Source: Methanomicrobiales archaeon HGW-Methanomicrobiales-2
GTDB taxonomy: Archaea; Halobacteriota; Methanomicrobia; Methanomicrobiales; Methanoculleaceae
DNA length: 64,000 nucleotides
Reading direction: 5' to 3'
Assembly (NCBI GenBank): GCA_002839645.1
Contig: PGYL01000012.1
Coordinates: 12,706 to 76,705, forward strand
Each line of letters starts with the position of its first letter. Position 1 is the stretch's first letter. Positions 1 through 64,000 of this stretch are shown here, one piece after another. The notes below the pieces were generated by a model. The model was not told where the DNA came from and made no database searches. It worked only from the letters and a program-made list of their open reading frames with translations. The position numbers and the translations under genes were made by a program.

Positions 1-2
1 CC

Positions 3-239
3 GCTCTATCGGAGGTTGAGCATTTCCTGGTCCCCAAACCGGTGGTCAGCGGCATCACCGAAGGCACCATCGTCGAGATCATCGCCGGCCCGTTCAAGGG
101 CGAAAAGGCGGTCGTCAAGCGTATCGATACCGGGAAGGAAGAGATCACGGTCGAATTGTACGAGAGTATGGTCCCCATCCCGATCACGGTTCGTGGCGAC
201 TCCGTCCGCGTCGTGGAGCGGTCGGAAGACGCCAACTGA
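3..239 (+). CDS. spt5: Transcription elongation factor Spt5/NusG, C-terminal KOW part (5'-truncated by window edge)
   Basis: Open frame from base 3: ...[33 protein letters not shown]...[16 protein letters not shown]; KOW motif; directly upstream of rpl11 as in the conserved archaeal cluster. Confidence 0.93.
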
Positions 240-371
240 ACAATATCCCTTCACTCTTCTTTTTGCCCGGGCACGGGTCGTTGCACCGTCGACGATACGA
301 TTCGCAGCGGTTGGGTGCACCTCCTCGTGCCGGGGGTCCGGGTGCCGGAGCAGAACCCCCGGGTACCATAC

Positions 372-377
372 TTTAAA
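372..377 (+). promoter_or_regulatory. Candidate TATA box for the rpl11 operon
   Basis: TTTAAA in an otherwise GC-rich intergenic region, about 65 bp upstream of the rpl11 ATG. Confidence 0.45.
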
Positions 378-443
378 TCCTCTTACGATGACCTTAGATA
401 ACCCAGGCAACTATTCCCCTGAGGAATAAGCTGGAGAACTTGT

Positions 444-920
444 ATGGCAGAAACGGTCGAGGTATTAGTACCCGGTGGCAAGGCAACAGCAGGTCCGCCT
501 CTGGGCCCTGCGCTCGGACCCCTCGGTATCAACGTGAAGGCAGTCGTCGAAGAGATCAACAAGAAGACGGCCGATTTCAACGGCATGCAAGTGCCGGTGA
601 CGGTCACGGTCGACGATAAGCGGAACTTCACGATTGCGGTGGGCATTCCGCCCACCACGGCTCTCGTCATGAAAGAGGCCGGTATCACGAAGGGTTCGAC
701 AGAGCCGGGTACTTTGGTGGCGGGAAACCTGCCGCTGGAGGCCGCTGTTCGTATTGCCCGTATGAAATTTGATGATATGCTCTCGTACGATCTTAAATCG
801 GCAGTCAAAGAGGTCGTTGGAACGTGCGTGAGTGTCGGTGTCACCGTCGAGGGTAAGAAACCCCGCGAGATGATCTCGGCCATCAATGACGGGGAATACG
901 ACAGCGTGCTCGTCGCATAG
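444..920 (+). CDS. rpl11: 50S ribosomal protein uL11
   Basis: [26 protein letters not shown]...FNGMQVPV...GIPPTTAL signature. Confidence 0.97.
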
Positions 921-931
921 ATGTCAGACAA

Positions 932-962
932 CCATAGAAGATCATGAGGTCGTGTACTATGG
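932..962 (+). promoter_or_regulatory. Hairpin overlapping the rpl1 Shine-Dalgarno; candidate L1 autoregulatory site
   Basis: CCATAG(932-937)/CTATGG(957-962) stem, inner GATC/GGTC stem, asymmetric AA/GTGTA internal loop; the 3' arm overlaps GGAGG at 961-965. Confidence 0.45.
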
Positions 963-971
963 AGGCAAAGG

Positions 972-1613
972 ATGGTTGATAAAACCAGTATACAGAAAGC
1001 CGTGAAGACGGCACTGGAGAAGGCTCCGGAACGGAAGTTCAAGGAGAGCGTGGATATCACCGTCAACCTCAAGAACATTGATATGTCCCAGCCAAAGAAT
1101 CGTATCGATGAGACGATTCTCCTCCCGAACGGTTTTGACAACGTCAGGATCGCAGTTCTCGGGAAGGGCGACATCACCACGCAGGCAAAAGATGTGGGTG
1201 TGGAACTTATCATTGGACCTGAGGAGATCGAGCGGCTCGGGGGAGAACCCCGGGAAGCACGTAAGATGGCGGAAGAATACCGGTTCTTCCTTGCTGAGAC
1301 GGCAATGATGCCTCTCGTCGGCCGTTACCTCGGTGTCAGACTTGGTCCGCGCGGGCGAATGCCTATGCCGATTCCGCAGGGAATGGATATCAGGCCCATC
1401 GTTCAGCGCCTGAGAAGTTCCGTAAAGATCCGGACGAAGGACAAGAAAGTCTTCCACACGAAGGTCGGGTCCACCGGCATGGAGCTCACTGAGATCGCAG
1501 AGAACATCGATGCGATTCTCCGGAGGGTCGAGGCCGTCCTGGAGAGCGGGACGATGAACATCCACTCGGTCTACGTGAAGACGACCATGGGGCCGGCAGT
1601 GAGGGTGATCTGA
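972..1613 (+). CDS. rpl1: 50S ribosomal protein uL1
   Basis: RKFKESVDITVNLKNID...GVRLGPRGRMP...VYVKTTMGPAVRV. Confidence 0.97.
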   Translation: MVDKTSIQKAVKTALEKAPERKFKESVDITVNLKNIDMSQPKNRIDETILLPNGFDNVRIAVLGKGDITTQAKDVGVELIIGPEEIERLGGEPREARKMAEEYRFFLAETAMMPLVGRYLGVRLGPRGRMPMPIPQGMDIRPIVQRLRSSVKIRTKDKKVFHTKVGSTGMELTEIAENIDAILRRVEAVLESGTMNIHSVYVKTTMGPAVRVI

Positions 1614-2638
1614 TGGCACTCTACACACACCACCTGCCCAGGTGGAAGAAGGACGAAGTAGACGAGATCAAGCGCGGTATCGCGGAGCACACCCTCGTCG
1701 GCGTTGTGGATATGTACGGCATCCCTGCCTCACAGATCCAGCATATCCGGCGAAACCTCCGCGGCACGGCGCGAGTGAAGATGGCCCGGAACACGCTGAT
1801 CGAGCACGCCTTAAACGAGCTCGGCGGCACTGTCGCGGCTCTAAACGAGCACGCCGAGGGCCAGAGCGCCATGATCTTCACGAACGAGAACCCTTTCAAG
1901 CTCTTCAAACTGCTTGAACAGACCAAGACGAAGATGGCGGCGAAGCCCGGCGAGACTGCGCCGGAGGACATCGTCGTTCCGAAGGGTCCAACCACCTTCA
2001 AGCCCGGCCCCATTGTCGGCGAGCTTCAGCAGGTGGGCATTCCCGCAGCCATCGAAGGCGGAAAGGTCAAGATTCGTGAGGCCAAGACGGTCGTGAAGAA
2101 GGGCGAGGTCATCAATAAGAAGGTTGCCGATGCCCTGGTGAAACTCGGGATCAAGCCGATGGATGTCGGTCTCCTCCTGCAGGCCGCATACTACAAGAAC
2201 ACCATCTTTACGCCGGACCTCCTCGCTATCGATGAAGAGGCCTACTACAACAACATCGTGCTTGCTGCCCAGCAGGCGTTCAACCTCTCGGTCAATGCCG
2301 TCATCGCGACCCCGATGACCGTCAGTGCCATCATCGGCAGGGCGGTACGCGAAGCCCGGAACGTGGGCGTCGATGCGAGCATCTATGAGAAGGACATCGT
2401 CGACCTGATCATCGGACGGGCACAGCGGGAGATGCTGGTCGTCGCGCTTGCGGCGCAAGGCCGCGGCTTCGAGCTCGATGAGGCGACCCTGAAGGCAGCT
2501 TCGGCAGCAACCGCTGCGGCACCCGCCGCAACAGAGGCAGCAGTCGAGGCAAAGCCCGAGGAAGAGGAGAAGGAAGAGGAGAAGAAGGAAGAGGAAGAAG
2601 AGAGCGGCATGGCCGGTCTCGGGGCCCTCTTCGGCTAA
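1613..2638 (+). CDS. rpl10: Acidic ribosomal protein P0 (uL10)
   Basis: QHIRRNLRG...KMARNTL...GPTTFKPGPIVGELQQVGIPAAIEGGK; Ala/Glu-rich tail ending [11 protein letters not shown]; 1-bp overlap with rpl1. Confidence 0.96.
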   Translation: MALYTHHLPRWKKDEVDEIKRGIAEHTLVGVVDMYGIPASQIQHIRRNLRGTARVKMARNTLIEHALNELGGTVAALNEHAEGQSAMIFTNENPFKLFKLLEQTKTKMAAKPGETAPEDIVVPKGPTTFKPGPIVGELQQVGIPAAIEGGKVKIREAKTVVKKGEVINKKVADALVKLGIKPMDVGLLLQAAYYKNTIFTPDLLAIDEEAYYNNIVLAAQQAFNLSVNAVIATPMTVSAIIGRAVREARNVGVDASIYEKDIVDLIIGRAQREMLVVALAAQGRGFELDEATLKAASAATAAAPAATEAAVEAKPEEEEKEEEKKEEEEESGMAGLGALFG

Positions 2639-2669
2639 TAATTATAAGAAAACCAAAGGTGAATGAACT

Positions 2670-2984
2670 ATGGAGTATATCTACGCTGCACTGCTCCTGC
2701 ACAACGCAGGCAAAGACGTAACTGAAGAGAATGTGACTGCTGTCCTGAACGCGGCCGGTGTCGCCGTCCAGGATGCCCGCGTGAAGGCGCTCGTCGCCGC
2801 ACTCGAGGGTGTGAACATCGAGGAGGCCATCAGCAAGGCCGCCGTCGCACCAGTCGCCGCTGTAGCCGCAGCCGCTGCCCCGGCAGCCGCCGCGCCCGCA
2901 GCCCAGGAAGAGGCTGAGGAAGAGGGGAAGAAGGAAGAGGAAGAAGAGAGCGGCATGGCCGGTCTCGGCGCCCTCTTCGGCTAA
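2670..2984 (+). CDS. rpl12: Archaeal stalk protein L12 (P1)
   Basis: [26 protein letters not shown]...[16 protein letters not shown]. Confidence 0.97.
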
Positions 2985-2987
2985 ACC

Positions 2988-2997
2988 TTTTTTCTTT
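2988..2997 (+). terminator. Oligo-T terminator of the ribosomal protein operon
   Basis: TTTTTTCTTT immediately after the rpl12 stop, between convergent genes. Confidence 0.55.
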
Positions 2998-3148
2998 CGC
3001 CGGCGGTTTGCCGGTATCTTATGTGTCCTTCTGTCGTGGTAGTTCCTCTCGGAGAGGTTTCTCCTCCGGCAGGTGTCCCGGAGTTCGCAGACCACGAGGA
3101 GTGGCCCACCCGAAAATGGGGGAAATTCTCATCCGGTTCGCGGGGTCC

Positions 3149-6100
3149 TCAGAGCATTTCGAACCAGACGTCCCGGAGGCCGACGTTGTACTGGGCGATG
3201 AAGAGGGCGTCGCCTATCTCGATCGCGCCGTTTGCGTGAACGTCTGCCTTCCGGAACCCATCGGTGCCGGCGAGAGGCTTCTCCCGGAGTCCCACGACCT
3301 CCTGGAGGACGATGAGGGTGTCGGCCTGGTTGACCGCGCCATCCTCGTTTGCATCACCGAAGAGGACCGGGGTGACCCGGATGTAGCCGGGTCTTGCGGC
3401 GATCGAGAGCCTGCCGTTCACTGCGAGCGTGACGGTGTGGTTGCCGGGGAGGGTGTAGGTGTGGACAGGGTGCTGCTCGGTCGAGGTCTGCCCGTCGCCG
3501 AAGTCCCAGAGCCAGGATGACGGGTTCTCCGTCGAGGCGTCAGTGAACCGGACGGTGAGCGGGATGGGGCCGGCGGTGACGTCGGCGGTGAAGTTTGCGA
3601 CGGGGGCATTCACGTGAACCTGTGCCCGGGCCACGTCAGGGGCATACCTGCCGCCATGCCGGTCTTCGATCCTGCCGGGAAGGACCGTGATGTTCGTCGT
3701 GCCGGGGGCATCGGCACGGACCGTTACCGTCACCAGCGTGATATTGGCGGTCCCGGACGCCCCGGTGAAATCCCTGGCGCTGCACCAGACCGCATCGCCG
3801 GGCACCGTGCCGTTTGCCTGAATGGCCGACCACGCCGGGAACTCGACGCCAACAATCTCGCCGACGGCCGTATCGGTCAATTGCACGGTGAGGTTATAAC
3901 TGAGGAGTTCCGCAGGGGCGGTATCGAGCGCCACCGTGTACGCCCGCGTCTGCCCGACTGCCAGCGTTGAGGCTGCCGGCAGGACGGCGATCTGGTTGAT
4001 CGTATCGGGTGGACCCCTCAGCACGAGAGAGGCTGTTCCGTGCACGGCATTGGTCAGATTATTTTTGGCGGCGGGAACCGAAGCGGCGTAGACGGTGTAA
4101 CTGGCATGGGTGCCGCGTTCCGGTGCAAGGCCGCAAATGCCGGTATTCCAGTGATACTCCCAGGTATCGTCCGGATTAACCTCAACTCGTGTGAACGTGC
4201 CGGCATCCCCACTTACGCAGGGTATGGTCGTGTCGTCAAGTCTTGTACCGTTCGCTGCAAGGTCTTGTCCTGTGATGAAGAGATACGTGAGTGCGCTGTC
4301 GGTGTTTGTGCCGGAGAAGACAACCTCGTCACCGGTATAGTATGTGCCGGTGCCGGCCGACGTGACGGTCATCACTCCGCGCTCCACGTTCACCATGGCG
4401 CTCGCCGAGCGCGAGGGGTCGGCCCAGTCGATCGCTTCGATGGTGTAGTCCTGCGGCGCCGTCGATGAGTTCGTTACGAACCTGACCGTGCGGGTGCCGG
4501 AGGGTCCGATGGTGACGTTTGCCTGCGACGCCGCGGTTGCGTTCACCACGCTCCGGGGGCCGGAGGTCCCGATACTGCTGATGCCGCTTTGTCCGGGCAC
4601 GATGGACGGATACTCCGTCGGAGAGGCGCTTCCGGCAGCCTGGATGTAGATGAAGTATGTTCGGCCGCTCTCGCCGCCGACGGTCAGGTCAAACGGGTTG
4701 CCGCGCACGACGGCATCCTTATTGGAGGTGAGCGTGAGAGGGACCGGGTTCTTGACGGTGAAGCCCTGCGGGAGCACGCCCGACTGCCCGTCAGGGTTCG
4801 TCACGACGACGTTATAGGCGCCCGCTGCCCGGCCGGCAAGATCGAACGTGCACGCGATCCGTGACGAGGAGACGACGGAGACCCCTGTCGCCACGATATC
4901 AGGCTGCCCCGTCCGGGTGAGTCTGACGGTCGCCCCGTTCTGGAACCCGGTTCCCGATAGATCCATGACCTGCACGGCGCCGTCGGTATACCCCGAATTT
5001 GGGTTTATCCCGGCGATCGCCGGATCCGGGAAGAGGCCCGGGTAGATCCACCGAGCCCCGGCTGCGTCAGACTCGGTGAGGGTGCGCTTCGTCAGGCCTG
5101 AACCGACTCGCCCGTACATCACCTTCGCCGTGTCGGAGGGGTATCCCTGGACGTTTCCGTAGAGGTCGAGCAGTTGAACCCAGTGGCCGAGTTCGTGAAG
5201 GCAGACTGTCTCGATATCGTACGCCCCGGTCTGGGGGGTCGTCGACCAGGTATAGCGGGTGTTGAACTTGATGTCGCATTCGGCGACCTGGTCTGGGTTG
5301 GCCTGGTAGTACCAGGTGCTCGCCTGAGCAAGCACCCCATCCGTGGCGATGTCGCCCCAGAGGATCTCGTTTTTTGAATTGTAACCACTCATGTCTGTCG
5401 AGGTTGTGGTCCCGGCATACTGGAAAGAGAAGTCGGAACCCTGGACCGCTGTCCACGTTCCGGCAGCGTTCTGCACCGCCGTGAGAGCGCCTGATACCGG
5501 GGGTGGGTTAACGTAGTAGGAGACGACGGGCTCAGTTCCCTGCCAGCGTTTCTTGCTCCACCCGAACGGAACACTGAGCGAGTACGGCCCGAATTCGGTC
5601 AACCCGTCGTCATGGATCACGTAGACCGGCCCGCTGCTTGCCGATCCCCGGTAGGCATAGTCCCGCCAGGCGGTCCCGGTCGGGACGTTGCAGACGATCT
5701 GCGAGTCGGTCCAGGAGACGATGTCGTTTGAGTTAGCGCTTTGCCATCCCGTAACCGGCAGGTATCCGCTTGCGTAGATCCAGTAGTGCGTGCTGCCGCT
5801 TGAGGTGAAGAAGAACGCGACATCCCCGGGACTCTCCCGGGACACCTTGGTTCCGAACCCGGACCCGGTTATCATCACTTTCGCTCCGGTTCCCGCGGAT
5901 GTGTCAGTCGAGGCGACTGCATCAAGGGAGACCTCCGCGGTCCCGACCGGCGCGGGAACCGATGTCGCCGTCGTCCACATGACGCCAGCGTCACCCTGCC
6001 GCGCGGCGTCCACCCTCTCGCCGAACTCTTCGGGCGTGAGCAGATCTGCCGCCCCGGTTTTCGCTGCGGACTCTCCAGCGAGGGACACGACTCCCTGCGA

Positions 6101-6493
6101 GAGGCCGACGGGGAGGTAAGTCCCGTCCGGGCGCTCTTTCAGGAAGAGCCCGACGTTCTCACCCGGGAGGAAAACCGGGACGTCCTCCACCCAGAGCGTG
6201 ACCCCGTCCACCGTTCCGCCCGGGACCACAAGGACAGAGTTCTCCGGGAGTCCGCCTGTGAGGGTTTCGTCGACAGAGAAGGAGACGACGGTCTCAATCC
6301 CGGTGCCGGCCTCGTCCCACCGGCTCTCGACGGAGGTGATCGTTCCGATTGCTATCGCGTCCGAGTGCTCTGCAAGGTATGAAGGGGAGAGCTCGACCAT
6401 GAGCGCTGCTGCCGGGGATGCGAACGTTACGGTAAGGATGACGAGACAGAGGGTGAAAAGGATAACTCTGCTCTGAGGGAAGGTAGCTCGCAT
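3149..6493 (-). CDS. Secreted multidomain metzincin (matrixin-like) metalloprotease: signal peptide, IPT/TIG domains, S-layer-like Ig segments, cohesin-like domain, PKD domain and C-terminal dockerin
   Basis: N-terminal hydrophobic signal ending ASPAAA; HELGHWVQLLD zinc motif plus VMYG Met-turn; PKD WLWDFGDG; dockerin with duplicated Ca-loops GDANEDGAVNQAD / ADVHANGAIEIGD. Confidence 0.8.
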   Translation of the reverse strand: MRATFPQSRVILFTLCLVILTVTFASPAAALMVELSPSYLAEHSDAIAIGTITSVESRWDEAGTGIETVVSFSVDETLTGGLPENSVLVVPGGTVDGVTLWVEDVPVFLPGENVGLFLKERPDGTYLPVGLSQGVVSLAGESAAKTGAADLLTPEEFGERVDAARQGDAGVMWTTATSVPAPVGTAEVSLDAVASTDTSAGTGAKVMITGSGFGTKVSRESPGDVAFFFTSSGSTHYWIYASGYLPVTGWQSANSNDIVSWTDSQIVCNVPTGTAWRDYAYRGSASSGPVYVIHDDGLTEFGPYSLSVPFGWSKKRWQGTEPVVSYYVNPPPVSGALTAVQNAAGTWTAVQGSDFSFQYAGTTTSTDMSGYNSKNEILWGDIATDGVLAQASTWYYQANPDQVAECDIKFNTRYTWSTTPQTGAYDIETVCLHELGHWVQLLDLYGNVQGYPSDTAKVMYGRVGSGLTKRTLTESDAAGARWIYPGLFPDPAIAGINPNSGYTDGAVQVMDLSGTGFQNGATVRLTRTGQPDIVATGVSVVSSSRIACTFDLAGRAAGAYNVVVTNPDGQSGVLPQGFTVKNPVPLTLTSNKDAVVRGNPFDLTVGGESGRTYFIYIQAAGSASPTEYPSIVPGQSGISSIGTSGPRSVVNATAASQANVTIGPSGTRTVRFVTNSSTAPQDYTIEAIDWADPSRSASAMVNVERGVMTVTSAGTGTYYTGDEVVFSGTNTDSALTYLFITGQDLAANGTRLDDTTIPCVSGDAGTFTRVEVNPDDTWEYHWNTGICGLAPERGTHASYTVYAASVPAAKNNLTNAVHGTASLVLRGPPDTINQIAVLPAASTLAVGQTRAYTVALDTAPAELLSYNLTVQLTDTAVGEIVGVEFPAWSAIQANGTVPGDAVWCSARDFTGASGTANITLVTVTVRADAPGTTNITVLPGRIEDRHGGRYAPDVARAQVHVNAPVANFTADVTAGPIPLTVRFTDASTENPSSWLWDFGDGQTSTEQHPVHTYTLPGNHTVTLAVNGRLSIAARPGYIRVTPVLFGDANEDGAVNQADTLIVLQEVVGLREKPLAGTDGFRKADVHANGAIEIGDALFIAQYNVGLRDVWFEML

Positions 6494-6855
6494 ATGCCGT
6501 TTTCAGCTGCGGGAATCATATAGTTTCGCTTCTCGTTCTCTCTGTTTTACCATATCTCATGAATGAACTGATATCCGCAAACCATGTGCTTAATATAATG
6601 TATTGGGCGTCTATCGCCCACACCGGTCCCATGGAGGGAAAGGGTCCCTGCTGACCGTCCTCGGAACTGCCGGGTAGGGCTCGCTGCAGGGGGCGGGGCC
6701 CGCTCTCGTTTCTCGTTCCGTGCGAGGTGGCTCCCGCAGGTCAGCCGTGTTTTACCTCCTGGAGAGCGGGAGGCATAGGTCATCGGCACCGGCCGGGAAT
6801 GGGGCGTATTTTTGGTGAGTAATAAAGTGGGTTATCCACCCGGCCCCGTGGGCCA

Positions 6856-7225
6856 TCAGATCATCGTAAACCAGACGTCTTGGAGGTCAAAGTTGTACCG
6901 GGCGATGAAGAGCGCGTTGTCGACCTTGATGACCTCGTTCACGTGAACGTCTGCCTTCCGGAACCTGTCGGTGCCGGTGGGTGGCTGCTCCCGGAGACCT
7001 ATGACCTCCTGGAGGACGAGGAGGGTGTCGGCCTGGTTGACCGCTCCGTCCTCGTTTGCGTCCTCGAAGAGGATCGGGGTGACCCTGACGTAACCGGGTT
7101 TCGTGGCGGTCGAGAGCCTGCCGTTCACTGCGAGCGTGACGGTGTGGTTGCCGGGGAAGGTGGTATATACCGGGTTCCGCTCGGCGGAGTCGCGCCGTCG
7201 CTGAAGATCCAGAGCCGCGAGGTGG
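6856..7225 (-). pseudogene. Frameshifted duplicate of the PKD-dockerin 3' end of the gene at 3149-6493
   Basis: Clear DNA similarity to about 3160-3510; reads WIFSDGAT, then a frameshift, then SAERNPVYTTFPGNHTVTLAVNGRL...DANEDGAVNQADTLLVLQEV; no signal peptide or upstream body. Confidence 0.8.
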
Positions 7226-7428
7226 GGGTGCCGGCCCCGGTGCCCTCTTCAGCGAAACCCCTTCTCTATATGGAAAACACTACTATCGGGCGCAGAAAGC
7301 CTGCCAGTTCTTTAGAAGACACTTTTCCCCGGCAGCCTCTATACTGAGCCGAGGATCCAGTCCTGCCGGTACACCCCGCGATAAAAGAAGAAACGTGGAC
7401 GGCATCGGGTCGCCCGGCCGCTATCGCT

Positions 7429-8103
7429 TCACCCTTCCTTGATCCAGCCCATCGTGACGTACCAGTCGTACTCGTGGCGCCAGAGGTCGCGATTCGCCGT
7501 GACGAGCTGGCGGAAGTAGTCCCGCCGCTGCCGGTGGATCTCCTCCTGCTCGGGGTACCGGTGCTCCCCCCGGATCGATTGGGCGAGTTTCTCCCCGAGC
7601 GCGAAAGCCTCGTTCTCGGCCCGCTCGAGCGCGGTCGGATCCCACCCTACGGCGACGCCGACCCCGCCGATCGCAGTCGCCCCGAAGTTGGTCAGGGCGC
7701 GGTTCATGTAGGCGACGACATCGTCCTGATGGCTTCCGCCCGCGGTGCAGACGGAGCAGCCGAACTTGCCGGTGAGCATCTGGCAGTGGACGGCGTCCGC
7801 CATGCGGTCGAAGACCGCCTTTAAGGGAGCGGTGATCGAGTCGATGTAGTTCGGTGAGCCAAGGACGATCCCGTCGGCGTCGAGGATGTCGTTGAAGAGA
7901 TCAGGGAAGTCGTCCATCAGGCTGCAGTCGCCGGTCGCGTAACAGGAACCGCACGCGGTGCAGTACTCGATCCGGAGCGTGTAGAGGTCGACGAGCTTCG
8001 TCTCTGCCCCTTCCTCCCGGGCACCTGCGAGGACGGCTTTTACGAGGCGCAGCGTCCTGCTCTCCTTCCCCCGGGGACTTGCATTCAATCCGAGGACTTT
8101 CAT
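7429..8103 (-). CDS. Iron-sulfur flavoprotein (Isf) / NADPH-dependent FMN reductase family
   Basis: MKVLGLNASPR; CTACGSCYATGDC cluster motif; VLGSPNY. Confidence 0.88.
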   Translation of the reverse strand: MKVLGLNASPRGKESRTLRLVKAVLAGAREEGAETKLVDLYTLRIEYCTACGSCYATGDCSLMDDFPDLFNDILDADGIVLGSPNYIDSITAPLKAVFDRMADAVHCQMLTGKFGCSVCTAGGSHQDDVVAYMNRALTNFGATAIGGVGVAVGWDPTALERAENEAFALGEKLAQSIRGEHRYPEQEEIHRQRRDYFRQLVTANRDLWRHEYDWYVTMGWIKEG

Positions 8104-8181
8104 GAACAATCAGAGCTCCTGTATGCAGGGGATTGCGGCAGAAGCAGGATAAAAGTATCGACTCGGCCGCAGGAGCGGCCG

Positions 8182-8736
8182 TCACGGCGCCGGGCGGCGG
8201 AGGTACTCCCCGGCCGTCGTCACCCGGGCGTAGGTCCCGTCGAGCGCCGCCATGAACGAGGCGTGCACCGTCCCGGCCGGCACCGCGACCCCACCGAAGG
8301 TCAGGTCGCAGGCGGCGCAGGCATCGGCGATCACCGTGCAGGCGTAGCCGAGGTCGAAGGCGGCGCGGGTCGTGGCGTCGATGCACATCTGGCTCATCGC
8401 GCCGCAGATCACGAGATCCGTCACCCCCTCCGCCGCGAGGAGCGCGGCGAGATCGGTGCCTGGGAAACAGTTCGGCCGGTTCTTCTCGACGACCTGCTCC
8501 CGGGGCAGCGGACGAACGCTGCCGTGGATCTCCGCACCCGGCGTCCCGGGAAGGAAGAACGTCGCCCCGGGTCGCGTGGCGACGTGGCGGACGAAGAAGG
8601 CCGGGCGGCCGGATTCCCGGAATGCGGAGAGGAGGCCGGCGGCGTTTGCGGCGGCCGTGTCCATCCCGGGGAGTTCCTTTTCTCCGCCCGGGAAGTAGTC
8701 GTTCTGGACGTCGACGAGGAGGAGGGCTTCCGTCAT
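8182..8736 (-). CDS. Isochorismatase-family cysteine hydrolase
   Basis: ALLLVDVQNDYF, VEK, GAMSQMCIDATTRAAFDLGY (D-K-C triad); start taken at MTEALLL. Confidence 0.9.
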   Translation of the reverse strand: MTEALLLVDVQNDYFPGGEKELPGMDTAAANAAGLLSAFRESGRPAFFVRHVATRPGATFFLPGTPGAEIHGSVRPLPREQVVEKNRPNCFPGTDLAALLAAEGVTDLVICGAMSQMCIDATTRAAFDLGYACTVIADACAACDLTFGGVAVPAGTVHASFMAALDGTYARVTTAGEYLRRPAP

Positions 8737-8800
8737 GCTCAGGAAGTTGTCCGCGGAAAGCGATGAAGGATACGGAGAGGCGGGCACGTTGCAGCGTGCC

Positions 8801-8945
8801 TTACCGCCTTCTCATCAGGACTGGCATGGCGGCGAACGCAGCGAACGGTCATAATGCAGGGGTGCCTGTTGCGTCGTCATATCCGGCGTCGGTATCGTCG
8901 CAGTGGTCTCCGGTTTGGAACCGCTGTCGCTGTAGAACTCGCACG
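8801..8945 (-). pseudogene. Relic C-terminus of a surface protein (Thr/Pro-rich linker and sorting-signal-like tail)
   Basis: SKPETTATIPTPDMTTQQAPL, then a frameshift, then PFAAFAAMPVLMRRR-stop. Confidence 0.4.
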
Positions 8946-9026
8946 GGAGAGAGGGTGCCGTCGCCGCCCCGGCATGCAGAGGTCGCGGGAACCGATCCGG
9001 CAGTTCACGCCGCAGGACCCGCCCCC

Positions 9027-11237
9027 TCACTCCACGCTCCCCGCGTACACCACCTGCCCGAAGCTGATGCACCCGTCCCCGAGCGGGTAGTGCCGGTTGA
9101 TGATCATCTCAAGCCCCGCAGCCCGGACCTCCCCGACGATCGTCTCCCGGATCGCCCGGTTATAGGCCACCCCGCCCGAGAGCGCCACCCGCGGGATCCC
9201 CCGCTCCTCCGCCGCCCGGACGGCCATCGCCGCGACCCCTCGGGCAAGATTATACTGGAACGATGCGGCGATGTCGTTCACCCGCTCCCCGGCGGCCGAC
9301 CGCCGGTAGGCCTCCACGAGGAGCGAGCGGGTCGAGAAAACCTCGCAGCCGTCATCGCCACGCAGGAAGACGAGGTCCCATGCCGAGGATTTTCCGGCAT
9401 ACGCCGCCGACTCGAGTTTCATCGCCGGCTCGCCGTCGTAGGTCCGCTCCCGGCAGATCCCGAGGAGGGCTGCGGCGGCGTCCAGGACCCGGCCGGTGCT
9501 CGAAGTCGCGGCGACGTTCAAGCCCCGCTCCACCTGCCTTGTCAGGACCGCGAGCTCGATGTCGCTCCAGCCCCGTGATGCGAGCAGGTCCCGAACCCCG
9601 GACGTCGGCAGGATGCCGTAAAGCATCCGCTCCGGGAAGCGTGTGGCGATGTCGCCGCCCGGCATCGGGACGACCTCGAGGTGGGCGACCCGGTCGAGGC
9701 GGGGGACCTTCCCGGCAAAGACCTCGCCGCCCCAGATTGTTCCGTCGTCGCCGTAACCCACGCCGTCGATGGCGATCCCGACGCACTCCTCCCGGGTCGC
9801 GGCCGCTATGTGCGCCCGGTGGTGCTGGACGGCGAGGAGTTCTGCCCCGGCCGCTTCGGCAACCTCCCTCGCGTAACGAGTCGAGAGGAACTGCGGGTGG
9901 AGGTCGTGGACGACCCGATCGTACCGGGCCCCGGCCAGCCCCCCGATATTCTCCACCGTCTCCTGCAGGTAGGCGAGAGTCCCGGGGTTTCTGACGTTTC
10001 CCACATGGGGAGAGGTGATGCAGAAGCCGCTCCGGTAGATAGAGATGTTCGCGTTCAGCTCCGGCCCGACGCCGAGGATGCATGCATCACCGAGGTCGAT
10101 CGCCGCCCGCTTCGGGGCAAGGCCCCGCGAGAGACGGATGATGTAGCCGTCCCGGACGACGGAGTCGTCGCACCGGTTGACGATCCGGCGGTCATGGGTG
10201 AGGATGTAGTCCACCTGCCGCGGCAGCCGCTCGAGGGCGACCGCGAGATCGGTGATCATCGGGTAGCCCGGCAGGTTCGCACTCGTCATCACGAGGAGCG
10301 GGTGGGTGAGGCTCGCGAAGAGGAGGTGGTGCAGCCCGGTGTAGGGGAGCATGCACCCGATGGTGTGGAGGTTGGAGATCCCCGGGTGCGACGCAGGGTC
10401 CCTTTTTTCGAGCACCACGATCGGCCGTTCCCGGGAGTTGAGGATCCGCTGCTCCTCGTCCGATACGACCGCGATCCGCTCCACCTCCCCGGCAGTCGCC
10501 ATCACCGCGAGCGGCTGCTCCGTCCGGCCCAGGCGGTGTTTCAGCTCGCCGGCCGCCTCTTCTGTGCAGGCGATATGGAATCCCCCGATCCCCCGGATGG
10601 CGACGATCGAACCGGTATCCAGGAGAACTGCCGCTTCCCGGACGGGATCCGCCACCGCGAGCGGCGTCCCGTCGGCCCGAAAGAGGGCGAGGTGGGGCCC
10701 GCAGGCCGCACAGGCGATCGTCTGTGCGTGGTGGCGCCGGCACGACGGATCGGTGTACTCGCTCCCGCAAGCGGTACACATCGGAAACTCCGCCATCGAC
10801 GTCCGTTCCCGGTCGTAGGGGATAGCGTTGATGATGCTGTACCGCGGGCCGCAGTTAACGCAGGACGTGGCCCAATACCCTTCGTACCGCCCGCCCGGCG
10901 TGAATATGTCGGCGATGCAGTCGTCACAGGTGGCGACGTCGGTCGGGATGAATCCCGAGAGGCTCCCGGAGCCGCTCTCAAGGATGGTAAAGTTATCGGG
11001 GGGGTTACCGCGCAGATTATGGACATCTACGGAATCTATTTGAGATAACGGCGTCCCCCGGGAAACGGCCTCCAGGAATTCCTCGAAGCGATCCCCGAAT
11101 GCATGGATCTCCACCTCGCTCCCGAGGTTTTTAACGGTCCCGGTGATCCCGTATTCCCGGGCCTTTGCATAGACGAAGGGACGAAATCCGACTCCCTGGA
11201 CGATGCCCCGGATGATGATAATGCCACATGTACGCAT
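9027..11237 (-). CDS. hypF: Carbamoyltransferase HypF (hydrogenase maturation)
   Basis: N-terminal acylphosphatase GIVQGVGFRPF; two zinc fingers (CDDC...CVNCGPR; CTAC...CAACGP); DLHPQFLST, QHHRAH, GDGCISFGQ. Confidence 0.96.
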   Translation of the reverse strand: MRTCGIIIIRGIVQGVGFRPFVYAKAREYGITGTVKNLGSEVEIHAFGDRFEEFLEAVSRGTPLSQIDSVDVHNLRGNPPDNFTILESGSGSLSGFIPTDVATCDDCIADIFTPGGRYEGYWATSCVNCGPRYSIINAIPYDRERTSMAEFPMCTACGSEYTDPSCRRHHAQTIACAACGPHLALFRADGTPLAVADPVREAAVLLDTGSIVAIRGIGGFHIACTEEAAGELKHRLGRTEQPLAVMATAGEVERIAVVSDEEQRILNSRERPIVVLEKRDPASHPGISNLHTIGCMLPYTGLHHLLFASLTHPLLVMTSANLPGYPMITDLAVALERLPRQVDYILTHDRRIVNRCDDSVVRDGYIIRLSRGLAPKRAAIDLGDACILGVGPELNANISIYRSGFCITSPHVGNVRNPGTLAYLQETVENIGGLAGARYDRVVHDLHPQFLSTRYAREVAEAAGAELLAVQHHRAHIAAATREECVGIAIDGVGYGDDGTIWGGEVFAGKVPRLDRVAHLEVVPMPGGDIATRFPERMLYGILPTSGVRDLLASRGWSDIELAVLTRQVERGLNVAATSSTGRVLDAAAALLGICRERTYDGEPAMKLESAAYAGKSSAWDLVFLRGDDGCEVFSTRSLLVEAYRRSAAGERVNDIAASFQYNLARGVAAMAVRAAEERGIPRVALSGGVAYNRAIRETIVGEVRAAGLEMIINRHYPLGDGCISFGQVVYAGSVE

Positions 11238-11294
11238 TGAGATTTCAGCAAAAATTTATGGAGTTATACAGCGATATAACTATAGGGTATCGCA

Positions 11295-11807
11295 GTGACG
11301 GGACATATTAAAATTCTTAACGATCCGGTGGAACTGGTTCCTCTTCTTATAACGTTCAATAATGCCGATTATAAAAAAATCTACGAACTCTTAAACAAGG
11401 CATGGCTGACCGAGGATGACCTCGGGGTGTACGCCGGGATCTCGACGGTGGCCGAGTGCCTCTCTATCCTCAAGAAGGGAAACCTTATCGAAGAACAGTG
11501 GCGGATGCCCAAGCCCGGAGAGAAGCCGACGAAGGAATACCGGGCGACATACAGCAAGTTCAGAGCAAGTTTCCAGTGTTCTATGGGTGATATCGGAGAT
11601 CTGTTGCATATCGCCGTCTCAAACGACGAGGGCCTCCGTACGATCGTGGACTCGGTCGAGCAGGAGATTGTGGCCGGGACCACCTCGATCGGCGACATAT
11701 CCCGGAAATACGGGGTCAGCCCGACCTTCATCAAGGGACTGGCGAAGAGGATTCCCGGTCTCGACGTGAAAGGGCAGGGAATGGTGTTGCTTGACCGACT
11801 TCACTGA
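11295..11807 (+). CDS. ArsR-like winged-helix protein conserved in methanogens
   Basis: wHTH-like LSILKKGNLIEEQWRMPKPGEKPTKEYRA; GTG start; divergent from hypF. Confidence 0.7.
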   Translation: MTGHIKILNDPVELVPLLITFNNADYKKIYELLNKAWLTEDDLGVYAGISTVAECLSILKKGNLIEEQWRMPKPGEKPTKEYRATYSKFRASFQCSMGDIGDLLHIAVSNDEGLRTIVDSVEQEIVAGTTSIGDISRKYGVSPTFIKGLAKRIPGLDVKGQGMVLLDRLH

Positions 11808-12600
11808 CGACCCGCTCTACGTCATCCTGCGCAGTAAACGGGAGGCCACCCGGTTCCAGATTCTCGTAGAGATCGCCGAACACCAGCCGGCCGTCCGGCA
11901 GCAGGAGATCGCCGGGAAGCTCGGCGTGACACCCCAGGCCGTCTCCGAGTACATCCGGGAACTGGTGGATGAGGGACTCGTCACCGCTCACGGCCGGGGC
12001 CGGTACGAGGTGACGAAGAACGGGATCGAGTGGGTTCTGCGGCACGCCGAGGCACTCGAATCCTATGCCCGCCATATCAACCGCGATATCATCCAGCAGG
12101 TGGCGGTCTGGACGGCTATCGCCCGGGACGAGATCCACAACGGGGATACCGTCGGCGTTCTCATGCAGGACGGCTGGCTCTATGCGACGAAAGAAGAGCA
12201 GAGCGCTACAGGTCTCGCGACCATGGATGCGGAGCCCGGGGAAGATCTCGGTGTCGCCCGGTTAAACGGCATCATCAAGCATGAGGAGGGGCTCATCCAC
12301 GTCTGCAAGGTGCCGCGGGTGGAGCGGGGCGGGTCCCGACAGGTCCGCACCGACCTCCTCCGGGATGCTGTCCGCGACGCCGAGATGGTGGCCGCCGTCG
12401 GCCTCGAGTCCTATGTGGCTCTCCGGAAGGCGGATATCCAGCCGGACATGTTTTTCGGCTCCCGCGAGGGGGTCATCGAGGCGGCGTTCCACGGCCGGGA
12501 GTGCGCAATACTTATCGTTGATGAGGAGTTTACCGACTTTCTCAAGCGACTGGAGACGGTGGGGCTCACCTACACGATCCACGACCTGATTGCACCATGA
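11791..12600 (+). CDS. MarR/Crp-type HTH transcriptional regulator (COG1497-like)
   Basis: QQEIAGKLGVTPQAVSEYIRELVDEGLV...GRGRYEVT; overlaps both neighbours. Confidence 0.8.
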   Translation: MTDFTDDPLYVILRSKREATRFQILVEIAEHQPAVRQQEIAGKLGVTPQAVSEYIRELVDEGLVTAHGRGRYEVTKNGIEWVLRHAEALESYARHINRDIIQQVAVWTAIARDEIHNGDTVGVLMQDGWLYATKEEQSATGLATMDAEPGEDLGVARLNGIIKHEEGLIHVCKVPRVERGGSRQVRTDLLRDAVRDAEMVAAVGLESYVALRKADIQPDMFFGSREGVIEAAFHGRECAILIVDEEFTDFLKRLETVGLTYTIHDLIAP

Positions 12601-14606
12601 AGGTTATCGTCCAGCCCCAGAAAGGCACATATAAGTTACTGTTCGTCGAAGGCGGCCGCGTCGAAGGCTCCGGGTTCGTCGACCTGACCGCGACCCCGAA
12701 GGGCCAGCGGCCCAAGAATTTCAAGATGCGCAGGCGGGGGAAACAACTCAAACCCACCCCGACCCGGGACCTGATCACACTGCTCCGCCGGTCATCGGTG
12801 CATCTTGCAGCGAAGAGCCCGGAGTTTGAGTCGTTCCTTGCCGACCTCCAGATCCCGTCGACACGGATCAACATCTGCCGGTTCTGCCAGCTCGAGGACA
12901 GGTTTGTGCCCGTCGATAAGACGACCGGCGTGCGGTACGGCGGCGAGTGGATCTGCATGGACTGCGCCAAGCGCGAGATGCGCCGGGAGCTCGGCTACCT
13001 GGGAAGATTCGGGGGCTCCGTGCTCGTCCACCTCGAGAAACTCCTCGTCCAGGTCCGGGACCTCGACCGGGTGCTGGCGTCGGTGGGGCCCGAACATCCC
13101 GACCGGAAGCGAACCCTCTTTGACCGGCTTGAGGCGCACGAGGTCCAGGATACGGTTCACATCACCGATCTCCCGCTGCCCCCCGCGTTCGCGCAGGCTG
13201 CCGGGGTCGATTACCTGATGCCCGTCCAGCAGCTTGCCGTTCAGGCAGGGCTTCTTGAGGGACAGCACCTCCTCGTCGTCTCGGCCACCGCGAGCGGCAA
13301 GACCTTCATCGGGGAGATGGCCGGGATGAAGAACTTCCTTGAAGGGCGGGGAAGAATGCTCTTCCTGGTCCCGCTGGTCGCGCTCGCGAACCAGAAGTAC
13401 CAGCGGTTCCGTGACCGCTACGGTCACCTTGTTCGGGTCACCCTGCAGGTCGGGGTGAGCCGCCTCAACCTCCCTGAGACCCGCCCGGCGGGGGACCGGG
13501 ACGTCAACGCTTCCGTCGTGGTGGGGACCTACGAGGGGATCGACCACGCTCTCCGGACCGGGAGATCGCTAAAGGACATCGGGACCGTCGTCATCGACGA
13601 GGTCCAGATGCTTGAGGACCCCGAGCGGGGCCACCGTCTCGACGGGCTGATCGCCCGGCTCAAGCATATCGCCCCTGATGCCCAGTTCCTCTATCTCTCG
13701 GCCACGATCGGGGCCCCCGGGCTGCTTGCGGAGAAACTCCGGACGAACCTGGTCCGCTACGCGGACCGGCCGGTACCGCTCGAGCGGCACCTCATCTTCA
13801 CCGAGCGGTCCAAGAAGATCGGGTTCATCAAGCAGATGGTCGTCGAGGAGTACAAGATGCGATCGTCCAAGGGTTACCGTGGCCAGACGATCGTCTTCAC
13901 CAATTCCCGGGCCCGTTGCCACGTCATCGCCGATGCCCTCGGCAAGACTGCAGCTCCCTACCATGCGGGGCTGACCGCCCAGGAACGCCGGGACGTGGAG
14001 CGGCGGTTCGCGAACGGAGAGATTGCCGCCGTCGTGACCACGGCGGCGCTTGCCGCCGGCGTCGACTTCCCGGCATCCCAGGTGATCTTCGACGCGCTTG
14101 CCATGGGCATCAAGTGGCTTTCCGTCCAGGAGTTCTACCAGATGATGGGACGGGCGGGCCGGCCGGACTTCCACGACCTCGGCCGGGTAGTCATCATGGC
14201 GGAGCCCGGAGGATCGTACTCCCGGGCGTCCGGGAAGACCGAGGAGGAGGTCGCGGTCGGTCTCCTGCGGGGCGAGATGGAGGAGGTCGCTCCCGAGTAC
14301 GACATGGAGCAGAGCACGGAGGAGTTCGTCGCGAACGCCGTGATCTGCGGCGGCGACGAGCAGCAGGTCATCAAGATGACCCACACGATGGTCGGGGCGC
14401 TGGAGCCGGCCCTCCCGACGCTCCTTGACTACGGGCTGGTCCGGCGGCGGGCGGGGCGTATCGAACTCACCGATATGGCCCGGGTGATGGCCGAGCACTT
14501 CATCGGCGCCGAACGCCTGATCGAGATCAGGGACATGGTCCAGCGGGTGGACGATGCGGCCGAGATCATCGCAGAACTCGAATGTGCCGAGGAGAAGGCG
14601 CCTTAG
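12597..14606 (+). CDS. Archaea-specific Ski2-like DEAD/DEAH helicase (ASH type)
   Basis: SATASGKT, VIDEVQ, YLSAT, YHAGL, QMMGRAGR; N-terminal CxxC pair (CRFC, CMDC). Confidence 0.9.
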   Translation: MKVIVQPQKGTYKLLFVEGGRVEGSGFVDLTATPKGQRPKNFKMRRRGKQLKPTPTRDLITLLRRSSVHLAAKSPEFESFLADLQIPSTRINICRFCQLEDRFVPVDKTTGVRYGGEWICMDCAKREMRRELGYLGRFGGSVLVHLEKLLVQVRDLDRVLASVGPEHPDRKRTLFDRLEAHEVQDTVHITDLPLPPAFAQAAGVDYLMPVQQLAVQAGLLEGQHLLVVSATASGKTFIGEMAGMKNFLEGRGRMLFLVPLVALANQKYQRFRDRYGHLVRVTLQVGVSRLNLPETRPAGDRDVNASVVVGTYEGIDHALRTGRSLKDIGTVVIDEVQMLEDPERGHRLDGLIARLKHIAPDAQFLYLSATIGAPGLLAEKLRTNLVRYADRPVPLERHLIFTERSKKIGFIKQMVVEEYKMRSSKGYRGQTIVFTNSRARCHVIADALGKTAAPYHAGLTAQERRDVERRFANGEIAAVVTTAALAAGVDFPASQVIFDALAMGIKWLSVQEFYQMMGRAGRPDFHDLGRVVIMAEPGGSYSRASGKTEEEVAVGLLRGEMEEVAPEYDMEQSTEEFVANAVICGGDEQQVIKMTHTMVGALEPALPTLLDYGLVRRRAGRIELTDMARVMAEHFIGAERLIEIRDMVQRVDDAAEIIAELECAEEKAP

Positions 14607-14663
14607 GGACCTGGGTTAGCGCCCTTTCTCGTGCTCTGCGGATACAGCCCAAACCCCTCTCCC

Positions 14664-15740
14664 TCACCGGTACCGCTCCAGGTACTCCCGCACCTTTTCC
14701 GACTCCACCCACCCTTCGTCGAGCTGCCGGAGGATCGCCTTGATCTGCCGGACCTGCTCGCGGATCTTCTCGGCGCGCTCGTCGTCGATGAGGTCGGCCA
14801 TCCCCTGGACGACCTGAAGGGGGTTTCGGATGTGGTCGGTCAGGACCGCGAACTGCTCGATATTTCTCTCGATCTGCTGGTATGCTTCTCTCCTCTCCTC
14901 TTCAATCCTCTCCCGCTCTTTCATCTCGCGCCTGAGACTCTCGTTTGCCGTCTGGAGTTCGTTGGTCCGCTGCGTCACCAGTTCCTCCAGGCGGTAACGG
15001 TACTCCATCAGCTCTTTCTCGGCCCGCCGCCTCTCCGTCACATCCCGCGCGATGATGAGGATCGCCGGCGTGCCCCCGAGGCTGATGCGGTGGATGCTCG
15101 CCTCGACGGGGATCCGCTCGCCCTCCCGGGGAATCAGGTCGGCGCTGTAGAACTGGTGGTCGTCTCTCGCAAAGTCGCTCCTGATCTGGATGACCGACCG
15201 GGGGGCGACGGCGAAGAGTTCCTCCCAGGCATACCCAAGGCACCGGCAGGCGAGCGCGTTCGCGTCCAGTATCCGGTAGGGCGTCCCTTCCCTCCCCACT
15301 GCGCATACGAGCAGGAAGTCGTTCCCGCTGTCAAAGAGGAGGTGGTAGCGGTCCCTGCTCTCCCGGAGTTCCTGCCGGGAGCGTTCCACCTCATCGAGCA
15401 TCAGGTTGACCTCGCCAACAAACCGTGAGACCGGATCGCCCCCGATTGCCGGGAGATGCGGCGGGACACCGGTCCCTGTCTTGATGGCCTCGATGCTTGC
15501 ATCCATGCCGGCGATGCGGGCGGCCACTTCCCGCTCCTTGAGCCAGATGCCGAGCAGCCCGAAGCCGATGCCGATGAAGAGGAGTTCGAAGAGCAGGACC
15601 ACCGGGGTGGTCCAGATCTGCCCCGGGAGATCGAACGGGAGGGCGAGCGCGAGGAGGGGGGCGGGACCGCGGGCACCGGGCGTGCAGGGGCCCGCAGGTG
15701 GGGCAGCCGGGAACCGGGGTGCATTCTTGCAGGGGTCCAT
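14664..15740 (-). CDS. Membrane PAS-domain signalling protein ending in a HisKA-like helix pair, without an ATPase domain
   Basis: One TM segment, HAMP-like GGDPVSRFVGEVNLML, PAS/PAC (DANALACRCLGY...IARDVTERR), then LTDHIRNPLQVV and a stop about 45 aa later. Confidence 0.75.
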   Translation of the reverse strand: MDPCKNAPRFPAAPPAGPCTPGARGPAPLLALALPFDLPGQIWTTPVVLLFELLFIGIGFGLLGIWLKEREVAARIAGMDASIEAIKTGTGVPPHLPAIGGDPVSRFVGEVNLMLDEVERSRQELRESRDRYHLLFDSGNDFLLVCAVGREGTPYRILDANALACRCLGYAWEELFAVAPRSVIQIRSDFARDDHQFYSADLIPREGERIPVEASIHRISLGGTPAILIIARDVTERRRAEKELMEYRYRLEELVTQRTNELQTANESLRREMKERERIEEERREAYQQIERNIEQFAVLTDHIRNPLQVVQGMADLIDDERAEKIREQVRQIKAILRQLDEGWVESEKVREYLERYR

Positions 15741-16041
15741 GCTGTTGTATCGTATCGCTTGTGTCGGGTGGCTACCCGCCCGTGGGCTGCGGGATGCACC
15801 CGGGGGGTCTTCCGGTCACCCTGCGGGTGGCTATCATGGCTATTCCGGCGCGCTGATGGAAAGCGCGCCACTGTAACCCAAGGTGGTGAATAGAGTATTT
15901 AATAGTTTCCTATGTGAGGGTAGAGTTTACGGTCTGAATAGGTCTTTTCAATCCTGAGTGCGCACGCTGGGAGGTATCAGAAGAGTTATATCGGTCTTTC
16001 CCCCGGTGCCGCCGGGGGAGAGGACCATGAGGAGAACGTGC

Positions 16042-17235
16042 CTATCCGGACTCTGAAACATTTCCGCCGGTGCCTTCCCGGGCGTTCCTGCGCATTAGCA
16101 CGGCGAAGATTGCGGTCCCGATGAGGCTTATCGCCCCGCCCACGTAGAAGACGGCGTCGATGCCGATGGAATCCATGAAGACTCCCCCCATCAGCGGTGC
16201 GATGATCATGCCGATCCCGAAGATCGTGTTGTAGGCACCCATCGAGGTTCCCATCCCGATGGTCCGGCCCGCATCGACCGTCAGGGCCATGATGGCCGGC
16301 TGCTGGATGGCACCCCCGACACCGACGATGGAAGTGATCACGAGCAGGGGCCAGAACGACCCCGAGAAGGGGATTGCAGCGAGTGCTACCGCTGCTATGA
16401 CTGAGCCGGTGACAATCAGGGCGACCTTGTTCCCGGTGTCGGTGAGCCTCCCGATCGGCACCTGGAGGAGCGCCATCAGGAAGGTGTTCGCGGAGAGGAC
16501 GATGCCCACTTCAAATGGACTGATCGCTATCAGCGGGCCGAAGACCGGGATGAAGACCATCATGCCTCCGCGGCCGAGAGCACTGATGAGGGTGAAGATC
16601 ATGACGCCTCGCATGACCGGCAGCGTGAAGATCGCCCGCATCGGGATGGGTTTTCCGTCCGGAACCGCGAATGAACCCGGCTTCGCCTCGGGGAGGGAGA
16701 TGGCGACGAGGAGCGTGGCGAACGCCGAGAGGCCGGCCATGACGTAAAAGACCGAGTCCATCCCGAACGTGTCGTTGAGGAACCCTCCAAGCAGCGGCCC
16801 CACCCCCATGCCGAGGAACATCGAGATGGAGAAATTCCCCATCCGGCTCCCTTCCTTCCCCTTCTCCGAGAGGTCCGCGATGTAGGCCATGGCTATCGGG
16901 ACGACCATGGCTGACGCGATCCCGTGGATGAGGCGGACGACCGTGAGGGAGTAGACGCTGTCGGCGATGAGGTAGGTGAGCGACGTGACCGCGTAGGCGA
17001 ACATGCCGATGAGGATGATCCATTTCCGTCCCCGTCGATCCGATATTCGCCCGATGACAGGCATGAAGACCGACCGGGAGAGCGCGAAGGCAGAGAAAAT
17101 GATGCCGAGCCAGATGCCGGTCGCTCCGAGATTCTCCGCGTAGATGGGGAGGAGCGGGCTGACGACACCAAGCCCGAGCATGGTGGCAAAAACGGAGATG
17201 AATAAGACGTTATAGATTCGTTTGGCGGTATTCAT
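16042..17235 (-). CDS. MFS transporter (DHA1-like)
   Basis: About 12 hydrophobic segments; motif A GRISDRRGRK and second-half GRLTDTGNK; start taken at MNTAKRIY. Confidence 0.9.
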   Translation of the reverse strand: MNTAKRIYNVLFISVFATMLGLGVVSPLLPIYAENLGATGIWLGIIFSAFALSRSVFMPVIGRISDRRGRKWIILIGMFAYAVTSLTYLIADSVYSLTVVRLIHGIASAMVVPIAMAYIADLSEKGKEGSRMGNFSISMFLGMGVGPLLGGFLNDTFGMDSVFYVMAGLSAFATLLVAISLPEAKPGSFAVPDGKPIPMRAIFTLPVMRGVMIFTLISALGRGGMMVFIPVFGPLIAISPFEVGIVLSANTFLMALLQVPIGRLTDTGNKVALIVTGSVIAAVALAAIPFSGSFWPLLVITSIVGVGGAIQQPAIMALTVDAGRTIGMGTSMGAYNTIFGIGMIIAPLMGGVFMDSIGIDAVFYVGGAISLIGTAIFAVLMRRNAREGTGGNVSESG

Positions 17236-17357
17236 ATTGGTTACACCGGGTTTGAGGACCAACGCCGCAGACAGACTTGCGGCGAGCACGTTCACAATTG
17301 CGGGAAAAAAGGTTGGCGGTGCTCTGCCTTATATATTGGCCCGGTCGCCGTCTGAGA

Positions 17358-18194
17358 TCAGACACGCCGCGCGACGCAGCACCACCGGTCGTAGATGGGG
17401 TCGCGCTGGTTCTCGAAGACCTCGGCGTTCCGCCCCTCTTCCCTGCACCACCCCTCCACCCGGGCCGCCTCGGCCTCCGTGCCGACGGTGATCAGCGTCT
17501 CATCGGTGAGGGCGAGGAGCCCGGTGATGATCGGCTCCCAGAGGCCGGTATTGTAGGAGTAGATCTCCCCGGCCATGAAGGCGGCGCCGAGAGGCACCGG
17601 AGTAACGTAACAGGAAGCTTCCTGCGCGTCGATGCACATGGTGTCGGAGGGCACGAGGCGGCCCCGGCTAAGCCCGAGCGCGAGGAGGGCCGGATCGTTG
17701 TCGTAGGCGATCGCCCGCACCCCGCCCGCCCGAAGGGCCGCGGTGCCGACACCCGACCCGCAGCAGCAGTCGAGACAGGGGGTTCCCGCACGGTCGCCCC
17801 AGACTTCGTCGAGGAGGTCGCGGATCTTCCCTTCCCGGTCGGGGCGCAGGTCTTCGAGGGCAGGGTGGACGTTTCTGCAGATATCGAGGCTGTAATATTC
17901 ACGGACTGCCGAGAGCCACGCTTCTCTGCTCTCCTGGTAGATCTCGCCGCCGACGGTCTCGAAGCATTCGATGGCGTCGAGCGTCGGATCCCGAAAGAGG
18001 AACGAGGCGACGTGCCAGCCCCCGTCGTCGTGGAGCGCGAGCGCGAGCGGCTCCTCGTCCTCGTCGACCAGAAGGCGGCCTTCTTCCGGCACGGCCTGGA
18101 ACAGCAGGGCCGTACAGGCGTCTATCGTCAGTTCCGCAAACGACGGTTCAACCAGCCGGCACCCGTCGACCTCAAGGATCTCAGTAACCTTCAT
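17358..18194 (-). CDS. Class I SAM-dependent methyltransferase-like protein
   Basis: LDCCCGSGVG motif I and AYDND motif II; start MKVTEILE overlaps the upstream stop (ATGA). Confidence 0.7.
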   Translation of the reverse strand: MKVTEILEVDGCRLVEPSFAELTIDACTALLFQAVPEEGRLLVDEDEEPLALALHDDGGWHVASFLFRDPTLDAIECFETVGGEIYQESREAWLSAVREYYSLDICRNVHPALEDLRPDREGKIRDLLDEVWGDRAGTPCLDCCCGSGVGTAALRAGGVRAIAYDNDPALLALGLSRGRLVPSDTMCIDAQEASCYVTPVPLGAAFMAGEIYSYNTGLWEPIITGLLALTDETLITVGTEAEAARVEGWCREEGRNAEVFENQRDPIYDRWCCVARRV

Positions 18195-19039
18195 GTCGCT
18201 CGCCTCTCGATCTTTAAGCCCCCCGGTGCCCGGATGACCCCGTCCACGCGGGCGTCCTCGTGCAGGGTGAGGCACAGGCAGGAGACGTTCCCGAGGATAT
18301 GCACCTCTTGCTCGACCACCACGTCGCCGTCGCTCTGGACGTCGCCGTGGATGACCGATCCTCGTGCGATGCTCGCACCCTGGCGCAGGTGGAGGCTCCC
18401 GAAGATCGTCGTCTTCTCCCGGACCGCAATTGAGCTCGCACGGATGTTCCCATGCAGCCGGCACCCTGCCCCGACGACCATTCTCTCCGGGACCGAGAAG
18501 GTCTGCATATTGAGGACGGCGCCGGTCGGGATCATCAGCGGCGTGGCAGCTGTGGCCTCGTCATCGCCGAAGAGTTTCTGGAGGACAGAGGTCAGTTCTT
18601 CCTCCTTCTCGATCCCGAGGACGGCCACCAGGTACATCACGATGTAAATGATGACCGGCATCGGGTTCCTTATGGAGATCCAGCCTTTTGCCTCGAACCC
18701 GCGCTCGATCTGGACGTTGTCCCCGATATCGAGATCGCCTCTGACGATCAGCTTCCCCTGGATCTTCACCCCCTCGCCGAGGTAGGCGTCCTCCTCCACG
18801 AGAACGTCGCCGTTGATCTCGCACCAGTTATCTATTCTGGCGTCGCCGCCCGCAACAATGTTTCCGTTGATCTTGCTGAATTCACAGACCACGACGTCGT
18901 TTCCAAAGAGGCCGTAATCGATACGGCACCTCTCACCGATGACGATGTCCTGCTCGGTCTTGAGCGTCCTCTCCTGAAGCTCGGTATTGTCCGGGAGGGT
19001 GCAGGCCCTGATCCAGTCGTGGTCTCCTGTTGGTTCCAT
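18191..19039 (-). CDS. Bactofilin-like / polymer-forming beta-helix protein
   Basis: Two blocks of I/V-x-G-x-I/V repeats (KINGNIVAGG, EINGDVLV, KIQGKLIV; RLHGNIRA, VIHGDVQSDG, RVDGVIRA) separated by a hydrophobic segment. Confidence 0.7.
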   Translation of the reverse strand: MEPTGDHDWIRACTLPDNTELQERTLKTEQDIVIGERCRIDYGLFGNDVVVCEFSKINGNIVAGGDARIDNWCEINGDVLVEEDAYLGEGVKIQGKLIVRGDLDIGDNVQIERGFEAKGWISIRNPMPVIIYIVMYLVAVLGIEKEEELTSVLQKLFGDDEATAATPLMIPTGAVLNMQTFSVPERMVVGAGCRLHGNIRASSIAVREKTTIFGSLHLRQGASIARGSVIHGDVQSDGDVVVEQEVHILGNVSCLCLTLHEDARVDGVIRAPGGLKIERRAT

Positions 19040-19055
19040 TTACCCGGTATAGTCT

Positions 19056-20291
19056 TCATGCGCCATACTTATGACTCTTATTAATTAGATCCAGAGCGAT
19101 CGGCATGAGATCGCAGCCGCGGATACGGTGGAGCCCGCCTTCTGCACACGAAATTTCGTCGAACCGGCTCGTCCGGTCGGTCCGGACACCCGGGCCCCTG
19201 ATGACGACCGGGACCGGGTCGGCGCTGTGATCTTTGATCGAACAGGGGGTGCTGTGATCGGCGCAGACGACGATCAGGGTATCGGAGAGCGTGAGCAGCG
19301 GCTTGAGCGCCGCGTCGATCACCTCGATGAAGTCTCGTTTCTGGATACCTTTCCCGTCGTGTCCGGCCTCGTCCGCACCCTTGATGTTCATCAGCACGAA
19401 GTCTTTCCGGCCGAGTTCACCTATCGCCGTCTTCACCTTGGCGTCGAGATCGGAGTCGGCCGATCCGGTCGTTCCCGGCACCGGGATGTGCTCGAGCCCC
19501 ACGACCTTCCCGATCCCGGAGATGAGGGTGGCCGCAGAGATGACGCTCCCGGAAAGCCCGTAGCGCTCGGAGAACTGTGGGAGCGTGCCCATCTTCCCGG
19601 CACCCCGGATCAGGAGGAAGTTTCCCGGTGGGAGGCCTTCTTCCCTCCGCCGGACGTTAACCGGGTGGCCGTAGAGGATCTCTCTGGACTGACGGATGAA
19701 CTCGTTGCAGGCGCGGGCGGTCTTTCTATCCGCCGGATCGTCGGTGCAGGGCTGGACGGCCGGCGGTCTCACCCCCTCCCCCTTCGGGTCGTTTGAGGAG
19801 ACCTTATCGCCGAGCTCTTCCCCGACGAGGGCGAGGGCCGCCCGGTGGCCGGCGCCCGCCTCGAACCGGAACTCAAGGCCGAGCCCTGAGAGGTCCACGC
19901 CGTCCCGGATCGCTTCGGCGAGTGGTTCCGTCCCGGAGATCCGGCCGGCCCGGCGGTCGGTGACGAGACCGTCCGCGTCCACGGTGGCAAAGTTGCACCG
20001 AAACCCGATCATCCCGGCGGTCATGCTGATGCCGGTCCCCTCGGCCTCCAGCGGGCCCCGGCCGGTGTAGTACTCCTGCGGCGGGTAGCCGAGCAGGGCA
20101 AGGTGGGAGGTGTCGGACCCGGGGCGTATGCCGGGCGCGATGGTATCCATAATCCCGCATACGCCCTCGCCCGCGATCCGGTCGAGAACCGGAGTCCGTG
20201 CGGCCGCAAGGGGGGTCCGTCCATCCAGCGCTTCGCAGGGACGGTCGGAGATCCCGTCCAGTACCAGGAATAACACCTTGTGAGCGATCAT
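19056..20291 (-). CDS. apgM: 2,3-bisphosphoglycerate-independent phosphoglycerate mutase, archaeal type
   Basis: LVLDGISD, PGSDTSHLALLGY, KGADEAGHDG, ADHSTP, HSADPVP. Confidence 0.95.
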   Translation of the reverse strand: MIAHKVLFLVLDGISDRPCEALDGRTPLAAARTPVLDRIAGEGVCGIMDTIAPGIRPGSDTSHLALLGYPPQEYYTGRGPLEAEGTGISMTAGMIGFRCNFATVDADGLVTDRRAGRISGTEPLAEAIRDGVDLSGLGLEFRFEAGAGHRAALALVGEELGDKVSSNDPKGEGVRPPAVQPCTDDPADRKTARACNEFIRQSREILYGHPVNVRRREEGLPPGNFLLIRGAGKMGTLPQFSERYGLSGSVISAATLISGIGKVVGLEHIPVPGTTGSADSDLDAKVKTAIGELGRKDFVLMNIKGADEAGHDGKGIQKRDFIEVIDAALKPLLTLSDTLIVVCADHSTPCSIKDHSADPVPVVIRGPGVRTDRTSRFDEISCAEGGLHRIRGCDLMPIALDLINKSHKYGA

Positions 20292-20318
20292 CGAGAACAG
20301 ATGAGATTTTGGACCTGA

Positions 20319-20792
20319 TTACTCTTCCCGGTGGATGGCGATGACCCGGGCTGTCAGGCCGCTCCCTCCCTTCTCCACGAGTGCCAGGCACCGCTCCGCA
20401 TGGTGGAGCGCCTCCTTAGCGAGGGCTTCGCTGTGCTCGCGGCGTTCCTCTCCGTAACCGATCATGACGAGGACGTTGGCCGTCTTGATCATATCGGCCG
20501 AGAGGCACCGGATCTCCACGGCGAGGTCTTCGCCGAGGGTCGCCTCCATATCGCATATGCAGTCGTAGAGCTGGTGTGAATACCGGTCAAGCAGCGCATT
20601 TGTGGCGAGAACCCGTGCGGCGCCGCCCTCTTTCTCTGCAAGGTCGGTCCACTCCCGGTGGAACTGAACGAGCATCCTCCTGATGAGCCCCCGGGCTATC
20701 GTCTGCTGTTCGTCGAAAGCGCGCTCGTTGAGCACAACCCGGCCTGGCCGCCGCGTACCTGCATGCTGCTTCTCTGCCGTCACCATCTTCAC
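20319..20792 (-). CDS. Hypothetical alpha-helical protein
   Basis: 157-aa ORF with normal codon style, co-oriented with apgM and filling the gap. Confidence 0.6.
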   Translation of the reverse strand: MKMVTAEKQHAGTRRPGRVVLNERAFDEQQTIARGLIRRMLVQFHREWTDLAEKEGGAARVLATNALLDRYSHQLYDCICDMEATLGEDLAVEIRCLSADMIKTANVLVMIGYGEERREHSEALAKEALHHAERCLALVEKGGSGLTARVIAIHREE

Positions 20793-20913
20793 CCCTTTGC
20801 CACGCTCCGGCGGAGGTGTATCAGGTCATAGGGCATATACCCTTGCTATCCCATCACCGACGAGGGGGCGGGAAGGTACAGATGTTAATAAAATTGGGGT
20901 TGAGCAGCCGGCC

Positions 20914-21507
20914 TTATACGGCCGCGACCTGCTCCAGTTTGGACTTGGTGATCTCGACCCGGCGGATCGGGTAGATCGTCTTTACGGCCTTGAAGACGTC
21001 CCGGGCCATGTCGCCGGAGACGATCTCCTTGACCAGGGTCTCGAAGTCGCTCTCCGCCGCGCGGGCGGAGAGAGCCTGCGAGATCGCCTGCCGTACGGCG
21101 TGGACCTGGCTCTGATCGGCCCTTGATAAGGTGAGACAGACGACCGTCACCCGCAGGAGTTTCTTGTCCTTGCTGGTGATCGGGTGGATGGTGTCGATGC
21201 GGGATGCCCGCCGCTTGACCATCGACCGGAGGTAGTCCCGGGTCACTTCGTGACCGACGAACTCCGTGTACGCAGCGTCGCCGGCCACGTTGTTGATCTT
21301 AAACCTCATCTTGATGTGAGACTTTGAGTAGTCCTGCACAACTTCACCGAGCGTCGCGGTCATGATGCGGCCGACCATGTTCGCGGGGTCGGCCGAGATG
21401 GCGTCGCCGATCTCAGCTTTGCCGAAGGCGTCGGGTACGTAGACACGGTACCACTTCTTGGCCTTCCAGCCTTCCAGCCTTCTTCCAACCTGTTTCTTCC
21501 TTGCCAT
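20914..21507 (-). CDS. rps3ae: 30S ribosomal protein eS1 (S3Ae)
   Basis: WKAKKWYRVYVP...GRIMTATLGE...TIYPIRRVEITKS. Confidence 0.96.
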   Translation of the reverse strand: MARKKQVGRRLEGWKAKKWYRVYVPDAFGKAEIGDAISADPANMVGRIMTATLGEVVQDYSKSHIKMRFKINNVAGDAAYTEFVGHEVTRDYLRSMVKRRASRIDTIHPITSKDKKLLRVTVVCLTLSRADQSQVHAVRQAISQALSARAAESDFETLVKEIVSGDMARDVFKAVKTIYPIRRVEITKSKLEQVAAV

Positions 21508-21589
21508 GGTATCACTTCTCTCTTTTATATCGATTTTTCAGCCCAAAGGAGCCTGAACACACTCTGGAACTTCCCGATTCTCTCCACCG

Positions 21590-21814
21590 TCACCGTGAGG
21601 CAGAGGTACATACGTCCTCTGCTATCGCCAGGTTCATGAGGTAATCATCCACCGAAGCGGTGATTGACCGAAGTCTGGTCCCGTCGATCTCGGCCCGCAC
21701 CCCTCCCTCTATCGGGTAGGTCCTGATCAGGGTGAGGTTATCGGGCTCAAGTGCCGCCGCCACGCATTCGGGATGGCTGTGCGGCGTCTCGATGGTGCCC
21801 TCGATCCGGATCAT
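21590..21814 (-). CDS. pcc1: KEOPS complex subunit Pcc1
   Basis: 74 aa; AALEPDN...LRSITASVDDYLMNLAIAE; conserved position between the DHH gene and rps3ae. Confidence 0.85.
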   Translation of the reverse strand: MIRIEGTIETPHSHPECVAAALEPDNLTLIRTYPIEGGVRAEIDGTRLRSITASVDDYLMNLAIAEDVCTSASR

Positions 21815-23028
21815 GCGGCCACCGCCTCCAGGAGTTCCTGCCTGAACCGGTCCGCCTGGTCGGCGTCGATCCGGGCGCCGGCCCTCCGGCGATGTCCGCC
21901 GCCCTGGCCCCCGCACGTCTCTGCGAGTCTCCGCATCAGTGCCTCGAGATCGAGGTCGATGCCCGGCGGACAGCGTGCCGATACGGAACAACGGCCTCCC
22001 TGATCTCCGATGACGAAGACGGGGCCGCTCTGAACCAGGTCGTTTGCGAGCGCATCCGCGACATCGCTTGCTACCCCTCCGTCGTCCACCGCAAAGAGGG
22101 CGACGCGCTCGTCGAGGCGGCGTGCCCCGCGGATCCCGGCGATGACCGCCTGCCGGTAGCGGGCGGTGATCTCCCAGGCTTCCGGGAGAGCGCTGGTCGA
22201 GCGGAGGCAGAGTGATGCGCCGATATCTCCGCTCCCGGCCTTGCCGCAGGCGTCGACGACGGCGGCGAGATTCAGGGCCTCGTCGATCGTTTCCCGCCCG
22301 AGACTGTAGGTGGTCCCCCAGATCCCGCAGAGTGCGGGGAGGGACGCTTTCGGGGCGGCCGCAAGGACGACCCGGGAGAGGAGGGACTCGATATCCAGAT
22401 CGTCCTCGTCGGTGACCTGCGCAACCAGTGCCCGGGCGGCATCGGGATCGCCCGAGAACCCGGTGAGGTAGGGATTGACGGCGAGCGCGAGCTGCTCGAC
22501 GAGGCCCCTTCCCGGGAGGCGGAGGCCGCGGCGGGGTGTGATGAACCCGTTTGCAATGCCTTCGCTGGATATGTCCCGGTTCGGCCCCTCGAGATCCTGG
22601 CCGTCGCCGATGATCCCGAGGAGCGCGAGCCCCGCGAGGTCGCGGTTGTCCCCCATGCGCTGGGCGACGATGTAGGCCGCGCCGGCAGCCGAGAGGTTCC
22701 GTTCGCCGTCAATCCCGGCGAGGTGCGGGTTGACGTGGTAGTCGCCCTCGAAGTGGGGCAGGTGGTGGTCCACCACCATCACGTCGTCGGGGAGGTCCGA
22801 GAGTGCTGATCCGAAGTCGCAGAGAAGCACGCTGCCTTCGCGAGGCAGGTCGGCCGTGGAGATGCCTGAGCGGATCCTCAGCCGGAACCGTCCGCCCTCG
22901 CGGAACATGGCGTGGCAGAGGATGGATGCGGCGGCTATGCCGTCCGCATCGTGGTGCGCCAGCACCTCCACAAACTCCTGCTCGAGCAGGCGATCGGCCA
23001 GGCGAGCAGCAGCGGCGTCAAGCGACAT
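21811..23028 (-). CDS. DHH/DHHA1 phosphoesterase (RecJ/Cdc45-like)
   Basis: HHDADG, CDFGS, DHH, C-terminal GGGH; conserved rps15-linked locus. Confidence 0.88.
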   Translation of the reverse strand: MSLDAAAARLADRLLEQEFVEVLAHHDADGIAAASILCHAMFREGGRFRLRIRSGISTADLPREGSVLLCDFGSALSDLPDDVMVVDHHLPHFEGDYHVNPHLAGIDGERNLSAAGAAYIVAQRMGDNRDLAGLALLGIIGDGQDLEGPNRDISSEGIANGFITPRRGLRLPGRGLVEQLALAVNPYLTGFSGDPDAARALVAQVTDEDDLDIESLLSRVVLAAAPKASLPALCGIWGTTYSLGRETIDEALNLAAVVDACGKAGSGDIGASLCLRSTSALPEAWEITARYRQAVIAGIRGARRLDERVALFAVDDGGVASDVADALANDLVQSGPVFVIGDQGGRCSVSARCPPGIDLDLEALMRRLAETCGGQGGGHRRRAGARIDADQADRFRQELLEAVAA

Positions 23029-23034
23029 GGATCA

Positions 23035-23493
23035 TCAGCGGGTGAGCAGGATCTCCGCAGTCTCCGGCTTGTAAGTCCAGCCTTTCGGCATCCGTCCGGA
23101 CTTGACGTAGTACTTGACCAGTCTGCGCACCTTGGACTCGGCTATCTGAAGCTGCCGGGCGTTGTGCACATCCTTCTTGTTCTCCGCAAGGTGTTTCCTT
23201 ATCCCGAGCGCTTTCTGCATCAGGTTCCGGAGATCTTCGGGGATCTCGGATTCAAGGCCCTTCTCGCGGAGGATCTCGTTTACGCGCTTGCCAGTGGCGA
23301 GCTTGACGTCGGGGACAGCATATCTGTCCCGTAGCGCAAGGCCAATCTGACTGGTCGACATGCCGTCTTTGCGGAGATCAACGATAATCTTCTCGATCTC
23401 CGGTGCGTCCGTGTTGGACCACCCGGGTGCTTCCTTCCGGTAAGGTCGGACGGAACTGCTGGTTCCGCGGCGCCGAGCGTACATTCTTGCCAT
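23035..23493 (-). CDS. rps15: 30S ribosomal protein uS15
   Basis: MARMYARRRGTSSSVRP...IPEDLRNL...ESKVRRLVKYY. Confidence 0.97.
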   Translation of the reverse strand: MARMYARRRGTSSSVRPYRKEAPGWSNTDAPEIEKIIVDLRKDGMSTSQIGLALRDRYAVPDVKLATGKRVNEILREKGLESEIPEDLRNLMQKALGIRKHLAENKKDVHNARQLQIAESKVRRLVKYYVKSGRMPKGWTYKPETAEILLTR

Positions 23494-23521
23494 TCATACA
23501 CCTCCGTTAGATATACTATGC

Positions 23522-23630
23522 TAAGTCCAGAAAAGAGTCCGTTATCTGACTAATCTCTGTAATCCCGAGCCCTTGCGGGCCGTGCTCCGGGAGCACGTCG
23601 GACTTACCATAGCCAGCACATATGGTGCTG
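23522..23630 (-). ncRNA. Structured 5' leader of rps15 (candidate S15-Methanomicrobia-type ribosomal leader)
   Basis: Closing stem TAAGTCC(23522-28)/GGACTTA(23600-06) encloses hairpins at 23569-80 (GCAA loop on the minus strand) and 23581-97; extra hairpin at 23614-30. Confidence 0.6.
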
Positions 23631-23909
23631 CATCATATTCACCGGGAGGCGTCTTAAGGATATCGGGCGGGTGCGCAAGGAGCCGGGAGCGATCTTCTTC
23701 GTAGGGTTATCTTATGGAGGTGAAGGGGCAGAGCGGGAAGACCCGGCCTTTTCGTCGTCCGGATGCTTCTGGGGCGCTACACGGAGAGCTATCGGGTACC
23801 CGGCCACCCGGAGGGGGGCTGCCGTCACACTCCCTCTGCCGCGGTACCGTCCGGCGGACGGTGAGCCGAATATTTATCTCCTCCCTGACCAATATGTACT
23901 GGTACCAGC

Positions 23910-23980
23910 GCGATAGTAGTCTAGCGGTAGGACAGGGGCTTCCCAAGCCTCTAGCCCGGGTTCGATTCCCGGCTATCGCA
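23910..23980 (+). tRNA. tRNA-Gly (CCC)
   Basis: Acceptor GCGATAG/CTATCGC, anticodon arm GGGGC-TTCCCAA-GCCTC, T arm CCGGG-TTCGATT-CCCGG; no encoded CCA. Confidence 0.96.
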
Positions 23981-24056
23981 TCGGTATTCTGAGTCTGCGT
24001 CTTTTTGTTCCGTCTTTTGCCCGAGATTGTTTCGTCTACGATCAAACAGGCAGAGA

Positions 24057-24078
24057 GCCCACGACTTTAGTCGTGGGA
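24057..24078. repeat. Left-end palindromic hairpin GCCCACGACTTTAGTCGTGGGA
   Basis: 22-bp exact copy of 25240-25261. Confidence 0.92.
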
Positions 24079-24127
24079 TGAATGCCGTCGACAACTGTAT
24101 CTAAGCACAAGTCAAGATATTATTACA

Positions 24128-25228
24128 ATGCGTAGAGCGTATCATTACCGGATCTATCCGACCAAATCTCAGGTCACCCTCCTTGACCGGACGCTTGAGA
24201 TTTGCCTGTGGGTCTATAACGATACGCTCGCATTGCGAAAGAACGCCTGGGAACAAGAACAGCGTTCGGTTTCCCTGTATGAGACGAACAAGATCCTGAC
24301 GCAATGGAAACGCGAACGACCTGAACTGAAGGAAGTCTATGCTCAGACCCTCCAGAATGTCCAGGTCCGGGTGGATCTCGCGCTCAAAGCCTTCTTCCGG
24401 CGGGTGAAGTCTGGAGAGAAGCCGGGCTATCCCCGGTTCAAGGGGAAGGGCCGGTATGACAGTTTCACGTATCCCCAGGCCGAAAAAGGCGGGGTCAAGT
24501 TTGTCGGAGAACGTCTTAACCTCTCGAAGATTGGAGATGTGAAGATCGTCCTCCACCGTCCGATCGAAGGGACGATCAAGACCCTCACGATCCGACGCTC
24601 GGCAACCGGGAAATGGTATGCCTGCTTCTCGGTCGAGTATGATCCTTCTCCAGCACCGCAGAAAGAAACCACGGTCGGGATCGATGTCGGCCTGGAATCA
24701 TTTGCCTCATTATCAAATGGGGAGAAGATCGAGAACCCCCGGTTCTTCCGCACCGAAGAGAAGGCCCTTGCTAAGGCACAGAGAAGGCTCTCAAAAGCAG
24801 AGAAAGGCACTCCTGAACGGAGGAAGGTCAGAAAGATCGTCGCGCACGTTCACGAACGGATCGCTAACAGACGGCTCAATTTTGCTCATCAAACCTCCCG
24901 TCAGTTGGTGGATCGGTTCGGTACGATTGTGTTTGAGGATCTGAACATCAGAAATATGCAGAAAAACCACTGTCTGGCCAAAAGCATAGCCGATGTGGCC
25001 TGGAACCAGTTCGTCACGATCACGCAGAGCAAAGCGGAAGATGCTGGCTCGCATGTGATCCTAGTGAACCCCAGAAACACCTCGCAGATGTGCTCCAGAT
25101 GTGGCAAGATCGTTGCCAAGACGCTTTCTAATCGGGTTCACACCTGCCCACATTGTGGGTTGGAAATGGATCGTGACCAGAACGCGGCGATCAATATATT
25201 GAGATTGGGGCTGCAATCTCTCGGGTAA
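24128..25228 (+). CDS. tnpB: TnpB RNA-guided endonuclease
   Basis: HTH YRIYPTKSQ; RuvC-I GIDVG, RuvC-II FEDL, zinc finger CSRC/CPHC, RuvC-III DRDQNAAINI. Confidence 0.95.
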   Translation: MRRAYHYRIYPTKSQVTLLDRTLEICLWVYNDTLALRKNAWEQEQRSVSLYETNKILTQWKRERPELKEVYAQTLQNVQVRVDLALKAFFRRVKSGEKPGYPRFKGKGRYDSFTYPQAEKGGVKFVGERLNLSKIGDVKIVLHRPIEGTIKTLTIRRSATGKWYACFSVEYDPSPAPQKETTVGIDVGLESFASLSNGEKIENPRFFRTEEKALAKAQRRLSKAEKGTPERRKVRKIVAHVHERIANRRLNFAHQTSRQLVDRFGTIVFEDLNIRNMQKNHCLAKSIADVAWNQFVTITQSKAEDAGSHVILVNPRNTSQMCSRCGKIVAKTLSNRVHTCPHCGLEMDRDQNAAINILRLGLQSLG

Positions 25229-25290
25229 CATCCGTAGATGCCCACGACTTTAGTCGTGGGAGCAGTCACCGGTAGTCATCGCACAGCGGG
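25080..25290 (+). ncRNA. Predicted TnpB omega (re)RNA: tnpB 3' end and right end, plus a guide from flanking DNA
   Basis: Position follows from established TnpB biology; the 5' boundary is a guess; the guide would begin CGGTAGTCATCGCACAG at 25270. Confidence 0.5.
25240..25261. repeat. Right-end palindromic hairpin of the IS
   Basis: Exact copy of 24057-24078. Confidence 0.92.
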
Positions 25291-25338
25291 AGGACCGGTG
25301 CAGGTGTCGGCCTGCAGGTCCCTTGAGTTTGCCGGGCC

Positions 25339-26175
25339 TTATCCTGAGTCCGGGTCGCACCCGGTGCCGGTATGGGCCGCAGTCGTCGTCTCCATCGGCA
25401 TCACCTCAAACCGGCAGTGATCAAACCCCATCGAGTAGCACCGGGTCTCGATCGCTTCCATCGGCCGCCCGTAGTGACGGGAGAAGAGCGCCCGGAGGAT
25501 GCCAGAGTCGAACGCGCACGCAGGCTTCCCCGTTACGGGCAGGTCGGCGCACTCGAAGCAGTCGTAGACGAGGAGCGTGAGCGGTTCCGTCCCTGCGATC
25601 TCGATCCGACCGAGGTTGTGCTCCTCCCAGAACCGGGCGATCTTTGCGCAGAAGGCCCCCGTATCCTTCTCGGCCACCGCCGGATAGAGTTCCTCCCCGA
25701 CCCGCTCGCCGGCACGGGTGAGGAGCGGGTCGAGGAGGATCCCCTCCTGCAGGAGCGAGACACGGATCGTCCGGAAGGTCAGTTTGTAGAACGCGAAGGG
25801 GTCGGCCGACCCCGGACGGTACGCCCCCGCGTAGGCGGCGAGCGCATCGGCCACCCGGTCTTCCGGCGAGACGCTCGCGATGAGGTCGCCGGTGAGAAAG
25901 AAGATCTTCCTCCGGGAATCCCCCGGGTCGGTCCGGGACCCGATCACACCCGTCGCCACGAGATCCTGGAGGTGCACCGAGACCGTCGACTTCGCCCGTC
26001 CTGCAAGGGAGACGATCTCATCGAACGTGTACTCGCGTTCCCGGAGTGCTGCAAGGATCGAACGCCGCACCGGGTTCTCGACTGCCCGCGTCCCGATCGG
26101 GGTCGAATACAGGTCTATCTCCCGGTCCGGCTTCGGCCGGCCGGGTCTCCCCCTGCCGTCCATCCTCTGTTCCAT
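25339..26175 (-). CDS. msvR: MsvR-like redox-sensing regulator (ArsR HTH plus V4R domain)
   Basis: HTH RAKSTVSVHLQDL; V4R cysteines YDCFEC, AC, RCYSMGFDHC; divergent from fprA with MsvR-type boxes between. Confidence 0.8.
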   Translation of the reverse strand: MEQRMDGRGRPGRPKPDREIDLYSTPIGTRAVENPVRRSILAALREREYTFDEIVSLAGRAKSTVSVHLQDLVATGVIGSRTDPGDSRRKIFFLTGDLIASVSPEDRVADALAAYAGAYRPGSADPFAFYKLTFRTIRVSLLQEGILLDPLLTRAGERVGEELYPAVAEKDTGAFCAKIARFWEEHNLGRIEIAGTEPLTLLVYDCFECADLPVTGKPACAFDSGILRALFSRHYGRPMEAIETRCYSMGFDHCRFEVMPMETTTAAHTGTGCDPDSG

Positions 26176-26206
26176 AGAGGAAGATCGAAAGGATGATATA
26201 TCAAAT

Positions 26207-26241
26207 GTTCGGATACACTAGAACGTTCGTATAATTACGAA
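26207..26241. promoter_or_regulatory. MsvR-type operator boxes
   Basis: TTCGTA-TAAT-TACGAA (26226-41) and imperfect TTCG-N8-AGAA (26208-23); the first contains TATAATTA, the likely fprA TATA box. Confidence 0.75.
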
Positions 26242-26257
26242 TAGTTTGGTGATAACA

Positions 26258-27472
26258 ATGATGGCTACGCAACTTGTCCCCGGCGTCCACTGGGTCGGGG
26301 CGATCGACTGGAACCTCCGGGAGTATCACGGCTACACCCTCCCGGGAACGACCTACAACGCCTACCTCGTCCGGGGCGAGAAGACGGCGCTCATCGACGG
26401 CGCTTACCACGGTTTCGAGGAAGAGGTCCTCGGCCGTGTCGGCTCCGTCTGCAATCCCGGCGCGATCGACTACATCGTCGTGAACCACATCGAGATGGAC
26501 CACTCCGGCACCCTGCCCGCGCTCGTGAAGAAACTGCCCGATGTCCCGATCTACTGCACGGAGCGGGCTCGCACCGGGCTTGCCCGCCACTACGACACGA
26601 CGGGCTGGAACATCCGGGTCGTCAAGAGCGGCGACACCCTCGACCTCGGCGGGAAGACGCTCGTCTTCCTCGAGGCGCCGATGCTCCACTGGCCCGACTC
26701 AATGTTCACCTATCTCGCCGAAGACGCCATCCTCTTCCCGAACGACGCCTTCGGGCAGCACGTCGCAAGCGCCGCCCGGTTCGACGACGAACTCGGCAGG
26801 GACGCGGCACTCGCTCACGCGCAGAAGTTCTTCGCGAACCTGATCATACCGCTGGCGCCGAAGGTCTTAAAAAAACTCGACGAGGTCGGGGGCCTTGGCA
26901 TCGATATCAAGATGGTTGCACCGAGTCACGGCGTCATCTGGCGATCGTACGCCGGTGATATTCTCAAGGCCTACACCGACTGGAGCCGGGGTGTCGCAAA
27001 AGACAAAGTCACGATCGTCTACGACACCATGCACGGCTCGACCACGATGATGGCGAAGGCGATCGCCGAGGGCATCATGGCCGAAGGCGCCGACGTCCGG
27101 GTCTGCCTCCTCCGCGACGGGCGCTACGAGGGGACGCACCGAAGCGACGTCGTCACGGAGGTGCTCGACTCGAAGGCGGTCCTCGTCGGATCGCCGACGC
27201 TCCAGGACGAGGTCCTCCCCACGGTGGCCGGGTTCCTCAGTTACCTCCGCGGCCTATCTCCCGGCCGGTTGGGGGCAAAGAAGATCGGGTGCGCGTTCGG
27301 GTCGCACGGGGGTATGGGGGGCGCGGTCGCCCGGGCCGAAGAGATCCTGAGGGCGGCCGGAATCGAGGTGATCGACGGCGGATTCCAGGTGAACTACCGT
27401 CCGGGCGGTGACGAACTCGCCCGGGCTTACGAACTCGGGCGGAAGGTGGCGCAGGAGATCCGGTCCCGGTGA
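26258..27472 (+). CDS. fprA: Flavodiiron protein (FprA, F420H2 oxidase family)
   Basis: GTTYNAYL, NHIEMDHSG, LHWPDS, NDAFGQH; flavodoxin domain YDTMHGST, GSPT, FGSHGG. Confidence 0.92.
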   Translation: MMATQLVPGVHWVGAIDWNLREYHGYTLPGTTYNAYLVRGEKTALIDGAYHGFEEEVLGRVGSVCNPGAIDYIVVNHIEMDHSGTLPALVKKLPDVPIYCTERARTGLARHYDTTGWNIRVVKSGDTLDLGGKTLVFLEAPMLHWPDSMFTYLAEDAILFPNDAFGQHVASAARFDDELGRDAALAHAQKFFANLIIPLAPKVLKKLDEVGGLGIDIKMVAPSHGVIWRSYAGDILKAYTDWSRGVAKDKVTIVYDTMHGSTTMMAKAIAEGIMAEGADVRVCLLRDGRYEGTHRSDVVTEVLDSKAVLVGSPTLQDEVLPTVAGFLSYLRGLSPGRLGAKKIGCAFGSHGGMGGAVARAEEILRAAGIEVIDGGFQVNYRPGGDELARAYELGRKVAQEIRSR

Positions 27473-27701
27473 CGTCTCCCCGGCAATCGGACTGCATGTC
27501 CTGCCCCGGGTGACGATCGCAACACACTCCTTTTTTTGCATCCGGTCGTGCCAGTGCGGCAACCTGCCCAACGAGCGTTCCTGTGGCCTTCGGAACGGGA
27601 CAACTCCCGAGCCCCGCTTTTGGGGAACCATAATCACGACTGCCGTTCTCTACCCCCGTGGTGCTGCACGGGAGGAGCGATCGCCGGGGAGAGGTGCAGG
27701 C

Positions 27702-28778
27702 ATGAGGGGCCGGGGCTGGATCACGCTCTCGCTCCTCCTCAGCGGCGCGGCTCTCGTGGGACTGCTCGCGGTGACCTTCACCCCCGAGACACGGGCTTAC
27801 CTCGGGGAGGTCAGCATCGCTGCCCTCCTCCTCGCTCTCGGGTTCCGGGCCGTATCGATTCTCTGCCAGGTAGCGCGGATCGGGGTCCTCTGCCGCGGTC
27901 TCGGCTACACCGTGCCGTTCCGGAGCCTCACAACCACCCAGTTCCTCTCGCTCTTTGCCGGCTCGATCACCCCCGGGCAGGTGGGTGGCGAGCCGGTTCG
28001 GGTCCACCGGCTCTCGCGATCCGGGCTCGCCGTCGGGGACGCCGTCGTCGTCGTCGTCGTGGAGCGGGTGCTCGACCTCGCGGTCTTCGTCTCCCTCACC
28101 CTCGCAGCGCTTCTTGCTCTCCGGCACCTCTGGGGCTACCTTGCCGCAACCGTTCTCTATCCGGTGGCGGCTTTCCTCGTCCTCGTCCTCGTCCTCCTGC
28201 TCGCGCTCGTCATCCTGATCCGCCACCCGGCCTTTACGAAGCGGGTGATCGGCAGTGTCGCCGTCCGGGTGCTGGACCGGTGCGGCCGGAGCCGGCGCTG
28301 GCTCCGGTTCTGCCCGGGTGCGGAGCATGCAGGGTTCCTGGGAACGAGGATCAACCACGAGGTCGAGGCCTTTGCTGCGGGTTCCTCCCGCTTTGTGAGA
28401 GCCGGCCGTCGGGCCGTCGTCGGCGCACTCGCGCTCACCGTCATCGAATGGATCTTCCTCTTCTCGACGGCATCGGCGCTGCTCGTCGCTCTGCGGCTGC
28501 CGCCGTCCCTCCCGGAGTCGTTCCTCTTCCAGGGGATCCTCCAGATGGTCGCAACCATCCCGCTCATCCCGGGCGCGGCCGGGATATCGGAGATCGGCGC
28601 CGCCACACTCTACAGCCGGGTCGTGCCTACCTACCTCATCGGCCTCTTTGTCGTCCTCTGGCGGCTGATCCTCTACTACCTCAACATCCCCCTCGGCCTC
28701 CTCGCGGCCACTCTTGCCGCGCGGGAGAAGGCTGGCGGGGATCCCGCCGACAGTGGGGATCTCACCGAAAACCTATAA
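27702..28778 (+). CDS. Lysylphosphatidylglycerol-synthase-TM / flippase-like membrane protein (UPF0104)
   Basis: ITPGQVGGEPVR, ERVLD, IPLIPGAAGISE, LWRLILYY; GAGGTG Shine-Dalgarno before the ATG at 27702. Confidence 0.85.
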   Translation: MRGRGWITLSLLLSGAALVGLLAVTFTPETRAYLGEVSIAALLLALGFRAVSILCQVARIGVLCRGLGYTVPFRSLTTTQFLSLFAGSITPGQVGGEPVRVHRLSRSGLAVGDAVVVVVVERVLDLAVFVSLTLAALLALRHLWGYLAATVLYPVAAFLVLVLVLLLALVILIRHPAFTKRVIGSVAVRVLDRCGRSRRWLRFCPGAEHAGFLGTRINHEVEAFAAGSSRFVRAGRRAVVGALALTVIEWIFLFSTASALLVALRLPPSLPESFLFQGILQMVATIPLIPGAAGISEIGAATLYSRVVPTYLIGLFVVLWRLILYYLNIPLGLLAATLAAREKAGGDPADSGDLTENL

Positions 28779-28879
28779 CCCTTATGAGACCAAAATCTAT
28801 CAATTAACGCGGATATGACCAAAAATGCCCTGTTCGTGAAACGATCGGAGAGCATTGGGATCTCCGGCGGGGAAAGATC

Positions 28880-29557
28880 GTGACCACCGATACCGATATG
28901 TATGCCCTCTCGATCATCACCGAGAACAGGGCAGGCGTGCTGCGCGATGTAGCCACGGTGATGGCAGATTACCAGGCCAACATCCAGATGATCCAGCAGT
29001 CGATCATCACCTCCGGCCCGAACACCGGGAAGGCCTACCTCTACTTCGAGTTCGAGGAGTGCGGGAACCACCCGGAACTCATTGCCGACTTATCAAGGGT
29101 GCCGTCCGTCGTCGATGTCACCATCTACCCACCGTTCTCCCGGATATTCGGATGCAGGGTGATCATCATCGGTGGGGGTGCGCAGGTGGCGCAGGTGGCG
29201 CTCGGCGCCGTGAACGAGGCGGATCGCCACAACATCCGCGGCGAGCGGATATCGGTGGATACGATCCCCCTCGTCGGAGAGCAGAACCTGGCGCTTGCCG
29301 TGGACGCGGTGGCCCGGCTTCCCCGGGCATCGATTCTGGTGCTCGCCGGGTCGCTGATGGGCGGCGAGGTCTCACGGGCCGTGGACCGGGTCCGGGGGGC
29401 GGGCATCCCGGTGATCGCCCTCAAGATGGCCGGGAGTGTCCCGCAACATGCGGACCTGGTCGTGACCGACCCTATTCAGGCAGGTGTCTTTGCCGTGATG
29501 CACGTCAGCGGCAAGGCAGTCTTCGATATCAACCGCGTGCGTGGGCGTGAGTTCTGA
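28880..29557 (+). CDS. ACT-domain protein (COG2150/DUF5612-like) conserved in methanogens
   Basis: N-terminal ACT ENRAGVLRDVA; IIGGGAQVAQVALGAVNEADRHNIRGERISVDTIP. Confidence 0.8.
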   Translation: MTTDTDMYALSIITENRAGVLRDVATVMADYQANIQMIQQSIITSGPNTGKAYLYFEFEECGNHPELIADLSRVPSVVDVTIYPPFSRIFGCRVIIIGGGAQVAQVALGAVNEADRHNIRGERISVDTIPLVGEQNLALAVDAVARLPRASILVLAGSLMGGEVSRAVDRVRGAGIPVIALKMAGSVPQHADLVVTDPIQAGVFAVMHVSGKAVFDINRVRGREF

Positions 29558-29558
29558 T

Positions 29559-30134
29559 ATGGATTCTATTGATATGGCGATTCTGGTGCTGCAGAGGGAT
29601 GGGCTCGTCGTCTATCCCACCGAGACGGTCTATGGTCTCGGGGCGGACGCTCTCTCCGAGGATGCGGTGATGCGGGTCTACGAGGCCAAGAACCGGCCGG
29701 TCGGGAAGCCGATATCTGTCGCGGTCTCGGATATGGAGATGCTCGCCGCCGTCGCGGTGGTGGACGATGTGGCGCGAGCCTTCATCGAGCGGTTCCTGCC
29801 CGGCCCGGTGACGGTGATCCTCCCGGCGAAGTCCTGCCTGCCGGCGGTCCTCACGGGCGGCACCGGTCTCATCGGGGTCCGGTGGCCCGACAACGAGCTC
29901 GCGCTCGAGATCATCGCCCGGCTCGACTCTCCCATCACGGCCACCAGCGCGAACATGTCCGACGACATCCCGCCGACACGGCCCGATGAGGTCTCTGTCC
30001 CCCACGACCACCTGGTCGACGGCGGTGAACTTTCCGGGACGCCGAGCACGGTGGTGGACCTGACCACCCGGCGTATCCTCCGGAAAGGTGCGGAGTGGGA
30101 AGCAGTGGAAGCGTTCCTGGAAACTCTACGGTGA
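29559..30134 (+). CDS. sua5: L-threonylcarbamoyladenylate synthase (YrdC/Sua5 domain only)
   Basis: YPTETVYGLGAD, KNRP...KPIS, PGPVT, GVRWP, TATSANMS, PSTVVD. Confidence 0.92.
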   Translation: MDSIDMAILVLQRDGLVVYPTETVYGLGADALSEDAVMRVYEAKNRPVGKPISVAVSDMEMLAAVAVVDDVARAFIERFLPGPVTVILPAKSCLPAVLTGGTGLIGVRWPDNELALEIIARLDSPITATSANMSDDIPPTRPDEVSVPHDHLVDGGELSGTPSTVVDLTTRRILRKGAEWEAVEAFLETLR

Positions 30135-30137
30135 TCT

Positions 30138-31064
30138 ATGCCGTCGGTACGACTCCGTGATTTCATCGAGGACCCTCATGGCTGTCTCTATGCGGTCTCG
30201 AATTACGATAACACCGACCGGATAGGGTGCATCCTCCGCTACGTCCCCGATCCAAACGGGGAACGGACGAGCCTCTCCGGCCGGCGGTACCGGAAGTACG
30301 ATTTTGCCGAGTCTTTCGCCTGGATCCGGGAGCATAAGCCCGAATACCTTGATGCGGTCCACCGGGTGCCTCACTGCGATGTGGTCAGGGTATACAAACC
30401 CGAGGAGGAGATCGGGAAGGTGGCGGCGCGGAGCGCCCGTGTGCGGCGGCTCCTTGCCCACCTGGACCTCCCGGCAGGCTCGTTCGGGTGCACGGGCTCG
30501 CTCCTCTGCGGCCTTGAGAACGCCGCCTCAGATATCGACCTCGTCGTCTACGGCGACGCCTGGTTTGCCGCCCAGCGCCAGCTCCGGGTCCTGGTGGAGG
30601 CCGGGGTGATCCCGGGGATGAGCACCGCGATGTGGCGGAAGGTCTACGACAAAAGGGTGCCGGAGATCTCGTTCGACGCCTTCGTTTTGCACGAGCAGCG
30701 GAAGTGGAACCGGGGGGAGTTCGAGGGGACCTACTTCGATCTCCTCTACACCCGGGCCTACGAGAACTTAGACGCGGTCCCCGGCGGCATGGGGACGGTG
30801 CTTTGCCGGGCGACGATCGAGGCCACGGTCACCGACGCTTCGTTGTCTTTCGACAGTCCGGCGGTCTACGCCGTGGACCACGACGAGATATCCCGGGTCC
30901 TCTCCTTCACCCACACCTACTCGGGGCAGGCGCTCGCAGGGGAGGTCATCGAGGCCCGTGGCGTCGTGGAGGAACACGGCGACGAGCGGTGGCTGATCGT
31001 CGGCACGACCCGCGAGGCGAAGGGCGAGTACATCGTCTCGAAGACGCTGCTCGAGAGCGTTTAG
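30138..31064 (+). CDS. Pol-beta-like nucleotidyltransferase domain protein (archaeal COG1665-like)
   Basis: GCTGSLLCG...SDIDLVVYG (GS...DxD); C-terminal OB-fold-like region. Confidence 0.75.
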   Translation: MPSVRLRDFIEDPHGCLYAVSNYDNTDRIGCILRYVPDPNGERTSLSGRRYRKYDFAESFAWIREHKPEYLDAVHRVPHCDVVRVYKPEEEIGKVAARSARVRRLLAHLDLPAGSFGCTGSLLCGLENAASDIDLVVYGDAWFAAQRQLRVLVEAGVIPGMSTAMWRKVYDKRVPEISFDAFVLHEQRKWNRGEFEGTYFDLLYTRAYENLDAVPGGMGTVLCRATIEATVTDASLSFDSPAVYAVDHDEISRVLSFTHTYSGQALAGEVIEARGVVEEHGDERWLIVGTTREAKGEYIVSKTLLESV

Positions 31065-31729
31065 AAGAGGTCCGAGAGCCGCCGCGGTCCGGCGGAGCAC
31101 CGTTCGAGGTGGGGGCAGCCCTCGCAGGGAGCCCGGAGGGGCCGTAGCGGGATCTCGCCCCCGACGACCCGTTTTGCTGCCCGTATCGCCTTGATCATCT
31201 CCCGCCGGTCCCTGGGCTGGGGCTCAACGAACCGGCAGGTGCCGCTTGCGACATACTCGACGTAGCCGCCGGCAACGGCGCGCCCGAGGGTCTCGTGCAG
31301 GCAGGCGACGTAGCAGGCGACCCGGAGACGGTCGGTGCCGTAGGCCCCGGCCTTCGGGGCGGTGCTCGACCGGGCGATGGCGAACGTGCCGTCCTCAAAG
31401 ACCTTGTCCACCCTTCCCCGGATGCCGAGGGTGTCGGACTCGACGGCGAGGTCGGTCTGGACCGGCGTCTTCCAGGTGGTCTCCCGGCAGGCGGCGACGC
31501 ACTCGTCGAGGAGTTCCCGGGACTCGGCCGGTGCGTCGGGGAGGACACAGAGGACCTCCTCCCAGATCTGCCCGGGATCGAGGAGTTCCCCGAGGTGCGT
31601 GGAGACCTGTTTGCAGACGGTGTAGCGTGCAGACTCCGGGTGCTCCTCCGACCGCTCGAAGTAGTAGCGCCGGGGGCAGATGTGGCAGGCGACGACGCCG
31701 GATACCGGGATGTACTCGTTCATGCGCAA
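31061..31729 (-). CDS. Solo Cas4/Dna2-like Fe-S protein with a degenerate nuclease motif
   Basis: CPRR...CEGCPHLERC four-Cys cluster; GRVD present, but ExK is replaced by IARS and QxxxY by RVACY. Confidence 0.78.
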   Translation of the reverse strand: MRMNEYIPVSGVVACHICPRRYYFERSEEHPESARYTVCKQVSTHLGELLDPGQIWEEVLCVLPDAPAESRELLDECVAACRETTWKTPVQTDLAVESDTLGIRGRVDKVFEDGTFAIARSSTAPKAGAYGTDRLRVACYVACLHETLGRAVAGGYVEYVASGTCRFVEPQPRDRREMIKAIRAAKRVVGGEIPLRPLRAPCEGCPHLERCSAGPRRLSDLF

Positions 31730-31869
31730 CCGATTCCGTTTGACAGGATGTATGCCCTCCCGCTATTTAGCGGGATGCCCTCTGCACCGGTGCGGGGACC
31801 CGGGCGGCCAGGATGGGAGATGCGGCCGGGGACCAACTCTTATGCCGGAGTGGATCGTAGAAGATGGGT

Positions 31870-32166
31870 ATGGCTAACCGCGAGATATCGGTCAACATCC
31901 CCGGCGACCTCGATCCGGTCTACTCGAACCGGATCCAGATCGCCTACAAGGAGGACGAGTTCACGTTCCTCTTCCTGCACGAGATCCCCGGCATGAACCA
32001 GGCGCGAGGTAAAGCGATCGTCTCGATCAGCCCCCGGCACGCGAAGAACCTGGTCGAGGTGCTGGCGAAGAGCGTCGCCGACTACGAGCAGAAGTTCGGC
32101 AAGATCACCACGCCGGAGGCCGCCCCGCACCAGGAGAGCAACGTCACTATCCGGGGTTACTCCTGA
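31870..32166 (+). CDS. DUF3467-like small protein
   Basis: PVYSNRIQIAYKEDEFTFLF...ISPRHAKNLVEVL...YEQKFGKI. Confidence 0.75.
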   Translation: MANREISVNIPGDLDPVYSNRIQIAYKEDEFTFLFLHEIPGMNQARGKAIVSISPRHAKNLVEVLAKSVADYEQKFGKITTPEAAPHQESNVTIRGYS

Positions 32167-32239
32167 ACGGGACCGGACCGGCGGGGTCCCCGCAGGGGAT
32201 ACCTTTTTAATTCCGAAGGTGCAACATTGTAAGGCAGTT

Positions 32240-32311
32240 GCCGCTGTGGCTTAGCGGTATAGCGGCTGATTCGTAATCAGCAGGTCGGGGGTTCAAGTCC
32301 CCCCAGCGGCT
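32240..32311 (+). tRNA. tRNA-Thr (CGT)
   Basis: Acceptor GCCGCTG/CAGCGGC, anticodon arm GCTGA-TTCGTAA-TCAGC, T arm GGGGG-TTCAAGT-CCCCC. Confidence 0.96.
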
Positions 32312-32355
32312 TTCTTACGTCTGGTTCAAATCCCTTTTAAGATTTTCTGCACCTG

Positions 32356-33419
32356 TGCTGTGTTGCATAATATCCGGCGTGGTTCCCCTGTCGGTATCTG
32401 CTGCGCCCTCGCTCAGGCCACCATCGCTATCAGCATATTGTAGGCGTTTACTTTCATCCTGATCTCGCGAAACATTCCTTCCCGGGACGTCGCCCGCACT
32501 CCTTCGCCGAAGATCCGTTTGAAGCTGGAGAAGGTTCCTTCGACCTTCCATCGCATCCCGTAGGTGGTTATCCATGACCACAGCTGATATCCACCCACTC
32601 GGATCCGGTCCCTGGCGCACTCAGCCCGATAGGGTGATCCGGTCGAGTGGGTTGCTGCATCCGCCCGTGTCTTGATGCCGGCGAGGATCTTCCGTTTCTC
32701 GAGGGCATTGAAAAGTTCATTGCGGTCATAGGCACCGTCACCGAGTACCCGGAACACCGGATGCTCCTCGCCGCAGTGCTGCTGGACCTGATCGAGCAGC
32801 GGGACGAACATCTGGTCGTCCTGGACCGATTCATCGGTGACCTCCAGGCCGAGGATCTGGTTGGTCTCGACGTCGATCATGGCATGCACCTTGATCCAGC
32901 CGCGCCTGACCCGCCACTTCTCCCGCAGCCATTCGCCCCGGTTGGTGACCTTGATCCCGGTGCTATCAACGGCGATGATGATATCCTTGGCGAGGAACTC
33001 AGGTGTTACGGTGAGCGAGAGATCCCGGCGTTGGATCCGGCGGAAGAGGGTGGTATAGTCGGCTGCCCGGAGAGAGGGAATGAACGTCGCGAGCTTCCGG
33101 ACAAACCCCTCCATCTGGCGGTAGGGCATCTGCAGGAAGACGTGAATGCAAGCCATCCATACAATGAACGGTTCGGGATATTGATACGGCCGACCGCGCT
33201 TGCCGGCGTTCATCCGGGCAAGGAGTTCATCCCACTGCGCGAGGAACTCAAGCGAGAGGTAGAATTCTCCGCGCCGCACCAGGCGTTCATTATATATACT
33301 CCAGTCGCGATTGTCAGGGTACGGGTGTCCCCAGCGTTCTTTCTTTGGCATGGAAGACCGGCAGGGCACCCGTCATCTTCACTTTTGTGGTCGGGTGACC
33401 GGACTTATTCAACACAGTA
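32356..33419 (-). mobile_element. IS5-family (IS903-group) insertion sequence, about 1064 bp
   Basis: TIRs TGCTGTGTTGCATAA / TACTGTGTTGAATAA (reverse complement of the right end); target duplication TGCACCTG(T) at 32348 and 33420. Confidence 0.92.
32413..33351 (-). CDS. IS5-family DDE transposase
   Basis: RDWSIYNERLVRRG; DSTG, GDGAYD, RWKVEGTFSSFK catalytic motifs intact. Confidence 0.93.
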   Translation of the reverse strand: MPKKERWGHPYPDNRDWSIYNERLVRRGEFYLSLEFLAQWDELLARMNAGKRGRPYQYPEPFIVWMACIHVFLQMPYRQMEGFVRKLATFIPSLRAADYTTLFRRIQRRDLSLTVTPEFLAKDIIIAVDSTGIKVTNRGEWLREKWRVRRGWIKVHAMIDVETNQILGLEVTDESVQDDQMFVPLLDQVQQHCGEEHPVFRVLGDGAYDRNELFNALEKRKILAGIKTRADAATHSTGSPYRAECARDRIRVGGYQLWSWITTYGMRWKVEGTFSSFKRIFGEGVRATSREGMFREIRMKVNAYNMLIAMVA

Positions 33420-33433
33420 TGCACCTGTAAACC

Positions 33434-33649
33434 TTACTTTAGATCCTGGTCGAGTACCTGCCGGATCGATTCCTGGAATATTCTGCGCGAGCCGGCCAAC
33501 TGTCCGGGTAGCGAGCGCATCACCATACCAGCATTGAGCCGGTTCGCCTCGAAGGCGGCGATCGTCGGGGACTGGAGCGAGACCGTCCCGACGCGCTTGC
33601 CGTCGCCGTCGAGGATGTTTACCTTCGCGGTGTAGTTTTCGCTCATCAT
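33434..33649 (-). CDS. Small hypothetical protein (about 71 aa)
   Basis: MSENYTAKVNILDGDGKRVGTVSL...; host-like codon style; divergent from the 33767 ORF. Confidence 0.45.
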   Translation of the reverse strand: MMSENYTAKVNILDGDGKRVGTVSLQSPTIAAFEANRLNAGMVMRSLPGQLAGSRRIFQESIRQVLDQDLK

Positions 33650-33766
33650 AACTTGACTTTTGAATGGCCATACTTCGTATTGAACCCTGTTTTTCGAACC
33701 TATCCTGGCCTCAATGCGAACCAAAAAGCGGATAACACATCCCCGCCCACCTCTGATCCGAAATCC

Positions 33767-33958
33767 ATGGCAAATGACACCGGCACACTGGCAATCACCG
33801 TCTCCCTCCTCGGCATCGCGTTCGTGCTGCACTTCTCGGCAGCCGGCTACTACTTCTTCGGCTCTCCGCCGACGGGGTTCAGCACCGGGACCCTCGGCCT
33901 GATCTTCTGCGTCTTCGGGGTGCTCCTCGCCGGCTTTGCGGCCGCCAGAAAGGAGTGA
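33767..33958 (+). CDS. Small two-TM membrane protein (63 aa)
   Basis: LAITVSLLGIAFVLHFSAAGYYFF and LGLIFCVFGVLLAGFAA followed by basic residues. Confidence 0.55.
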   Translation: MANDTGTLAITVSLLGIAFVLHFSAAGYYFFGSPPTGFSTGTLGLIFCVFGVLLAGFAAARKE

Positions 33959-34083
33959 AGGCCGACCGGCAACCCCTGCCGGGCCGGGTGTTTTTCCCGG
34001 TCACGCTCTGCGGGACAGTCACGAGCAATGACAAAAAGCGGTGTGGAAGTTCCGGTGGGTGCGGCTCGCGTCCCGACACCCTA

Positions 34084-34113
34084 TCACTGATACCTTCATA
34101 TAGGTATCAGTGA
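34084..34113. repeat. Perfect 12-bp inverted repeat with a 6-bp spacer
   Basis: TCACTGATACCT-TCATAT-AGGTATCAGTGA. Confidence 0.9.
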
Positions 34114-34182
34114 ATAGCGATACAACCCGAAGACTGTTCTATATTCCTTCAAAAACGTCTTCTTATAGCGGCAAAGGACCAT
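34096..34182 (-). pseudogene. Truncated RelE/ParE-like toxin stub
   Basis: ATG 1 nt after the antitoxin stop; MVLCRYKKTFLKE resembles RelE N-termini, then diverges and stops after 28 aa. Confidence 0.45.
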
Positions 34183-34183
34183 G

Positions 34184-34384
34184 CTACCGTTTCTTCATGC
34201 GTGCATAGCACTGCTGCGCCTCGTTGAGCGAGAGGGATTCTTCCTTCTCGACCTCTTCCATCGAGAGCGCAAGCCCGCAGTCTTCGAGGAGCTCCTCGAT
34301 CTTTTCGAACGTCTCGATGTCGAGAACGACCCCGACCTTCCTGTCGTTGTCGGTTACGATGTACTGCCGCTTGATATTGATCAC
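34184..34384 (-). CDS. Type II antitoxin-like protein (RelB/Phd-like)
   Basis: QYIVTDNDRKVGVVLDIETFEKIEELLED...SLSLNEA; acidic 66 aa; GGAGGTGA Shine-Dalgarno. Confidence 0.7.
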   Translation of the reverse strand: MINIKRQYIVTDNDRKVGVVLDIETFEKIEELLEDCGLALSMEEVEKEESLSLNEAQQCYARMKKR

Positions 34385-34552
34385 CGCTCATCACCTCCTG
34401 CCGCTCTCTCGCCTGTACGGGTTTCTTGGGGGAACTGAACGATAAATGTTGAGGTATTCGCTCTGCCGCGTCCGGCCGGAGGGGGCGAGAGAGTGAGCCG
34501 ATTCCGGCGCAAAATGGGAGATTCGCCTTTCTGCACATCATACCCGGCTTCT

Positions 34553-35161
34553 TTAGAACAGCCAGTTCCAGATCCTCATCCTATAATGCTTGTTTATACT
34601 GATATTGGGATCCGCGTCGAGCATTTTGCTCACCTTCACCTTCATCTTATAGCCTTTTTTGATTTTTAAGAACGTTTTGCTGAATAACGTGTTGGGAGTC
34701 ATTACCTGGTTGAGGTAGCCGTACTGCTCCTTTATCGATTCCAGTTTCATGGCGGCCGTAATCTCGTCGCAATCTCTTGCTCCCGTATCCGTGAACGTAT
34801 GGCAATCCCGTATGAAGTCCGTAAGGATCTTCACTCCCTGCTCGTTCTTATTCAACGTCTCAGTCAGGTTCAATATCCTGTCGGAGAATGAGATGACAAA
34901 TATCAGGAAACCCAGAAATGCAATCACATTTCTCGTGTCCTGCTGAGCGTGAAAGGGAAGCGACAATGATTGCAGGATTGTAGGATCTGCAATACTTAAA
35001 AACGCAATAGATGCCGAGAAGAAGAGAATAGAGAGCGATAGACCGCTGGAGATCCATTTATATTTTCTACACTGGTATGAGCAGATCTCTCTTATCAACC
35101 CGGCCTTGTTCGCTAACTTGTTAATCTCGTTAACGCAGTCCTCTACTGTTTTTCCACCCAT
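34553..35161 (-). CDS. AT-rich two-TM protein resembling SLATT-type effectors
   Basis: Helix, TM (WISSGLSLSILFFSASIAFLSIA), TM (VIAFLGFLIFVISFS), helical C-terminus with basic KIKKGYKMKVKVSKMLD; AT-rich codon use unlike the flanks. Confidence 0.55.
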   Translation of the reverse strand: MGGKTVEDCVNEINKLANKAGLIREICSYQCRKYKWISSGLSLSILFFSASIAFLSIADPTILQSLSLPFHAQQDTRNVIAFLGFLIFVISFSDRILNLTETLNKNEQGVKILTDFIRDCHTFTDTGARDCDEITAAMKLESIKEQYGYLNQVMTPNTLFSKTFLKIKKGYKMKVKVSKMLDADPNISINKHYRMRIWNWLF

Positions 35162-35495
35162 TCGAGTTCCCCACAAGTAACAATTCACAAAATACGTTCT
35201 AGATCGTTTTTGAGTGCATTCTGTCCCGAATCAACGCAAAGGGGCGCAACGGCAAAAACGGCAAATTCTGCCGACAAAAAACGGTGCAAACAAGCGTTGG
35301 AATTAATATCTCCGCTACAGAGAAGCAGGCACCGTGTTGGCATTGTTGAACCATCTAAAGAAATTAATTGATTGGATATATTCGTTTCGAAACTTCTTTC
35401 GTTCCAGATCGTCCAGAAAGTGATTATCTGTTGCACCCTGTGGGGGAGGATATGGACCTCCGCTCCTTATCCCTGTGGCGCCTTCTCTTCTCGTA

Positions 35496-36371
35496 TCAGG
35501 AGGACGTCGATGCCGGCACCGCCAGTTTGCCCATCTCCGCGGCGAGGAAGATCAACAGTATGAGACCGATAATTCCTACGACGAGGATCATGACCATCAC
35601 ATCCGGATCGGTGAAGTTGAAGGTGCCAACCGCCAGCGCCGCCGAGATGTTGCGCTGTGCCGTCCCGACGGCGAGCGCCCGTTTCGTACCGCGGCCTGGG
35701 CCGCCGAGAACGTAGCCAATGACAAGTGATATCGTCACGAAGGTGACCGCCGCGAGGATTGCAGTGCTGCCGATGATCCCTGCGAGAGCGGGGAAGTAAA
35801 CGATGAAGAGTGCAACAATCAGCGTGAGCAGCGCCAGATTGCTCGCCTGATTCATCAGGGGCAGGAGATCTTCTGCGACCTCTTTATATCGCGCTCTGAC
35901 GAAGAGGGCGATTGCGAGCGGTATGAGCAGCAGCATGATGAGTGATCGGGCGATCTCCCAGGGATCGATCCCGATCCCGGGAAGCAGCAGCGGCAGGACG
36001 ATCGGCACGTAGACGATGGTCACCACCATCAGGAGCACCATCAGTCCCACGGCAAAGGCGGTATCCCCCTTCGCCGTCTGCGTGAGTTTCGGCAGAAACG
36101 CGGCTCCTGCGGCGATCCCGAGGAGGAACAGGCCGATGGAGAGCCCTTCGGAGAGCGGGAAGATGAGCAGGATACCGAGTGCAAGCAGCGGTACCAGGAC
36201 GAAGTTCGCCGCCAGGGAGAGGATGACCAGCCGTATGTTCTTCAGCGGTTCGACGATCTCGCGCAGGGTCAGAGAGAATCCCATGGCAAGCATGCTCGAG
36301 ATCATGAAGGTCACTGCCGCAAGGACGCCGATCGTCTCGAGGAAGACCGTGAACGGTACGGTTTCTACCAT
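35496..36371 (-). CDS. Bile acid:sodium symporter (SBF) family transporter
   Basis: MLAMGFSLT, SLAANFVLVP, GAAFLPKL, GTAQRNISAAL. Confidence 0.87.
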   Translation of the reverse strand: MVETVPFTVFLETIGVLAAVTFMISSMLAMGFSLTLREIVEPLKNIRLVILSLAANFVLVPLLALGILLIFPLSEGLSIGLFLLGIAAGAAFLPKLTQTAKGDTAFAVGLMVLLMVVTIVYVPIVLPLLLPGIGIDPWEIARSLIMLLLIPLAIALFVRARYKEVAEDLLPLMNQASNLALLTLIVALFIVYFPALAGIIGSTAILAAVTFVTISLVIGYVLGGPGRGTKRALAVGTAQRNISAALAVGTFNFTDPDVMVMILVVGIIGLILLIFLAAEMGKLAVPASTSS

Positions 36372-36524
36372 CTCATCGCTCCATCTACCGGTTCGACGGC
36401 AGTTGCCAACCGATTGCGAAAGGAGGGACCATCATCAATCCCTCTCTCGTGGCTCTTTTGTCCCTGCCCATTTATGCCTTCGAGCAATGCAACCCTTATC
36501 ATCCTTCTGACCGTACCCGGCCCG

Positions 36525-38873
36525 CTACTCCCGTGCCATCATCGCGGCCGCTTCTTTCTCGAGGTCGGTGTACGGCTCCCCGGTGACGTCCACCATGACC
36601 TTATGGACCGTCCCGGTGAACGCCCACGGCCGCTCGCCGGGATAGTCGTCGGTCACGATATCACCCGGGTTCTCTCCGATGGAAACCCCGCTGCCGCCGA
36701 TGCTGAAGAACGAGGGCTGGGTTTTGATCCGTCCTTCGCCCACTTTCTGGTCGTTGATGTAGATCGCGAGGGTTCCGTGTGCGGTGCCCTTCGGCTCCTC
36801 GCTCTCCTTGGTGAACGCAACGGAGAGCGTGGCCCTGCCGGAGGGGATCTCCGTATCCGAGGTGACCATCTGCTCGGTACCGACGAAGTTGTAGACGTAC
36901 CGGGGTCGATTCTCCCTGACGTAGAGGGCGTGGCCCCCGAACCTGCTCCCAAGGGCGAAGAGAACTCCCTGTGCACCACCATCCGGTATCTCGACATCGG
37001 CGGTGATGGCGTAGGACCGGTTGCGGATATTCACCGCCACGCCTTCCGGGACCGGAGCGGTCTTCGGATAGTAGACGAAGAAGTTGCGTTGCGGCGCGGG
37101 CTGGGGCCGGGGTGAGGTCAGAACTTCCGGTGCAGTCCGATCTTCGAGCGGCAGCCCCTGGTACTTACCGGCCTCATGCCACCAGAGCGCGATCATCTCC
37201 TGGAGTTTGCGCGGGTGCTGGTCGGCCAGATTGCGCGTCTCCGAACGATCTTCCTCGACATGGTAGAGCTCCCAGGTGTCTTCGTCGAAGTGGCCCCATC
37301 CGGCCATCGCCGGGTGTGTGGTGACCGCCTTCCAGCCGTCGTGCCAGATGCCGCGGGAGCCAAGCATGGAGTAGAACTGGGTATGCCGCTGTGTGGGTGC
37401 GTCGCCCTTCTCGAAGGAATAACGCATGCTGACGCCCTCGACGGGCCACTGGGTGTAGCCCTTCACAGTATCCGGCGCCGGGATGCCGATGCATTCCAGG
37501 ATAGTCGGTGCAATGTCGCTGGCATGGTGGTACTGGTGGCGTCGCTCTCCCTTTGCCCGAATCCCTCGTGGCCAGTGGATGATGCAGGGGTCGGCAATGC
37601 CGCCGGCGTAACAGTAGCGCTTCCACATCTTGAATGGGGTGTTGAACGCCATCGCCCAGCCCGAGCAGTAATGGCTGTAGGTCTTTTCGCTCCCGAGTTC
37701 GTCGATGTGCGGCAGGTTTTCTTCGAGAGAGGCCGAAATGCCGTTGAAGAACGTGTTCTCGTTGACCGTGCCGTTCGGCCCGCCCTCGGCGCTGGCACCG
37801 TTGTCGGAGACGAGCACGATCAAGGTGTTCTCGAGTTCGCCGCTCTCCTCCAGGAAGTCGATGAGCCTCCCGATCTGGGCGTCGGTGTGGGAGAGGAACC
37901 CGGCGTAGACCTCCGCCATCCGGGCAAAAAGTCTCTTCTCATCATCTGAGAGCGAGTCCCACGGTCTGATGGTGTCCATCTCCGGGTATCGCACTCCTTC
38001 GGGACTCGTCCTTGTCTCCGGTGTACCGATAGGGTTGATCGGCGGCAGCTCCGTAGTCTCCGGGACTATCTCCATCTGCTTCTGCCGTGCAAGCACCATC
38101 TCGCGGTAGCGCTCGTAGCCCATATCGAACCGGCCCCGATACCGGTCGACCCACTCCTTCGGAACATGAAGCGGGGCGTGGGTGGCGCCGGGGCAGTAGT
38201 GCAGGAAGAAGGGTTTTGTCGGGTTGATCTGCCTGGCGTCCCGGATGAATCCGATCGCCCGATCGGTCAGGTCTTCGGTCAGGTGGTAGCCTTCGTTCGG
38301 CATCGTCGGCTGTTCAACCGGGTGGTTATCGTAGACCAGAGCAGGGTAGTACTGGTTCGTCTCGCCGCCCATGAAACCATAGTAACGCTCGAATCCCCGG
38401 CCGAGCGGCCAGTTTCGTTTGTTCCCGGCCAGGTGCATCTCTTCCTGCGGGCAGAGGTGCCATTTGCCGAGCATGTAGGTGTTGTAGCCCTGGTCGACCA
38501 GCACCTCTGCGAGGGTGGCGCACTCAAACGGGATGTGCCCATTCGAGTTCGGAAACCCGGTGGTCGCATCTACGACGCAGGCCATCCCGACGGTGGTAGG
38601 GTTCCTGCCGGTCAGCAGGCATGCCCGGGTCGGGGAGCAGAGTGCTGTCGTGTGCCATTGCGTATATATGAGGCCGTTTGCCGCCAGGCGGTCGATGTTC
38701 GGTGTTTCTACCAGTCCGCCATAACAGGACATGGCCGAGAATCCGACATCGTCGAGGACGATCGTCAGGATGTTCGGAGCGCCTTCGGGCGCCTCTGGTT
38801 CTTCATACGGTGTCCAGTCCGGGATCGAGTCCCGGATATCGACGTTGACGACACCGTTCCATTGTTCAGGCAT
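36525..38873 (-). CDS. Cys-type (aryl)sulfatase, cytoplasmic, with a C-terminal LamG-like extension
   Basis: PNILTIVLDDVG, LCSPTRACLLTGR formylglycine motif, GKWHL, SDNG; no signal peptide. Confidence 0.92.
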   Translation of the reverse strand: MPEQWNGVVNVDIRDSIPDWTPYEEPEAPEGAPNILTIVLDDVGFSAMSCYGGLVETPNIDRLAANGLIYTQWHTTALCSPTRACLLTGRNPTTVGMACVVDATTGFPNSNGHIPFECATLAEVLVDQGYNTYMLGKWHLCPQEEMHLAGNKRNWPLGRGFERYYGFMGGETNQYYPALVYDNHPVEQPTMPNEGYHLTEDLTDRAIGFIRDARQINPTKPFFLHYCPGATHAPLHVPKEWVDRYRGRFDMGYERYREMVLARQKQMEIVPETTELPPINPIGTPETRTSPEGVRYPEMDTIRPWDSLSDDEKRLFARMAEVYAGFLSHTDAQIGRLIDFLEESGELENTLIVLVSDNGASAEGGPNGTVNENTFFNGISASLEENLPHIDELGSEKTYSHYCSGWAMAFNTPFKMWKRYCYAGGIADPCIIHWPRGIRAKGERRHQYHHASDIAPTILECIGIPAPDTVKGYTQWPVEGVSMRYSFEKGDAPTQRHTQFYSMLGSRGIWHDGWKAVTTHPAMAGWGHFDEDTWELYHVEEDRSETRNLADQHPRKLQEMIALWWHEAGKYQGLPLEDRTAPEVLTSPRPQPAPQRNFFVYYPKTAPVPEGVAVNIRNRSYAITADVEIPDGGAQGVLFALGSRFGGHALYVRENRPRYVYNFVGTEQMVTSDTEIPSGRATLSVAFTKESEEPKGTAHGTLAIYINDQKVGEGRIKTQPSFFSIGGSGVSIGENPGDIVTDDYPGERPWAFTGTVHKVMVDVTGEPYTDLEKEAAAMMARE

Positions 38874-39000
38874 ATCTTCCCCCTCATCGAAAATGGTGAA
38901 CAGGGTCTAGCAAGACGTCCCGGTATTTATATAATTGATCCTGAATAATTTTGGTGGCGATCTGCTGCTACGTTAACGGCTCATGCGCCCGCAGCATCTC

Positions 39001-40272
39001 TTATACTTCAAACCGCTCCCGCAGGGGCAGGGATCGTTTCGGCCGACCTTTACCGATCCCTTCTCTCGCTCTCTTTGCGGCGGCGAGCATCGGCATCACT
39101 TCATCGGCGTTCCGCCCCTGCCGGAGCAGGCCGGCCATCATCCTCATCGGGCGGTCGGCGTGGGAGAAAAAGATACGATAGCCTTCGCAGAGGTAGTTCA
39201 AGCCCTCCTCCCCGTCCGATTTCCGGATGAACCGGTTCTTCGGGCACTCCCCGTTGCAGACGGCGATGAAGTCGCACTCCCGGCACTGCCGGGGAAGCGT
39301 ATCGCGCTTGGTTCTCCCGAACCTCCGCTGTTGTTCGGAGGTTACGAGCTCGACCAGCGGTGTCGTGAGGATGTTGCCGAGGAGGTGGCCCGGTTCGACG
39401 AAGTGATCGCAGGAATAGAGGTCTCCGTTGTGTTCGAGCGCCACCCCCTGGCCGCAGGTGGGCCCGAAGGTGCAGACCGTCCCCGCTCTACCCAGCCAGC
39501 CTGCGAGCGCCCCGTCGAAGTTCAGGACAAACGTCCGGCCGACGTCCCTTCCGATCCACTCATCGAAGATCGTGACCAGGAACCGTCCCCACTGCTCCGG
39601 CCGGACGGATCGATCGGTCACCGTATTTCCTTCCTGGAACCCAGTCTCGTTCGCCCGTTCCACGATGGGAATGAACTGGATATACTGCGCACCGAGTTCG
39701 TCGCGGAAGAACCGGTACACCTCCAGCGGATGGTTGGCGTTCGTCCTGTTGACCGTGCAGAGGATGTTGAATTCGACATGGTGCTTCTGGAGGAGGCGGG
39801 CAGCGTTGAGGACCCGGTCAAACGTACCGCGGCCCTGCCGGTCCCTCCGGTAGACGTCATGGAGTTCTCCCGGGCCGTCCATGGAGAGGCCGACCAGGAA
39901 ATTGTTGTCGTGGAAGAACCGGCACCATTCGTCATCGAGAAGGATGCCGTTCGTCTGGAACGTGTTCTCGATACGGGTTTTGGGCCCTGCATACCTCTTC
40001 TGCACCTCCAGAGAGCGCCGGAAGAATTCCAACCCCATCAGGGTCGGTTCCCCTCCCTGCCAGGCAATCGTCACCTGGGGCACCGCGTGCCCCGCGATGG
40101 TCTGGCGGATGAACTCTTCCATCACCGCATCGGTCATCCGGAAGTTGCTGTCCGGGTACAGGTGCTCTTTCTTTAAGAAGAAGCAGTAGGCACAGTCGAG
40201 GTTGCACCGTGCCCCGGTCGGTTTCGCCATGACATGGAAGGCGAAGGGTGCCTCGCCGTCAGACCTACGCAT
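39001..40272 (-). CDS. Anaerobic sulfatase maturase (radical SAM/SPASM, anSME); SEC-C tail out of frame
   Basis: [39 protein letters not shown]; [20 protein letters not shown] lies in another frame at 38973-39060. Confidence 0.92.
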
Positions 40273-40498
40273 CAAGCCACCCCGTACTCATACCTCCCCG
40301 GACAGAATGATCTTTCGGGGGCGAGTGCTGAGGAAGGCCATATTAAACCATCGTGCTGCTTAACGCCGGGCAGAAGGGCCGGGGTTCAGGGACCTTGGGC
40401 ACAGGCGCTCTTGTACCCGCGAAAGCAACGTGCAAAATGCGTTTCTGTATGAGATAAGAGAAGGGGGAAGTAGTGCCTCCACACTCGCTCCTCTCCGG

Positions 40499-41053
40499 TC
40501 ACCCCGGCATCCGGAGAGCAAGAATGACGGCTGCGATCCCGCCGATGACGGCAAGCACCGCAATGAGCAGCACAAAGCCCAGCGCCGCGATGACCGGGTG
40601 TGCGATCAGGATCAGCCCGAAGATGAGGCTCAGGACACCGAGGATAACTGTCCCCCAGCCCTCGCCGGAGAACCCCTGCACCAGGTAGATTGCCCCGATG
40701 ACGAGACCCTCCACCCCGATGATGATGGCGTAGATCGTCGGGATGAGGACGGCGCTGTAGAGCGGATAGATGAGCACGATCACTCCCGCGAGGATGCCGA
40801 GGATGCCGACCAGCATCTTCCAGCCCCATCCGGTCTTATGTCGGGAGAGGCTGAGGAGCACGACGATACCATTCGCCAGCCAGTAGATGCCGAGGACGGT
40901 GACAAGGAGCGTCAGCGTCGGGATGGGATAGACAAAGAAGAGAACGCCGAAGAGGATCGCGATGATCCCGAGGAGCAGCACGAACCAGCGTGCCGAGCCC
41001 GCAGCACTGCCGGTCTCCGGAAAGCCGGCACCGGATTCGATACCGTTGACCAT
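40499..41053 (-). CDS. HdeD/DUF308-family membrane protein
   Basis: RWFVLLLGIIAILFG...LGIYWLANG; repeated hydrophobic hairpins. Confidence 0.8.
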   Translation of the reverse strand: MVNGIESGAGFPETGSAAGSARWFVLLLGIIAILFGVLFFVYPIPTLTLLVTVLGIYWLANGIVVLLSLSRHKTGWGWKMLVGILGILAGVIVLIYPLYSAVLIPTIYAIIIGVEGLVIGAIYLVQGFSGEGWGTVILGVLSLIFGLILIAHPVIAALGFVLLIAVLAVIGGIAAVILALRMPG

Positions 41054-41125
41054 AAGAGCACCATGTGTCGTATCCGCCGGCAGTATATATGCGTATACGG
41101 TTCATGCCGGGAGATACCGGCCAGC

Positions 41126-42172
41126 CTATTCCCCGCCCGCGGCCTCCCTGAGCGTGAACAAAAAAACCGCTCCCTCCTCATGGCGGCCCGGAACCCGGTC
41201 TTCGACCCGGATCCTGCCGCCATAGCGCTCCACCAGGATCCGGACCAAATACAGTCCGAGCCCTTCCCCGACGCCGCGTTTTTGCTGCTCGTAGCGGTGG
41301 AAGATCACCTGCTTGTCCGCATCCGGGATGCCGGGTCCGGTATCCTCGACGGATACCAGCACCTCGCCGTCCTGCTCCTCGACCCGGACGGTTATGGCGA
41401 CCCCGGACCCGCCGTACTTGACGGCGTTGCCGATGAGGTTTCCAAAGATCTCGCAGAGGAGGTCGTCGGCAAGGACCTGCCGGGAGGTCCCCTCGTAGCG
41501 GATAGAGGCCTCCGGGAAGTTGGCTGTCTCCGCCCTGATGACCGCGTCGAGGTCGGTCGGCCGGATATCGGGTGGTCCTGCGTAAATCCGCCGGATCTTC
41601 GAGACGATGCCGAGGATCTCGATGCTCTTCTGGACGCTCCGCTTCAGCTTCTCCGCGTACCCGGCCGATTCTCCGTCCAGGGTCTCGACGAGCAGTTCGG
41701 CGTAGAGGTTCGAGACGTTCTCGGTATTCCCGATGTCGTGGGTCAGGATGTCCAGGTAGAGATTTGCCTCCCGGTGCGAAGCCTCCAGTTGCCGATGCAC
41801 CCGGGCGAGCTCGTCGGTGCGGTTCCGGAGTGCCTCTTCCGCTCTTCTCCGTTCGTGCACCTCGGCCGTCATCGCCCTGAGAATTTTCTGCTGGTTGCGG
41901 AAAACGAAGGACGCGGCGAATACGGCGAGCAGGGTCGTGAACGCGATGGTGGTGATGTGCGTCTCTATGATCGTGATATCCGGGTAAAAGAGCGTCTTGG
42001 CGAGCTGGAACGCGCTCATCAGCAGGAGCGTGATTGCGGCGACCTTTCCAAGCGCGAGGAGCATGCTGGCCGATTTGAATTCTTCGTTCAAGGCTACCCT
42101 CCACAAAAGAACTGCATCCTCTCGAGTATCGTGGGATGGTGTGATTTGGTCGGATGATGTGTGCGTGGACAT
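41126..42172 (-). CDS. Membrane-bound sensor histidine kinase (orphan)
   Basis: Two TM segments, coiled coil, H box LTHDIGN, N box GNAVKY, G1 EDTGPGI, G2 GEGLGL. Confidence 0.87.
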   Translation of the reverse strand: MSTHTSSDQITPSHDTREDAVLLWRVALNEEFKSASMLLALGKVAAITLLLMSAFQLAKTLFYPDITIIETHITTIAFTTLLAVFAASFVFRNQQKILRAMTAEVHERRRAEEALRNRTDELARVHRQLEASHREANLYLDILTHDIGNTENVSNLYAELLVETLDGESAGYAEKLKRSVQKSIEILGIVSKIRRIYAGPPDIRPTDLDAVIRAETANFPEASIRYEGTSRQVLADDLLCEIFGNLIGNAVKYGGSGVAITVRVEEQDGEVLVSVEDTGPGIPDADKQVIFHRYEQQKRGVGEGLGLYLVRILVERYGGRIRVEDRVPGRHEEGAVFLFTLREAAGGE

Positions 42173-42470
42173 GGTTTGCCGAAGATGGAGGCCCCGATCA
42201 CCGTTCAGCAGGTGAGATAGGCGTCCAGGCGGACCCTGATATCTGCGAGTTATCCGAATGTTGCATTTTCTTCGCAATAAAGCAATCCCCGGCTGCCTGT
42301 AGAGCGCACCGGCAGGGCGTGGCGATGCTGTCCAGATCCCGGAGGGCATCTCTGAGGCTGGTTTCCCGGCCGGCACGAGCCGGTGTCGTGCCCGGGCGGG
42401 GCCTTCGCAGTGGTCCGGTCACCTCTCAGACCTGATCCCGGCCGGGTAACGGACCTCCCGGAACCCCCCT

Positions 42471-43136
42471 CTACTTCTTCACCGCATACACCAGGTGAAC
42501 GGTGCCCTGCTCCATCGGCACGGCCTTCCGGAGTTCCAGCGCCGCCCGTCCCCCGGCCCGGTCGAAGAGCTTCTTCTCTCCCTCGCCGGCGATGACCGGG
42601 TGGACGATCAGGCTGAGCGTGTCGGCAAGCCCTTCCCGGATGATGACGTTGTTCAACTCGGGGCCGGTATCGGAGACTACCCTTGAAACCCCGAACCGCT
42701 CGCTGAGTTCCCGGAGAGCACCCCGGAGGTCCACCCGCTCTCTCCCGCACCGGATGAACGGATACTCCCGTTCGCCGAGGTAGTCGAGGTAGTCCTCCGG
42801 CGTCGTCTCGGAGACGAGGACGACGACGTCTTTCGTGTGCTCCATGTTCCGGTAGAAGTGGAGCAGATCTTTGAGCACGCCCCTGCTGTCGACGATGACG
42901 CAGAGGGGACGGGGATCGTCCGGCCGCATTTCGGGCCGGTGCCGGTCGGCCTCTGCCTCCGGCAGGGTGATATCCATGAACATCTCGATCCCGGTCTTTG
43001 CCGTGGCCGAACCCGCAAGGACCGCCCCCGGCTCGAAGGCGAGAAGTGCGCCGTAGTGCAGGCCGAGGTCGACCTCAAACCCCGTCACCGCGTGGTCGAG
43101 GCTCACGCTGTTGTGGATGATGACTTCCGGGTACAT
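42471..43136 (-). CDS. RibD C-terminal / dihydrofolate reductase-fold protein
   Basis: VIIHNSVSLD, IVDSRG, GLADTLSLIVHPVIAG; start taken at MYPEVII. Confidence 0.82.
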   Translation of the reverse strand: MYPEVIIHNSVSLDHAVTGFEVDLGLHYGALLAFEPGAVLAGSATAKTGIEMFMDITLPEAEADRHRPEMRPDDPRPLCVIVDSRGVLKDLLHFYRNMEHTKDVVVLVSETTPEDYLDYLGEREYPFIRCGRERVDLRGALRELSERFGVSRVVSDTGPELNNVIIREGLADTLSLIVHPVIAGEGEKKLFDRAGGRAALELRKAVPMEQGTVHLVYAVKK

Positions 43137-43278
43137 GTGGAAAGGATACGTACATCGGGGATATAACCTGCGCGGCTCTCTACCCGATACAGAAAGCCCT
43201 ATCCCCTCTCCCGGCTGAGGACTCTCTACTGGAGGATGGCCCGACCGACCCCGGCGCCACCTTCCCGGAGGATACCCG

Positions 43279-44514
43279 ATGGAGATCCCGCACAGCATCT
43301 CTGACCGGATGGCCCGGAGCATGGCCGACCGGGAATCGCTCCTCTCGCCCCGGGCGACCAGGAACGCCGATTACCTGAGGAGGTCCGGCTGTAAACCCGA
43401 GGAGCCGGTCATCCGGCCGCCGTTCTCCCGCGACGCCGACCGGATCATCCACTCGAAGGGCTACTCGCGTTACATCGACAAGACCCAGGTCTTCTACCTC
43501 GTCGAGAACGACCACATCACCCACCGGGTCCTCCACGTCCAGCTCGCGTCAAAGATCGCAAGGACGATCGGGCGGGCGCTCGGCTTAAACGAGGACCTGA
43601 TCGAGGCGATCGCCCTTGGCCACGACATCGGCCACGTGCCCTACGGGCACCTCGGGGAGAAGTTCCTCGACGACCTCTGCAGGAAGCACGGGATCGGGGG
43701 GTTTAAGCACAACGTTCAGAGCGTCCGGTTCCTCGACGGTGTCGAGGACTGCGACCTCACGGTGCAGGTGCTGGACGGGATCCTCTGTCACAACGGCGAG
43801 GTCCACGACCGGAGCCTCGCCGTCGAGGGCGAGGCCGGGTGGGACTCGTTTGCGGAGAAACTGAGGGAGATCGAGGCCGGAGGCGACGCGCTCCCTTTCA
43901 CTGCCGAGGGGTGCGTGGTCAGGTGCGCCGACAGTATCTCCTACCTCGGCCGCGACCTGCAGGACGCCCTCGAGGTCGCGGTCATCGACGATGGGGCTCT
44001 GCAGGAGTTCCCCGAGAACTGCATGGTCCTCTTCGGCATCACCGGGAGAAGGAAGGAGGATTTTTCAGAGATCAACCGGAGGGTGCTCGACGTCCTCATC
44101 AAGGACATCGTCACGAACAGTTACGACGCCGACTGCATCGCCTTCTCGGCGGAGGCATCGGCGTGTGTCGCGGCCTTCAAAGAGTTCAACCTACATCACA
44201 TCTACGGGAACAAAAAACTCCTGAAAAACGAAGAGAAGATCCGGTTCATGTTCCGGTACCTCTTCGACCGCATCCTTGAGGATATCGGGAATGAGCGGAA
44301 AGACTCGTCGGTCTACGAAGACCTGATCGACGCGCCGTGGGCGTCCCGGCGGTACATCGATGCCGCTTCGCCGGCGGAACTCGCGAGAGACTTCATCGCC
44401 GGGATGACGGACCGCTACTTCGAGCAGGTCTTCCGGCAGAGCATCCTTCCGGAGCGGGTCAGGTCGAGGTACCGGGTGGAAGGACCCTTGCCGGGAGAGC
44501 GGGACCGACCGTGA
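43279..44514 (+). CDS. HD-domain dNTP triphosphohydrolase (dGTPase-like)
   Basis: FSRDADRIIHS...KTQVF, HRVLHV, GHDIGHVPYGH, ADSISY, DFIAGMTD. Confidence 0.88.
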   Translation: MEIPHSISDRMARSMADRESLLSPRATRNADYLRRSGCKPEEPVIRPPFSRDADRIIHSKGYSRYIDKTQVFYLVENDHITHRVLHVQLASKIARTIGRALGLNEDLIEAIALGHDIGHVPYGHLGEKFLDDLCRKHGIGGFKHNVQSVRFLDGVEDCDLTVQVLDGILCHNGEVHDRSLAVEGEAGWDSFAEKLREIEAGGDALPFTAEGCVVRCADSISYLGRDLQDALEVAVIDDGALQEFPENCMVLFGITGRRKEDFSEINRRVLDVLIKDIVTNSYDADCIAFSAEASACVAAFKEFNLHHIYGNKKLLKNEEKIRFMFRYLFDRILEDIGNERKDSSVYEDLIDAPWASRRYIDAASPAELARDFIAGMTDRYFEQVFRQSILPERVRSRYRVEGPLPGERDRP

Positions 44515-44621
44515 GCGAAGACCCCTCACCGCCCGCTATCGGCCGGAAATTCCGTTCTGGTCGATGGGTATAACCCGCTGGTTCCTACGAATTCATATCG
44601 CGTTACTCACTGACCTTCTCT

Positions 44622-44963
44622 ATGCGCAGACCAATTCTCATTTTGAGCCTGGTCGCGGTTCTTGTTCTGGCAGCCGGTTGTATTGGGCTCGTCGGCCCCA
44701 ACCCGAAGGTCGTGCAGGACTCTGCAACCCGGGACGTCAGTCTCTCAAAAGGCCTCGTGTACAACGTGAACGCGGAGATCCGAAACGACGGAAGTGACGG
44801 AGACGTCACCGTGACCGCGAGGCTGATCGATGAAGAGAAGGGATTTACGCGCGATGAAGTCTCGGTGCAGGTCTTCATCCCGGCGAGGGAGATAAAACAG
44901 GTCAGCCTCACGCTGGACGGGGACGTCGGCAGGACGTACCGGCACAGTGTTAAGGTGGAGTAG
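44622..44963 (+). CDS. Small lipoprotein (Ig-like/FxLYD-like domain)
   Basis: MRR, hydrophobic stretch, LAAGC lipobox. Confidence 0.7.
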   Translation: MRRPILILSLVAVLVLAAGCIGLVGPNPKVVQDSATRDVSLSKGLVYNVNAEIRNDGSDGDVTVTARLIDEEKGFTRDEVSVQVFIPAREIKQVSLTLDGDVGRTYRHSVKVE

Positions 44964-45081
44964 ACGCCGGGCTTCTTCCTGAATCGGTCCTCCTGCCAAA
45001 ATTGTAGGGCGCCCGGACTCCTCCTCACTCTGCTGCGATGAGACCGAAGCATACCAGAGTCATTTTTAATCCCTCCCCCAA

Positions 45082-48000
45082 ATGGAAGGTATGGAACTGT
45101 TCCCGGGGATCTACGAGCAGGTCATCAGCGAATATCTCGCATCAAAACTCTCTGGCCCCGAAAGGGAAGGAAGGGTCCTTAAAGATCCCCTTTCGCGCTT
45201 CGATCCCCAGAACGTCCTCGCACGACACATCGCGAAGATTCTCAGGAATGCTCTTATGTCCGCCGATGAGCAGCATATCCCGCTGGCAGAGCAGGTCCGG
45301 ATCTGCAACCGTCTCATCGGCCACCTTGCCGCGGAACTGCGTGATGAGACTCTTGAGCAGTGTGCGATCACGCCCGACGCGGAGGTCCTGCTCGCCCTTG
45401 CAGAGCGCAACCCCTCTGCACTCAAATTCGTTGCACCCACGAGGCCCGAGACATCTATCGCGCAGAGCAGCCTCTTCACCGGGTCTCCTAAAGAGCCCGG
45501 TCTCGTGAATGAACTCAGAAAGGAGATCCAATCCGCTGACCGCATCGACCTTCTCGTCTCGTTCATCAAATGGAGCGGAATCCGGTTGATTCTCGATGAC
45601 CTAAAAGAGTTTGTCCGGCATGGCAGCCGTCTCCGGGTGATCACGACCTCCTACACCGGGGCGACCGACATCAAGGCAGTCGAGGCTCTCGCGGCCCTCC
45701 CGAATACGACCGTCAGGATATCCTATGATACTGAGAGGACCCGGCTCCACGCGAAGACCTACACGTTCCACAGAAACAGTAGGTTCTCCACCTCCTATAT
45801 CGGGTCGTCAAACCTCTCGAACCCTGCGATAACGAGCGGCCTTGAGTGGAACATCAAGATCACCGAGCAGGACTCATACGATATCATCAGGAAGATTGAG
45901 GAGACGTTTGAGACCTACTGGAACGACCCGGAGTTCGTTGCATACACCCCGGAGAACCGGGAGCGGTTGCGACGCGCTCTCTCAAAGGAGAAGCGAGGTG
46001 AGTTCGATCTCCGTCCTATTTTTGATATTCAACCCTACTACTACCAGAAAGAGATCCTCGAACGGCTGAAGATCGAGCGGGAGGTGCACAACAACTACAG
46101 GAACCTCATCGTCGCCGCCACCGGAACGGGAAAGACCGTTGTATCGGCGTTCGACTACAAAAGTCTCATCAAGAAGCCGGGAGAATATCCCCGGCTGCTC
46201 TTTGTTGCTCACCGCGAGGAGATCCTCAAACAGAGCCTCCAGGTCTTCCGGGGAGTTCTTAAAGACCAGAACTTCGGGGATCTTCTGGTCGGCGGGAGCG
46301 AGCCTGCGCAATTCGATCATCTCTTCACCTCAATCCAGAGTTTCAACAGCAGGAACCTTCCGGAGATCACCTCCCCGGACTACTACGATATGATCGTGGT
46401 CGACGAGTTCCACCATGCCGCTGCCCCTTCATACCAGAGTCTGCTCACCCACTACACCCCAAAGGTCCTCCTCGGCCTTACCGCAACGCCGGAACGGATG
46501 GACAACCTTGACATTCTTGGGCACTTCAACGGAAGGGTTTCTGCCGAGATCCGGCTCCCTGAAGCGATCAACCGGAAACTGCTCGCTCCGTTCCACTACT
46601 TCGGCGTCACCGATGTCGTCGACCTGGATGGCGTGCCGTGGAGGCGGGGCGCCTACGATCCCGCCGAACTCTCCCGGCTCTACACCGGGAACCGGAAGCG
46701 TGCAGACCTGATATCCAGGGCCGTGCGGGACTACACGACCGACCTTGATGAGGTCATCGGGCTCGGGTTCTGCGCCTCCGTGGAACACGCCGAATATATG
46801 GCTGCATCGTTTCGGGAGGCGGGTATCCCGGCGGCCTGCCTCCACGCCGGAAGTCCGCGGGAACTTCGTTCCTCCATCCAGAAAGACCTCGTCGCCCGGA
46901 AGATTCACTTCATCTTCGTAGTCGACCTCTACAACGAGGGTGTCGATATCCCGGAGGTGAACACCATTCTCTTCCTGCGCCCCACCGAGAGCCTCACGGT
47001 CTTCATCCAGCAGCTCGGGCGTGGTCTCCGCCTCTCGGACGGAAAAGAGTGCCTCACGGCACTTGACTTCGTCGGGAACCACAACAAAAACTTCCGGTTC
47101 GGAGAAAGGATTGCAGCGCTCCTCTCCCCGGGCGAAGGAACCCTGGCGGAGCAGGTCTCTCAAGATTCGTACTCGCTCCCCAGAGGCTGTTACATCCATC
47201 TGGAGAAAGTGGCGCGGGAGAAGGTTCTTGCAAACATCAAAGCAAACAGAACGGATAAAACAACGCTTATCCGTAAGATCCAGTCATTTGAGGTGGACAC
47301 CGGCGAGCCTATCAGTTTCCGGAAATTCCTCCACTACCACAGTCTGCAGCCTCTCGACGTTTACCGGAAGGGTACCTTCTGTTTGCTGGCCGCAGAGGCG
47401 GGAGTATACCCTGCAGTCTACGCTGATGAGCGCCTCTTCTCGAAGACTGCCGCGATCCGTCTGAGGACTCTGAACTCGCCGGAGGCGATTCGTTTTATCA
47501 GGGCGGTGCTATCCAGGCCCTCTCATGGCTCGCCGGCAGCCCTATCGGACCGCGAAAAGAGCGTGCTCGCACTCTTCTATTACTCGCTCAACGATCAGTC
47601 CCTTTGTGACGAGAGTGCGGATGTCAGGGATATCTTACCGGAAATCTTCACGCATGATGAGATCCGGCATGAGATCTGTGATCTCATGGAGTATAACGAG
47701 GCGCACCTCGGACTTCTTCCAGAACCTGTCGACCTCGGTTTCGAGAGTGCCCTCGAACTCCACGCAACCTACACCCGGGCCCAGGCTTTTGCAGCACTCG
47801 GCCACTACACCCTGACCCGGAGACCGGCAGGGGGAAGCCGGGAAGGGGTCGTATACCTTGAGGATAAGAAGGCCGATGTACTCCTGATCACCCTGAATAA
47901 GACCGAGGAGCACTACTCACCCACAACGATGTACAAAGACTACGCGGTCAACGAGGAACTGTTCCACTGGCAGTCACAGAGCACCACGTCCGCGTCGTCA

Positions 48001-48225
48001 CCGACCGGCCAGCGCTACATCGAGCATGAACGCCGGGGGAACAAGATCCTCCTCTTCGTCCGCGAGTACAACAAGGTCGACGGCGTCGCGCAACCGTATC
48101 TCTTCCTCGGGACCGCCCGGTACCTCTCCCACGAGGGGAGCCGGCCGATGAGCATCACCTGGAAACTCGATCGCCCGATGCCGCCGGGCTTCTTCCTGAA
48201 GGCAAACAAGATGGTGGTGGGATAG
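45082..48225 (+). CDS. PLD nuclease-SF2 helicase-DUF3427 fusion (SauUSI-like type IV restriction enzyme)
   Basis: HAK...GSSNLS (PLD), ATGTGKT, DEFH, LGRGLR, C-terminal LFHWQSQS/LLFVR; no methyltransferase alongside. Confidence 0.82.
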   Translation: MEGMELFPGIYEQVISEYLASKLSGPEREGRVLKDPLSRFDPQNVLARHIAKILRNALMSADEQHIPLAEQVRICNRLIGHLAAELRDETLEQCAITPDAEVLLALAERNPSALKFVAPTRPETSIAQSSLFTGSPKEPGLVNELRKEIQSADRIDLLVSFIKWSGIRLILDDLKEFVRHGSRLRVITTSYTGATDIKAVEALAALPNTTVRISYDTERTRLHAKTYTFHRNSRFSTSYIGSSNLSNPAITSGLEWNIKITEQDSYDIIRKIEETFETYWNDPEFVAYTPENRERLRRALSKEKRGEFDLRPIFDIQPYYYQKEILERLKIEREVHNNYRNLIVAATGTGKTVVSAFDYKSLIKKPGEYPRLLFVAHREEILKQSLQVFRGVLKDQNFGDLLVGGSEPAQFDHLFTSIQSFNSRNLPEITSPDYYDMIVVDEFHHAAAPSYQSLLTHYTPKVLLGLTATPERMDNLDILGHFNGRVSAEIRLPEAINRKLLAPFHYFGVTDVVDLDGVPWRRGAYDPAELSRLYTGNRKRADLISRAVRDYTTDLDEVIGLGFCASVEHAEYMAASFREAGIPAACLHAGSPRELRSSIQKDLVARKIHFIFVVDLYNEGVDIPEVNTILFLRPTESLTVFIQQLGRGLRLSDGKECLTALDFVGNHNKNFRFGERIAALLSPGEGTLAEQVSQDSYSLPRGCYIHLEKVAREKVLANIKANRTDKTTLIRKIQSFEVDTGEPISFRKFLHYHSLQPLDVYRKGTFCLLAAEAGVYPAVYADERLFSKTAAIRLRTLNSPEAIRFIRAVLSRPSHGSPAALSDREKSVLALFYYSLNDQSLCDESADVRDILPEIFTHDEIRHEICDLMEYNEAHLGLLPEPVDLGFESALELHATYTRAQAFAALGHYTLTRRPAGGSREGVVYLEDKKADVLLITLNKTEEHYSPTTMYKDYAVNEELFHWQSQSTTSASSPTGQRYIEHERRGNKILLFVREYNKVDGVAQPYLFLGTARYLSHEGSRPMSITWKLDRPMPPGFFLKANKMVVG

Positions 48226-48242
48226 CCGCCGAAACCTACATC

Positions 48243-49014
48243 GTGGATAGCATCAAATCATGGATAAATGAACCATTGCTTGCCGCGGGGAGGTGTGGTA
48301 CCATCCTGACGAACCACAGATGCCCGGCCGTTCTGGTCCACGGGTGGCGAAGCCATCCCGGCATCTGGAACCGCCTCACCCCCACGCTCACGGAGGCCGC
48401 GGTCCCCTTCTGGAGGTTCGATCATACGGCGATGCAGAGCGCCGGGACGGAGGCGATCGCCCTCGCTCTCCAGGACTACATCCACCAAAAACGGGAAGAG
48501 ACCGGATACGACGGCCCGGTCGATATCGTCTGCCACTCGATGGGGACGTGTATCGCCCGGTACCTCCTCGAAGTCCTCGACGGCGACGACCGGGAGGAGC
48601 AGGTCCGGCTCCTGGTCGGGATCGGCCCGCCGAACAACGGCTCGGCCATGGCCGAGCTCTTCAACGACCCCGAACGGGGCCCGGAGGTTATCCGGCGCCT
48701 CGCAGGGGGCCGATATCGCGTACCAAATAGTCCTCGCCGCGAACCTCACCGCGACGCCGGCCTTCTTTCCGGCCTTCGAGGGCCGGACCTGGGAGATCGC
48801 CCCCGACGGGGGGTGGCGGGCGACCTACGCCGGCGACGGCATCGTCCCCCACATAGACTCGTACCTCCCCGGGGCCCGGATGGACGTGGTTCCGGCAGAC
48901 CCCGGGAACCTGGCCCGGCACCCGGAGCACTACTGCCACACCATGCTGCCGAGAAACCCCGAGGTAGTCGCCCGCGTCACGGGGTACCTCTCGACCCCCT
49001 CACCGTCTCCCTAA
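48243..49014 (+). pseudogene. Alpha/beta hydrolase (lipase/esterase), frameshifted
   Basis: VHGW and CHSMG in one frame; GDGIVPH and YCHTMLPRNPEVV in the +1 frame after the G5 run at 48705-09, ending at TAA 49012-14. Confidence 0.78.
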
Positions 49015-49290
49015 CGCCTGCCGTGCGGACTCCGCCCAGGAATTGACCGCCCGCTCCAGGTCTTCCCCGGCCTTCCGTGCCGCCTGCTCGATACGTTCGT
49101 GTCCTTCGGGCGTCCCTAAGAGGTGGTGGCCCGCGTTCATCACATCATTGACCGCCTTCCGGACCGAGCTGGATGCCTCGTGCACATGCTCATCAACGGT
49201 AGGGGCTGCCGGTGCTGGCTCCTTCTCCGGTACGGGGGCGGGATCCACGACCCACCGCCCCCGCTCGAAGCGACCTTCTATCTCGCTCAT
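49000..49290 (-). CDS. Hypothetical protein (96 aa)
   Basis: MSEIEGRFERGRWV...; plausible codon use. Confidence 0.6.
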   Translation of the reverse strand: MSEIEGRFERGRWVVDPAPVPEKEPAPAAPTVDEHVHEASSSVRKAVNDVMNAGHHLLGTPEGHERIEQAARKAGEDLERAVNSWAESARQALGRR

Positions 49291-49396
49291 AAACGTGGGT
49301 GTAGGTCCGCCCGACATAAAAACCTGGCTCTTTACACCACGCAACAATCCGGAGGTGCACAGGTTCATCTACCCCGGGTGCTACAGGGAGAGAGCC

Positions 49397-49966
49397 ATGA
49401 GCCGGGTTGCTGCCATCGAGGCATGTGAGCGGGCGCTCACCCCGGGCACCTGCCGGATGCAGATCGTCCGAGCCGCCGCGTCCGTGCTCTTCCTACTCCT
49501 GGCGGTCCCGCTCCTCCTCGGCCTCGCCTTCGGCATACCTCCGCCGGCGGTCTTCGCCCTCATCGCATCGACCCTCCTCCTCCAGGCGGCCGCAGCCGTC
49601 GTCGGCCTCTCCCTCGGGCTCCACCCTGCGGTCGTCCTCGCCTTCCTGACATCGGTGGCGGCCGCTGTCATGCTCGGCATCCTTGAACTCTGCGACCTCT
49701 TCGCCGGGCGCTCTCGATTTATCCAGGGACTTCTCTGGAAGATCGACGCAAAGACCGGGAGAATTGACTCCTTGAAGCGTTACGGATCCCTGATGCTCAT
49801 CCCGGTCATATGGATCCCCGGGATCGCGCTCTACGGGGCCCCCGTCGTCGCGTGGCTCTTCCAGTACCCGAGGAGCACCTCTCTCCTCTGCATGCTCGCC
49901 GGGTGGATAATCGCGGTCATCGCGGTCATGGCGGCGACGATGGGGCTCGTCAGCCTGGCCTTCTGA
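49397..49966 (+). CDS. Four-TM membrane protein (small multidrug export-like)
   Basis: Hydrophobic segments; LKRYG...IPVIWIPGIALYG motif. Confidence 0.65.
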   Translation: MSRVAAIEACERALTPGTCRMQIVRAAASVLFLLLAVPLLLGLAFGIPPPAVFALIASTLLLQAAAAVVGLSLGLHPAVVLAFLTSVAAAVMLGILELCDLFAGRSRFIQGLLWKIDAKTGRIDSLKRYGSLMLIPVIWIPGIALYGAPVVAWLFQYPRSTSLLCMLAGWIIAVIAVMAATMGLVSLAF

Positions 49967-50079
49967 CCTGCGCGTTCATCTTCGGCCGGTACATCGGGGT
50001 CCGGTTTGCCTCTTTACTCTCCTCGCCCGGGGAGGGCGCTGGGTTTCCGCCCTCATCGGCGCATGGCGTGACCCTAAGG

Positions 50080-50131
50080 TATAAATATTCACAATTGTTA
50101 TCTATGGTAGGTGAGATTAACAATTGTTAAT
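50080..50131 (+). promoter_or_regulatory. Promoter of the tRNA-Cys/pscS operon with two palindromic operator boxes
   Basis: TATAAATA (50080-87), TTCACAATTGTTAT (50088-101) and the perfect 16-bp ATTAACAATTGTTAAT (50116-131). Confidence 0.75.
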
Positions 50132-50142
50132 CCCCACGCCCT

Positions 50143-50214
50143 GCCGAGGTGGCGGAACGGCTACGCGGTTGACTGCAGATCAACTACATCCCGGTTCGAC
50201 TCCGGGCCTCGGCT
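50143..50214 (+). tRNA. tRNA-Cys (GCA)
   Basis: Acceptor GCCGAGG/CCTCGGC, U73, anticodon arm GTTGA-CTGCAGA-TCAAC with G37, T arm CCCGG-TTCGACT-CCGGG. Confidence 0.96.
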
Positions 50215-50225
50215 TGAGGTATCCC

Positions 50226-54358
<4,133 letters not shown>

Positions 54359-54362
<4 letters not shown>

Positions 54363-54841
54363 CAACACAAGCACACAAGAATGAATCAGCCCTCCTGGTC
54401 TTCGGGTGCCCGGAGGTCCCGGTGCAGGCGGCAATCGGCCTCTACCTTGCAGGCCGGCTCGGTGAAGGCGGCTACGACGTCCTCAGTGCCGGAAACCCCT
54501 CGGTTCTCGTCCTCCTTCGCGTCTCCGACTGGAAGAAGCGCTACATCAGAAGGACCATCGACCTCGACCGCTGCATCGGAGAGGTGGCGGAAGGCAAGAG
54601 AGATGCCGGTCTCTGCGTGGTCTTCGCTCATAACGATGCCGGCATCTCATACGCCGCCTCGATGCGCTATCTCCTCCCGGATTCGCGCCTCATCGTCGTC
54701 GTCTTCGGCCGGAACGCCGAAGAACTCGCAGCGCAGATTGAGTTTCCCTGCGAAAAGGTCGTGGAGAAAGCGGTCCACAACCCGGGGAAACTGAAGAAAG
54801 GGATCGACGAGGTCTTCGGATGGCGTGCATCGACGAGCTGA
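54359..54841 (+). CDS. DUF1890-family protein
   Basis: LLVFGCPEVPVQ, AGNPS, HNDAGISY, AVHNP; ATGA overlap with metX. Confidence 0.75.
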
Positions 54842-55110
54842 ACCCGGAGATTCTTCTCCGGGGAGCCTCTTTTGCCGAGTGCCGGGCAACGGTGGAGAAA
54901 CGCTGCCGCGAGGTCTACTACGTTGACCCGGGGTACGCGATCTTTGATACGCATATCATCGGGGTCCCGCCGATCGCCGTCGGGGTGGAGGATACCTTCA
55001 TCGTCTTCCCCTTCACCAAACCCTGCTACGGGACCTACCTGATCCGGGTGCCGGGGGGCGAGGAGGTCGAACGACTCCGGAAGAAAGGCAAAACCGGAAG
55101 GAAACCATGA
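54820..55110 (+). CDS. DUF1894-family protein
   Basis: MACID...PGYAIFD...GVPPIAVG...FPFTKPCYGT. Confidence 0.75.
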   Translation: MACIDELNPEILLRGASFAECRATVEKRCREVYYVDPGYAIFDTHIIGVPPIAVGVEDTFIVFPFTKPCYGTYLIRVPGGEEVERLRKKGKTGRKP

Positions 55111-56243
55111 ACGGCACGGAACAGGTCTGGCTGGTGCGTTACTCCGAGATCTTCCTCAAGTCGGAGCCTGTCCGCCGGGAATGGGAGAAGACGCTTATCC
55201 GGAACATCAGGCGGGTGCTACCCGGTGCAAAAGCCCGGCGGGAGCGCGGGAGGATCTGGCTTGCCGGGGAGGTCGACCCGGAGGTGCTCAGGAACGTCTT
55301 CGGGGTCGTCTCGTTCTCGCTCTGCGACGTCGTGCCGCTTGAGGGACTGCCGGCGGGTCTCCTCGCGTTCTGTGATGGTCACGGTATCACGGAGGCCGCG
55401 ACCTTCGCCCTCCGGATCCGGCGTGTCGGGAAGCATCCCTTCACCTCCCGGGATCTTGCCGAACGGCTTGGTGACCTGGTCTGTGCGGAGTACCCGCATC
55501 TTCAGGTCGATCTCGACGACCCGGAGCGGGAGATCTTCATCGAGGTCCGGGACGGGACCTGCTACCTCTTCGACCGGAAGATCCCGGCCGTCGGCGGCAT
55601 CCCCCTCGGCGTCGAGGGGACGCTCGTCGCCCTCGTCTCCGGTGGGATCGACTCCCCGGTCGCGGCCTACCTGATGATGAAGCGCGGGTGCCGGATCGTT
55701 CCGCTCTACGTCGGGCTCGAAGGCTACCTCGATGAGACGAACCTCGCCCGGACGAAGGCCACGGTTGAGGCCCTCCGTCGCTACCAGCCCGACATCGAAC
55801 TTCTGGTCGTCGAGGACGGCTACCTCGCCCGGGCACGGCGGGCGCTCGAAGAGTGGGGAGAGGAGCGCTATACCTGCCTCCTCTGCAAGCGGAGGATGTA
55901 CCGAATCGCCGCCGAGGTCGCGGGGAGGACAGGGGCGAAGGGTTTCGTCACCGGCGAGTCGATGGGCCAGGTCGCATCGCAGACCCTCGACAACCTGGCG
56001 GTGCTCACCGATGCGGCGGCGATCCCGGTCTACCGGCCGCTGATCGCGTTCGACAAGGAGGACGTCGTCCGGCTCGCTCGCGAGATCGGGACGTTCGACG
56101 CCTCGATCGCCCCGGCCGGCGGCTGCAGAGCAGTACCGGCACGACCGTCCACGGCTGCGAGGATCGAGGCGGTCCGTGCACTCGAAGAGGCGGTAGGGGA
56201 TGCCGGAGACGTGGGAGTGCTGCCAATTCAAGTACCTGAATGA
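55107..56243 (+). CDS. thiI: tRNA 4-thiouridine synthase ThiI
   Basis: [15 protein letters not shown] domain, PP-loop [27 protein letters not shown], distal Cys. Confidence 0.93.
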
Positions 56244-56263
56244 CAAGAGGGAGATCGATAGCG

Positions 56264-57196
56264 ATGGGACGGATATACCATGACATCACCTGGACGATCG
56301 GGAACACCCCGCTCGTCCGGCTGAATCGGGTGACGGAAGGCTCCCGGGCGACGGTCCTCGCCAAGGTGGAGTCGTTCAACCCGATGGGGAGCGTGAAAGA
56401 CCGGATAGGGGTCGCGATGATCGACGAGGCCGAACGGGCCGGCGAGATCCGGGAGGGGACGACGATCGTCGAGGCGACGAGCGGGAACACCGGGATTGCA
56501 CTTGCGTTCGTCTGCGCGGCCCGCGGCTACCCGCTCAGGCTCGTGATGCCCGAGACGATGAGCATGGAGCGGCGCAAGCTCCTCGCAGCACTTGGTGCCG
56601 AGGTGGTCCTCACGCCCGGGGCCGGGGGGATGAAGGGAGCGGTCGACCGTGCGGCCCGGATCGCCGCCGAGAGGCCGGACACCTACTTCGTGCCCCGGCA
56701 GTTCGAGAACCCGGCGAACCCCGCCGTCCACCGCCGGACGACGGCCGAGGAGATCTGGCGGGACACCGACGGGACCGTCGACGCCGTCGTCGCAGGCGTC
56801 GGGACGGGCGGGACAATCACCGGGGTTGCCGAGGTCCTCAAGGCGCGAAGACCGTCCTTTAAGGCGATCGCCGTCGAACCGGTGGAGTCCCCCGTCCTCT
56901 CCGGAGGACCGGCCGGCCCGCACCGGATCCAGGGGATCGGGGCCGGGTTCGTGCCGCAGGTGCTCCGGACCGATCTCGTCGACGAGGTATTCCAGGTCAC
57001 CTCCGCGGATGCCTTTGCGATGAGCCGCCTGCTTGCCCGGAAGGAGGGGATCCTCGCTGGCATCTCGTCGGGCGCGGCTGTCCACGCCGCCTGTGAGGTT
57101 GCCCGCCGGCCGGATTACGAGGGGAAGGTTATCGTCGTGATCCTCCCGGATACCGGCGAGCGGTATCTCTCGACGGATCTCTTCGAGGCGCAGTAG
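56264..57196 (+). CDS. cysK: Cysteine synthase A (O-acetylserine sulfhydrylase)
   Basis: [44 protein letters not shown]. Confidence 0.96.
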
Positions 57197-57210
57197 GGGG
57201 ACGGAACGCG

Positions 57211-58164
57211 GTGAACCTCAGGGAGGATATCCGGACAGTCTTTGCAAAAGACCCGGCGGCCCGGTCGACGATCGAGGTGATCTGCTGCTACCCGGGCCTC
57301 CACGCGATCTGGGCGCACCGGATCGCGCATGCCTTCTATCGCCGCCGGCTCTACTTCCCGGCCCGTCTGGTCTCTCATATCGCCCGGGCGCTGACCGGGA
57401 TCGAGATCCACCCCGGAGCGAAGATCGGCCGCCGGGTCTTCATCGACCACGGCTCAGGCGTCGTGATCGGGGAGACGGCGGAGGTTGGGGACGACGTCCT
57501 GATCTACATGGGTGTGGTGCTCGGCGGCACCGCGCTCGAGCAGACGAAACGGCACCCGACCATCGAGGATAACGTCGTCATCGGGTCGGGGGCGAGCGTT
57601 CTCGGCCCCATCACCGTCGGGCGCGGGGCAAAGATCGGCGCCGGTTCGGTCGTCGTCCACCCCGTCCCCGCCGGTGCGACGGTCGTGGGCGTTCCGGGCA
57701 GGCTTGCCGGCCCAAAGTGCCAGAAGGGCCAGGAGAAACTCGACCGTGGCGATCTCCCCGACCCGATGCTCCGGGTGGTCAGCCGCATGCTTGATAGGCA
57801 GAATCGGATCGAAGAGCGGCTCCGGGCGGTGGAGCGGTCGGGTCTGGTTGGCGATAAACGGCGGGAGGAGATCGTAATCGAGGAGAGCGTCCGGGCGGCA
57901 CTTAAAGAAGTGATCGACCCGGAGGTCGGGATCGACGTCGTCGACCTCGGTCTGATCAAGGGGATCACCGTCCAGGACTCCTCGGTGCTTGTGGAGATGG
58001 TCCTGACCACCGCCGCCTGCCCGCTCGTCGACTACCTTACTGACCGGGTCCGGCGCCGGGTGCTTGACGTGAGCGGCGTCCGGGACGTCGAGGTCCGGGT
58101 GCTCGACGAGCCCTGGGACTGGGACCGGTTCTTCGGTCAGAGGGACGTTCTCAGGGAATTCTGA
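57211..58164 (+). CDS. cysE: Serine O-acetyltransferase fused to a C-terminal SufT/DUF59 (FeS_assembly_P) domain
   Basis: KDPAARS...[32 protein letters not shown]; linker PDP; then DPE-X27-T-X3-C domain ([15 protein letters not shown]...LTTAACP). Confidence 0.92.
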
Positions 58165-59137
58165 AGTCGGGTTTACCGGGGAGGTCCAGCATCCGCCGGA
58201 TTGCCGTCCGCGCCCGGGCGGCGGTATCCTCCGGGACCGTCACCCGCGGCTCGAGCCGTTCGAGGGCCGCGAGCACCTTTGCGAGATCGGTCTTCTTCAT
58301 GTTGACGCAGACCGCCTTATTCGAGAGGGGGTAGAAGACTTTCCCCGGGCACTTCTTTTCGAGCTGGTGGAGGAGCCCGACCTCGGTGCCGATGACGAAC
58401 TCCCGTCCCGGACTTGCGCAGGCGTGCCGCACCATCCCTGAGGTCGAGAAGACGTGATCGGCAAGGTCGATCACCTCGGGCCGGCACTCGGGGTGGACGA
58501 GCACCTCGGCGTCCGGATGGGCCCGGCGGGCTTCCTCCACATCCCCGGCCGTCATCCGGTCGTGGACGATGCAGTAGCCATCCCAGGGGAGGATCTCTTT
58601 TTTGGTGAACCGGGCGACGTAGCGGCCGAGGTTTCGGTCGGGGAGGAAGATCACCTGCTCTGCGTCGAGCGACTCGACGACGGCGACGGCGTTTGCGGAG
58701 GTGCAGCAGATGTCGCTCTCCGCCTTCACTTCGGCCGAGGTGTTGACGTAGGCGACGACGGCGGCGTCCGGGAACCGCTCGCGGAGCACCCGGACCTCGC
58801 CGGGGGCGACCATCTCCGCCATCGGGCAGCAGGCGTCGGCTGCGGGGAGAAGGACAGTCTTTGCCGGCGCGAGGATCGCGGCCGTCTCGGCCATGAAGTC
58901 GACGCCGGCAAAGACGATGACGTCGGCGTCGATCGCCGCCGCCGCCCGTGCGAGTTCGAGCGAGTCCCCGACGAGGTCGGCGACCTCCTGCACCTCGGGG
59001 ATCTGGTAGTTGTGCGCGAGGATGACGGCGTCGCGCTCCTCTTTCAACGCGGCTATCCGTTCGGCGAGGGTTCGATCGGGACTGGTGGACGGGATGGTAT
59101 CACAACCTCTTCTGGTCAAAGGTGCAGCCTTCTTCAC
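58151..59137 (-). CDS. nadA: Quinolinate synthase NadA
   Basis: ILAHNYQ, GDSLEL, GVDFMAE, CPMA, YVNTSA, CCTSANA, HPEC, STSGM, CVNMK; true start uncertain (GTG at 59137 or ATC at 59095). Confidence 0.94.
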
Positions 59138-59172
59138 AAACGTTATCCCTGCGCAACCTTAACAATTGTGAA
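59133..59172. promoter_or_regulatory. Second pair of the ACAATTGT operator boxes, between divergent nadA and the 59214 ORF
   Basis: TTCACAAACGTTAT (59133-46) and TTAACAATTGTGAA (59159-72). Confidence 0.7.
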
Positions 59173-59213
59173 TGTGGTGCGGTCCGGGAGCCCGGGCCCA
59201 CAGGGACGATCCC

Positions 59214-59561
59214 ATGGCGCGAATCTTATCTAAACGGGACATGACGATCCTGGAGAAGGCCGCTCCTGAATGCACGGGGCTGGTGTGTGCGGGGTCGGGA
59301 GGGCCATACCGGTCCATCCTCCCCCCGCTTGCGAACCACTACGCGACGGACGCAGAGGATTTCGGGAAGCGGCTGGAACGGCTCGACGATGACGACCTCC
59401 GCTACCTCGTAGGACTGGTGCTGGACGGGGGCGAGAGCCTCGGATGTGTCCCTCCCGAATATATCGAGATCTTCCTCACCTTCGTCGATACCCGGCTCGG
59501 CCGGGACGCCGCCCTCTCGATCCTGCAGTGCTACGAGAGTGAGGACGGGTGCGCCCTCTGA
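59214..59561 (+). CDS. Hypothetical Cys-containing protein (115 aa)
   Basis: MARILSKRD...PEC...C...YRSILPPLANHY...GGESLGC; ATG after the operator boxes. Confidence 0.7.
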   Translation: MARILSKRDMTILEKAAPECTGLVCAGSGGPYRSILPPLANHYATDAEDFGKRLERLDDDDLRYLVGLVLDGGESLGCVPPEYIEIFLTFVDTRLGRDAALSILQCYESEDGCAL

Positions 59562-59622
59562 CCGGCGCTTGTTCAGCCTTATGCAGTACTCCGGAGCAAG
59601 TATGGCGTTCACCGCTCCGGCA

Positions 59623-60135
59623 TCACAGGAGAGAACGGCCTCTCGCCGCCGGCCGGCCCGGAGGCGTCACGAAGGGGCGCGACCTGTCGACCAGCCCCGC
59701 CTGCCCCCGCTTTGACCTGCAAAACCCTTCAAACCGGCACAGAAGATCCGTGCTGCCCGCATCGGTGCCGATGAACTCGACCAAATGACGGATCTGTTCG
59801 ATGGTCTCCGGAGAGAGTTCATGCTCCATGATACAGGCATCCCGGGAGGCAGCCCCCTCCGGCACCCGGATGAGCGTGAGGAAGGCCCGGAGCGTCTCGT
59901 GCCGGTACTTGATGACTTCGGCAATGCTCCGGCCTTCGGGTGTCAGGGTCACCCCCTCGTACCGGCGGTGCGTGACGAGACCCATCGCGTCGAGTTTCCT
60001 GACCATCTCGACGACCGTCGGAGGTCTGACCGAGAGCTCCGCGGCGATATCTCTTGTCTTTGCGTAGCCTTTATCGAGAGATACGTTGAGGATCGCCTCG
60101 AGATAATCTTCCGCTTTCCGGCTCAGGTTCCGCAC
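59623..60135 (-). CDS. DtxR/MntR-family metal-dependent repressor (no SH3/FeoA domain)
   Basis: EDYLEAI, VRPPTVVEMVRKL, HETLRAFL, DACIMEH. Confidence 0.92.
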   Translation of the reverse strand: MRNLSRKAEDYLEAILNVSLDKGYAKTRDIAAELSVRPPTVVEMVRKLDAMGLVTHRRYEGVTLTPEGRSIAEVIKYRHETLRAFLTLIRVPEGAASRDACIMEHELSPETIEQIRHLVEFIGTDAGSTDLLCRFEGFCRSKRGQAGLVDRSRPFVTPPGRPAARGRSLL

Positions 60136-60170
60136 AGTATAGGAATGTCTGATGCCAGAGCATATAATTG

Positions 60171-60239
60171 TTAGGCTATCCTAACTCTGGCGGGCTCCAC
60201 CGGCAGCGGCGATATTCGGTTTTTTCCAGGTTTTCCTAA
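60171..60239. promoter_or_regulatory. DtxR-type boxes between the regulator and feoA
   Basis: TTAGG-CTAT-CCTAA (60171-84, perfect arms) and CCAGG-TTTT-CCTAA (60226-39). Confidence 0.72.
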
Positions 60240-60316
60240 CATCTTTCGGGGAATCGGGCCGGCACCAAAACAGTTTCGGCGCGAGATTATCCCGACCAAA
60301 CAAGAGAGCAGGATCC

Positions 60317-60589
60317 ATGGAACCATCGGATCGAAACGCCCCGTCGCGTGGAGCGACAACCACTCTCGATCGTATCGGCCTTGCCTGCCGGTGCCATGTC
60401 GTCGGCATCCGCGCCTCCGGGGCGCTCCGGAAACGGTTGCTCGCCATGGGCATGGTGCCCGGGGCGGATGTGGAGGCCGTCAGGGCCGCCCCGCTCGGCG
60501 ATCCCGTCGAGTATCGGGTGAAAGGATACGCTCTCTCGCTACGGCGTGCCGAGGCGGGCCTCATTGAAGTCGTCCTGGAGGAGGAATGA
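60317..60589 (+). CDS. feoA: Ferrous iron transport protein A
   Basis: RKRLLAMGMVPG...RAAPLGDPVEYRVKGYALSLR. Confidence 0.93.
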   Translation: MEPSDRNAPSRGATTTLDRIGLACRCHVVGIRASGALRKRLLAMGMVPGADVEAVRAAPLGDPVEYRVKGYALSLRRAEAGLIEVVLEEE

Positions 60590-60828
60590 TGGACCCCATC
60601 TGCCCGCTCGCCCTCCTCTCCGCCGGGACCGAGGCAACGATCGCCGAGGTCAGGGCCGGCAAAGAGATGCGGTTCCGCCTCGCCGGGATGGGGCTCTGCC
60701 CCGGTGCACGGGTACGGGCGCAGTGCGTCGACCGGGGTTCGCTCATCGTCTCGGTCGGCGACGCCCGGTACGCCCTCTCGCGGGGGATAGCGATGAAGAT
60801 ACTCGTCGGAGAACCGGAGGCTGCATGA
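60586..60828 (+). CDS. feoA: Second ferrous iron transport protein A
   Basis: RLAGMGLCPGA...GDARYALSRGIAMKI; ATGA overlaps on both sides. Confidence 0.88.
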   Translation: MMDPICPLALLSAGTEATIAEVRAGKEMRFRLAGMGLCPGARVRAQCVDRGSLIVSVGDARYALSRGIAMKILVGEPEAA

Positions 60829-62822
60829 CCGGGATCCGGATTGCACTTACCGGCAACCCCAACGTCGGGAAAACGACGCTTTTCAACGCGCTCACCGGGT
60901 CCCGCCAGCACGTCGGGAACTGGCCGGGCGTCACGGTCGAGAAGAAGACCGGCCGGATCGACTGGAACGGCCATGCCATCGATGTGATCGATCTCCCGGG
61001 GACCTACAGCCTGACTGCCTACTCCGCGGACGAGGTCGTCGCACGGGACTATATCATTGATGAGAACCCGGATGTCGTCGTCCAGGTCGTGGACGCGACG
61101 AACCTCGAGCGGAACCTCTATCTGACGACCCAGCTTGCCGAACTCGGGGTTCCGGTCGTCATTGCCCTGAACATGGCCGATGCAGCCGAGGCCGGGGGAT
61201 ACGCCATCGACCGGGAGAAACTCTCGGCGCTCCTTGCGATCCCGGTCGTGCGGACGGTTGGAACCAGGGGCGAGGGGCTCGATGGCCTCCTCGACGCTGC
61301 GATCCGGGAGGCGGAGACGTCGCCGCACCACGAACACACCGTCGGATACGGGAACGACGCGGAGGCGATGATCGCTTCAATCGTCGACGTCCTCTCAGCC
61401 GACAAAGATCTTACAAAACGGTATCCTCTCCGCTGGCTCGCGGTCAGGCTCCTGGAAGGGGACGAGAACGCCCTCGCTAAAATCAGGGACAGCCCTGCCT
61501 TTACCGGGGTGCAGGCTCTCCTCTCCGGAATCGATCCCGACGAGTACGAGGCCGCGATGGCGGACAGGCGCTATGAGATGATCGCCGCCGTCCTACCGCA
61601 GGTGCGCACCGCGGGTGCCGGGGGCATGAACGTCTCGGAGATGGTCGACCGCGTCGTCACGGACCGGTACCTCGGCATCCCGATCTTCCTGGCCCTGATG
61701 TGGGGGGCGTTCGAACTGACGTTTGCGGTCGCAGCGCCCTTTGTAGCCCTGATCGAGGCAGGGCTTGCCTGGCTCTCCGCGACCGTGGCCGGATCGATCG
61801 AGCCCGGATGGCTTGCATCGCTCGTCGGCGACGGGATCATCGGCGGTGTCGGCGCTGTCCTCGTCTTCGTCCCGAACATCTTCATCCTCTTCCTGATCCT
61901 CTCGTTCCTCGATGACACCGGCTACCTGGCGCGGGCCGCGTTCATCATGGACCGGCTCATGTACGCCATCGGGCTGCCGGGGAAGGCGTTCATCCCGATG
62001 CTGATCGGGTTCGGGTGCAACGTCCCCGGGATCATGGCGGCCCGGACGATCGAGGGCGAGAAAGACCGGCTGATCACGATCCTGGTAAACCCGTTCATAT
62101 CCTGCAGCGCGAGGCTTCCCGTATACATCCTCTTCGCCGGCGCATTCTTCGGGGCGGGAGCAGGGGGCGTCGTCTTCCTCCTCTACATCCTCGGCATCGC
62201 CGCCGCCATCGGGTCCGCGAAACTCTTCCGGCACACGATCCTGCCGGGAGAGTCGTCCCCCTTCATCATGGAGATGCCGCCCTACCGGCTCCCGACGGCG
62301 TGGACGAGCCTGCTCCACATGTGGAGCAGAGGAGCGATGTATGTCCGGAAGGCAGGGACGATCATCCTCGTTGGGGCTCTCGTAGTCTGGTGCCTGGCAT
62401 CGCTCCCGTTCGGTGTCGATTACGGAAGCAGTGCGAGCCTTGCGGGCGCTCTCGGGCACCTGCTCGAGCCGCTCGTCGCGCCGCTCGGGTTTGACTGGAA
62501 GATCGCGGTGGCGCTGCTCTTCGGGTTCGTGGCAAAAGAGGTCGTTGTCGGATCGCTCGGCGTGCTCTACGGAACCGGGGAAGGGGGAGACGCGCTCTCG
62601 ATGGCGCTCCTCGCCGACCCCGGCCTCTCGGCGGCGACCGCACTCGCCCTGATGATCTTCGTACTGCTCTACACGCCCTGCCTCGCAACGATCGCGACCA
62701 TCCGGAAAGAGACGGGGTCGTGGCGATGGGCCGGCTTTTCGGTGGCGTACGGCCTCGTCCTCGCCTGGCTGCTGGCACTGATCGTCGGGCATATCGCCTC
62801 GCTCTTCCTCGGAGGTGCATGA
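60825..62822 (+). CDS. feoB: Ferrous iron transport protein B
   Basis: GNPNVGKT, GNWPGVTVE, DLPGTYSL, NMAD; GFGCNVP, CSARLP, YTPCLAT. Confidence 0.96.
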   Translation: MTGIRIALTGNPNVGKTTLFNALTGSRQHVGNWPGVTVEKKTGRIDWNGHAIDVIDLPGTYSLTAYSADEVVARDYIIDENPDVVVQVVDATNLERNLYLTTQLAELGVPVVIALNMADAAEAGGYAIDREKLSALLAIPVVRTVGTRGEGLDGLLDAAIREAETSPHHEHTVGYGNDAEAMIASIVDVLSADKDLTKRYPLRWLAVRLLEGDENALAKIRDSPAFTGVQALLSGIDPDEYEAAMADRRYEMIAAVLPQVRTAGAGGMNVSEMVDRVVTDRYLGIPIFLALMWGAFELTFAVAAPFVALIEAGLAWLSATVAGSIEPGWLASLVGDGIIGGVGAVLVFVPNIFILFLILSFLDDTGYLARAAFIMDRLMYAIGLPGKAFIPMLIGFGCNVPGIMAARTIEGEKDRLITILVNPFISCSARLPVYILFAGAFFGAGAGGVVFLLYILGIAAAIGSAKLFRHTILPGESSPFIMEMPPYRLPTAWTSLLHMWSRGAMYVRKAGTIILVGALVVWCLASLPFGVDYGSSASLAGALGHLLEPLVAPLGFDWKIAVALLFGFVAKEVVVGSLGVLYGTGEGGDALSMALLADPGLSAATALALMIFVLLYTPCLATIATIRKETGSWRWAGFSVAYGLVLAWLLALIVGHIASLFLGGA

Positions 62823-62823
62823 C

Positions 62824-63240
62824 ATGAGCAATGTGATAAAAGGAGTATTCGGAGCGGTGCTCGGGGTGCTCTACGGAGGTCTCGGCATGCTCCAGATCGT
62901 CTCCGCCGTCACCTATCTGGCCTTGCCGTTCGTCCCGGCCTCCTTCTTCGGCGGATTCGTGCTGCTCGTTATCGGTGCCGTTCTGCTGACAGGTGCCCGC
63001 AAGTTCGCACAGGGGCTCGATGAAGGAGTCGTATTCGTCAACGTGGGCATCCTGCTCTCGGTCGCGTTCGGGGCGGTCACGCTCCTTGCGGCCGGAGCGG
63101 GAGCACTCGAAGCGGTCATCGCAGAGGAGGCATGGTCGATTGCGGACGCGATCACCCCGGCCGTCTACCTTGCTGTGATAGGAGCCGCAGGATTCCTTGC
63201 ATGGTGCAGAACGTTCTTCCGGGGGCTCGTTGCGGCATGA
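62824..63240 (+). CDS. Four-TM membrane protein in the feo operon
   Basis: Four hydrophobic segments; directly follows feoB and overlaps the next gene (ATGA). Confidence 0.7.
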   Translation: MSNVIKGVFGAVLGVLYGGLGMLQIVSAVTYLALPFVPASFFGGFVLLVIGAVLLTGARKFAQGLDEGVVFVNVGILLSVAFGAVTLLAAGAGALEAVIAEEAWSIADAITPAVYLAVIGAAGFLAWCRTFFRGLVAA

Positions 63241-63506
63241 TGCGGAGCATCCTTGAGCGGATCGATGCAGGGGCGTTCACGCTCCCGTCGCTTGCTGCGG
63301 ACCTCGGCATATCGCGGGAGTCGCTGCTTGACCGGCTGGCGCTGATGGAGCGGCTCGGTCATATTGTCCGGGAACTGCCCTGCGAGACCGTTCCGGACAG
63401 GTGCGGGTGCTGTTCTGGTGGCTGTGGGTGCAGGGGCGCGGCCGATCTTCCGGTGCGCTACGTGCTTACCCCGAAGGGGAAGCGGCTGTGCGGACGGGGC
63501 CGATAA
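63237..63506 (+). CDS. FeoC-like winged-helix protein with a Cys cluster
   Basis: LAADLGISRESLLDRLALMERLGHI, then C-X6-CGCCSGGCGC, then YVLTPKG. Confidence 0.78.
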   Translation: MMRSILERIDAGAFTLPSLAADLGISRESLLDRLALMERLGHIVRELPCETVPDRCGCCSGGCGCRGAADLPVRYVLTPKGKRLCGRGR

Positions 63507-63526
63507 GCATTCTCGCAGCCTGTGCC

Positions 63527-64000
63527 TCATACGTCCCAAAACGGGGTGAGATCGCATCCGGTGCAGGGAAGGCACATCGTCCTCGCCCGCCGGGGGTCAA
63601 GGCCATACCGTTCCAGTACCTCGCGGGTCATCGCCGCGAGCCGGAGGAGCCGCTCCGCCGACGGACGCTCGACGGCGATCTCGCCTGCCCGGAGGGGCGA
63701 CGCGGAGATCGGCCGGAGGATGGGGATGACGCCCTGTTTGGCGAGATAGGCGACGCCGTCCCTGACCACTTCGTCTTCTTCTCCGATACCGATGATGAAG
63801 TTCGAGAAGACCGCGTTCCTCCCGAAGACCTCCACCGCCCCCTCGAGCGCGTCGAGGATGGACGGAAGGGAAAGATCGGGGCAGACCTGCGCGAAGAGGC
63901 CTGGGTCCATCGTCTCGACGTTGTACTTGATCTCGTCGGCACCGGCGGCGCGGAGGATCGCGGTCGAGTCCGCGGTCGGGTAGACCGAGACCCCGATCGG
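63527..64000 (-). CDS. Radical SAM protein (biotin-synthase-related), C-terminal part; truncated by the window end
   Basis: Open to base 64000: ADEIKYNVETMD...SNFIIGIGE...ILRP...MCLPCTGCDL. Confidence 0.75.
   Translation of the reverse strand, partial: PIGVSVYPTADSTAILRAAGADEIKYNVETMDPGLFAQVCPDLSLPSILDALEGAVEVFGRNAVFSNFIIGIGEEDEVVRDGVAYLAKQGVIPILRPISASPLRAGEIAVERPSAERLLRLAAMTREVLERYGLDPRRARTMCLPCTGCDLTPFWDV

What the first reader, a model, noticed from the sequence alone, without database searches (positions are those of the whole stretch)
54359..55110. DUF1890-DUF1894 pair embedded in the sulfur operon
Two uncharacterised archaeal families overlap metX, each other and thiI. Both carry cysteines in conserved-looking motifs (GCPEVP; MACID and TKPCYG). 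The context predicts a sulfur-relay or Fe-S role feeding ThiI/SepCysS, which would give these families a first functional lead.
Basis: inference. Interest (0 to 1): 0.55.

Follow-up and report, generated by a model that had tools for sequence, protein, structure and literature searches.

The report
Methanogen cysteine protein pair tied to sulfur
Two small methanogen-only proteins of unknown function, which carry three never-varying cysteines between them, sit inside a sulfur-metabolism operon here and next to different sulfur-inserting enzymes in other methanogens, so they are a good untested candidate for a sulfur-handling module.

Summary
Window 54359-54841 encodes a DUF1890 protein (PF09001, 170 bits) and 54820-55110 a DUF1894 protein (PF08979, 114 bits). 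They are translationally coupled to each other, to MetX upstream and to ThiI downstream, inside a tRNA-Cys-SepCysS-MetY-MetX-[pair]-ThiI-CysK-CysE operon.

- Cysteines: across 164 and 181 fetched homologues, DUF1890 Cys19 and DUF1894 Cys3 and Cys69 never vary. The other cysteines vary.
- Linkage: the pair or a lone DUF1894 lies beside different sulfur-related genes in different lineages. These are CutA-FdhD (most Methanomicrobiales), ThiF-YcaO-TfuA, MoaD/ThiS-MoaE, core MetE (Methanobacteria) and this Cys/Met/ThiI operon (several genera).
- Exceptions: Methanosarcinaceae and a few other lineages show no sulfur link.

The window copy is an accessory paralogue. This genome's primary copy follows NifS-CutA-FdhD.

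The function is still inferred. No fold match, paper or experiment assigns a mechanism, and the genome also has rhodanese, TusA and cysteine desulfurases.

Best reading (about 0.5): a cysteine-based sulfur carrier or adaptor for sulfur-inserting enzymes.

Earlier notes of this scan saw several of the same neighbourhoods in other genomes.

The parts
50143..50214 (+). tRNA-Cys (GCA), first element of the operon
   Evidence: ARAGORN
50226..51599 (+). SepCysS (Sep-tRNA:Cys-tRNA synthase)
   Evidence: NCBIfam PRK09331 621 bits and TIGR02539 407 bits. The ATG at 50226 lies 11 nt after the tRNA.
51596..52891 (+). MetY (O-acetylhomoserine sulfhydrylase); start overlaps the SepCysS stop as ATGA
   Evidence: Pfam Cys_Met_Meta_PP 454 bits, TIGR01326 647 bits; start read
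52884..54362 (+). MetX (homoserine O-acetyltransferase) with two C-terminal CBS domains
   Evidence: NF001209 539 bits; Pfam CBS 102 bits
54359..54841 (+). DUF1890 protein of the S-clade paralogue group. Invariant Cys19 sits in a beta1-G-C-P-E-x-P-helix motif. Invariant D59, Y64 and H142 (numbering from the ATG at 54353).
   Evidence: PF09001 170.5 bits. Matches PDB 1KJN/MTH0777 at E 1.9e-19. AF2 model pLDDT 94, Z 23.6 to 1KJN. Conservation. Tree.
54820..55110 (+). DUF1894 protein with invariant Cys3, Lys67, Cys69 and Gly71. It overlaps DUF1890 by 22 nt and ThiI by 4 nt.
   Evidence: PF08979 114.3 bits. Matches PDB 1Z9V/MTH0776 at E 1.2e-18. Conservation.
55107..56243 (+). ThiI (ferredoxin-like + THUMP + PP-loop domains, no rhodanese domain)
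   Evidence: Pfam ThiI 195 bits, THUMP and ThiI_fer; TIGR00342 273 bits
56240..57196 (+). CysK (O-acetylserine sulfhydrylase)
   Evidence: TIGR01139 461 bits
57211..58164 (+). CysE fused to a DUF59/SufT-like Fe-S assembly domain
   Evidence: TIGR01172 242 bits; Pfam FeS_assembly_P 70.7 bits

Best explanation
DUF1890 and DUF1894 most likely form a two-subunit, cysteine-based sulfur-handling module specific to methanogens and their relatives. It would act as a carrier or adaptor that passes activated sulfur to sulfur-inserting enzymes, either as a cysteine persulfide or as sulfide held on a metal or Fe-S site.

In this window an accessory paralogous pair (the S-clade) is built into a second-copy sulfur operon. 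There it would serve the co-translated ThiI and/or SepCysS. The genome's primary pair would serve FdhD.

Shown here: family membership, operon coupling, invariant cysteines, obligate adjacency of the two genes, and recurrent but varying sulfur-gene neighbours.

Inferred: that the two proteins form a complex, that the cysteines carry sulfur, and which enzyme is the client.
For: 1. Tight pairing. DUF1894 directly follows DUF1890 on the same strand, usually overlapping, in about 118 of 123 loci. The order is reversed but still adjacent in a Methanocaldococcus-like contig.

2. Exactly three invariant cysteines: DUF1890 C19 (163/163) and DUF1894 C3 and C69 (181/181). DUF1890 D59, Y64 and H142 are also invariant. 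C19 lies at the end of strand 1, just before helix 1 in the AF2 model. That is the usual position of nucleophilic or persulfide cysteines (established knowledge).

3. Different sulfur partners in different lineages:
- NifS-CutA-FdhD-pair or CutA-FdhD-pair in 18 Methanomicrobiales loci.
- ThiF-YcaO-TfuA-pair in family f15.
- Pair-ThiS/MoaD-MoaE in family f23, and YcaO-TfuA-ThiS-pair-MoaE in L144.
- Pair followed by core MetE in 85 of 100 Methanobacteria loci.
- SepCysS-MetY-MetX-pair-ThiI-CysK in 11 loci of 4 Methanomicrobiales families.
- Lone DUF1894 directly upstream of FdhD (L186, L187).
- Lone DUF1894 beside marker-14 and YcaO-TfuA (L180-182).

4. Background: only 11.3% of this genome lies within 6 kb of any hit to these families. 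All 3 DUF1894 loci of the genome do.

5. The operon carries its own copy of the pair. The S-clade has 99/95 support and is separate from the FdhD-linked P-clade. This suggests a cognate, stoichiometric partner rather than a passenger gene.
Against: - There is no direct evidence of sulfur binding, of a complex, or of any activity.
- Fold searches give no functional relative. DUF1890 matches only its own family structure; the rest is a generic Rossmann-like plateau (Z at most 10.9). DUF1894 has no match at Z 5 or more.
- Several lineages show no sulfur neighbours:
  - Methanosarcinaceae, where the neighbours are AspK-PurM.
  - Family f10, where DUF1890 and DUF1894 are unlinked.
  - Four genera of family f4.
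  - Family f29.
- DUF1894 occurs without DUF1890 in families f14 and f7, so the two are not always obligate partners.
- The genome has rhodanese (4 loci), TusA (3) and several NifS/SufS genes, so no carrier is obviously missing.
- CysK and MetY use free sulfide and need no carrier.
- Sulfur genes cluster with one another in this genome, which inflates guilt by association.
Confidence: 0.5

Rival explanations
1. The family is specifically a maturation factor for the molybdenum or tungsten pterin cofactor. It would partner FdhD and molybdopterin synthase in sulfurating or inserting the cofactor of formylmethanofuran and formate dehydrogenases. The window copy would be a derived paralogue.
For: - FdhD is the commonest immediate neighbour: 18 Methanomicrobiales loci, plus lone DUF1894-FdhD pairs.
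- MoaD/ThiS-MoaE follow the pair in family f23, and ThiF-ThiS-MoaE lie in the same cluster in L012.
- The family is restricted to methanogen-type archaea.
- XdhC-family structures (2we7, 3on5) appear among the DUF1890 fold hits at Z 10.4 and 9.6.
Against: - The XdhC hits sit inside a plateau of generic Rossmann-like matches, so they carry no weight.
- This reading does not explain the YcaO-TfuA, MetE, ThiI/SepCysS or MtnA-like neighbours.
- Methylotrophic Methanosarcinaceae lack DUF1890. From established knowledge they still carry formylmethanofuran dehydrogenase; this was not checked here.
Confidence: 0.15
2. The pair carries no sulfur. Instead it services the sulfur enzymes. It could be a thiol/disulfide (or persulfide) reductase that resets their catalytic cysteines, or a metal or Fe-S chaperone for them.
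For: - Three invariant cysteines plus invariant His and Asp would suit a redox or metal site.
- By established knowledge, several client candidates (ThiI, SepCysS, FdhD) use cysteine disulfide/persulfide cycles or Fe-S clusters.
- Recurrent neighbours include CutA1, a DUF59/SufT domain, CxxCxxCC, and the metal-binding DUF2284.
Against: - No thioredoxin-like or known reductase fold, and no CxxC motif. The cysteines are spread over two proteins.
- The data here cannot separate this reading from a carrier role.
Confidence: 0.15
3. The pair is an accessory of homocysteine or methionine metabolism. It might support core MetE, MetX/MetY or methionine salvage.
For: - Core MetE directly follows the pair in 85 of 100 Methanobacteria loci.
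- MetY-MetX precede the pair in the window-type operon.
- An IF-2B/MtnA-like gene precedes the pair in the Methanocaldococcus-like contig.
Against: - The commonest Methanomicrobiales context (FdhD) and the YcaO-TfuA and MoaD/MoaE contexts have nothing to do with methionine.
- In this genome MetE lies on another contig, far from any copy of the pair.
Confidence: 0.08
4. The sulfur neighbourhoods are hitch-hiking and the pair has an unrelated role. One possibility is a tRNA-linked or other housekeeping function.
For: - A free-standing or fused homologue of the threonyl-tRNA synthetase editing domain sits directly before, or fused to, DUF1890 in several S-clade loci.
- tRNA-Cys, SepCysS and ThiI in the operon all act on tRNA.
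- Methanosarcinaceae and some other lineages show no sulfur link.
Against: Five different sulfur-related partner sets in separate lineages, against an 11% background, are hard to explain by chance. FdhD, YcaO-TfuA, MoaE and MetE are not tRNA enzymes.
Confidence: 0.12

Closest known systems
MTH0777 (PDB 1KJN) and MTH0776 (PDB 1Z9V) of Methanothermobacter thermautotrophicus
   Same: They belong to the same families: E 1.9e-19 and 1.2e-18 by sequence, and Z 23.6 for the DUF1890 model. They are adjacent genes there too, followed by core MetE (L151).
   Different: - They are structural-genomics entries with no assigned function.
- The window proteins belong to a different paralogue group (S-clade) in a different operon.
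- The AF2 model of DUF1894 did not retrieve 1Z9V in the fold searches.
TusA / rhodanese-type persulfide carriers (for example E. coli TusA, or the rhodanese domain of bacterial ThiI)
   Same: - The proposed role is the same: a small protein with a single essential cysteine that feeds ThiI, MoaD and other acceptors.
- DUF1890's G-C-P-E-x-P motif at a strand-to-helix junction recalls the TusA CPxP motif. This comes from memory and is only a lead.
   Different: - No sequence or fold relationship was found.
- DUF1890 is a six-stranded Rossmann-like domain and works with a second protein.
- The genome also encodes true TusA and rhodanese proteins.
IscS-FdhD sulfur relay for Mo-bisPGD sulfuration (E. 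coli)
   Same: This genome's primary pair lies in a NifS-CutA-FdhD-DUF1890-DUF1894 string. That places it within a desulfurase-to-FdhD module.
   Different: The E. coli relay needs no DUF1890 or DUF1894 proteins. Their step in the relay, if they have one, is unknown.
Three-cysteine [4Fe-4S] sulfur-transfer sites of TtuA/NcsA and methanogen ThiI
   Same: Exactly three invariant cysteines in an anaerobe's sulfur-gene context.
   Different: Here the cysteines lie on two polypeptides. No cluster has been shown and no coordinates were available to test the geometry. The resemblance is conceptual only.
YcaO-TfuA thioamidation system of McrA, with ThiS/ThiF (Nayak et al. 2017, PMC5589413)
   Same: That paper noted thiF, sufS, moaD, moaE and moeB near ycaO-tfuA. 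The pair sits in the same neighbourhoods.
   Different: A term search of that paper returned no passage naming the pair, and 'DUF1890'/'DUF1894' occur in no paper of the searched library. No role in thioglycine formation has been tested.

Membership tests
Pfam DUF1890 (PF09001) | Full-length match to the family HMM above the gathering score | tested here: met
   170.5 bits against a cut-off of 25, covering model positions 1-141 of 141
Pfam DUF1890 (PF09001) | Fold of the family's solved member 1KJN | tested here: met
   AF2 model pLDDT 94.2. VIA-align Z 23.6, rmsd 1.8 over 146 residues. Foldseek TM 0.83-0.89.
Pfam DUF1890 (PF09001) | Family-invariant residues (G-C-P motif, D59, Y64, H142-N-P) | tested here: met
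   All are present in the window protein and in 163-164 of 164 homologues
Pfam DUF1894 (PF08979) | Full-length match to the family HMM above the gathering score | tested here: met
   114.3 bits against a cut-off of 25, covering model positions 1-88 of 88. E 1.2e-18 to 1Z9V.
Pfam DUF1894 (PF08979) | Family-invariant residues (Cys3, K-P-C-x-G) | tested here: met
   C3, C69 and G71 are present in 181 of 181 homologues
Pfam DUF1894 (PF08979) | Fold of the solved member 1Z9V | tested here: inconclusive
   The AF2 model (pLDDT 87) did not retrieve 1Z9V or any chain at Z 5 or more
TusA/SirA family (PF01206) | Match to the family HMM | tested here: not met
   The Pfam scan of DUF1890 at E up to 0.01 returns DUF1890 only
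TusA/SirA family (PF01206) | Two-layer alpha/beta TusA fold | tested here: inconclusive
   No TusA chain is among the listed fold matches
Rhodanese (PF00581) | Match to the family HMM | tested here: not met
   No hit for either protein. True rhodanese genes lie elsewhere in the genome.
XdhC-type cofactor chaperone | Specific structural similarity to the XdhC Rossmann domain | tested here: inconclusive
   2we7 at Z 10.4 and 3on5 at Z 9.6 lie within a plateau of unrelated Rossmann-like folds at Z 9-11
Fe-S or persulfide sulfur carriers (functional class) | Bound persulfide or cluster, and transfer to an acceptor | not testable with these tools
   This needs anaerobic biochemistry. Model coordinates are not returned, so cysteine geometry could not be measured either.

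The most novel reading that the evidence does not exclude
DUF1890 and DUF1894 form a heterodimer. Its three invariant cysteines (one plus two), with the invariant His and Asp, hold a persulfide or an open-site Fe-S cluster. That complex would be a general sulfur-donor hub of methanogens, supplying FdhD, MoaD/ThiS-ThiF, YcaO-TfuA, ThiI and SepCysS. It would be the long-sought link between sulfide and these acceptors, built on folds unrelated to IscS, TusA or rhodanese.
Probability: 0.25. Interest if true: 0.85.

Novelty: new variant of a known kind. Interest (0 to 1): 0.6.

Why it matters
It is still unclear how methanogens move sulfur into tRNA, molybdopterin and tungstopterin cofactors, the thioglycine of methyl-coenzyme M reductase, and Cys-tRNA. 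By established knowledge many of them rely on sulfide rather than on cysteine desulfurase relays.

Two methanogen-signature families with solved structures have had no function for about twenty years. This analysis gives both a concrete, testable lead:
- defined residues to mutate (DUF1890 C19; DUF1894 C3 and C69);
- defined candidate clients (FdhD, ThiI, MoaD/ThiS, TfuA/YcaO, SepCysS);
- genetically tractable hosts that carry the genes.

If the lead holds, it adds a new protein type to sulfur trafficking. It would also bear on maturation of the key methane-forming enzymes.

Tried and rejected
Neighbourhoods were rebuilt instead from fetched genome stretches, my own ORF clustering and Pfam/NCBIfam scans of cluster representatives.
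- The search for related loci with a broad 14-sequence alignment failed for lack of a conserved stretch. The narrower query returned only Methanobacteriaceae. Methanococcales context therefore rests on one metagenome contig.
- Literature searches gave no functional paper. I searched DUF1890, DUF1894, the Pfam and COG numbers, and MTH0776/0777, MJ0452/0453 and MMP0700-0702. COG4081 = DUF1890 and the MJ/MMP locus tags are from my memory or from synteny and are unverified.
- Fold searches gave no functional relative for either protein.
- I tested whether unknown ORFs next to lone DUF1894 genes are divergent DUF1890. They are not: hhalign probability is below 1% for all three.
- The 360-aa protein upstream of the pair in Methanobacteria has no Pfam or NCBIfam hit. 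Its atlas neighbours are unnamed archaeal clusters, one auto-named 'putative oligosaccharide repeat unit polymerase'. Weaker bacterial hits carry Wzy_C or O-antigen-ligase domains. It is probably an envelope protein and uninformative.
- The AIR-synthase-like neighbour in Methanosarcinaceae is plain PurM, not a SelD- or HypE-like sulfur activator.
- I rejected the argument that the pair replaces missing rhodanese or TusA. The genome has both, plus NifS/SufS.
- I did not build a read-through fusion to model the heterodimer. The structure tool returns no coordinates, so cysteine distances could not have been read.

Full report
**What is in the window**

The organism is a Methanoculleus species. 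The closest database homologues carry Methanoculleus names and GC content is about 65%.

On the plus strand the genes are chained with almost no gaps:
- tRNA-Cys, 50143-50214
- SepCysS, 50226-51599
- MetY, 51596-52891; its ATG overlaps the SepCysS stop as ATGA
- MetX with two CBS domains, 52884-54362
- DUF1890, 54359-54841; its ATG overlaps the MetX stop as ATGA, and an alternative ATG lies at 54353
- DUF1894, 54820-55110; a 22-nt overlap with DUF1890
- ThiI, 55107-56243; an ATGA overlap
- CysK, 56240-57196
- a CysE-DUF59 fusion, 57211-58164

Both DUF assignments are full-length Pfam matches far above threshold, at 170.5 and 114.3 bits. NCBIfam has no model for either protein.

**The families**

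The only solved relatives are MTH0777 (1KJN) for DUF1890 and MTH0776 (1Z9V) for DUF1894. These two are neighbouring genes in Methanothermobacter.

The DUF1890 family is very small. It has 67 clusters at 50% identity among 1.8 billion representative proteins.
- It was found in 119 of 121 Methanomicrobiales genomes sampled.
- It was found in 137 of 151 genomes of the Methanobacterium phylum sample.
- In the window's own phylum it occurs only in certain families. It was absent from about 20 other families sampled.

DUF1894 is wider. It is present in every Methanosarcinaceae genome sampled (28/28) and in a further family, f14 (10/10), that lacks DUF1890.

No paper in the searchable library mentions either DUF. 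Gao and Gupta 2007 (PMC1852104) list COG4081/MMP0701 among methanogen-specific proteins. That COG4081 is DUF1890 comes from my memory and is unverified.

**Are the two genes a unit?**

Across 160-odd fetched loci, DUF1894 directly follows DUF1890 on the same strand, usually overlapping by 4-24 nt. The exceptions are:
- contig ends;
- one second copy (L044);
- family f10, where the two genes are unlinked;
- a Methanocaldococcus-like contig, where the order is reversed but still adjacent.

**Are the cysteines conserved?**

Yes, and selectively so.
- DUF1890 Cys19, in a G-C-P-[EQ]-x-P motif, is present in 163 of 163 full-length sequences.
- D59, Y64 and H142 are present in 164 of 164. H93, D95 and N143 are nearly invariant.
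- DUF1894 Cys3 and Cys69 (in K-P-C-x-G) are present in 181 of 181.
- The other cysteines of both proteins vary freely.

The pair therefore carries exactly three invariant cysteines. In the AF2 model (pLDDT 94.2), C19, H93/D95 and H142 all lie just after beta-strands of a Rossmann-like sheet. In such folds that is where active sites usually lie.

**This genome has three loci**

- The primary pair is on contig C38 and scores better against Pfam. It lies in a NifS-type cysteine desulfurase - CutA1 - FdhD - DUF1890 - DUF1894 string.
- The window pair is 46% and 53% identical to the primary pair.
- A third, lone DUF1894 on contig C10 lies 2-4 kb from another FdhD and from a PAPS-reductase-SufS fusion. 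That arrangement is conserved in other Methanoculleus.

Most Methanoculleus species have only one DUF1890, so the window copy is accessory.

A maximum-likelihood tree separates two groups:
- a P-clade (29 rows, support 100/93), linked to FdhD and CutA1;
- an S-clade (18 rows, support 99/95). It holds the window copy, the copies in the same Cys/Met/ThiI operon from four Methanomicrobiales families, and the copies of another family (f23) that precede MoaD/ThiS-MoaE.

The genome also has a second SepCysS-ThiI pair elsewhere, on contig C61. The window operon is therefore a second sulfur set that brings its own DUF pair.

**Neighbourhoods across lineages**

I used unbiased ORF clustering, then Pfam/NCBIfam scans of cluster representatives, then HMMs built from the clusters.

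| Lineage | Context of the pair or of lone DUF1894 |
|---|---|
| Methanomicrobiales | 18 anchors have FdhD directly upstream. 11 have the SepCysS-MetY-MetX-(ThrRS-editing-like)-pair-ThiI-CysK operon or a variant. 5 have CutA1 only. 1 has ThiF. 8 have nothing sulfur-related. |
| Family f4 genera whose pair has no sulfur neighbour | A lone DUF1894 sits immediately upstream of FdhD (L186, L187). |
| Family f15 | ThiF-YcaO-TfuA-pair in 3 of 5 loci; a fourth has ThiF only. |
| Family f23 | Pair-ThiS/MoaD-MoaE-CutA1 in 5 of 6 loci. One locus (L144) reads YcaO-TfuA-ThiS-pair-MoaE. |
| Family f14 | Marker-14 - DUF1894, with YcaO-TfuA 1-2.5 kb away, in 3 of 4 loci. |
| Methanobacteria | Pair followed by core MetE in 85 of 100 loci. 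|
| Methanocaldococcus-like contig | An IF-2B/MtnA-like gene precedes the pair. |
| Methanosarcinaceae | No sulfur link (AspK-PurM). |
| Family f10 | No sulfur link. |
| Family f29 | No sulfur link (marker-14 upstream). |

As a control, 11.3% of positions in this genome lie within 6 kb of any hit to these HMMs, weak paralogue hits included. All three DUF1894 loci do.

The strongest point is that the partners differ between lineages: FdhD, YcaO-TfuA, MoaD/E, MetE and ThiI/SepCysS. Inherited synteny alone therefore cannot explain the pattern.

Nayak et al. 2017 had already noted thiF, sufS, moaD, moaE and moeB near ycaO-tfuA. A term search of that paper returned no passage naming the DUF pair, and the DUF names occur in no paper of the library.

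**Structure**

DUF1890 matches only 1KJN (Z 23.6). Below that lies a flat plateau of Rossmann, flavodoxin and CheY-like folds at Z 9-11. The plateau includes UbiX-like flavoproteins and two XdhC-family chains, none standing out.

The DUF1894 model (pLDDT 87) has no match at Z 5 or more and does not retrieve 1Z9V. The fold may be an orphan, or the model and the NMR structure may disagree.

**Interpretation**

Four observations point to a two-protein, cysteine-based module that works with sulfur-inserting enzymes:
- translational coupling of the genes;
- obligate pairing in most lineages;
- three invariant cysteines;
- repeated relocation next to enzymes that accept or insert sulfur.

Whether it carries sulfur, resets the enzymes' cysteines or handles a metal cannot be decided here. 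If it carries sulfur, persulfide versus Fe-S-bound sulfide is equally open.

The evidence against is real:
- no biochemical data exist;
- some lineages lack sulfur neighbours;
- DUF1894 can occur alone;
- the genome has rhodanese, TusA and desulfurases;
- sulfur genes tend to cluster together anyway.

I put about 0.5 on a sulfur-trafficking role. The remainder is spread over four narrower rivals: cofactor-specific, redox or chaperone, methionine-related, and unrelated or tRNA-linked.

**Novelty and verdict**

The families and structures are known. The sulfur lead, the three-cysteine signature, the paralogue split and the cross-lineage neighbourhood pattern appear to be undescribed in the literature I could search.

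Other first-stage notes of this scan saw single instances of these contexts in other genomes: cutA-fdhD-pair, moaE-pair, marker-14-pair and pair-metE. I reproduced each of them here on independent data.

The finding is a sound, specific and testable functional lead. It is not a demonstrated function.

Noticed in passing
L032:8779-9801 (+); L034:9821-10363 (-); also L023, L044, L046; proteins P0229, P0230: A homologue of the archaeal threonyl-tRNA synthetase editing domain (PF08915, up to 165 bits) sits between MetX and DUF1890 in several S-clade operons. It is fused to DUF1890 in a 340-aa protein. This explains the JGI label 'threonyl-tRNA synthetase' on many DUF1890 proteins. It also hints at a link to aminoacyl-tRNA (SepCysS) chemistry. 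The window operon lacks this gene.
   Followed up: partly
L180:7438-8121 (-); L182:7512-8198 (+): In family f14, which lacks DUF1890, two DUF1894 domains are fused in tandem in one 227-228-aa ORF. It lies directly after methanogenesis marker 14 (TIGR03285) and 1-2.5 kb from YcaO-TfuA.
   Followed up: partly
G000 contig C10 = L007:3313-6180 (+); also L183-L185: A 955-aa fusion of a PAPS-reductase-like domain and a SufS-type cysteine desulfurase. It is conserved in Methanoculleus next to an FdhD paralogue and a lone, divergent DUF1894.
   Followed up: partly
G000 contigs C61 (about 15.2-16.9 kb), C47 (about 22.5-25.1 kb), C40 (about 49.4-54.9 kb): The genome holds further sulfur clusters:
- a second SepCysS-ThiI pair;
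- a ThiF-ThiS-MoaE-YcaO-TfuA cluster;
- a MoaE-ThiS-ThiF cluster followed by two class-V aminotransferases and a third FdhD.

The window operon is therefore an additional sulfur set.
   Followed up: no
G000 contig C39:23921-24623 (-): Three TusA-family genes in tandem lie about 1 kb from a class-V aminotransferase hit at about 22.9 kb.
   Followed up: no
window 58151-59137 (-); L141, L143, L145, L147 at about -640 bp from DUF1890: NAD-biosynthesis genes accompany S-clade pairs in two families. NadA (quinolinate synthase) converges on the window-type operon. An aspartate dehydrogenase (NadX-like) gene lies directly upstream of the pair in family f23.
   Followed up: no
L128-L130, about 1.5-5 kb upstream of DUF1890: In large-genome Methanosarcina-like genomes the pair is preceded by a 188-aa protein and three tandem paralogues of about 370-420 aa. 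None has a Pfam or NCBIfam match. An extra divergent DUF1894 is transcribed the other way.
   Followed up: partly
L133:9798-10997 (+); also L132, L135: In family f10, DUF1890 is followed by a DUF362 protein with a 4Fe-4S ferredoxin insert instead of DUF1894. DUF1894 is encoded far away in the same genomes.
   Followed up: partly
model md468d5334a85 (window 54820-55107): The AF2 model of DUF1894 (pLDDT 87) has no structural neighbour at Z 5 or more. It does not retrieve the NMR structure of its own family (1Z9V).
   Followed up: partly

Follow-up and report, generated by a model that had tools for sequence, protein, structure and literature searches.

Introduction

Short isoforms of the serine O-acetyltransferase (SAT) CysE, of the type found in Staphylococcus aureus, Mycobacterium tuberculosis and Bacillus subtilis, are the closest described relatives of the N-terminal part of the protein reported here. 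An extended C-terminal helix is typical of these isoforms, which are predicted to be trimers, and the C-terminal tail of CysE mediates feedback inhibition and complex formation (PMC13040420). The CysE-DUF59 fusion studied here shares four features with them: the N-terminal SATase_N region of approximately 76 amino acids (aa) is absent, the core is a left-handed beta-helix (LbH), a helix starting with LPDP follows the core, and the gene is paired with cysK. Unlike the short isoforms, the fusion protein adds approximately 110 residues past this helix (a DUF59 domain and a new tail) and ends in Phe, not Ile.

The C-terminal part belongs to a family that is needed for the maturation of Fe-S proteins in S. 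aureus (PMC4982691) and M. tuberculosis (PMC9045647), and whose Cys residue has been described as hyper-reactive (PMC4982691). The SufT protein of M. tuberculosis forms homodimers, interacts with SufS and SufU by way of the conserved Cys and binds neither Fe nor Fe-S clusters (PMC9045647). The domain in the fusion and the SufT or stand-alone DUF59 proteins (S. aureus SufT, M. tuberculosis Rv1466, TM0487 and TTHB138) have in common the Pfam family PF01883, the DPE...T...C motif and an aligned reactive Cys. It differs from them in being fused, in lying outside a suf operon and in scoring below the SufT equivalog cut-offs. DUF59 also occurs as an accessory module in IscU-DUF59 (architecture 'S5'), in DUF59-P-loop NTPase proteins of the Mrp/HCF101 type and in PaaD. 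The present fusion resembles these in using DUF59 as an accessory module, but joins it to a biosynthetic enzyme that acts before sulfur mobilization and not to a scaffold or carrier.

A CysE-DUF59 architecture has been catalogued before: in their survey of DUF59 proteins, Mashruwala et al. (2016) listed it as 'S9', with n = 1 and without analysis (PMC4982691). The domain order was the same, an N-terminal CysE-like part followed by DUF59, and the family described here spans at least 153 species-representative genomes. One database record already carries the title 'Serine acetyltransferase PaaD-like protein involved in Fe-S cluster assembly'. No characterized CysE bearing DUF59 was found in the literature, and neither was a functional study or biochemistry of a fused CysE-DUF59 member. 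The statement in the preliminary description that no characterized CysE carries this domain thus stood, while the architecture itself proved to be on record. In the work of Kitabatake and colleagues (2000) on cysE and cysK of Methanosarcina barkeri, reportedly only cysK was tested functionally. New here are the extent of the family, the occurrence of DUF59 in one archaeal order in fused form only, and the recurrent desulfurase and scaffold gene context.

NifP (CysE1) is the SAT of nif clusters in diazotrophs. A fusion of CysE to NifW (P0202, Caenispirillum salinarum) was found in the representative search. Both resemble the present family in that a SAT is coupled, physically or genetically, to cysteine-consuming (desulfurase) metallocluster assembly; the partner domain differs, being NifW in the C. 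salinarum fusion and DUF59 here, and that system is bacterial and specific to nitrogenase. This comparison shows that the coupling of SAT to cysteine-consuming cluster assembly arose more than once.

Results

Gene and Local Setting

The window, i.e., the whole 64-kb stretch of DNA that was analyzed, contained one gene in which a CysE part and a DUF59 part were read in a single open frame (Table 1). A purine-rich, Shine-Dalgarno-like GGGGGA was located 8–14 nt 5' of its GTG start. An iron-uptake locus with the gene order DtxR, FeoA, FeoA, FeoB followed directly. Genes for desulfurases or IscU were not found within the 64-kb window; they were located on other contigs, C39 and C40, where the source genome has two iscS-iscU pairs and a single SufS-like gene. 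The fusion gene was the only DUF59 of the source genome and its only CysE above cut-off. Among the open reading frames (ORFs) adjoining the fusion gene (50–64 kb) there were no identifiable sufBC genes, nor were paa genes identified near it.

Table 1. Coordinates of the CysE-DUF59 fusion gene, its parts and its neighbors (positions within the window).
Feature	Position	Strand	Remarks
Remainder of co-directional sulfur operon	50226..56243	+	long SepCysS paralogue, MetY (from 51596), MetX-CBS, DUF1890, DUF1894, ThiI
cysK (O-acetylserine sulfhydrylase)	56240..57196	+	TIGR01139 460.7 bits; ends 14 nt before fusion gene; conserved partner
cysE-DUF59 fusion gene	57211..58164	+	317 aa, GTG start, TGA stop, one open frame
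Serine O-acetyltransferase core, short ('truncated') isoform, residues 4–164	57220..57702	+	helical cap and left-handed beta-helix
Cys170, beta-helix/linker border	57718..57720	+	conserved in 18 of 21 fused proteins
Nearly invariant 27-aa helix, residues 183–209	57757..57837	+	invariant columns D184–E201
DUF59/FeS_assembly_P domain, SufT-like, residues 224–297	57880..58101	+	PF01883 70.7 bits vs. cut-off 23.5; model positions 1–73 of 73
Signature DPE(236–238)-x27-T266-x3-C270	57916..58020	+	C270 aligns with Cys of TM0487
LDEPWxWxRF block and variable tail (...GQRDVLREF)	58102..58161	+	block conserved, invariant in 21 proteins
nadA (quinolinate synthase)	58151..59137	-	convergent; 14-nt overlap with 3' end of fusion gene

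Domain Organization of the Fusion Protein

The N-terminal part matched the cysE equivalog model TIGR01172 (NCBIfam) at 242.1 bits against a cut-off of 210.65, covering model positions 2–162 of 162, and the hexapeptide repeats of the beta-helix matched Hexapep PF00132 (Pfam) at 50.9 bits. E65 (in GIEIHPGA) and H80 (in IDHG), which we take to be the equivalents of the Escherichia coli catalytic pair D143/H158, were invariant in 21 fused proteins. From the family membership and the conserved catalytic residues we infer that the fusion protein has SAT activity. There was no match in the fusion protein to SATase_N (Pfam PF06426), the region of the long, hexameric isoform, and SATs in the PDB matched at an E-value of 1e-39 with alignments beginning only at approximately residue 80–100 of the PDB proteins. 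These two results together identify the N-terminal part as the short isoform of PMC13040420.

The DUF59 domain had been placed at about position 57880 in the preliminary description, and residue 224, at which the PF01883 match begins, is encoded at exactly this nucleotide. The DPE-X27-T-X3-C signature noted there was likewise present, and a conservation check found T-x3-C in all 126 fused proteins compared, with DPE in 122 and DPG in four. Six residues (D236, P237, E238, T266, C270 and P271) were invariant in the 21 proteins at 64–92% identity. C270 stands where the DUF59 family has its conserved reactive Cys and was the single invariant Cys in the domain. A profile of the C-terminal part matched the solved DUF59 structures 1uwd, 2cu6, 5ird and 3lno (TM0487 and TTHB138 among them) at E-values of 1e-17 to 1e-18, with the Cys aligned.

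Two narrower assignments of this domain were tried and rejected. Scores against the SufT equivalogs were below cut-off (TIGR02945, 65.8 vs. 143.4 bits; TIGR03406, 56.4 vs. 202.6 bits), the domain is fused, and a suf-operon context was missing. Scores against PaaD models were also below cut-off (NF041868, 67.3 vs. 180 bits; TIGR02159, 37 vs. 108.15 bits), and there was no paa context.

An AlphaFold2 (AF2) model of the full-length protein, built from 21 sequences, had a mean pLDDT of 71.7 and was consulted for secondary structure only. Its quality was good in the SAT core, moderate in the DUF59 part (approximately 60–90), which was modeled as an alpha/beta domain, and below 50 in the linker (residues 160–199) and the tail (residues 300–317).

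Linker Helix and C-Terminal Tail

The linker helix was the most conserved stretch of the fusion protein beyond the active site and was invariant across the 21 proteins at 64–92% identity. A helix at residues 187–209 was predicted in the AF2 model, at low pLDDT. In other archaea and in Chloroflexota, unfused relatives aligned with the fusion protein up to residues 205–214 and then ended, some of them in a classical ...GAGI tail. The position at which they stop indicates that DUF59 was added behind a complete short CysE. The two domains had been described as joined by a PDP/coiled-coil linker: the stretch at residues 183–209 and its predicted helical nature were confirmed. This stretch, which starts with LPDP, is the C-terminal helix of the short CysE isoform (PMC13040420) and no new element.

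The last residue of the fused family was Ile in 37 of 78 proteins and Val in 14 of 78, i.e., one of the two in 51 of 78; among unfused short CysE representatives, a terminal Ile was found in 24 of 123. This hints that in the fused family the CysK-docking tail may have been carried to the new C-terminus. The window protein itself ends in Phe (...LREF) and does not have the C-terminal Ile for insertion into CysK in the cysteine synthase complex, which makes complex formation with CysK uncertain here. The premise of a CysE-CysK complex, from which the preliminary description had argued, is therefore in doubt for the window protein, although the tail ends in Ile or Val in the 51 relatives.

Extent and Origin of the Fused Family

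The best 120 matches among 5.8 billion proteins all contained both domains, at 64–92% identity, and carried the names Methanoculleus, Methanocalculus, Methanoregula and Methanothrix/Methanotrichaceae. With the linker and DUF59 as query, a scan restricted to one genome per species returned at least 153 relatives. Eighty of these loci were examined and 78 had enough DNA for the upstream part to be read; the CysE part was in the same frame, with no stop, in all 78. The only exception seen was one Methanosarcinaceae genome (L090), in which an apparent frameshift has produced two overlapping ORFs. The 78 in-frame loci and the presence of both domains in the best 120 matches ruled out an assembly or strain artifact. 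Chance is excluded by scores above curated thresholds for both domains and by the recurrence of the architecture. The in-frame fusion of CysE to a SufT/DUF59 domain proposed from the sequence was thus borne out by the single 317-aa ORF, by TIGR01172 and PF01883 scores above cut-offs and by the related loci; relatives encoding the two parts as separate genes were not observed, apart from the split in L090, which looks like a frameshift.

Altogether, the fused lineages comprised Methanomicrobiales, Methanotrichales, Methanosarcina and Methanomethylovorans. Methanosarcina (M. thermophila and M. flavescens) and Methanomethylovorans hollandica were added by whole-genome searches or exact look-ups. 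The archaeal fused proteins formed one clade on the CysE tree (SH-aLRT 93), and the only other rows inside this clade, three 'unfused' ones, were short and have the appearance of pieces of fused genes. The family condensed to approximately two clusters in a set of 1.84 billion representatives at 50% identity. One clade and about two clusters point to a single fusion that has been retained. On the question of a common origin of the bacterial and archaeal fusions, the CysE tree gave a basal polytomy. The other long CysE proteins of the representative search were rejected as members: they had low-complexity tails and no DUF59, with the exceptions of P0178 and P0180, which belong to the fused family, and the NifW fusion P0202.

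A PF01883 search of 121 sampled Methanomicrobiales genomes found DUF59 in 24, nearly always in one copy, and in none of the other 97. Every full-length match shared its frame with a CysE part. Two matches were cut by contig ends, and one 81%-complete genome contained DUF59 as a 72-aa fragment only. Since DUF59 is found in Methanomicrobiales only when fused to CysE, the role of the domain appears to be tied to CysE. The gene for CysE was altogether absent in nine of 14 sampled congeners. This patchy presence, in about a fifth of Methanomicrobiales, marks cysK and cysE-DUF59 as an accessory cassette. SepCysS was found in 118 of the 121 genomes, and the cassette comes on top of this universal tRNA-dependent SepCysS route.

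Gene Neighborhoods of the Fusion

The cysK gene was directly upstream of the fusion gene in 67 of the 76 loci that had enough DNA. Within 4 kb of the fusion gene, iscS/iscU were found in 11 loci and a SufS-like desulfurase in 15; either was present in 25 of 78 loci, where approximately 1% would be expected by chance. These 25 loci had differing arrangements and came from Methanoregula, Methanotrichaceae, Methanoculleus, Methanocalculus, Methanosphaerula and Methanospirillum. About two thirds of the related loci had no desulfurase or IscU neighbor within 4 kb. The proximity of cysK/cysE to desulfurase genes could also reflect mere shared cysteine metabolism, and would then be uninformative on DUF59.

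Co-occurrence across the 121 Methanomicrobiales genomes was less informative. The IscU profile was present in all 24 carriers of the fusion and in 73 of the 97 other genomes (97 of 121 in total) and did not discriminate between them. A stand-alone SufS-like gene was found in approximately 16 of the 24 carriers and also in many non-carriers, a weak association.

A single fused cluster was found outside the archaea, named Anaerolineales, with an ECF sigma factor gene on its contig. The gene order was SufS-like, short NifU_N, CysE-DUF59, NifS/IscS-type desulfurase, ferritin, 23S rRNA IVP family gene, IscU-DUF59, TusA, FTR1 and rhodanese. The start of the NifS/IscS-type desulfurase gene overlaps the end of the CysE-DUF59 gene, and the IscU-DUF59 gene is 2.3 kb from the CysE-DUF59 gene. 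The 23S rRNA IVP family gene is small and unrelated. A pairing of the two Anaerolineales DUF59 domains as paralogues was rejected, as they were only distantly similar and the IscU-fused DUF59 lacked the Cys. This cluster is the most telling context for the fusion.

A SAT gene amid desulfurase and scaffold genes was thus not seen in this window; it was seen in 25 of 78 related loci and in the Anaerolineales homologue. The functional iscSU2 pair of Methanosarcina acetivorans is clustered with genes for the biosynthesis of methionine and NAD (PMC7585200), i.e., the same gene classes (metY, metX, nadA) as those around the present fusion. The link to Fe-S metabolism that had been suggested for the fusion is supported by this gene context.

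Discussion

Possible Roles of the DUF59 Domain

The reading that we prefer, tentatively, is that DUF59 is the part by which a cysteine-making enzyme docks onto a desulfurase, a U-type scaffold or both, the partners being suggested by gene context. The N-terminal short SAT would make O-acetylserine for the CysK encoded immediately upstream, and the usual CysE C-terminal helix would be retained and run on into the SufT-like DUF59. The latter would act as a docking module and not as a cluster carrier, with contact made through the Cys270 pocket (D236, E238, T266 and C270). Its target would be a pyridoxal phosphate (PLP)-dependent cysteine desulfurase and/or a U-type scaffold, for which the two IscS-IscU pairs and the one SufS-like protein of the source genome are candidates. 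Fresh cysteine may in this way be passed directly to sulfur mobilization for Fe-S clusters and thio-cofactors, a putative case of channeling. A docking role fits the behavior of M. tuberculosis SufT, which binds SufS and SufU through its Cys and binds no Fe or Fe-S (PMC9045647). A further step, possible but rather doubtful, is that CysE-DUF59 nucleates a metabolon of CysK, CysE-DUF59, an IscS or SufS-like desulfurase and IscU, with DUF59 docking desulfurases and scaffolds.

DUF59 might instead be a regulatory sensor, in which Cys270, and perhaps Cys170, responds to redox, persulfide or Fe-S status and shifts the adjacent helix or tail, the part of CysE enzymes that mediates feedback inhibition by cysteine, so that SAT activity follows Fe-S demand. 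The domain does sit directly behind the regulatory C-terminal helix, the most conserved stretch beyond the active site, and the CysE tail is documented in feedback inhibition and complex formation (PMC13040420). The DUF59 Cys is hyper-reactive (PMC4982691), and Cys170 is present in 18 of 21 proteins, although it is missing from the Methanosarcina versions. Sensing is nevertheless unlikely: no DUF59 protein is known as a sensor, and the recurrent desulfurase and scaffold neighbors would be left unexplained.

These same neighbors, together with ferritin and TusA, weigh against a purely structural function. In that case a homodimerizing DUF59 would join CysE trimers, in which the hexamer-forming N-terminal region is missing, or would stabilize CysE-CysK, with no role in Fe-S metabolism. 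The predicted trimeric state of short CysE (PMC13040420) and the homodimerization of M. tuberculosis SufT (PMC9045647) are consistent with such an oligomerization module, and the Ile or Val with which 51 of 78 relatives end, past the domain, suggests that a CysK-docking tail is still used. However, most short CysE proteins manage without such a domain, and oligomerization would not account for the strict upkeep of the Fe-S-type signature (DPE, T and C). This function is thus judged improbable, somewhat more so than sensing.

Delivery of Fe-S clusters by DUF59 to the SepCysS, ThiI and NadA encoded nearby, with the CysE-CysK complex as a platform, was the first explanation offered for the fusion and was not supported by the comparison. 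Fe-S maturation in S. aureus and M. tuberculosis does depend on DUF59 proteins (PMC4982691, PMC9045647), the operon encodes families reported to hold clusters, and the iron-uptake locus (DtxR, FeoA, FeoA, FeoB) follows directly. Yet SepCysS was present in 118 of the 121 genomes of the order and DUF59 in only 24, and the operon's Fe-S enzymes therefore mature without the domain, which is no general maturase for them. With only one invariant Cys in the domain, no binding of Fe or Fe-S by M. tuberculosis SufT (PMC9045647), and the fusion standing away from ThiI, SepCysS and NadA in many loci, a carrier role is very improbable.

Least probable of all, if only slightly, is a neutral Rosetta-stone fusion of once-adjacent genes, in which DUF59 acts as a free SufT and the tether is without consequence: neighbor-gene fusions such as CysE-NifW are common and the halves are separate overlapping ORFs in L090, but that split looks like a frameshift, no unfused cysE with an adjacent DUF59 gene was found among the 78 loci, the fusion has persisted, its linker nearly invariant, in three orders or more, and DUF59 is likewise missing wherever cysE is.

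Implications

DUF59 proteins (SufT, CIA2/MIP18, AE7, HCF101 N-domain) matter for Fe-S protein maturation throughout the three domains of life, yet the molecular function of DUF59 is unsettled. That the domain occurs, with strict conservation, naturally fused to the committed enzyme of cysteine synthesis offers a Rosetta-stone clue to this function. The clue directs attention to the supply side, the passage of cysteine to the desulfurase, and away from cluster delivery, and the repeated desulfurase and U-type scaffold neighbors agree with this direction. If CysE-DUF59 does nucleate a metabolon, the long-enigmatic DUF59/SufT/CIA2 family would gain a defined molecular role.

Methanogens are thought to run a minimal system of IscSU and SufBC only, without accessory factors (PMC7585200). 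The DUF59 domain is a candidate accessory factor for Fe-S assembly in methanogens and, if the metabolon exists, would be an overlooked accessory factor of their supposedly 'minimal' ISC system. Genetically tractable Methanosarcina species carry the fusion, which makes its role easy to probe. As an optional cassette beside the SepCysS route, cysK and cysE-DUF59 also bear on how methanogens divide their sulfur supply between sulfide and cysteine.

Genes neighboring the CysE-DUF59 fusion

The sulfur operon contained, between metX-CBS and thiI, a methanogen-specific DUF1890/DUF1894 gene pair. The same pair was again found next to cysK/cysE-DUF59 in Methanoculleus, Methanocalculus, and one Methanospirillaceae locus. 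The nadA and cysE-DUF59 genes were convergent, with a 14-nt overlap of their 3' ends.

The SepCysS of the sulfur operon was a second, longer paralogue carrying an N-terminal extension of ~60-90 aa; the other copy in this genome was located on contig C61 (14683-15810). Many other genomes carrying the fusion had a long-frame SepCysS (465-534 aa) no more than ~5-10 kb from the CysE-DUF59 gene.

Coordinates in the window of features within and beside the sulfur operon
Feature	Position	Strand	Remark
SepCysS, second longer paralogue	50124/50226-51599	+	inside sulfur operon
DUF1890/DUF1894 pair	54353-55110		inside sulfur operon
Cys170 codon	57718-57720		context GP[KE]C
Overlap of nadA and cysE-DUF59	58151-58164		convergent
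Iron-uptake module	59623-62822		immediately 3' of sulfur operon
DtxR-family iron-dependent repressor	59623-60135	-	
FeoA	60317-60589		
FeoA, second	60586-60828		
FeoB	60825-62822		

Cys170 and variant CysE fusions

A further cysteine, Cys170, lay at the border of the beta-helix and the linker and was conserved in 18 of the 21 fused proteins. It was absent from the Methanosarcina fused versions and from unfused relatives. Cys170 could pair with Cys270, the invariant cysteine of the DUF59 signature.

In one Methanosarcinaceae genome (G348; locus L090, 1971-2925, minus strand) a frameshift divided the fusion into two overlapping ORFs of 175 aa each, one for CysE and the other for the linker plus DUF59. 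The locus may be a pseudogene or a genuinely split gene, or the break may stem from a sequencing error. A different fusion was observed in Caenispirillum salinarum (P0202, 379 aa), namely a short CysE with a C-terminal NifW domain (PF03206, 110.8 bits), which appears to have joined cysE1/nifP and nifW, neighboring genes in nif clusters.

SufS-like and iscSU genes

A SufS-like domain inside very long open frames (~880-970 aa) was nearly universal in Methanomicrobiales, and this genome had a SufS-like domain of the long-frame type on contig C10 (5005-6171). The fusion gene was 8 kb from the end of its contig (C45; 78,720 bp), and iscU, iscS, and a sufS-like gene were 1.6-5.6 kb from the end of contig C40 (56,205 bp). 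These genes and the fusion could be neighbors across an assembly gap; in a congener (G436) the fusion and the iscU/iscS/sufS-like genes were 7-10 kb apart.

Iron genes beside sulfur genes

Two 8-kb metagenome contigs (L095 and L096) contained CysE-DUF59 within a bacterial Fe-S/sulfur-relay cluster. Its gene order was: SufS-like, NifU_N (99 aa), CysE-DUF59, NifS/IscS-type desulfurase, ferritin, 23S rRNA IVP family gene, IscU-DUF59, TusA, FTR1, rhodanese, and ECF sigma factor. The DUF59 domain of IscU-DUF59 was without the Cys.

In the window, an iron-uptake module encoding a repressor, two FeoA proteins, and FeoB adjoined the sulfur operon; iron import and sulfur assimilation are therefore neighbors, and the bacterial cluster likewise placed iron genes (ferritin, FTR1) near sulfur genes.
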